A program made the position numbers and the translations under genes. The notes under the pieces were generated by a model. It made no database searches. It was not told the DNA's origin and saw nothing but the letters and a program-made list of their open reading frames with translations. Of a DNA stretch of 39,572 bases, positions 1-39,572 are shown one piece after another. Source of the DNA: Atractiella rhizophila (taxonomy: Eukaryota); NCBI GenBank assembly GCA_021432655.1, contig MU271501.1, forward strand, positions 12,687-52,258, written 5' to 3'. The first letter of the stretch is position 1, and every line of letters begins with the position of its first letter.

Positions 1-469
1 GGAAAGGACGCCTTCCATCTCCGCGTCCGAGTCCACCCCTTCCATGTCATCAGGATCAACAAGATGTTATCGTGTGCCGGAGCCGATCGACTCCAAACTG
101 GAATGCGCGGTGCTTGGGGAAAGCCTTACGGAACAGTGGCCAGGGTCAACATTGGCCAAATTATTCTTTCTATCAGGTGCAAGGACTCCAACAAGGCCAT
201 CGTCATGGAGGCTCTCAGGCGTGCCCAGTACAAGTTCCCCGGAAGGCAGAAGATCATTGTGTCGAAGAAGTGGGGCTTTACCGACCTAAACAGGGAGGAG
301 TTTGTCCAGGCCAGGGCTGAAGGCAAATTGAGGAATGACGGTGCTTATGTTCAAGTGAGTCTCTCTTCAATGACACTCCGCAAAGATGTTGACGAAGCCT
401 GCTTCTCAGTTTCACAAGGAGAAGGGTAATCTTGAGAAGAATCTTAAAGCTATTGCTGCCTCCGCTTAG
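1..469 (+). CDS. RPL10: 60S ribosomal protein L10 (uL16), 3' portion; 5' end lies outside the window
   Basis: Frame from base 1 reads [42 protein letters not shown]...[17 protein letters not shown]. Intron 355-409 (GTGAGT..CAG); last exon 410-469 encodes [19 protein letters not shown]. Confidence 0.98.
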
Positions 470-617
470 TTCTCATGATTCTGCAATATTACCCCTTATT
501 CCATATTGATGGCGAAATGTGACGGACTCCATTCTGAGAACTGATTCATGCGGCAAAGATACGACAATTAGGAAGAATAACCAATGTAGAACAGCACAAC
601 GAAGCGCTCCACGCTCC

Positions 618-1280
618 TCAAAATCGTCTCTCTTTCTTTAGCCTCCTCGGACCGTCTTCCTCATCCTCTTCCCCAGATTCCCCAAAAGCTCCTTTCCCTC
701 TCACAATCCTCAACTTGCCTTCAGGAATAGCAGGGACCTCAGGCTCCCTGATGCGGATATCTCCCTCCTCTTCATCCTCATTGCTATCCTTCCCATCGAC
801 TTTTAAAACATCCGGTTGACTGACGTCCTCCTCACTCAGCTTTCCGAAAACGTCCTCTTCCTCCTTGTTAGGTTGAAGCAAAGGCAGCTGGTAGTCGTGA
901 TTCGGTTTTCCCTCCGCAGGGTCCGAAAGGTCCAAATGTTGCAGCTGAGGTTCCTTCTTCGCGCCATAGGCTGCTCTAGGATCGAGGATCCTCTGATTCT
1001 CCATTTGAAGGGAAACGTCTACGCGGCCATCGGGAGCTGTGTAGAACATGCCGAAGAGTGAGGAGAGGAAGACAAAGACAGCGATGGTGAAGACAAGGTT
1101 CCAGAGAATCGACACGACGTTCCCGACCTGAAAGCCGCTCTTAGCGCGGGAGACGGTGCTGGGTGCACCCTTGATGTGTTGAGGGAGAGATTTGGTGAGT
1201 GAGGACTGCTGAGAGAATGTGGAACGGTGACGAGCAGCGTCGTTCATCGCCCTCGAGGTCGTACGTGCATGGGCCTGCAT
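618..1280 (-). CDS. Hypothetical single-pass membrane protein with acidic C-terminal region
   Basis: Long open frame 618-1346 with one hydrophobic segment (VVSILWNLVFTIAVFVFLSSLFGMFY). A probable 5'UTR intron (GTGAGT at ~1370 to CAG at ~1300) makes the ATG at 1280 the likely start. No family recognised. Confidence 0.6.
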   Translation of the reverse strand: MQAHARTTSRAMNDAARHRSTFSQQSSLTKSLPQHIKGAPSTVSRAKSGFQVGNVVSILWNLVFTIAVFVFLSSLFGMFYTAPDGRVDVSLQMENQRILDPRAAYGAKKEPQLQHLDLSDPAEGKPNHDYQLPLLQPNKEEEDVFGKLSEEDVSQPDVLKVDGKDSNEDEEEGDIRIREPEVPAIPEGKLRIVRGKGAFGESGEEDEEDGPRRLKKERRF

Positions 1281-2003
1281 GTTGACGGTGGGAAAAAGAC
1301 TGGTTGGAGTCTTTCGCACAGGTTCTTCCATTAACACCACCCCCATTCAAGGATAATGGGAACGACTCACTGAGAAGATATCTCTAGGTGTGAAATGAGC
1401 GTGGTATCTTCAACGAGCGTAGCCTGTCCAACATCCCAATTAGGCACTTAATGCTGAGAAAAAGAGGTCGCACAGATGGGCACAGATGAATTGAAGCCAA
1501 TTAGGCTGTAGAGCGTTGCGCTATGTGTGCGATTCACTGGATCGTCGTTGCTTATCCTAGGTTCTAGGATGCACACAGGATTAGAAGCGAGATTAGAGTT
1601 GTGCACTGCCTATTATCAGATCACAATTTCTGATTGATGATAACAAAGATATTTGTAAACCTGAATTAGCTGGAGCCTACGTGCCGAGAAGTAGGTACAA
1701 CAAACAAATAATTGGAGAGAATACACACAAAAGCTTGAAGACTGGAAGCTAGAGAATATCGAAATTGAAACAGACGCAGAGAAGGTGTTACTACATAAAT
1801 GAGTTGTGAAGTGGATGTTGGGATGTTGGGATGAGGTGCTGGCGCTGTGTGTTCACATTTGAGTTGGAGAGAATAGACGACAAAGGGTGGAATAGAAAAT
1901 CAAAAATGCCTTTTATGTAAACCTTCCAGTCCGCGATCGACGTCGGGTAGAGATGGCGTAGAAGGTAAAACCTTTAGGTGAACAGATATGGCCGGGGAGG
2001 AAT

Positions 2004-2665
2004 TCACTCTTCCTCCTCATCGCTATGGACCATCCGGAATTCGGGACGACCCCTCGGATATCTCGTAGCAAAGTCAAGTTCTCTTCTAAAGAGCCTATTT
2101 CACACGACGGAATCAATTACTCACTTCTCTGACGGAAAGAAGGGAACACATACAGCACATGCGGTTCTGGGGCATGAATCTCATACTATCCACCATCATA
2201 AACAGTCCCGTGGTTGAAGTGAAAGGAGGAGCGTACATGTTCCCAACCCAAGCTTTGTTGGATGCCAATGCTGCGCCATTCCGATTCTGTCATGATCTTG
2301 AACGCCCGTTTTTCTCGGCTGTACAGCTGCTCTGGCCTATTCAAAGTCGGTTCTCAGACTAACAGATACAGGGATAGTGGTTGCTGCAACGAACATGAAC
2401 TTGAGCATCTGCTTGGGAAGGATAACATGTCTATATTCGTAGCTCTCGTCTTCGTATCGCGCGCCTATCGGGACAAAAGCATAAGAAGACCTGATCGACT
2501 CGGCGGGAAATGGTGAGAAAAGCTCACTGTAAGTGACTTTATCGAGTAGGTCTTGGTCTGCATCCCGTTTATGAACTCGCTCAGCTTGGAAGCAAGAACC
2601 AGAAGAGACCCACAGATTTTAAGGAGCTCGGCTTGCGACATTTGAGGTTTTTGGGAGGACGACAT
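2004..2665 (-). CDS. CKS1: Cyclin-dependent kinase regulatory subunit Cks1/Suc1 (6 exons)
   Basis: Hand splicing (first introns 2613-2558 and 2527-2465) gives MSSSQKPQMSQAELLKIYQDLLDKVTYSARYEDESYEYRHVILPKQMLKFMPEQLYSREKRAFKIMTESEWRSIGIQQSLGWEHYEIHAPEPHVLLFRRELDFATRYPRGRPEFRMVHSDEEEE*. Contains the Cks signatures YEYRHV.LPK, EWR..GI.QS.GW.HY and H.PEPH.LLFRR. Confidence 0.95.
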
Positions 2666-2817
2666 CCTTTGCCTTGTCTCGTCAGCTTCGAGCCTTCTCT
2701 GTTGTGAGATGTTGGTAGTTATTTTCTGTTATTTGACTTGTTTCTGTATTTTGCTTCCGAGGGTGGCAAATTCCAGCCAACAACCAACTTGACGCATTAT
2801 ACCTTCTCAATCCAAGC

Positions 2818-3943
2818 ATGGGAAACGACGGGGGCTCCATTCCAAAGCGAGATGACTTAGTAAAGAACAAGGCAAAGAGTGAGAAAGTGGACTCGGAGAG
2901 CCACACTCTCGCTACTTGGTTTTATTGCCAGCTTTCAAAGGTTCGTCCCTGCCAAACCTCAGAGAAAGATGGATTGATAGGATTTGGGCGCAACTGGTAG
3001 GAGCTTTTAAGGGCTCCAGTCGTGTCCTGCAGACTAGGGAAGCTATACAACAAGGACGCCGTCATCTCATTCCTACTCCATCGCTCTTCCGCCTCCTCAA
3101 CAGCTGCTACATCCTCTTTCGGCGCTGACGGAGCACTCGTCGCCTCTCACCTCACCTCCCTGAAGGACGTAACGACGCTGAACCTCACTCCAAATCCCGC
3201 ATTCTCGCCAAAAGAGGGGAAGAACGGTAACGCTACCTTCGGAACCGTGGCGGACGGGAAAGCGCAATGGGTTTGCCCAATCAGTATGAAAGAGATGAAC
3301 GGGTTGAGTGGCAAGTTTGGGTATTTTGAAGAGTGCGGCTGCGTCCTTTCAGAGCAAGGCTTGAAGGAAGTACGGGCCTCTACTTCCAAATCCGCCACCA
3401 CAGCGTCGTCTTCTGAGGAACCATCTACTTCAACTTCGGCGACCCCCGAGCTTCTGTCTTGTCCGGTCTGCGCCACGGAGAGGCGGAAGGAAGACGAACA
3501 CTTCATCATCATTAATCCAAAAGGCACAGATCTTGACCTTGCAAAGGCTGCCGTGGAACTGAAGGTGAAAGAAGCGGAGGAAGAGCGAGCAGCGAAGAAG
3601 AGGTTGAAGGCTGAAGCTAAAGCGGCTAAGAAGAGGAAAGCAGGTGATTCTGATGCCCCAGCTTCAAAAGACGGAGTTCCAGATGAGCCATCGCTCAAGA
3701 AGAGTAAGAAGGAGAATGGGAGGGGAATGTCAGTGCTTCCGAAGAATGGGATTGAGAAGGAGGTTTTGGATGCGGTATCTAAAGCGAAGGAAAAAATGAG
3801 CCCAGCGGTCGCGGCCCTGTATCAGAAGGGAACAGGGCAGAAAGAAACTTGGTGAGTCACTTCTTTTTTGACACCTTGATAAAGAAAGCTGATGAGATAC
3901 GGAAAGGATGACGAGAGGTACTTGGACTCGTTATGCCGGTTGA
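2818..3943 (+). CDS. RTF2: Replication termination factor 2 (Rtf2 RING-like family)
   Basis: N-terminus MGNDGGSIPKRDDLVK; motifs LGKLYNKDAVI, CPISMKEMNG, CGCVLSE, CPVC; C-terminus WMTRGTWTRYAG*. Introns 2941-3000 and 3852-3906. Confidence 0.93.
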
Positions 3944-4139
3944 TCTTCGCCTTATTTAGCAGCTTTTGGTTCGTTTGACGTTAACACTTTCAGTCCTTTG
4001 TACAATCGTTGTTGTTGCGAAATGTTGATCATCATTTGATTCAGTTCGCAAGACGCAGAAGTAGAACGCAGATACAAATCAGAGAAAGACCGGCAAGACC
4101 CAAAAACACGACTACTCGTCCCTTATCAAACCAACAGCT

Positions 4140-5746
4140 TCAGAACCTTTCATAATCAACCTTCTCCAGATCACCGTCAGATCCCAACAGCAGCTCGCCA
4201 CGACTTCCACTTGACCCATAGGTCAGCTCGCTTCCGCTCGCAATACTTCCACCAGAAGTGGACGGGCGATAGACGTAAATTTTGGGTGGTGGGGGCAGAG
4301 GCATCGAATGTCGGAAGCCATTGTGGGGGTGAGACGACACGTCGAACCCGAAGCTGCTTGACCGTGAAATGGCAGCTGTCTTGGGTCTCGATGGGCGGGA
4401 GGGCGAAGAAGAGTGTGAACGGAATATGCCGCGAGTTATGCCGAAGAGGAGAACGTTCACAAGGCCGGAGAGAGTGAAGATTGCTCCTGCTCGCACACCT
4501 TGAGGTCAAGGAAAGAAATGGTGTTATCTCATTAGACATACCAACTGCACTTTGGGCGGCGCGTGGCCATGTGTAACCTGCTATTCCGGCGAGACGGAAG
4601 GTGGCGAGCGGCATGGACAGGAGGATGTACGCCAGAGGATAACTGTCCCGCCCCCCATCTTTCAGCCTCGATCCAGATCAAGGCAGCAGGGAGGAGAACA
4701 TACACCAGCATCTTCTTCGCCATTTTATCCAACACCACACAAGTGAGCCTCTCAGCGCTCGCAGATCTCGGAACAGCTCCCCAGTTATTTGGAATCGCCG
4801 TCGAGAATTGACCACTCTCAGTTTCCATCCTCCTTCTACTCTGCTCTTCTTCACTCCTCAACCTTTGCCGAAGGCTCACAAAGCACAAGGCGTAGAAGAG
4901 AAGAGATCCCGCTGCAGAGATGAAGATGAAGAGGTAGTGGAACCAGAGTCGCGCCAGGTCGTAGTTCTTCCCAATCCAGCACCACGTCCCCGCAGCGGTG
5001 TAGAATGGACCGCTGGCGGCGGTTTGGAGCAAGAGAGGTCCAGCGATGGAGAGACCTATGATGAGGATCCAGACGGAGGCGATGACAAGGACGATAGACC
5101 AAGTTGGAGGCTTGTATTCGAGGACGATGAAAAGCATGGTGTGGACGGCAATGATCAGGCTCTACCGAGACACTTTCAATCGTCAAGTTGTGAGAAATGG
5201 GATGGACGACGTACCCATATCGCGCTCCCGACATCGCCACCCTCGATTGCCAATGCCTGGACGGTGCAGACGCCTTGGTGAGATCCGAACCTGTCACCGA
5301 TCCAATACTGTCCAAATCAACGAAAAAACGCGTCAGGCTCTGCGCTTCGTCTAGGAAAAGGAGAAGGAGCAACAAACGTAGTTGAGGCCAAACCCAAAAG
5401 ACTGTACGAAATCAGAAATCAAGAGGTTAATGAAGAGTGCCCCAAACTGGGTGTTGAGGAATTGGATCTGCCCTCGTTGCTTCTGTCTTCGAAGTGTGTC
5501 GAGCAGAGGGGTTTTGTGGTCATAGCGGGTGCGAAAGTAGACCATCAATGCGTACCCAACAAGGGAGATGCAGGCGAGGAACGACAACTGGTGAATATTC
5601 GTTAGAGAGTCGAAGGAGGTCAGAGGGAAAGTACCGATGCTGCAACGGCAACAACCTGAACACAGTCGATGAGCCCACTTCAAACGACGAGGAGTATATC
5701 GACATACTGCAATCTCTGCTCTTGGATTCTCTTTAATTTCGGTCAT
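4140..5746 (-). CDS. Fungal 7-TM G-protein-coupled receptor, Git3/cAMP-receptor-like
   Basis: Spliced fragments: LFINLLISDFVQSFGF, CTVQALAIEGGDVGSAIW, IIAVHT, FYTAAGTWCWIGKNYDLARLWFHYLFIF, AKKMLVYPLAYILLSMPLATFRL, IFTLSGLVNVLLFGITR. About seven hydrophobic segments and several GT-AG introns. Confidence 0.85.
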
Positions 5747-6757
5747 ACCAAACAGATAACAGACAAGCTAGCGATATTCAGCAACAACAAACGTTATGCA
5801 AGGAAAACAAGAAATACGAAGAAGTGAGAGTGGATAATACGAAACTGCTTTATGAAACGATGGTTGACCAAAAGCGAAGGAGAGGGTGATATCAGGAAGA
5901 GAGGAGGTGGGTTTTAAATAGTAGGAGTATCATGGTGGTGGCAACAAGCCCCTTTAACGTCGTATCGAGCGACAGGTGAGAAAAGCGGGAAGTGCACAAT
6001 TCGATCATTTTTCCCGCCACTTCTGCTTCCAGAATGTGAACTTACAGCAATCGCAGAAACCCTGTTCCTGCGGTGCCTTACCCTGCTCATGTTCCATGGT
6101 GGTCTTTGAAAATATGGCCACAAGCATGAACACGGAGAGCCCACCCGGTGAAAGCACTGCACCAAACTTCGGAATCAGATGAACTGCTATAAGTGATAGG
6201 AGACAAAGCTCCCTGATGGTGAACGAGTCGCTCGAGCAAGTTGAAGCTTGAAGACTCTTCGGACAACGTTTCGGGAATCGAGTCTGACGAGATGTTTTGG
6301 TATATTCGATTGTTCCAACATAAGTAGGACATAAAAACGTACTTTCGAATCAATCAAGATTACTTATCTCAGTGGAACTTGTGTGTCTCTGTCTCTAATC
6401 AGACTTCGAAATGAAATACGAAGGGTATGAAGGAGGATTCAATTCAAACTCAAGAGCTCAAGCAAAGCGGAAGCGTGAAGTGAAGCAAGTCAATCAATGG
6501 AATCGGCCAATGGATGAAATGGGAGCATAAGAAAAGATTTGTTCACATTCAATCGAGACGAGACGTAGTGTGCCAAAAAGTTGGATAAGTAGAGGGGTAG
6601 AAGGAGGAAAAGAAGAGCAGAGAGCAAGATACACCGTGACCGATTCCAAGTGAATCATTCATAGTTCGACAACAATAGATCACTTCTTTAATCATCAAAG
6701 AAAGGCACAAAGCAAGTCAACGCAACAGACCACCCATCGGCTTCCATACCAATCTCA

Positions 6758-8921
6758 TCACCTGCCCATCCCTCGTCCACTGTCTTCCCTCGTGATGGCG
6801 CGCATAAGAGCCATGGGGTCCACTTTCTTCTTCACCTTCAACTCGCCGACGTCGACGTCTGGATCAAGATCTGGCAGTCCACCAGAGGTAATGGCCTCCA
6901 GTTCAGCCTTGACCTTCTTATTCGTCTCTTCAATCTCAATCGACGACACCTCCAGGGCCTGGTTCAGTCGATGTACGAGGTTATTGAACGTCAGCGCCTG
7001 CATCCCATTCGTCCGTCATCGCTCACATTTCTATATTAAACATGGGAAGCAAAGGGACGAACCTGAATGTCCAACGCGTCTACCAATCCCGCGACCTCCG
7101 TCCCCAGCGCGCTCTTCTCGGAATCCTCCTCTGGGACAGGCGCCAATCTACTCTTCCTCCTCTTCCTCCCCTCCTTCTCTCCACCTTGCGCAGATTGTAA
7201 CAATGCGACCAGTTTCTCCGCTGATCTCGTTGCCGAATCCACGTCCTTCACCGCGGCAGGTTGGAGGAGGGAGGGGTCGATGGAATTAGAGGCATCGAGG
7301 AGCGTCTTTTTGTCTATCGTTTCGGGATCGTGAGAGGTGGAGGTAGGGGCGCTGGCGGATGAGGAAGGAAGGGAAGCGAGTGCTGATAGGCGTGTAGAGA
7401 AGTCTTGATATGTCTTCACGGTCGCATTCCGCGCTTTAGATTCTTCATCAATCCTTTACAGAAGAGTATAAGAAAGTCGTTCCTCTATATAATCCACCTA
7501 AAAAAGCAACTCACTTGTTATATATCTTTATCAACTGATCCCTCAGGTCCAAATTGGAAGCATCTGAAGGGTTCGGCGGCAGATTCCTCTGCTGAGCGAC
7601 TGGCATTATTCCCTATCCAAAATCTAAGTTACTCACTCGCTCCGCACGAAAAGGAGAAGGGACGAACCTTTCCCAACCAGCTCAAATCGACCTTCTTACT
7701 CGTTACGCGCTCCAAATGTCCTTCTATCGCCTTCAACGCCACCTTTTTCGCCTTCTCCGTCATGGCCGTCGACGGTGGAATGGTGGAGAGGTTGTCGCGT
7801 TTCCGCATGCCTCCCCAAGCCACGAGCGCGCGGAACTTGATAGCTGGCGGGTCGGTGATGTTCAAGTGTCGATAAAGGGAGGCATCGTCTATCGCAGGAT
7901 GGGGTGGCACTGATTATTCGTCGCACTCAGCCCATCGTCCACCTCGAAATAAAGAAAGTAATTCCAAAGAGGACATACCATCGAATCCGCTCCCGATGCT
8001 GCTCGCTCTCTTGCCCCTCAAATCCAAACTCGACCTCCTCTCTCCCTTCCCAACTCCACCATCGTTCCCTCCTCGAGCTCCACGCTTCGGTCCTCCTTCT
8101 CCTCTCAGCGCCGCATTCCGCCGTATCTTTGGTGTCTCCGCGACCGTGACCTCTTGGGAGAACTCTGCGGGGTCATCGGAGGTAGAAGGGGAGTGGTGTG
8201 GTAAGGACGAAAAAAAAAAAAAAGACGAAGAAGGGACATGAGTCGTCTTTCCTCTCTTTGCTGCTCCAGCTCTCCCTCCCCTCGCTGCGGAAGAGGTACC
8301 AGGGGCCTTCCGTTTGCCTTTCCTCCCTCCACCTCCTTCGTCCGGATCCTCGAACGTCAGCGGCTGCTTGGTGAATACGAACTCGTTCGATGTCTCCTCT
8401 TCGTTCGCAGGTGCCGCTTTGGACGTTGGAGGAGGCGAGGGAGGTGATGGGTCTGAGAGTCTAGCGCGTTTGGAGGGCGGTTTGGCCTTTCCCTTCCCTT
8501 TTCCCTTCCCTTTCCCAACCACCGCCTCTCCCTCGTCCTCACCATCGCCTTCGACGGGCGTCGCCGGTCTCTCCTCGCTCTTCCTCTTCCCCAGCCTCAC
8601 CTTCGCATTCCCATTCCCCGTCTCCGCGCCATTCGCCCGCTCACCGCTCAACCGCGCGCTCCTCCTCCTCCCACCCGCTCCTCCACCCCCACCTCCTCCT
8701 CCGCCTATCGATCCCGAGGACGAATCCGCGTGTGCCTGATGCGCGCGCGACGGAGAGGGAGAGGCGGCGGGCGGGATGGTGACGTCCCCCTGGAGCAGCG
8801 CGGGGTTGACGCCGATCGATTTGCGCTGGGTCCTCTGCCGCCTCGCGGGTGGTGCTGGCGGGTCGTTGGTCGTCATGTGGTGTCCGTTCGCAGGGCCGGC
8901 GGAGAGCACGATGGTGGTCAT
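6758..8921 (-). CDS. DSN1: Kinetochore MIS12-complex subunit Dsn1/Mis13
   Basis: Disordered basic N-terminus, then ETPKIRRN, RRSSLDLRGKRASSIGSGF, PHPAIDDASLYRHL..DPPAIKFRALVAW, LPPNP..N and C-terminal VDPMALMRAITR, the motif order of fungal Mis13/Dsn1. Start is 8921 or 8876. Confidence 0.85.
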
Positions 8922-9005
8922 GTACCGGTATTCTTGGTCGATGGCCACGGCAAGCGAAATGGGTCGTCGTCGTATTTTGGAAAGACGCGGAAGCGAAGTC
9001 ATTAG

Positions 9006-9013
9006 GTCACGTG
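9006..9013. promoter_or_regulatory. GTCACGTG E-box (Cbf1/CDEI-type bHLH site) in the divergent DSN1/glutaredoxin promoter
   Basis: Exact RTCACGTG at 9006-9013; function inferred from position. Confidence 0.4.
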
Positions 9014-9169
9014 TAAAGTAAACTAGTAGCATTTCACTCTTATCACTTATCACTATTGCTGTGATGGCGCTGCATCTTACACAACATTCCATTTTCCTCG
9101 ACAAGGACTATGCAACATAAGGATCCTGCAAAAAGAGAAAACAAAGAGGAAAAGGAAAAAAGTGTGAAA

Positions 9170-9179
9170 ATCACGTGAT
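9170..9179. promoter_or_regulatory. Palindromic ATCACGTGAT E-box in the same divergent promoter
   Basis: Perfect 10-bp palindrome 22 nt upstream of the glutaredoxin ATG; function inferred. Confidence 0.4.
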
Positions 9180-9201
9180 CCTTTATTCACGACACGAAAT
9201 C

Positions 9202-10410
9202 ATGATGACGAGCTTCCCGCGTGTGCTGCTCCTTCTGCCTCTGCTGGCGCTAGGCATCTTCCTGTACACGCGCGCGTCGACCTCCGCCATCTCCGTCTCG
9301 TATCCGCCCTCCCGCTTCGACGCGGGCAGCACCAAGGACATCGAGCCGCAGAGCTGGGCTCAATGGGTCGCACTGGGCCGTGGCAGGGAGCGGCTGCACA
9401 CGAGCACCTCCAAGCTCTTTCGCGGCATCTCTCCGTCTCCTTCCGCCGATGGCAGCGGCGAAACATACTTTGAGCGGCGGGGAGAGCTGCCAGGTGCGGA
9501 CGGGGAGGTGGGGAGGGACATCGAGCGCATGTTTCTTTCACTTGGTGTGCATCAGCATCAACAACATCAACATGGGGAGAAGAGGAAAGGTTCGCTGTCC
9601 ATCTCTCCTTCGGAGCGGCACGGGCTGCTAGGGGGCTCCAACCCGCACTGGGAGTCTGGTCTCGTCTCCCACGGGCTCTACCTCGGCGCACCGACCCAGC
9701 GCACGCTTTCCAAGTCTCTCTCCCTCTCTCCCTCTCCTCCCTCCTCCTCTCTCCTTAAAGCCCAATCCCACATCCTCAGCCACGCATGGACGCTCCATTC
9801 TTCCTCGGAGGAAGAGGACGCGGCCAAGTTGCAGAGGGAGTTGAAGACCCATCAGGAGATGAGGGAGAAGGTGCCTCTGATGGAACTTGTGAGGGGAGGA
9901 GAGGATGAGAGAGAGGCAATGCAGTGGAGGCAGACCGCGGCGGGATTGTGGAGCAGGATTTATGGTGCTTATGAGGGTTGGAGTGGGAAGAGCGCTCTCC
10001 AAGAGAGCATCGAGCGGCTGGTCAGGAAGGAAAAGATTGTGGTGTTTAGCAAAACTACTTGTCCGTAGGTCCTCTCACTCCTTCCTTTCCTTGTCATACT
10101 TCTTTCCAAACATGATTATATCACAGATACTCGCGAAAAGCTAAAGCTCTGCTCACACACCACTCCATCCCCTTCACCCCAATAGAGGTCGACCTCCGTC
10201 GTATGTAGACTAACCATAACGCACGCCGGAACAGCGGACCTGACGCTCCTCAAGCCCCTCCTCACATCCCTCACATCCCACAGCACCTTCCCAAACATCA
10301 TCATCGCTGGTCGGTCCATCGGCGGGAGCGATGACTTGGAGAGGTCCAGGGCTACCGGCGAGTTGAAGAGGGTGTTGGAGGAGGTCGGGGTGTCATTTAC
10401 TGGACTTTGA
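9202..10410 (+). CDS. Signal-anchored monothiol glutaredoxin (CPYS; Grx6/Grx7-like architecture)
   Basis: N-terminal anchor VLLLLPLLALGIFLY. C-terminal domain KIVVFSKTTCPYSRKAKALL...EVDLRPD...TSHSTFPNIIIAGRSIGGSDDL. Introns 10065-10126 and 10201-10234. Confidence 0.9.
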
Positions 10411-10558
10411 TCACATACTTTATAAGATATTAAGGGGACGTCGTTGCATTGAAGGTTCGGAGGTAAGTATACCTGTTGTTTGAGGCACGGACTCCATTGG
10501 TTCCTTTGTACGACCGTAGAGTAATTAGGATGGATATGTTATGTCTGGCCATCTCATT

Positions 10559-11590
10559 TCAAGTTGGCATACTTGCTTGCGGAGTGGAGGAAGGAGTGTC
10601 GCTCAAGCACTGTTCTGAAGCAATAAATTGCACAGATAGATCGTTGAATACATCCTGCCCAACTGCCTGTGGGGCATGTGGAAGAGGGAGCGAACTGAAA
10701 GCAGGAGCTATCTACTCGTGAGAAAAGACCTGGGCACACAACGAAAGAGTGAAGAGGACGAGGCGCACCGTGCTTGAATATGTTCGGGATCACAGCCTTT
10801 ACGTCGTTGGAAATCTCGCTGCGTCGCAATGGTTTAATCAGCAACTTATGTCTTGGTGTGAAAGAGAGGAAAGCGACCTGATATAATAGTGCGACATGTC
10901 GTTGCCCAGAAAGACGACGTTGGATGCGGACTGTGCCATGTTTGTCTCTAGGATCTTTTCAAAGAGCCATCGCGGAGCGTGAGGCAAATAGGCTAGCGTG
11001 GGAACATCAAAGTTCAGCGATGGCTGGTCTACTGTCAGATGTAGGTCCTCTCAGTGATATGATAAAGAGAACAATCACCTGCTCAGCTCGAACTGTGAAG
11101 CCAAAGCTCGAGAGGAAGGCTTTTTCTTCATCCGAAAACACAGGATCGAAAAGCTCCACATCCGTGGATGATATCTGTGATGATGGACGTTGGTAAAAGT
11201 CGCAAGATGGAGAGAAAATACACACCATGAACTTATTTTGCAGATGAACAAGCAAACCCAGCTGCGTTCTCCCCTTCCGTCCAGTCAACCCCTCCAAAGT
11301 GCCCAATCCCAAACACAAGATCTTCCTCGGTCTACTATTCACAGGCACTTGATTCAACAGATCTTCCTTTGTGTTCCATGAGCTCTCTTCATCATCAACG
11401 TTGAAAGTGGGCCCTCACCATCCACCCGGTTCAGCCATCCCTCCTCCGACAGCGCTTCACGCCGTTCTTCGTAAAGCTGTCCCAATGTCGCTGCCTCCTG
11501 AGCTTTTCCTTTGCGCTTTTTCGGTCTCCCTTTCTGGCCGCGCACGACCAAGGTAAAATCATCCTTTGTGAGACTCTCATCTGGCTCCAT
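10559..11590 (-). CDS. SRR1-domain protein (SRR1/Ber1-like)
   Basis: Spliced fragments KILCLGLGT...QLGLL, VELFDPVFSDEEKAFL, TLAYLPHAPRWLFEKILETN, VVFLGNDMSHY and VFNDLSVQF match the SRR1 motif order. Internal exon boundaries are approximate. Confidence 0.82.
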
Positions 11591-12537
11591 GCTTGCTTGA
11601 TCTTGATTAGATCAACACAAGTCACGTTTTTGCTGCTAGTCCCAAGACAAACGTCTTATTCTTCCAATCCAATTCCAGTTCTGCGTCTAAGTCCGACGAA
11701 CGAGTTGCGCGAAACGTATTCACGTTAGGGACAAAGCCCTCGCTTGTATATGATGGCTGCATTCGATTCAAACATGGCGGTTACCTCGGTGTTGTGCGTG
11801 CTTTGTTCCTCCAACAGGGATGTCCGCATCCAGCGGAGTGCTATTCCGCGTTGTTTGCTGCACTTCATATAGCTTCATTGCTGCATTCATCACCAAAATT
11901 GAGTCAAGGAAAAGGAATTTGTTGTGCGGTGCCGGAAGCTTGGCCCTCGTCAGACCGAGGACGGTGGAAGGCGAAAGGACATCCTTTCGCTTGCTCGTTA
12001 GGACTCATGTGAATTTCCTGTCTTTGCCATTTATGGCTCGCTCGATGATTGTTTCTCACACGAGTTTCGTTAGCTAGAATATCCATTGTTAGCTCAACTC
12101 ATTATCACTCACTGTACGGCGGCATAATGCACCTCCGCACTGCGTTCTTGTCAAGCGGGAGCCGCCCGGGTAGTAGATGATTACATATTGCAAGGTTATT
12201 TCCGTTGGAATAGCAACAACGGTCTTGAAGTGTGTAGTGCCCAAGAGTCAGGGCCGCAGTTGGAGAGCAGAGAAGGCTAGTTTTGCAAGTGCTGTCTTAG
12301 GGCTCAGGCCAGGGTACAATGATCCCGACATCGGTGTGGTGTCGTTGTAGACCGGCCTTCCCAGGAGCTGTGGTCTAAGCGATGAACCGTCGGACACGAG
12401 ACGCAATTCACACTTCAGAACTGGTTTGAACCTGTCCAACAGGCGACAGGGTCCTAATAAAAGTAGCTTTCCAGAGGATTCCCCCCTTGACTACTTTTCG
12501 ATCATTTCTGTGAATTATCGGAACTGCTACCTACCAA

Positions 12538-14610
12538 ATGATGTCAAATCTTCAGCTGCTGGCTGTTGTCGTGGGACTTGTAAGTCCTTGTTCACGCTAC
12601 TTACGAAATCCATGATAAATCGCGATTTCAAGGCGTCCCACTTGGTAGTTAAGAACCACGAACCTAGTGTACGCCAATTCGTGCAATATCTCGGAGCTGG
12701 CAGTCTCTCCTTGTGGACATATCTTGTTATTTCGTCCCACCCCTTCCCAGAGGACATCCAGCAATGGGCTCTCCACCTTCTGCACGTATCCTTCATATCT
12801 GTTCAGCTTTCTGGCATCTACCTCGCTTCCTTGACCGCGAGCATCGTGCTATACCGACTATTTTTTCACCGTTTACGCCATATTCCTGGACCTTTCATAT
12901 GCAAGGTTACTCAGCTATGGGCGCTCCGGAGCGTTCTCAAAGGTCAACATTTCATTGATGTCGAGGCTCTACACAAAAAGTACAACTCACCTTTTGTCCG
13001 AATCGGTATGCCCTTTCTCCATCCGAGAACTCTTTGGCGAGCTCAGTGATGTAGGTCCGAACGAAGTTTCTATCGTGCACGAGGATGCTGTCATAGACAT
13101 TTTGGGTGGAAAGTCAAATTTGCCCAAAAGTCGACAGTACAATACTGCCTCAATGAAAAGCGGTATGGTCCCATTTGTCAGCCGTTCCATGCCCTCGCTG
13201 AGCGTGCATAGGTTTCCGCCCCAGTTTGATCACAATCAAGGACCCCGATGAACACTCTGCGAGACGAAAGGAATGGGCAGGGGGATTTACGACTCATGCT
13301 CTAAAGGGATACAACGAGATTATCATCGCACGTGTTATGGAGCTAATGTCCCTGCTCCGATCCAGAGCGTCAGAACAGCCCATCGATTTAACGAAATGGA
13401 TCAAAGCCTGGTCATGCGATGTGATGGGAGACCTTTCTGGGTTTCATTTTCAGCAGATGCAAGATGGAGAGGATAAAGATGGATTCTGGAGAGCTATTGA
13501 AACAGGAGCTTTTATGGTGGCTAGTGGCAGGAAAGCTCCTCATTGGATCCACCTCTTGGCTGAGTTCGCACCATCTCGAGCGCTCGCTGGTGTCCTCTAC
13601 ACCGCTAGGAAACTTCGACAGCGATTCGGTAATTCATCTGTACAGTCCAAGGACATCTTTCACTTCATTGTAGGTTGATTTTCTCCCACACAAGGAACGA
13701 AAAATCACCATGTCATATTGTAGCTCGCAGATAAACAGAACCTCACCATGGACCAACTCACTCAGCAGTTTGCTGGCGAAGCATTCTTGCTCATGATCGC
13801 CGGTAGGCGCCTTATCCTATTGCAGCTACTGATCTATAACTGTCAAGTAGGTGCGGACACCACTTCCGGCGCGTTGACCAGCTTATTTTACTGCCTTCTC
13901 CTCCACCCTGGAAAATTTAAAGAGCTGCAGAAAGCCATCGACGAGTTATACGCAGAGAGTGGAGTTCCAGGAAAGGATCCTTTACCTCATGATGTTTTAG
14001 CATCCAGTCAAATCCTTGAGGCATACATAAATGAGGTTCTGCGCCTGTTTCCACCACTCAAATCTGGACAACCTCGACAGATTCCTGAAGGAGGAAGGAT
14101 TATTTGTGGTCACTATCTTCCGCCAGGGACGACAGTTTCAGTTCCAGCTTGGAGCATGCATCGCAACCGTCACTTCTTCAGCGACCCAACATCATTTCGG
14201 CCAGAGCGATGGTTGAACCCTGAAGCCGAGGTACGTTCCATTAGTCTGCCGCTCCCACTCATTTATGCATTTTGAAACAGGATAAGCATGTAACAAAAGC
14301 ATTCGTTCCCTTCAGCGTAAGCTTGCATTCTGTTTTCTTGATATCGCGGTAAACGGGCTTCCAGTATGGACCGATGAACTGCATTGGACTGTCTCTGGCG
14401 AGGCAAGGTACGCATCCCCTGAATTTGCCGGGCTTGAGCTCAAGAGGTACAGAAATGCGCATTCTGATCGCCACCATGGTACGAAATTTCGACATGGAGC
14501 CCATTCAAGGTGGCGGAATGGAAGATTTTGAAAGAGCACAGAAGGATTGGGTTGTCACCGTCCTTGGACCCCTAAAGGTCAAACTGATAAACCGGGCATT
14601 TGAAAGCTGA
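12538..14610 (+). CDS. Cytochrome P450 monooxygenase, copy 1 (resembles CYP5035/CYP67-like basidiomycete P450s; family tentative)
   Basis: RHIPGP hinge, VRIGPNEVSI, I-helix LMIAGADTTS, K-helix INEVLR, FRPERW, heme motif FVPFSYGPMNCIG after splicing. About nine short introns; stop at 14608-14610. Confidence 0.95.
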
Positions 14611-16047
14611 TCCCTCCTTTCCATTTCATGACTCTGTGTAAGTCCCTCTGTCTCGTTAATTATGACCCTGATCTCGTCAAAATGCAGTTGACTTCCAATT
14701 TAAATGTAAAACAGTCCCGTTCAGTTAGTCCATTAGTTCATACTGCACGTATTTGTCCAATGTTCGACAGCTTTATTAATCTCCTGCTTACCGTGTGATG
14801 CAAAGAAGGATCATGGTGACCGCAATTCTGACAATCCTCTTTCTGCTGCCTGCTTCCGTCAATCTCAAAGTAAACCCGTCGGTAAGAATACCCCAGCTGT
14901 GGAACCTCTCCTGGGCCGCTTTGCCTCCCGTGGATTAATACGCTTGTTCACAGATGTCTAGATTTCGGTGCTTCAACAAATCCTCTGTCTCATGTGTTGC
15001 CTGGCCAGCGATAATGGACTGCCACACTATTTAGGGTTTCAGTTCGCTGCCTCCCGAATCGTTCGCGCTTTTCTGACCAAGCACGACCAAGGTGAAATTA
15101 TCTCTCGTTTGTCTCCTTGCATTGCACAATTTTTTGGTGGAAGAAGGTGATTTTGTGCTCCCCGTAGTTACATGACTAAGATTCTTCAAGAAAGAAGCAA
15201 AGCGCAGGATCTCCCGTGCATGCGCCAGTGCTCAAGTCCCCACTGCTTTTATCACTTTCTCACATCGCTTCGCGTGACGTGATACATTCGGCAAGGGAAA
15301 CTATGTGTGATGAGTGATGTCTGTGGGCGGGGCGCTACCTCGGTATAGTGAGTCCACAGTCATGTATCCATGTTTGGCAGAGACCGGAATAACAACGATT
15401 GGGTGTCATTTGGATCTGCGTTTGGATTATTATTTTGATCCTGAAACCCGTGCCTTCAGCGTATGTTGCAAACACGTCCGAAAGGAGCATCACAAAAGCA
15501 CAATAAGTAATGGTTCCGCCTGGTTCCAGAAGCTCAGCGGGTTTGTGTGGGAAGGAAACAGTCGACAGCTTTTGACTTGTCTGCAGTCACAATTTGAGGT
15601 GACAGCGACTTATTCAGATGTTACATATTGGCCTTCTGATCGATATCTTCCCGCGCCGGTTTCGTTAACTGATAATCTAGCGGGACACTATTACGAGATC
15701 TACCATATGCCGAACCATAGCGCAGCTCTATATTGTTGTAGTATAGCAACTTGGGTTGCAGTACGTAGTGGCGAAATCCGTGGATGAGACGCTACTACGT
15801 TGTTGTTGTGTTCCTGCCTGGGCACAACGGCTAAAACTTCGGCATCTAGAGCTGTTAGTAGACCGGAATGCTGTGATATTGAATCGAACTGATGAAAAGT
15901 GGGACGCGGGACACAGTTCAAGCTTCAAAGCAACTGTTTAGTCAGGAGGTCTGATATAAAGTAGCTTTGTAGAGGATCCCTGCTGTAAAAGGTCACCTCC
16001 CCTCCTGCTCCCCTTCCATTGAAAATTATCGGAATTGCGACCAAATA

Positions 16048-18113
16048 ATGCCAAGCTCTCAGTTGTTGGCTGTTGTCGCGGGACTTGTAAGCCCATGATC
16101 TTCCTACTAAGGAAAAACCTTGATGATTGCGATTTGAAGACGTCTCACTTGGTATTTAAGAACCGCGAGCCCACCGTACGCCGATTCCTGCAATACATCG
16201 CAGCCGGCAGTCTCTCCTTGTGGGCATATCTTGTCATTTCGTCCCACCCATTCCCGGAAGACCTCCAGCAATGGGCTCTCCACCTTCTGCACGTATCCTT
16301 CCTATCTGGTCAGCTTTCTGGCATCTATCTCGCTTCCTTGACCGCAAGCATCGTGCTATACCGACTATTCTTTCACCCCTTACGCCATATTCCTGGACCT
16401 TTCGTATGCAAGGTCACTCAGCTATGGGCGCTCCGGAGCGTTCTCAAAGGTCGACATTTCATTGATGTCGAGGCTCTACATAAAAAGTACAATTCACCTT
16501 TTATCCGAATCGGTATGGCCTTTCTCCATCCCAAAACTCTTTGGCGAGCTTTGAGATGTAGGTCCCAACGAAGTTTCTATCGTGCACGAGGATGCTGTGG
16601 TAGATATTTTAGGTGGAAAATCAAATTTGCCCAAGAGTCGACAATACGATTCCCCCTCGATGAAAAGCGGTATGTTTTTTCTCAATTGCATTGTGGCTTC
16701 GCTGAGCATATTCAGGCTTCCGACCCAGTTTGATCACAATTAAGGATCCCGATGAACATTCTGCGAGACGGAAGGAATGGGCAGGGGGATTCACGACTCA
16801 TGCTCTAAAAGGATACAATGAGATTATCGTCGCCCGTGTCATGGAGCTTATGTCCTTGCTCAGGGAGAAGGCTTCGGAAGCGAACGTCGATCTAACAAAG
16901 TGGATCAAGGCTTGGTCTTGCGACGTCATGGGAGACCTTTCTGGATTTCATTTCCAGCAGATGCAAGATGGGGAGGATAAGGACGGATTCTGGACAGCCA
17001 TCGAGACAGGAGCTTTTATCGCCGCTAGCAGCAGGAAAGCTCCTCATTGGTTCCACCTCTTGGGCGAGATAGCACCAGCAAAGGCGCTGGCCGGTGTCTT
17101 CTACACTGCTGCAAAACTTCGACAACGATTCACTAATTCCACCGTTCAGTCTAAGGACATCTTTCATTTTATTGTGGGCTGATTTCGTCTAGCACAAGGA
17201 GGTGCATTGATATCTCGACTTGTAGCTTGCAGACAAGCAGAACCTCACCATGGAACAACTCATTCAGCAGTTTGCTGGTGAAGCATTCTTGCTCATGATC
17301 GCTGGTAGGTGCTCTCATTTTATTGCGAATTCTTGTCTATAATTGCTGATCAGGTGCGGACACCACTTCCGGAGCGCTTACAAGCTTGTTTTACTGCCTC
17401 CTCCTCCTCCCCAACAGATTCAAAGAGTTGCAGAAAGCAGTGGACGAAATGTATACAGAAAGCGGCGTTCCAGGAAACGAACCGCTACCTCATGATATTT
17501 TAGCTTCTAGTCAAATCCTTGAGGCATACATCAACGAGGTTCTGCGCCTGTTTCCACCACTCAAATCTGGGCAACCTCGGCAGATTCCTGAAGGAGGAAG
17601 GATTATTTGTGATCGCTATCTTCCCGCTGGGACGACAGTTTCGGTTCCAGCGTGGAGTATGCATCGCAATCCTCACTTCTTCAGCGACCCAACCTCATTT
17701 CGACCCGAGCGATGGTTGAACCCTGAAACAGAGGTACGCTTCCTTGACCACTGCCCCATGGCCCATTTACGCATTGGTAAACAGGAGAGACACGTGGCGA
17801 AGGCGTTCGTTCCTTTCAGTGTAAGCTTCAATTCTATTCTCCTGATGTCCCTAATAAACGCGTTCTAGTATGGACCAATGAACTGTATCGGACTTTCTCT
17901 GGCGAGACAAGGTATGCATCTTCTCAACTGACCAGTGTAAGCTGACAAGGGACAGAAATGCGCATTCTAATCGCCACCATGGTGAGGAACTTTGATATGG
18001 AGCCTATTCGAGGCGGCGGAGTGGAGGATTTTGAAGGGGCACAAAAGGACTGGATTGTCACCGTCTTAGGGTCGCTGAAAGTGAAGTTAACAAATCGCTC
18101 ATTTGAAACCTAA
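16048..18113 (+). CDS. Cytochrome P450 monooxygenase, copy 2 (tandem paralog of copy 1)
   Basis: Same exon/intron layout and motifs (HIPGP, AGADTTS, INEVLR, PERW, FSYGPMNCIG). Starts MPSSQLLAVVAGL, ends KLTNRSFET*; no frameshift found by eye. Confidence 0.95.
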
Positions 18114-18461
18114 GGGTGCCTTCCCCATTTCACCCGCTTGTTACTTTCAGAATGCCACCATGATCTCGAGAGAATAGCTGTCAGGTTCGATGAGATCCGC
18201 TTTCATTTCATCTGAAGTCTGTTTCAACACACGAACTGTTCTTACTTTACGCTGCACATATTTTGCCCAATATGCCACAGTAGTTGTCTTATAAACCACT
18301 ACCATGTCGGTCCCAAAGACGTTCAGCGCAAGTTCCTTCCTCTGCGCGGTGATTATTGAACCTCTTCCAACATTTTCCATTAGGTATTCTCGAAATCTAC
18401 ATACCCATAAGCATGCTCGAGCTATGAAAACTACTTTTCCATGGCTTCGGCATGCTTTAAT

Positions 18462-20381
18462 TGAACTTTTGGTGTCAACATGTTCTTCTCACGTCTTGTC
18501 CAACCAGCTAGAACTGTTCGGTGAGAAGGATCTTACAGAATAAGACGTGATCACGATGCCGGATTCTAGGAGTTCGTCTCGAAGAGAGCTGGACAAATCG
18601 TGAACGGGACTGTGATCACATAGCCTTTAACCTCCTTGCTAGTCATTCAATGAATAGTTCACTGGGAACGAGATGGATAATTGCTACAACAGATCAATTT
18701 GGGACTGTTACAACAGATCAATTGGGATTGAACACTTCACCACCTTTGTTTGATACACTCGATATCTCGTTTCAAATTCAGCCCGTCCAGACAGCGGGAC
18801 CAGGTTGGACATAAGAAGTCGGGATGGGCCACCAGATGTTTATGGTCAACTGGCGATAAGGCGTCAACACATTTCTGACGAGAAGTGGAAAGGATGTGAG
18901 CACATACCCCTGGGTCCTGTTTCATTCAATTCCATTGACAACTTCAATGGGGTTAATTCGAATAATGAGTGAGACACGTACAGTTGCGCTATACGCTCCG
19001 GGAATGGCCACCAAAGGTCCTGAAAAGGATTCAGGATGGATTGTCGCTGTAAGGATGTGAAATGTGACGCACCAGGACTTCCACTTCCCCCATTATTGAC
19101 TTGGATTTGTGCGCAGCCTTGTATAAGAAGTATCCCTTATCTGCATTTAAAAGGTGATCGAAAAGAGCTTACCGATATAGAACTAAAACATCACTAGTGA
19201 ACGGCCTATCTGTACGTAGGAAGAAAGACAAACTTGAGGAGCACCCGCAGAATGCAAAGCGATGTGTTCTGCTCGCAGAAGGTACCTGAGCATTAATATT
19301 GTCAGGTCTGCATGGGTTCAAGTTGTGGAAAAACGAGGCGTACTGCCCAGTAGGAGTAGCAGCAGGAATCTTGAAATTCAAAGCCTGGAGACCTGCAACG
19401 GCAGACTGAGATGAAACTTTGGCGTCAATAAGTTCCTCTCACGGTCGAGTCAACATGTCTTGTCTAACCAGCTAAAATGGTTCAGTGAGAAGGATATTAC
19501 AGAGTAAGACGTGATTGCTATCTACGTCGGATTTTTAAGAGTTCGTCTCGAAGAGAGCTGGACAAATCGTGAAAGGGGATTGTGATCATAGAGCCTTTAA
19601 CCTCCTTGCTAGTCATTCAATGAAGAGTTCACTTGGAACGAGATGGATAATTGCTACAACAGATCAATTTGGGATAGTTACAACAGATCAATTGGGATAG
19701 TACACTTTACCACCTTTGTTTGATACACTCGATACCTTGTTTCGAATTCAACCGGTCCAGACAGCGGGACCAGGTTGGACATAAGAAGTCGGGATGGGCC
19801 ACCAGATGTTTATGGTCAACTGGCGATAAGGTGTCAACACAGTTAAGACGAGAGGTGGAAAGGATGTGAGCACATACCCCCGGGTCCTGTTTCATTCAAT
19901 TCCATTGACAACTTCAATGGGGTTAATTCGAATAATGAGTGAGACACGGACAGTTGTGCTATACGCTCCGGGAATGGCCACCAAAGGTCCTGAAAAGGAT
20001 TCAGGATGGATTGTCGCTGTAAGTATGTGAAATGTGACACACCAGGACTTCCACTTCCGCCATTATTGACTTGGATTTGAGCGCAGCCTTGTATAAGAAG
20101 TATCCCTTAACTACATTTGAAAGGTGATCCCAAAGGGCTTACCAATATAGAACTAAAACATCATTAGTGAACGGCTTACATGTACGTAGGAAGAAAGACA
20201 AACTTGAGGAGCACCAGCAGAATGCAAAGCGATGTGTTCTGCTCGCAGAAGGTACCTGAGCATTAATATTGTCAGGTCTGCATGGGTTCGAGTTGTGGGA
20301 AATCGAGGCGTACTGCCCAGTAGGAGTAGCAGCAGGAATCTTGAAATTCAGAGCCTGGAGACCTGCAATGGAAGATTGAGA
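18462..20381. repeat. Head-to-tail tandem duplication, about 950 + 970 bp (units 18462-19411 and 19412-20381), covering the AA9 3' half and its 3' flank
   Basis: Near-identical sequence at offset 970 (e.g. 18737 vs 19707). At the junction (~19411/19412), intron sequence of one unit abuts 3'-flank sequence of the other. Confidence 0.95.
18778..19392 (-). other. Duplicated, intact 3' half (7 exons) of the AA9 LPMO with no 5' exons: partial gene or alternative 3' cassette
   Basis: Splices to LQALNFKIPAATPTGQYLLRAEHIALHSAGAPQFYIGCAQIQVNNGGSGSPGPLVAIPGAYSATDPGLTINIWWPIPTSYVQPGPAVWTG*. All splice sites are intact, including the upstream TTGCAG acceptor ending at 19393. Confidence 0.88.
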
Positions 20382-21222
20382 ATCCGTGCTTGGAAACTAT
20401 TGTGGGTAGAAACTGACCTTGGGCAGGAAATTGAATGTTGTTCACACCATTCGGGTCGGCGACGGCAGAAATTTGGTAAATCTTCATAATTTTTCATCAC
20501 TTTCTCTCATTCTCAGAGGGTAGTTGGCTGACCTTGAACCACACCTGCTCGAGGCGTTAATAACAGAGTTCCTGGAGTGAGAAAGACTGACGGTTCCACT
20601 ACCGTCCCAAGTCGTAAAGTTGGCTGACCTTGAACCACACCTGCTCGAGGCGTTAATAACAGAGTTCCTGGAGTGAGAAAGACTGACGGTTCCACTACCG
20701 TCCCAAGTCGTAACGCTGCTTCCGCTTGGAACCTTCAGAATAAGGTCAATAAAATTTCATGCCAAGAAACGACCTTGCTTTTGCCATATAGACATTAACT
20801 ACACCTGGGTGGTACCTGGATAGCCATTTTAGTTCAAACAAAAGCCATAGAGGGACAAGGCCACTGACAGGTTGTCATCCGTCCAGAACGTCACATTAGA
20901 ACCGGCAGTGATAGGATATGGCGTGGCGCTGCTCGCGGTACCTCCGGCTCCGGTGTAGCACCTAACACAAGTCATGAACAACCGGCAGGCATAGGGACGA
21001 GGCAAGCCTGAGGTTGGGATCTGCGACGTTCTCGACCTATGACAAACAGGGCTTAGAAGATCGGATGGAGGAACAAGAACGATGTACGGGTGCCCTGGAG
21101 TAGTGGTTGTCTGTCATCCTTACCACTTGCCAATCAGCCGTATCGCTGTTCAAGCGTGGCCATGTGTAATGTGCAATCGCTGCGAGCGGAAGACAAGCAG
21201 AGACAAGAGTCGAGAGCATCAT
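19748..21222 (-). CDS. AA9 (formerly GH61) lytic polysaccharide monooxygenase, secreted, about 229 aa, 14 exons, no CBM
   Basis: Signal peptide MMLSTLVSACLPLAAIA, then His1 in HYTWPRL..WQVVRMTDNHYS; NLRCY; second His in LYHPGVVNVYMAKVP; WDGSGTVWFKI; GQYLLRAEHIALHSAGAPQFYIGCAQI; PGPAVWTG*. Exons 21222-21088, 21036-21008, 20961-20869, 20815-20779, 20732-20688, 20640-20629, 20481-20418, then seven more to 19748. Confidence 0.95.
20522..20713. repeat. Perfect 2 x 96-bp tandem repeat inside the AA9 gene, duplicating the VWFK micro-exon
   Basis: 20522-20617 is identical to 20618-20713; micro-exon GTGTGGTTCAAG at 20640-20629 and 20544-20533. Confidence 0.96.
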
Positions 21223-22111
21223 CTTGCCAATCGAATTTCGAGGAGCAGAAAGCGTTCTGACCTTGATTAGCCAGCAAATCAACGCTGTCTTTTATAGTCG
21301 ATAGGCCTTTATGGCTTGAAAGCTCTGGGCTCGTCTCATTCAACGTGCAATCTCTTTAGATCGAGCCGTCTCGCCATTTCCCCTCGTTCACTTGCTGAAT
21401 ATTCGTTTCCCACGTCCACCCGTCCTAGGAGATGTTGGTAACATCTTCGGCTAAATGTGAACCACCGCTGCTTTAGCTCGCCTCCCATGAGCTCGCACTC
21501 CATTCCTCTCTTCAAGAAGATGAAAATGCTGGTGGAGACATGTGGGGTGTTATTGACAGCTCCTAACTCGCGAAACACGAGGTGAGAGGCAGGAATTTGC
21601 CGATGAAGGACATCTCATCGATGAAGGGATATCCCCAGACGGTCTGGTGATCGTTGCTTCCTGCCGTCATTCACCACCATCTCCTTCGTGGACAGCATGC
21701 CAAGACCAAACATGAAGAGGAGGAAGGCAACGACGGACCGTGGGCGTCGCACCTTGGTCCGTTCTGCCGATAGCTCAACCATGGCTCGTAAATGGGACAC
21801 GGTGCTGATTATGGGTGGATATTGCAAGAAAATAGGGTAAGCATTTTTGATCTACGTTATGCCTTAGCATAAACCTGACATCCATAGGCAGCTCAAGAAA
21901 AGTCTCGTTCTGTGATTTGGATTAGGAGTAGATTAGATAAAGCCTGACCACATTCCACGGTCAAGTTTCCGTCATCATTCGAATACGCATGCGTGGACAT
22001 TACGCTAAAGACTTTCATGTCTTGCGTGAGGCACTCTACAGTGAAACACATTCGCGAGGCTGAGGCTCAACATTCGACAATCGACCATGCTCAACGGTAG
22101 CTTGATGGTGA

Positions 22112-22915
22112 TCATGAGTCGTACCGCCTCTTCAGCGTTCTATACCTCTTCAAAAAATACAAAGCTTCGACTTCTGTTCCCGCGCCACGCACCAAATCAG
22201 TCTCTCATCCAGGAATCATGAAACAAGCAAAAATGAGGGATGAAGTGAACATGGGCACCTTTCTTGACAAACTCAGCCTTCTCCACCTGCTTCCTCAACT
22301 TTTCCACATCCCCTTGTACCTCAGGGGAAGAAGAGGCCGCAAAACATTTTCGAAGTCTGGCGTTGAAGTTGTAGGAGGGATCGGGATAACTGTGTCCAAG
22401 ATAGCGGAGCTTGTAGTAGGGGAGAAACGTCAGCAAGTTTTCGGCTTCTGGTCTCGTCGGAACAGAGAGAGAAGAGAGAAGATATCCTAGCAGGGTTCGT
22501 GGCGCTGATCGATGATCTCTCCCGGGCTAGCTACCGACAAGTGTTTATGTTTATGATTATGATGAAACGACTTGTGTATAGAACCGAGGCCCTGAATCTG
22601 CCTGAATCCTAGGTAGGTGGCTAGATGTGCAGGAAGCGGACGTTCTGGCCTTCTCGCACGCTAAATCGTGGCACACGATTCTGGCATCGTTCAGACGAAT
22701 ACAAGGTGAATTCAAGACGAAGGAACGTCCAAAAACGACGAGGCGTTTGCAACACAACTTTGACAGAAAGCGTGACGTCTGTCAGTGGGAATGGCAATGG
22801 ACAGACCTTCCAAGTGGAAAGGTGTATGTCAATTCTGAGAGGACCGGCTATAAAAGCGCACCTCTTTGTAGAGATTTCTAGCCCTGTAGCGCAGTGACTT
22901 GAGCTCTTGCGACAT
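22112..22915 (-). CDS. ETFRF1: LYR-motif protein, LYRM5/ETFRF1-like (electron transfer flavoprotein regulatory factor)
   Basis: Exons 22915-22862, 22409-22259 and 22173-22112 give MSQELKSLRYRARNLYKELRYLGHSYPDPSYNFNARLRKCF...EKAEFVKKEVEALYFLKRYRTLKRRYDS*. LYKEL.YLG..YP and EF..KE.EALY.LK.YR..K.RY are LYRM5 hallmarks. Confidence 0.85.
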
Positions 22916-23416
22916 TGTCCCACCAGAAGCAAGGAAAGAGCCAGTCAAAGTTCGGCCGAAGATAGGAAGCGTCGATCACCATTCATTCGCGGGGATCCCT
23001 AAACAGGCAAGGCCATCCGGTTTTGAAGACAACTTTTGTCATCCGTCCAACGTCCACCTCTGGCGTCTGCTCAGCTGTACATAGCTACCAGAAGAACTCC
23101 AGTGAGTCCACTTCCCTCATCTCTTTTGTTATTGGTAAGCTAATGCGGGTTGGTGCGGTGGTTCAAGCCTTCTGAAGTTCGAGCTTCCTGAAGTCTTCGA
23201 GTTTGAGATCCCGTCGACGGCGCCAAAGGTGCTCTTGGTCCCTTTCCCTGTAAATCCCCTACACAGTACACCTATCATCTCAAATATCGACCTCTCCTCT
23301 GCTCTCATTATCCCCTGCCTTCGACGGTTAGGCGAGCTCGCGGCCTGTGCGCATCACAACTGCAGCTAATTTCTTGGATTGAGAGTGTTGGATTAGCAAG
23401 GATAAGATAGCTCAAG

Positions 23417-24784
23417 ATGGGTATCTGCGGCTCAAGCATGGGCGATGATTCGATGGCGACCCCCGAAGAGGTGAAGAGGTCGAAGGCTGTGGAAAGGATT
23501 ATCAAAGAGGACGAGAAGCGGATGCAGAAGGAGGTCAAGATTTTATTGCTTGGACCTGGAGAGAGCGGGAAAACTACCATCCTGAAGGTGTGCATTTCAG
23601 TTAGAAACGGGTTATCCGTGGTGTTTCGACGGCAGTTGCTGTCACTGTCCACCGAAGAATTGAACTGACCGCATTCCGTGTTGGTGGGTGGCGAAATAGC
23701 AAATGAAGATCATCTATCTGAACGGTTTCACCTCTGCCGAATTCGACCATTACCGGACGATGGTATTCCACAACATTCTCGACTCCATGATCCTCTGTCT
23801 CGACCTCATGTACGAGTGGTCGATCCCTCTCGAGATCCAAGAGAACGAAAAATATTACGACCTGCTCACCAACCGGCCGGATCTCATGGACGGTCAAGCA
23901 TTTCCAAGAGATTACCTAGGGCCTCTATTGAGTCTTTGGAACGATGGCGGAGTGCAGAAATGTGTTGCGAGGGGTAATGAGGGGGCAGTGCCGGAGAAGT
24001 GCGCTGAATTCTCCCTCTTCACCGGCAAGATCTAACTCAGGGGCAGCATGAACTATTTCTTTCCCAAATTACACGAAATCTTCAATGCCAAGTCATATCG
24101 ACCGTCAGAACAAGACGTCCTCCGTTGCCGTGGGAAGACGACAGGCATAACGGAGATGGCATTTCACATTTCCGAGCTTACGTACAGGATGTTCGATGTC
24201 GGTGGACAACGGTCAGAGAGGAGAAAGTGGATTCACTGTTTCGACGGCGTCACCGCCATCCTTTTCGTCGTTGCCATCTCGGGATACGACCAGTGTTTGA
24301 TCGAGGACAAGGATTCGGTTCGTCTTCTTCCCCTTCTTTCTCGATCACCGTTCTGATTCTTGAATTTGTTTCGGTATGTTAGAATCAAATGCAGGAATCG
24401 CTAATGCTCTTCGACTCGATCTGTAACTCCCAATGGTTTCTCAGCACCTCCATGATCCTCTTCCTCAACAAGTCCGACCTCTTCAAGGAGAAGGTCGAAT
24501 CCGGCCACAACCCTCTCAAAACGTACTTTCCCGATTACGAAGGTCCACCCATGGATTATATTGCCGCCAGAGAGTACTTTCGGAAGCGGTTCATACGTCT
24601 CAACCGTCAGAACAATAAGGAAATTTACACAAATTTCACTACAGCGGTCGATACAACACTGCTCAAAGTCGTCATGAGTAGTGTCACCGAGTTCGTCTTT
24701 CTGCCTTTGTGAGGAGGAGGACGTTTGCTGATGGGAAAGGATAGCATTATTATTACGAAGAACCTCCAGGAAATCATCCTATAA
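23417..24784 (+). CDS. Heterotrimeric G-protein alpha subunit (probably fungal group II)
   Basis: MGICGSS lipidation motif; KILLLGPGESGKTTILKQMK; LRCRGKTTGI; DVGGQRSERRKWIHCF; ILFLNKSD; TTAVDT; C-terminus KNLQEIIL*. Four coding introns, the first at 23588-23699. Confidence 0.97.
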
Positions 24785-25885
24785 TCTTCTCCCATTCCCT
24801 TTATCTCCAATCTGGAGTTTTGTCAATCCTTCACTTCGCCAAACGTCCCACCATGCTCATTTTATACATTCTATTCGCGTCGCCAGCCTCGTCGGAATAC
24901 CCTTCATGGACCACCATGAACCGGAACCCACGGATCACACCTGCCAGGCAACTTGCTCATACACCAAAACTTCTATAATCATCCATCAGTCGCCACGCGC
25001 ACTCATTCACTCATTTCCCATCCGTACCATTATCCCATGCCTGTTCGATCGCAACATTCTTTTTGGGTATTCTCTTGTCCCTGGCACCACTACTTGACGA
25101 CTCGCTCACTCTCTCTTCGCTGGAATATCTGGAACCTCCCCTTTTTTATATTTGGATAGTTGGAAGTCACTTATCAATCGGATTTGTTTCGTTACAATAT
25201 TGTCGTGCTTATCATATTCTATTCATTCTCCACTTCTGATCAACGTCTGATAGTGTTGTTCAGTCCTCTTCAGTTCACTCCTCTCGCAGGGAGAAGGCAG
25301 GCACCGCTTCACCTTTTAACGTCTCCATCCTCTTTCCCCATCCCTTTCTCACCCTTCATCCTAGCTGGTGCTCTTCTTTCTCTGCCGGTCAAAATTGCTT
25401 GATTCACAATAACCGTCTCTTTAACCAAACCAAATCCGTCCGTGATTCAAAATCAAATCTGCAGCTGCTGTTTCTTCGTTCTCTTTTTGGGATTGGTAGC
25501 TTGTAAAATATGCAAGGGAACGCCGTAAATACTATCAATTCCTTCTTCCCTTTCCTTGTTCCTTGAAAGCCAGGCCAACCGAACCGAGAGAGAGACACTG
25601 AAGCACAGCACATAAACATGGATAGCTCGACAGCGGAGCATCTATTTTACACCAACTTGAAGAGGACTGGAAAATGACGGACACAAATCGAAGTGCACTA
25701 CAGGCAGCGAAATTGAAGGTAAATAGGAAATGCGTAGGTCGGCATAACTAGATTGTTCTTGTTCATTGTCCTTCGGGAGAAGAACGATTTTAAAGCGACG
25801 CGTAGACTATCATTCGTATTCCACGGATACATGAGTGAAGAAAGCTAAGTAATGGAGTGGACCGAAGCAAGGAAATAGATCATGA

Positions 25886-28108
25886 TCATGAAACAGTTCC
25901 AGGTGCGCGAATGGTGTGTGGTTCAGGGCTGAGGGAGGTATCTTCTCCTGATGCCGGAGTAGGGGGAAAGACGCGAAGTGGAGGGGACAGGGTGGATACG
26001 GGGGACGGTTGCACGGTCTCTGCAACAAGCGAGTTCCTAGTCGAAGGAGGGATGGCCGACAGGGGTTGGGGTTCGGATTGGGGTTGATTGATAGGTAGGA
26101 GGTCGGATGTCGGGGATGAGGAATCGTCAGAGGAGGAGAGGGAGGAAAGGACGGTTTGTCCGAACGGAGGGGATTGTTCGAGTTCCGGGATAGTGGCGCT
26201 GCGCGAGACGTCGTCTCCTTCTGCTTCAAAGTCGAACGTGGGAATTGTAGCGGTTCGCGATACTGCTGGTGCACTTGACGATTCTGCATCGTTCGGAGCG
26301 ATGATTTCTTCTTCTTGTCCATCTGCGATGATGCCTGTTGCAGGTGCCGAAGGAGAGTTCGAGGGTAAGAGGCTCTCTTGGCTACTCGCCATTTCAAAGC
26401 TTGGAGGTGCTTGAAGCTGTGAAGGATTGATGCCATATTTATTGAGATTATCCTCGCTCGTCAAGAACTTCATCTGCTCCGCCGTGGGTTTAGCCTTAGG
26501 ATAATTCCATTGGCTCCTAGTAAGAGTTTCAGTGATCGGGCCAGAGATAGGACCGAGGGAAGAAGTGGATTGGTTCATTTCTCTCCTCGCAGAGCCACGC
26601 GAGAGGAACGAAGACTGAGAAGGCGAATTGAGGCGGTGTCCAAACATAGAAGGGGTGGAGGGAGTGATGGGAGAAGCGACAAGAGGAGCGGTGGAGGAAG
26701 AGGTTGCCGTGCGTCCGAAGAGGCCGAAGAAGCTGCTTCGAGACCTTCCATGTCCGTTGTTGTTGTGGCTTTGGGAGGACGAAGCCTCGGTGCTCTGTCT
26801 TCCCAGCACAAGAGAGCTGGCGCTAGACTCCGCACGACCCCTATTGGTTGCAACAGGGGAAGTCAGGTCCACATCTTCGAATCCGGAACTGCCGCCTTCG
26901 CGTCTAGGGCCTGTTGGTCGACGTCGGGGCGGTGGGACGTATGCTGGGGGGTTGTCTGTCGGGATGGTTTGGGCCTGAGCTTGGGTCGGGGAGGACTCTG
27001 TTACTTCCGCCGAAAGAGGAGCGGCCTGGTTTTCAATCTCCATCTGTTCCGTGAATACAGAGACTGGAGCCGTCCTCGCACTCCCTCCCGTCCCTTGCCT
27101 GTTCGGTTGAGGGGTGCGCACTATCTCCTGCTCCCCATCCGTCTCCCCGCTCGACCGCCCATGCTCATTCGTACTCATCCTGCTCAGATCTAGGCTGGTA
27201 CTGCTCATCAGTAACGAATTTCCCTCCTCACTATCCCTGTCCAAGTCCCTCGATCGCGAAGCGGACAGTAAAGCCATTCCGCTCTCGTCCGTCCCATGCC
27301 CGGCGACAGAGTCTGCGAAGAGGGTGGAAGGATGTTGCGAGCTGAAGGAGCCGCCAGAGAGAGCGCGGTTGTGAGAAGGTGAAGTATCGGCGGCTCGATT
27401 CTCGATGAGCACCATTTCTTCGTCAGGCACGTCTTGGCTATGGACACAGCACCGTCAGACTTCAGCACAACACTTCCCTCCAAGAATAGACGGGAAGGAG
27501 ACGAACTAGAGAGGCAAAGTCTTCGTGCTCGGGTTTCTCCTAGCTCTCCTCCCCCTCCTACCCCTGTTGGCCTCAGCCGCTGCCTCCTCTCTCGTACTCA
27601 TCCCCCTCGTGATCCGACTCAATTCGTCATCCGCCCTTGCGCTGCTTACGCTCGCCCTCCCGCTCCCACCGCTGCTCGCCACTACGTTACCACTGCGGTT
27701 CACCTCCCTCGTCTCCGGACCATTGGCGGAGGGGACGGTACGTGATGGATTGATACGGCTGTACGACCACCAATGGCGGATGGCATCTCGTTTGAAACCC
27801 CAGATCACCTATCTCTCCGTTAAGCCTCCTCGTTGGATGGGGATCATAGGAGAAAGGCGTACGGCGAGGATGATGACCACGGCGGCAGGGATTGCACCTG
27901 ACAATTAACAAGTAAACCGGCGTCCTTGAATAGGAGAAAGTTACGTACCAGCCAGAAAAGCTATGTTTGACTGCGTTGACCGAATACCACATTCAGACCC
28001 TCCTCTCTCATTTTGAAGCACAGGAATACTCACGCCGCCACCATCGTTCTTTTCCTGTTGCTGTCCATTGCTTGCTTGGGCACTGACCAATGCCCTCTCC
28101 CACACCAT
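25886..28108 (-). CDS. Single-pass membrane protein with long disordered cytoplasmic tail and PY motifs (uncharacterised)
   Basis: Spliced: MVWERALV...GGG|SNIAFLAGAIPAAVVIILA|VIWGFKR (TM), RRARRNPSTKTLPLYQDVPDEEMVLI, NPPAYVPPP, YPKAKPTAEQMKFLTS. The final exon is a ~514-codon open frame. Confidence 0.75.
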
Positions 28109-28559
28109 CCCAATACATGATCCAAGCAAAAGTAACAACAACATCATCTCCAGTCGTGGCTCGAATTTCGTTCAGTTGGTCGTTCGAAGTAAGCAGAAGA
28201 GGCGTAAAAGGTCAGCTGGAGGGTTTAGAGCAATATTTCAGGGGAGCATCCTCGGGTTTAGCACAGCCGACGTTCAGTGTTCACCGAAAGAAGGCCAAAG
28301 TCGCCCGTTCCCTATCATTTGCGAGGTGTTAGCTCGCTTTCCGTATCCGTCGCTGCAGCTTACAACAAAGTTATGTTCCCTTTTAGATACAGTGTCGCCC
28401 TGACAAGCTTACAGATAAGCACCTGGATGATCGTCTGCTTGCAAGTGTGACAAACAATGCCAACCCCTCCTCCTTTGGGGTTCATGCAAAACAACGGTGC
28501 CCTACATAAAAACTACTAGCCACTTGTCTATAATTCCTCAGGCTATATTCGTACAGCAA

Positions 28560-30892
28560 ATGGCAGATTCGAGTGCCTCCCCAATGGCTCAACTTCCAGC
28601 GACAACCGACAGCACAGAGGTGCTCGAGAACTTCCAAGAGGATGAAGAGGAGGAGGGTGTCAAGGAATCAGAAACGCAGCCTTCGGCCAGCTCAAGCGTC
28701 GCAGCTGCTCTTTCAAACGCGGCGTCAGATGGAACAGACAGTGGGATTGGTGAGAGTTCTTCCGAAAGCACGGTGAAAGAGAAGGAAAAGGAAAAGGGCG
28801 ACGAGACAGAGGAAGAGACCGTGGTCGATTCTGGGGCTGGAGGGAGCAACGGGCATGGGAGTGGCCATAATTCAGCGCCTGAGGTGTCCCCTCAGAACGA
28901 TACCAAAGCGTTACAAGACGGTGAGACCACAACAGCCGAAGCCGAAGAAGTCACGACGCGGGAGCAAGACGTCCAGACTATTCCTCAACCAGTCGTCTCG
29001 GTCTCAATCTCCCAAGAAGCCTACAGCACAACAAAAGGCAGTCTTTCCGTTCGCTCCATTGGCGTGTCATGCGACCTCATTCGTCCCACAATCATAACGA
29101 TGGAAGTTGTGACTTACGCACGACCAGAGCTCTGGTCTAGACTCCCACAGGAAACGGCGGAGAGAGTCCTTAATTTCGTCGCTGCAAAGGAGGAGGGTGA
29201 GGCTAGGGAACGCCAAGTAGACCCAAGGAGGACAGGCTGGTTGGCAGAGGGTCACCAGAGCTCCAAGGACATCCTGTACGCTTTCCTTCTTGGTTCTTGC
29301 CGGTTACATCGGAAGGGTTGATTCGTATATCGGATTCGTGTAGGGTGCACCGTGGTTCGATTGCCACAATGAAGCGTGCCATGTTGGTCTGCAAGCCCTG
29401 GTACTTCTTCCTCGTCCCCCAATTCTATGGACGCATCGTCGTTCCCTCGCACTCGAATCCGGTCCGTCAACTCATCGCTATCCTCCCGAAGGAACCCTCC
29501 GTCGCGCCCACTAGCTCCTCCAAGGAAGGCGCGAAGGGTAAGGACGGGAAGGAGAAAGAGATGTCAGTCACCTTGTCCCCTTCAGCCTCGATACTCAGCG
29601 TAGCATCCACCGATAGTTCTGCCTCTACCGACTCGTCGACATCCACCTCGACGAGCACTAGCGCCTCGACGTCCACCTCCACCTCTTCAGCTCCTTCGTC
29701 CACCGCCGCAATGGAACTCAAAACCTTCGGCTCCAAAGTGCACACTCTCATCCTTCCCGAGACGGACTATGCGCATACTCACCTCCGTCCACTCCTCAAA
29801 CACATGCCTAACCTTCACACACTCCAATTCTCCAGGTACTCCCCCGTCGCTTCTTCGTCATCCACCAAGTCCTTCCCATACTACCTCACTCCATCCCTCC
29901 GCCGCATAGTGGAATATAACGTCTCGCCACATGCGTCCAACGATAGTAGAGTCGAGACCTTGATCGACTGTTTCAATAAGGCTCCAAACGTCGAACATCT
30001 CAGTGTCGCTGGTATTACTTTGTCTACGGTACAGAGCCAGAGATTGCTCTTTGTGTGGAGAATCAATAAGAATTTGATCCACGCTGCGAGTGGAGCCGAA
30101 GGAAGGGGATTGAAGGAGATATACCTTGGAAACAATTGCAATGTCGGCCTCGGTTTCCTCAGAGGACTGAGCGAGAGCTGTTCCAGTCTTACTTCGTATG
30201 TCCTCTCTTTCTTCCCTCTGTGATGCAACAGCTTGAGTTGACGAAATATCAGGCTCCACATCGACGCGGGCTGCACCGTCTCCACGGATAGTACGAACGG
30301 TACGACCTCACATGCGCTGGACATCAAAGACTTCGTGCGAACCTGGGGCGCGACCCTCACTTCACTCACGCTGGTCGGCTGCTCCGACATGCCCACGACG
30401 GGAGGGAACTATCCCTTCGACGAGGTCCTAACGGTGTGCCCACACCTCCAAACGCTCCATTTACGGTCGGACCACATCTCGTTCGACTTCTTCAGGTCCA
30501 TTCTCAGCCTCCACAATCCCCCACACGACCCCTTCTCGTCCTCTTCTGAAGGAGGAGCAGGGGGAGAGGTGACAGAAAAGCCGAAGAGCAGGTTGCACCT
30601 CTGTTATCTCAGGATAACGCACACTATCCCGTCTCCTGGCACTTTGATCGCTTCCAAAGACTCGATCGTCCTCCCCAACAAACAGGCGGTGCTCCTCTTC
30701 GCTCGTACTGCCCTCGAACTCGAGGCGAGGGGAATAAGCTGGCCGAGCGGATTCGACGAGGGTGGAAGGACGAGTCAGAAGGATATGCTGAATCGTGCGA
30801 CTTGGTTGATGGAGGGTGTGGCTAGGAAGAGGGGAATCGATATTGGGAAGGGAAAGAGGGACGAGGAGGAAAGCGAGAGCGACGAGGAGTAG
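28560..30892 (+). CDS. F-box-like / RNI-type leucine-rich repeat protein with acidic N-terminus
   Basis: Three long consecutive frames joined by GT-AG introns (~29276-29343, ~30196-30252). LWSRLPQETAERVLNFV...AMLVCKPWY is F-box-like; LRR-like units MPNLHTLQFS, APNVEHLSVAG, LKEIYLG, LTSLTLVGC, CPHLQTLHL. Confidence 0.72.
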
Positions 30893-31412
30893 TAGTCTTG
30901 AAGTAAGAAGTAGGTCCATTAGGTACTAAGGGAAGTGGACGGTGTGCTGCGAAGTTTTTTTTTTGGTTTGGTTTTGCTCTGGAAGGAAGAAGCGAGATCG
31001 CTTCATCCAAAATCTATTCACCTTTAATGCTTACTCGTTCCTGTTTATCGATTTAGCCGTTTGCTTAATCCTCACATAATGTGTCTTCGTCGAAGCTTCA
31101 TCGATTCAACTTCCAGATAGCATTACCTTGCTCCGATCACAGTTTCAGTATACTCACTACGTTGCTCTGCTCATTAGTTACCAATCCGTTGGAAGTCATA
31201 GGGTCATTACGCATGCTGCAATTCACTGAATTTACGTCCTATCGACACCTCTGTGCCATCATTCCGAGAGTTCTTCGTACTCCTACGACACGTAAGCTTG
31301 AAGACGCTGCACAATGGCCTTCCTTCGAGAGGATGGGGAGCGTGTCGCTTTACGAAGTGCTCTTGCACTTGGATTGAGGTAGGTGGTTCAGCGGCCGCCA
31401 AGCGCACTAAGT

Positions 31413-31826
31413 TCATGACAACGTTGATGAGAATTCATTCACCTTTTGGGAGGAAGTGAAGAAGACGGACGAGTTTCTGGATAGATTATCGATGTAGTTC
31501 CTCAGCACGTCATTGCCTCCCTTCAGCTTCGCGCACTCGGTCGTCACATCGTCCACTCTCTCCAGGAGGGCTTGAATCCAAAGTCTCGTCAGGCTCAAAA
31601 AGACAGCTGGGATATTGGGATAATATGAACCGTACCCTTAAGACCTTCTTGCATGAGTAGGATCTCCCTGTTGGCGATTTTTCAATGTTTTCAAACTTGA
31701 GAAAGCGCAGGATGAAACGCACTTGACGATCTTTTCTTTCTCTAGCACTTCGGCAGGGGACACTTCCGCCTTTGTGCTGCTCCAAGCCACTGCTCCAATA
31801 TCGAAATCGGGGTTGTCGTCCTCCAT
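31413..31826 (-). CDS. Short coiled-coil protein (SCOC/Slo1, DUF2205-like)
   Basis: Spliced MEDDNPDFDIGAVAWSS...VLEKEKIVK|EILLMQEGL|KALLERVDDVTTECAKLKGGNDVLRNYIDNL matches the L..RVD.V..E..KL...N..L..YI.NL pattern. The exact 3' end is uncertain. Confidence 0.78.
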
Positions 31827-32725
31827 TATACAAGTCCAAATCGTTTGGTTTGCTTAATATGGTGTCAATGTTGAATGTTTGGGCATATTTGTGCGTTTAG
31901 CTTATCAGTCGCCCAAGAAATTAGGTTCGGCCCTATTATCCAGTTGGAGACCCTCAGGAACATCCATCGTTTCAGTTCAGCTTTCACTACAGCATTCCAT
32001 TTTCAGTCTTTTGGCCTTCACAACTCTGGACGAGTGCTTAGGTAAGGCTTTGTGGTGCTTTTATCTGAAAATTAGCAATGTCTTGTTCTTCCGTTACAAT
32101 CAGTCATTCCATATTCCATACTTTATTTTATAGTTCTGTCATTTGAGACAGCTTTCGAGGAGGACAGCAAGAAGATTTGATATTGTGAAGGTTGTTGGTC
32201 GTTCCTCGTGAACAGTATATTTAGTGTTGTGGGAGGAAGAGGATGAGGACCCTGACTCCGCCAACCTCGAAGGATTGCTCCTCCTTCGTTCAAGTTTCAG
32301 CGCACGGTCCTTATCCGGACGATGCCTAGTTTGTTGTCTGTTCTTGTTACCATTGCTACTCTCCCGCTCTTAAAAGCTAGCAGGAGTACGACGGATTACG
32401 GTGAAACCGGAACTGTTTGTCTTGCACCCATCAGGAGCATCCCATAACCATAGATTGTTTGAGAACAAAAGGTGGGACGACCCGTTGGGGTTCTCTTTGG
32501 CCTACCACTTCTGTATTGCTTTTGGCCTTGCATCATTTTACAGTTACAACTTGAGCTGAGCCGCAGCTGATAAGGGATATTCAGATTCAGACCGAAGGTG
32601 TTCTTGATCCACTTCCTCCACAGAAACGTCCATGTAGACGCCGCTCCTTCCACTTCGGAATCCGGCCGATTGCTCACCTCTCAGCCTACTGTCTCTTCGC
32701 CCATCGATATCTACGTTTCCGAAGG

Positions 32726-34087
32726 ATGGCTCAATCCCCCACACCCACTACCACGTCAATGTCAATGGAGTCCCCCTTCTACACCCTCTGTTCCACCCGT
32801 GCCCAAGTCCTCATTTGTGCTTCCGAGGCACGTCGTTATGGTACCATCGCATTCGATTGCGAAGGCTCCAACCTCGGCAGCGCAGGAGGTTCTCTCTCTC
32901 TCATGTCAGTCTGTATCGTCCGCACCCGTTCCGTCTTCCTCCTCGACTGTCTCCTCCTCTCCCGATCCGACCTCGATCCCTTCTTCGACGTCCTCAAGGA
33001 TCCTTCGGTGCGCAAAATCGTATGGGATGGCCGGTTAGACCAGAGCGAATTATTTCATGGATGGAGAACGAAGATGGTTAATTGTCTTGATATGCAGCTG
33101 GTCGATGTGATGAGTCGCAAATTGAGGGCTCAGACTTGGATTGATCAGGCTGAGAGATTGGTGAGGAGGAAGTATGCGACGTGGGAGTTGGTCAAGATGC
33201 ATCCCGCCATTTACGGCAAGATAAACGTCTTGTTGGGACTTGAACAGGCGGCGGTGGAACACGGCATACCTGTAAACGGTCAGTAACTACTCCTGTCCTT
33301 CCCTTTCTCGTCGAGAGAATGAACTCATGTATATTGAAACGAAAAATATAGATCGACCTACACAGATCGACCATCAGGCTTGGATGAGGCGGCCTTTCGA
33401 ATCGCATGAACTCTTAGACTATGCGGTTTCCGTACGTCCTTGAATGACACTCTTCAGATCCTGATCAAATTCACTCGATAATAGGACGTTATCCTCATTG
33501 CCTCTCTCTACGACCATTTCACCACTCAAGGTTACTACGATGCAACGTCGCTGCGTCTCCGTACCGCAACCTACCTCAACTTTCACCTAATCGGCCGCAG
33601 GGATCCCAACGACAAGTTCCGAGGCGGCCACCCGCTTCTTCCACTCGAAATCCTCCATTCGTCCCCTATGTCGGAGCAACATATCCATTGCTCTCGCTGC
33701 CAGCGTCTGCTCGGTCGATTGGCGAGCTTTTCCCGGTCGGAACAGGAAGGAAAGGAGGTATGCTACGTCTGCGCTGTCGTGCAGTGGCGTGTGCTACATA
33801 CCGAACTGGAGAAGGTGGGGAGGGAGATTGGGCGGATGATGGGACGGTATTCTGAGCCTGGAGTCCGAGTTAGTGGGGAGAAGATCTTGAAGGAGATGAA
33901 GATTTTGGAGACTCATCCCATGTCTCCCTTCACACTTTCTTCCAAGCGTAACCTCCTCAAACAGGTTCATGGACAGCAGGATGTGGTGACGGCCCGCGCA
34001 AGGCTCTATGTCACATCTCAGAAGTTGGAGGTTGGGATGCTGCAACTGCCTCTCATTTGCCTCTACGATACTCCGAGAGGCAAGTGA
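32726..34087 (+). CDS. DnaQ-like 3'-5' exonuclease (DEDDy; EXD1/Egalitarian-like) with C-terminal Cys cluster
   Basis: Exo I IAFDCEG, Exo II KIVWDGRLD, LDMQL, Exo III WMRRP...LLDYAVS|DV; then HPLLPLEIL and CSRC...CYVC. Two introns near 33279-33351 and 33432-33484. Confidence 0.85.
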
Positions 34088-34162
34088 GCCTCCTCTCCAT
34101 ACTTGACGAACACGGACGTTGTTTAGTCCTTCGAATTTCCTCTACCCTTCCTTCTCTTCCTC

Positions 34163-34237
34163 GCTTCTGTGCTCTGCTCATTAATTACAGCTTTGATGCT
34201 TCTGTGCTCTGCTCATTAATTACAGCTTTGATGCTTC
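34163..34237. repeat. Perfect 35-bp tandem repeat (about 2.1 copies) downstream of the exonuclease stop
   Basis: gcttctgtgctctgctcattaattacagctttgat at 34163 and 34198. Confidence 0.95.
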
Positions 34238-34532
34238 CCATTTCGTGCTTTCGTGCTGCAGCTGTAGATGGATTGAATGCTTTCAGATACGACTTTCGAC
34301 CAGATATCGATTGCTTCGTCTTTGGTTCGGATCTTAGCACGCAGTCAGAAGTATACCGAGTGTTGTATTTGTATTCAGTCCTGCAATCATGATCCGTAAC
34401 GTGTTGTCTTCTGACAATTCTCTTCATCCGTCCTTATCCTGACAAGCTTCATCATGAAGAGCTCATTAAATATGCCCAAAAATACTAGCATTCACCATTA
34501 TCCCCAAAATGTCCATCCCTAGTCCCAAGGTA

Positions 34533-37027
34533 CTATACACTAACTCCGTAGCCTCCATCCTTCCTTGTTCCCAAGCGTATCCTCATCGCTGACATCTTTG
34601 TCATCTCCTCCTCGCTTCCTTTTGACCCAAGAATATCATATATCAACGTCCCACCTTCAGAGAGCCTTTCTGCCCCAGTCTCCAGCAATTGGCCGTCATC
34701 AAGGTCATTTTTCGTTACCGATATTCTAGCAGACCGCCAAACATCCCAACAGATCCAAGTAGCAAAAGCCGTGAAAGCCACAACCAGTCCGAAAAATACG
34801 CCTAATACGGACCAAGGAATATAAGTCGCTTGAACGAGCTTGATATCCCTCTCCTCGATAGAAGACGCGCTTGTATGAACCCCAGCAGATGTAGAGAGGA
34901 AGACATTTGCGACAGCTCGAGAGTAGGCAGAGGTGAAGGAAACGGAACGATTGCTTGCTGGACCAAGGGGAGACGCTTGGCCGTCTGTATACACTTTTGA
35001 GGATAAACGTGCTGAAGTGTTTCTGTCAATTAAGGACACCTGAAAAATCAAAATCACCGTACCTGCTGTGAAACCACCGCTAATTGCCCAGACCTCCGGT
35101 GAACCCTCTCCTGCTCTCTGGGCATCCAGGACCTCGATAAAGCCTCTATTGTTTTGGTATGTCACGGGCGCGAGGACTTCAACCTGGCACCACAGCAATC
35201 CAAAGAGTCGTGGGCCACGCGTGTGCACCATGCCGCCTAACAGTTGTGGTGTGGTGTTGTCGGTGTCGTCTTGAAGGTCTGCATTGAAAATCATGGCTAA
35301 TGCGACCGGAAAAGGATTAGAGCTTTGTCCTCTCACTATTGAGTCCACAGCGGAAGGATCAAACTCTGAAATCACAGATTACGTTGGGCATTAAGAAGGA
35401 GATCTGAGGGACTCACGAGTTATATTCCATCCAGCGTTAGGTCCAAAGGCAGTATTTGTTGCACTGATGCCTTGCGTTAGTCCAGGTATTCCTGGACAAT
35501 CGTACAACACGCTCCCAGTTTCCGCCGAATCGTCTGGTTGCTCGACATGGATGTTACAGTATGGAGTCAAATTCTCACATGTTGTTCTGACCCCAGTTGT
35601 GGTTGCTTTGTAGGAAAGAATTGCCTGGGTATCGCTGGAAAGATAAGGAAGGAGAAGTGCGGTCGTAGTTGAAGGCGTCGCATCAGCACCCAAGGACGAC
35701 TGGGGTGCCGTCTCGGATATCAGACGAACGGTGTTCGTCGTAGAGAGGTTATTCGCAGTCAAGATAGCTTCGTTCGAACCCCGCAGGATATCGACAGCGC
35801 CTTGAGCATCTGCACATGAGTTTCCAAGATAGGTCAATGAGCATGCAAGGGATTGTTCTCCATCGCAATCTATATATTGCGGGCTTTGTTGACAGAAACT
35901 GTCGATGGAACGACTAAGTTGGAGATTGTTCGAAGGGGAGCGAGACGCTTCAACAGGCAGGATCCTCGGTAGCGTCACTGCATGTAACCAAATCCCCTCA
36001 ACAACAGAGATCGCATAAGCGAGAACTAGTAGGGGGAGGATGGCACGAAGGGCGATGTAAAGAAGACCGCGATGGGGGTTTTGTGAGGAAGATCGGAAAG
36101 ATGTCGAGAGTGCCTCCAATACAGATTTCAAACCAACTCCTGCACATATCCCCACTAATCGAGTGAACTGGACACCTTTAGTTTTAAGATCGGTCAGGAG
36201 AGAAAATGAAGAATACTGACGTGTGAAGGGGTAGGCAGGGAATTAGAAAGGTCCGTGGGCTTGTCGGTTTTCTTTGCTTTCTCACTTCGCTTCTCTGTGT
36301 TGGAACTAGCCGTAGCCCAAATTGCAGCAACTTTAAATGCCACCAACGTGGTGAGTAGTGGTAAGATTAAGAATACAGCCCTGGAGACGATGCTGGATAT
36401 CAATAATAATCGACCAGCTGGTGCCGTGGAAGAGATTCCATGATGTGAGGAAGATCGGAAAGATGTCGAGAGTGCCGTCAATACAGATTTCAACCCAACT
36501 CCTGAACATATCCCCACTAATCGAGTGAACTGGACACCTTTAGTTTTACAATCTGGAGAGAAAATGAAGAATACTGACGTGTGAAGGGGTAGGCAGGGAA
36601 TTAGAAAGGTCCGTGGACTTGTCGGTTTTCTTTCCTTTCTCACTTCGCTTCTCTGTGTTGGAACTAGCGGTAGCCCAAATTGCAGCAATTTTAAATGCCA
36701 CCAAAGTGGTGAGTAGTGGTAAGATTAAGAATACAGCCCTGGAGACGATGCTGGATATCAATAATAATCGACCAGCTGGTGCCGTGGAAGAGATTCCATG
36801 GTTAGACAGCAACAGACGAGTTGAGAACAGATATCCAGCTGTTGAGGAAAAGCTAAGCTACGTTTCATAGAACGTATCTCTTGCTCACCAAATGCGCCAA
36901 CAACGCCGACAGTTCCCACCCACGTCGCTAAAAGCACAAGTACTACTTTGTGAGTTGGTATTCTCTCTCTTGTTACTGACCCTGATTCAACCGAGGTTTC
37001 TTTTTTGGCGACGCTATCTTTGTCCAT
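34533..37027 (-). CDS. Multi-pass membrane protein with Cys-containing extracellular region and C-terminal TM (uncharacterised)
   Basis: Consecutive long frames 37027-36890, 36812-36220, 36166-35417 and 35361-34533 joined by GT-AG introns (boundaries approximate). Several TM segments, an LPTPSH|FTRLV motif, and a C-terminal TM WSVLGVFFGLVVAFTAFATWICW. Confidence 0.75.
36082..36800. repeat. About 360-bp intragenic tandem duplication (36082-36443 and 36444-36800)
   Basis: Near-identical blocks at offset 362/358; the 4-nt length difference lies inside the duplicated intron (53 vs 49 nt). Confidence 0.95.
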
Positions 37028-37530
37028 TGTAGAAGAAGTGGCCGAAGTAGAAGCTTGAAGATAGAGGAGACGGACAGGGTTGCAGCATTTTATTGACTCT
37101 CATGAGTTCCAGATGGATGCGATGCTCGTGTTCACAGAATTTTCGAAGTGAATTGGATCACATCTTCAACCTGAGTTCGTGGAAGTAACGCATCAAGAAT
37201 GACAAACATGAAAGCTTGGCTTTGGGGTTATTCATTCTCGGTTTCGATTGAAGTCGCGACAAATGACAATTTGTGGTGGACAGTGGCATTACTCCGCAGA
37301 TAACTTCCAAAAGAGGGAATTCGCCGACATGCGCCGTAGGAGCTTGAGGGACGACTTCAGAGAGCAAGCATCTGAAGAAAATTCTTTCCTACATAAAGTT
37401 TATTCACAGCTTAATGAAGTAAAAAGCTTTAAATGCCTTGGCCTATTCGACGGTGGGTATCTTTGGCTGCCATTCTCGCCTCACATTTAGTCTGCAGCAA
37501 GGATTAGACGCGTTCATGTCATGCTGAAGC

Positions 37531-39026
37531 TTGGGATGGATTAGTGTTCGCTATGCTAATCTCCTTTATACCACTACACAAGGAGACAAAGGAAGAGCCC
37601 GTATCTGCAAGTCTGTTGTCGGTGCTCTCGCAGTGGCGAACACTGCCATCAAAGAATCACCTCTCACCAGAAGGACGAATATTTATCTTTCCAAGACGTT
37701 GGCTGTAATGGTGTCGGAGCAGCGACCGCAGTATCAAGCATTCGTCGATATTCCAGAAGAAGACTCTATTGAGGAGATCCTTTTATTTCTCTTTTTGAAG
37801 GAAAGAGGTCTACAAACGGCCTTCAGATTTGACGCAGACAATTGGACAAAAAGTCTGCATTGAATTTGGATGAGTTGTCCCTAACAAACAAGATTGATCT
37901 GATGTGTGACAACAAAGAGGAACGACTGTTCGAAACCGTACACGGTTTTCAGAGATCTATAACAAGATCCAAGTTGAGGATTTATTCATCTAGCTGCCGA
38001 TCGACCTTCTTTTCTGTTTGACGAAGATATTGGATGCCTATAGGGGAATAACGGTCAAATTTCGAAGAGCCGGATTTTCGCGTCACGGTTTAATGTCGTT
38101 GGCATCTCCAAAATTTGTGAACTTTGAGGAATTACAGCATTCATATCATATGAATGTCATTCCCACGTTGAGACCTGGGGACAGATCATTGTGCCGTGGA
38201 TCAGAGAGCTAATCCTATTCAGGTTCAGTGTGGGATGGATCAGAGAGCTAATCCTATTCAGGTTCAGTGTGGGGACTCCTGGCACTGAGACTTTAATGAA
38301 TACAGGGCTTTCTATCCCAAAGAAACATTTTGTCTGCAGTTCATGTGTATCCAGCCGCCACTATGTTCGGAAGATCGTAGACAAAAAATCTTCGTTCGGT
38401 TGGAACTCTGTGGTGCATCCAATTTCTCACAATCTTCTCTTTGGTTAAAGCGGACGACATCTTTGTCACCATTGGATTACTGACGACCTTTCCCTGCTCT
38501 TGAAACTGTCATTGTTGAGCTCAGAGTACCTGTACCTTTCAACTGGGATCTTTTGTCGATACCGCACTCATGTCTTCAGCTTTTACCTCGAGCGAAACTT
38601 AGATTTCTGTAGAGACGGCGTACGGAACAACTCTCAGAGGAATATCGCATTTACATCGCTATACGGACATCTTACCATGACGAAGTGGTTTGGAGCGCGA
38701 CCTTGATGACTACTCAAGATGAGTTCGCAGATTTGCAAGCCCCGATTGAAGTAGGGGTAGTGCGTGTGCCAACAAAACCTAATGTTTAGCTGGTGTTGGC
38801 TGTCGCATACGATTTCCGTTTCACTTTCAAAGGGGGGATGAAGATGAAATGGAATGACTCCAGTTCTGTTATGATAGTTTCTATTCCTGCATACAAAAAA
38901 GGTGGCGTCCGATTTTCTCAATCTGAAGTAAAAATGGCCTTCTATAAACAAGGTCGCACTGCAATAGAAAAACTGACACGAAACCAGTTTCACCGATTCC
39001 CTGCCACCTACCCAGAACATTTGTGA
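37531..39026 (+). other. Possible fragmented or degenerate multi-exon hypothetical gene
   Basis: Exon-like frames 37581-37853 (after a GCTAAT...CAAG acceptor) and ~38793-39026. I could not assemble a clean model or recognise a family. Confidence 0.25.
38197..38273. repeat. 39-bp tandem repeat, 2 copies
   Basis: tggatcagagagctaatcctattcaggttcagtgtggg at 38197 and 38236. Confidence 0.95.
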
Positions 39027-39407
39027 GCTCTCCTTTCATGGCGCTCGAATCCCATTAGCATTGTAAACATTTCTTCGCTTCCATAATTTCGAGCTCAACG
39101 CTCGTGGTCCAGAGCTCACTGGCAGCTATTGTTGGCTAAACAGGGGCAACCCACACGAGAATTGTGAATTGTGGTCTTCCAACTGCGGAAATCTCCACTC
39201 CCAAAAAGTAACGGATGTCATTCGATCTAGCAACATCTCTCCCCATTCAACTACTTGTCGTGTTGCAACCTTTCCTCGTGGTGGATGCAAGAGAGAGCCA
39301 AACGGAAAGCAACAAAGAGGGATGAAAATATGTCATTGTCGAAATAACTCCTTAGATTTCTTCGATAAATGTACAAGTGCACGTTCAAGACTTCAAGGAG
39401 AACAATC

Positions 39408-39541
39408 TTAACCGGACCAAACGGCCTAGATGCAAGCGTTAACCATCGGTACAATCGACGACGGCAAGGTAGTGTGGAGACTTACCGGACCTGGTTGAAC
39501 ATACCTTGTCGGGATAGGATAGTATGGATTGAAAAACAAGC
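39408..39541 (-). CDS. Last two exons of a second AA9 LPMO gene; the rest lies beyond the window
   Basis: Exons 39541-39486 and 39425-39408 (intron 39485-39426, GTAAGT..TAG) encode (G)LFFNPYYPIPTRYVQPGPAVWSG*, homologous to the first AA9's GLTINIWWPIPTSYVQPGPAVWTG*. Confidence 0.85.
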
Positions 39542-39572
39542 CTAGAAAGAATTTGAGTACACAGTTCAACTC

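Follow-up and report, generated by a model that had tools for sequence, protein, structure and literature searches.

Two alleles placed in tandem by the assembler probably account for the duplicated 3′ half of an AA9 LPMO gene in Atractiella rhizophila

Why should a gene for an AA9 lytic polysaccharide monooxygenase (LPMO) carry its 3′ half twice? The window analysed here, 39,572 nucleotides of contig MU271501.1 from the Atractiella rhizophila assembly GCA_021432655.1, contains such a gene on the minus strand, with the 3′ half and about 320 nt of 3′ flank present twice, head-to-tail. The original prediction had described this duplication, had set the breakpoint at 19411/19412, and had proposed that the donor at 20417 could reach an acceptor at 19393 in the orphan copy through an in-phase intron of 1025 nt. 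Global alignment of the two copies, which we used to set the unit borders, gave 19412-20381 and 18462-19411 and the same breakpoint, and a splice model of the hypothetical intron 20417-19393 returned the donor, acceptor, length and phase as predicted. A repeat search within the window recovered a core of 300 nt at 93% identity with a spacing of 970 nt, far above chance. The features of the duplication are as follows.

19412..20381, minus strand: proximal unit, 970 nt, made up of a 19-nt intron tail, seven Thr-allele exons and a 3′ flank of 336 nt (alignment, exon table)
18462..19411, minus strand: distal unit, 950 nt, made up of a retained 19 nt of the upstream intron with its TTGCAG acceptor, seven Ala-allele exons and a 3′ flank of 316 nt (alignment)
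19411/19412 (region 19381..19442), no strand: unit junction (alignment of units)
20362-20314 and 19392-19344, minus strand: 3′ exon 1 of 7, proximal and distal
20255-20204 and 19285-19234, minus strand: 3′ exon 2 of 7, proximal and distal
20152-20143 and 19182-19173, minus strand: 3′ exon 3 of 7, proximal and distal
20087-20043 and 19117-19073, minus strand: 3′ exon 4 of 7, proximal and distal
19989-19952 and 19019-18982, minus strand: 3′ exon 5 of 7, proximal and distal
19886-19878 and 18916-18908, minus strand: 3′ exon 6 of 7, proximal and distal
19819-19748 and 18849-18778, minus strand: 3′ exon 7 of 7, proximal and distal

The seven 3′ exons total 275 nt in each copy, and the distal reading frame is intact. 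The window contains 0 N, and the junction at 19411/19412 is plain sequence without a gap. The breakpoints of the units, one in the upstream intron and the other about 330 nt past the stop codon, share no homology with each other in the global alignment.

Over the 45 aa of exon 1 the gene product has 100% identity to the N-terminal part of P0001, a protein that NCBI names Atractiella rhizophila lytic polysaccharide monooxygenase. P0001 matches the Pfam AA9 family (PF03443) with E = 1.5e-33 and 116.9 bits against a cut-off of 27.8, and its full-length matches to solved AA9 chains range from E = 3e-42 (8b7p) to 1e-37. The remainder of the 5′ half was placed as follows.

20418..21222, minus strand: 5′ half of the AA9 LPMO gene, with the ATG at 21222 (exon 1 identity to P0001, spliced-contig joints in X3 and X5, in-frame model)
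21222-21088, 21036-21008, 20961-20869, 20815-20779, 20732-20688, 20640-20629 (or its duplicate 20544-20533) and 20481-20418, minus strand: 5′ exons
21007-20962 and 20778-20733, minus strand: GC-AG introns (spliced-contig joints)
20522..20713, no strand: perfect tandem duplication, 96 nt x 2, covering part of an exon, an intron, the 12-nt exon and 11 nt of the next intron

The intron before exon 20481-20418 ends in ..gaag, which fixes the exon start at 20481. Joints in spliced contigs from public reads (below) confirm 11 of the 13 introns of the gene model, including both GC-AG introns and the micro-exons of 9, 10 and 12 nt, and a twelfth intron is backed by an 8-letter loose end in X3. The resulting RNA-supported model has 14 exons and encodes 229 aa with a single catalytic domain and no CBM. 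Residue 1 of mature 8b7p pairs with His18 of the precursor, which follows a 17-residue hydrophobic leader, so that signal-peptide cleavage would fall before His18. In the same alignment the H of ..YHPG.. falls opposite that of ..GHPG.. in 8b7p, HIALH is present, and the model reads Q-F-Y where 8b7p has QFY. We take the N-terminal His and the HPG His to be the histidine brace of the AA9 family and the Tyr of Q-x-Y to be its axial Tyr. These features and the Pfam match are shared with solved AA9 LPMOs (formerly GH61; PDB 8b7p, 3eii, 4b5q), and by comparison with them the product is predicted to be an ordinary AA9 LPMO, with nothing unusual about it as an enzyme; what the gene adds is its 13 introns, two of them GC-AG, and its micro-exons.

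Between the two units, 9 of the 275 exon positions are different; 8 of these changes are synonymous and one exchanges Thr (ACA, proximal, 19957) for Ala (GCA, distal, 18987). This recount of the aligned copies agrees with the number and kind of differences originally predicted, as do the intact splice sites and the diverged introns and flanks: all 12 internal introns, 6 per copy, begin with GT and end with AG, there are no indels within them, internal introns differ at 21 of 340 positions (6.2%), and in the 3′ flank 36 of the 316 aligned positions (11.4%) are different and a further 20 columns are gaps. Purifying selection during the divergence, which the prediction had read from the excess of synonymous changes, was upheld by a formal dN/dS calculation. 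With 68.3 synonymous and 204.7 non-synonymous sites (Nei-Gojobori, 275 exon nt), dS was 0.127, dN 0.0049 and omega 0.039; the probability of at least 8 synonymous changes out of 9 under neutrality is 1.1e-4, and that of at most 1 non-synonymous change out of 9, had the distal copy been neutral since its birth, is 0.003. On these substitution counts both sequences appear to have diverged while coding for a working protein. A search with the exon 1 protein against longer proteins gave 2 candidates and 1 match, P0001 alone, and so provided no relatives with which to polarise the nine differences.

To ask whether both units lie on one chromosome copy, we turned to public reads. A run search returned two DNA-like runs from one sample, X1 and X2 (organism A), in which the share of sampled words was 0.71 and 0.69, respectively, plus ten small-share runs; none was listed as RNA. 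Four of the 12 listed runs (X1, X3, X5 and X9) were aligned to 18300-21300 at 85% likeness. X3, X5 and X9 were judged to be spliced from exon-exon joints in their contigs, the kind of run being otherwise guessed. All four data sets are Logan contigs, which drop variants, and holes or missing junctions in them prove nothing; contig depth does not equal copy number, and sums of depths serve as a consistency check only. X1, the best DNA run, may come from a culture or isolate other than the source of the assembly.

X1 proved heterozygous at the locus. Several stretches were covered by two contigs, one window-like and one 10-18% different, as listed here.

18302-18420: diverged X1 contig, 13 differences and 1 gap
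20351-20415: diverged X1 contig, 12 differences and 1 deletion
21052-21127 and 21249-21262: diverged X1 contigs
20351, 20369, 20372 and 20376: unit-separating sites, distal-type in the second X1 contig at 20351-20415

Contig 2 of X1 (369 nt, depth 153) carries the diverged version of 18302-18420, followed by 41 unplaced letters and then by 19412-19568 with 1 difference. Since 41 letters is the length of 18421-18461, the proximal-type end sits in this contig where the distal end sits in the window, as in a single-unit haplotype, and contig 2 represents a form of the DNA without the distal unit. At the other end of the unit, the second X1 contig at 20351-20415 (depth 160.4 of 261.9) is distal-type at 4 of the 4 unit-separating sites and runs on into a diverged but full upstream intron, in which 8 further differences and a deletion of 1 nt occur as far as 20415; it also has one private change. 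This layout places a distal-type unit, too, directly behind a 5′ half. Within the units, X1 matched the window exactly at 18300-18599, 19024-19240 and 19211-19380 (distal) and at 19994-20210 (proximal). The homologous contigs 3 (distal 19024-19240, depth 132) and 5 (proximal 19994-20210, depth 89) each end 30 nt into contig 4 (19211-19380, depth 250), like the arms of one bubble. The sum of 132 and 89 roughly matches 250, and the flank arms have depths of 118 and 153; contig depth not being copy number, these values fit a two-haplotype sample with two units overall. Bin depths were reproduced exactly from these contigs alone, the bins 19310-19410 and 19411-19511 being fully accounted for by contigs 4 and 2. 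X1 had no contig on 19381-19411, 18603-18703 or 20219-20319, holes that in Logan contigs prove nothing. Taken together, the X1 contigs show that this sample has a locus with a single unit, of which the proximal and distal sequences are two alleles.

The size of the divergence agrees. In the unique flanks of X1 the alleles differ at 13 of 119 (10.9%) and 12 of 65 (18%) positions, and the divergence between the units of the window (6.2% in introns, 11.4% in the flank, dS 0.127) is similar in size. Several letters found only in the proximal unit are absent from X1, namely the Thr codon at 19957, the letter at 20221 and three more within the first intron of the unit, and at those sites X1 carries distal-type sequence at a depth of about 250. 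X3, X5 and X9 lack the Thr codon too, all 3 being of the Ala type. On account of these missing letters, the proximal haplotype of the window would be a third variant, identical to neither X1 haplotype. An attempt to phase the X1 haplotypes by depth was abandoned, as arm depths ran from 87 to 189 in no consistent ratio.

Each spliced contig of X3, X5 and X9 has one 3′ half. X3 and X9 combine a proximal-type last exon and 3′ UTR (156 and 189 nt, zero differences) with an Ala-type fifth exon, and X3 in addition has a distal-type exon 2 upstream of proximal-type exons 3 and 4, an order of letters that a proximal-distal tandem spliced linearly could not produce. In X5, exons 2-4 are of the proximal type, and exons 5-7 and the 3′ UTR after them are of the distal type. 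These contigs demonstrate expression and splicing of distal-type sequence, which is how an allele would behave. Mosaics of the two types are expected from other haplotypes, from de Bruijn switching between two expressed alleles or from two paralogues, and are not decisive alone. No 20418-to-19392 joint was among those listed for X3, X5 and X9, whose pieces stop at that boundary or cross it by 16-19 unplaced letters.

We consider it probable that the tandem is not a real feature of the organism and that two alleles of one ordinary gene were abutted by the assembler, a heterotype false duplication. The sequenced material would have been heterozygous, with haplotypes about 6-11% apart in non-coding DNA at this locus. 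The 5′ half and the proximal 3′ half (19412-20381) would derive from one haplotype, the distal 3′ half (18462-19411) and the downstream flank, leftwards, from the other, and the assembler would have abutted the two at 19411/19412. Both units would be intact and differ almost only by synonymous changes as working alleles of the same gene, and the signal of purifying selection would likewise come from alleles of one single-copy locus. A false duplication would account for the intact splice sites, the omega of 0.04, a unit divergence close to the allelic divergence and all four X1 junction contigs, and from these we infer that the junction in the window is the work of the assembler, not of the organism. 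Among the options in the original prediction, the assembly of two haplotypes in tandem fits best and is the one we think likely, given single-unit alleles in X1 that each have their own flank.

Passages of Ko et al. (2022, PMC9516828) present heterotype false duplications as a common assembly error in regions of diverged haplotypes, with falsely duplicated exons within a single scaffold among them, and give as hallmarks a gap between the copies, half read depth, haplotype-specific k-mers, and discordant read pairs or a junction that no long read crosses; such duplications are also addressed by purge_dups (PMC7203741). The locus resembles the cases in the former passages (PMC9516828) in having diverged haplotype versions side by side on one scaffold, in a region more diverged than usual, and in that false exon gains mislead annotation. 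Haplotype-specific k-mers of the kind described there have a counterpart in the proximal and distal contigs of X1, which are alternative arms running into shared contigs, each type a single unit with its own version of the flank. In contrast to the gap named in the same source (PMC9516828), there is 0 N at 19411/19412. Depth, too, is a different quantity, being that of mapped reads in the published description and here the per-contig k-mer depth of X1 Logan contigs (132, 89 and, shared, 250).

The tandem might instead be real, recent and inert, an illegitimate exchange between the two diverged alleles having fused an intron on one homologue with the 3′ flank on its partner and left a distal unit that is not used. 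The contiguous sequence of the window speaks for this, as does the match of both units to X1 haplotypes, which would equally explain divergence that is nearly all synonymous, and X1 may be a different isolate, given its share of 0.71 and the absence of proximal-only letters. An exchange of this illegitimate kind between alleles would be required because the breakpoints lack homology, which rules out unequal homologous crossover; X1 has single-unit forms only, and the joining of diverged contig ends by an assembler gives the same picture and, from the passages in PMC9516828, is much commoner. We therefore regard an inert tandem as unlikely. In such a tandem the distal unit would lie behind the proximal polyadenylation region. 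An old tandem duplication, with selection or gene conversion preserving both units, or a paralogue whose 5′ half was lost, would suit copies that are 6-11% diverged with every splice site intact, next door to tandem P450 paralogues. A never-duplicated haplotype should then behave as an outgroup, with states of the two units mixed site by site, whereas X1 matches block-wise, at 156 of 157 positions on the proximal side and 4 of 4 diagnostic sites on the distal side, each on a diverged flank. The depths, a weak indicator, suggest two units and not three in a two-haplotype sample, and an old duplication seems to us very improbable.

Equally hard to credit is the proposal that the donor at 20417 splices to either 20363 or 19393, yielding Thr and Ala isoforms with different 3′ UTRs. 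The locus does resemble mutually exclusive exons and alternative 3′-terminal cassettes in having two in-phase, intact 3′ blocks behind one donor, and the TTGCAG acceptor, the open distal frame, the X5 contig with distal-type last three exons and 3′ UTR and the omega of 0.039 are all what such a cassette would show. In known exon cassettes each chromosome copy has both blocks, and the peptides they encode are different. The two blocks of this locus act like alleles in X1, where DNA forms with a single unit of either type were found, and the proteins differ by one conservative residue at a non-conserved position, which is Pro in 8b7p, the best solved relative. In X1 each unit type has surroundings of its own, a full intron for the distal type and a downstream flank for the proximal type; distal-type transcripts are explained as well by an expressed allele, and the joint from 20418 to 19392 is not listed in any of 3 spliced runs, although no listed piece crosses that boundary informatively. 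With single-unit haplotypes in X1 and no such joint listed, the option of one 5′ half serving two 3′ halves, which the original prediction had put forward, found no support. Were the tandem real and the donor at 20417 able to use either seven-exon block, the outcome would be nearly the same protein with different 3′ UTRs, a young cassette derived from allelic exchange, for which we see very little chance. A real tandem would be a rare and datable gain of an alternative 3′ end from allelic material.

If false duplication is the right reading, the locus is of small biological interest and its lessons are practical. In unphased assemblies of heterozygous fungi, an intact duplicate with synonymous-only divergence has the look of two alleles in tandem and should not be taken to indicate selection on the duplicate. 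The public model also appears to have been led astray by the false tandem. P0001 (220 aa) omits the proximal unit, and its exon from 19438 crosses the junction into the distal copy; it also lacks the 64-nt exon 20481-20418, mis-splices both GC-AG introns, replaces the Q-F-Y micro-exon, so that this motif is missing, and drops the D-P-G micro-exon. Counts of CAZymes and alignments that use P0001 inherit its error, and the RNA-supported version with 14 exons and 229 aa is the model to use. When the 89-aa open frame across the junction (19438-19172) was used as a protein query, it gave 1 candidate and 0 matches; neither the junction peptide nor the intron-type alternative turned up in an independent ORF, which is uninformative. 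JGI metagenome contigs yielded 119 pattern matches to P0001, 0 of them confirmed by tblastn, and hence no independent environmental copy of the locus. The passages on Atractiella rhizophila in PMC13347111 concern phylogenetic placement and contain nothing on ploidy or assembly method.

Tandem P450 paralogues adjoin the LPMO gene, further short tandem duplications are present in the window, and a 358-nt repeat lies at 36082-36800. Real tandem duplication could be frequent in this genome, a consideration that weighs against an artefact. As for the perfect 96-nt duplication in the 5′ half, whose copies meet at 20617/20618, a contig of X1 omits one of its copies (20522 to 20619), and spliced contigs have the 12-nt exon once.

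Several letters set the proximal unit (19412-20381) apart from its head-to-tail copy, the distal unit (18462-19411), and these were compared with public runs. The Thr codon at 19957 was seen in none of the four (X1, a heterozygous DNA run, and X3, X5 and X9, which yield spliced LPMO contigs). The remaining proximal-only letters, at 20221 and within 20256-20313, the unit's first intron, were not seen in X1; the proximal-type letter at 20221 is present in X5. At 19957, 20221 and 20256-20313, X1 carries distal-type sequence at approximately the summed depth. Since X1 is without the proximal-only letters, the proximal haplotype of the window is not identical to either X1 haplotype.

The sole public protein of the LPMO gene, P0001 (18778-21222), is mis-modelled. 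It takes the distal copy by way of an exon that crosses the 19411/19412 junction, and it is without the Q-F-Y micro-exon, the D-P-G micro-exon and one 64-nt exon. Micro-exons of 9, 10 and 12 nt occur in the gene, as do two GC-AG introns with the donors GCTTGC and GCAAGG, both borne out by joints in X3 and X5 spliced contigs:

21007-20962, minus strand, GC-AG intron
20778-20733, minus strand, GC-AG intron

The gene also contains a perfect tandem duplication, which is listed here with the other tandem repeats of the window:

20522-20713, 96 nt x 2, perfect, within the LPMO gene
34163-34237, 35 nt x 2.1, perfect
36082-36800, 358 nt x 2, 95-98% identity, in a minus-strand stretch rich in open frames
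38197-38273, 39 nt x 2, perfect

Each 96-nt duplicate takes in a 12-nt exon together with the 47-nt intron before it, a piece of the exon before that, and 11 nt of the intron that follows. A single copy is found in an X1 DNA contig, and the 12-nt exon is present once in the X3 and X5 spliced contigs. In the LPMO exon model, retention of both 12-nt exons would add 4 residues and keep the frame. The duplication may be another assembly artefact, or a recent harmless event. Given the perfect duplications at 34163-34237 and 38197-38273, exact short duplications are recurrent in the contig. The 358-nt repeat, in which several differences between the copies alter residues, could be a further intragenic duplication or a further haplotype artefact; the open-frame-rich stretch that holds it looks like a membrane protein.

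Other genes in the window include a tandem P450 pair:

3001-3852, plus strand, Rtf2 RING-finger domain gene (E = 3e-44)
12533-14608, plus strand, cytochrome P450 gene (Pfam p450, E = 1e-26)
16040-18111, plus strand, cytochrome P450 gene (Pfam p450, E = 1e-26)
32555-33283, plus strand, 3'-5' exonuclease domain gene, a weak match (E = 2e-5)

The two P450 genes, spaced at 3.5 kb with repeated blocks of 78-91% identity, look like genuine paralogues. The end of the pair adjoins the 3' flank of the LPMO gene.
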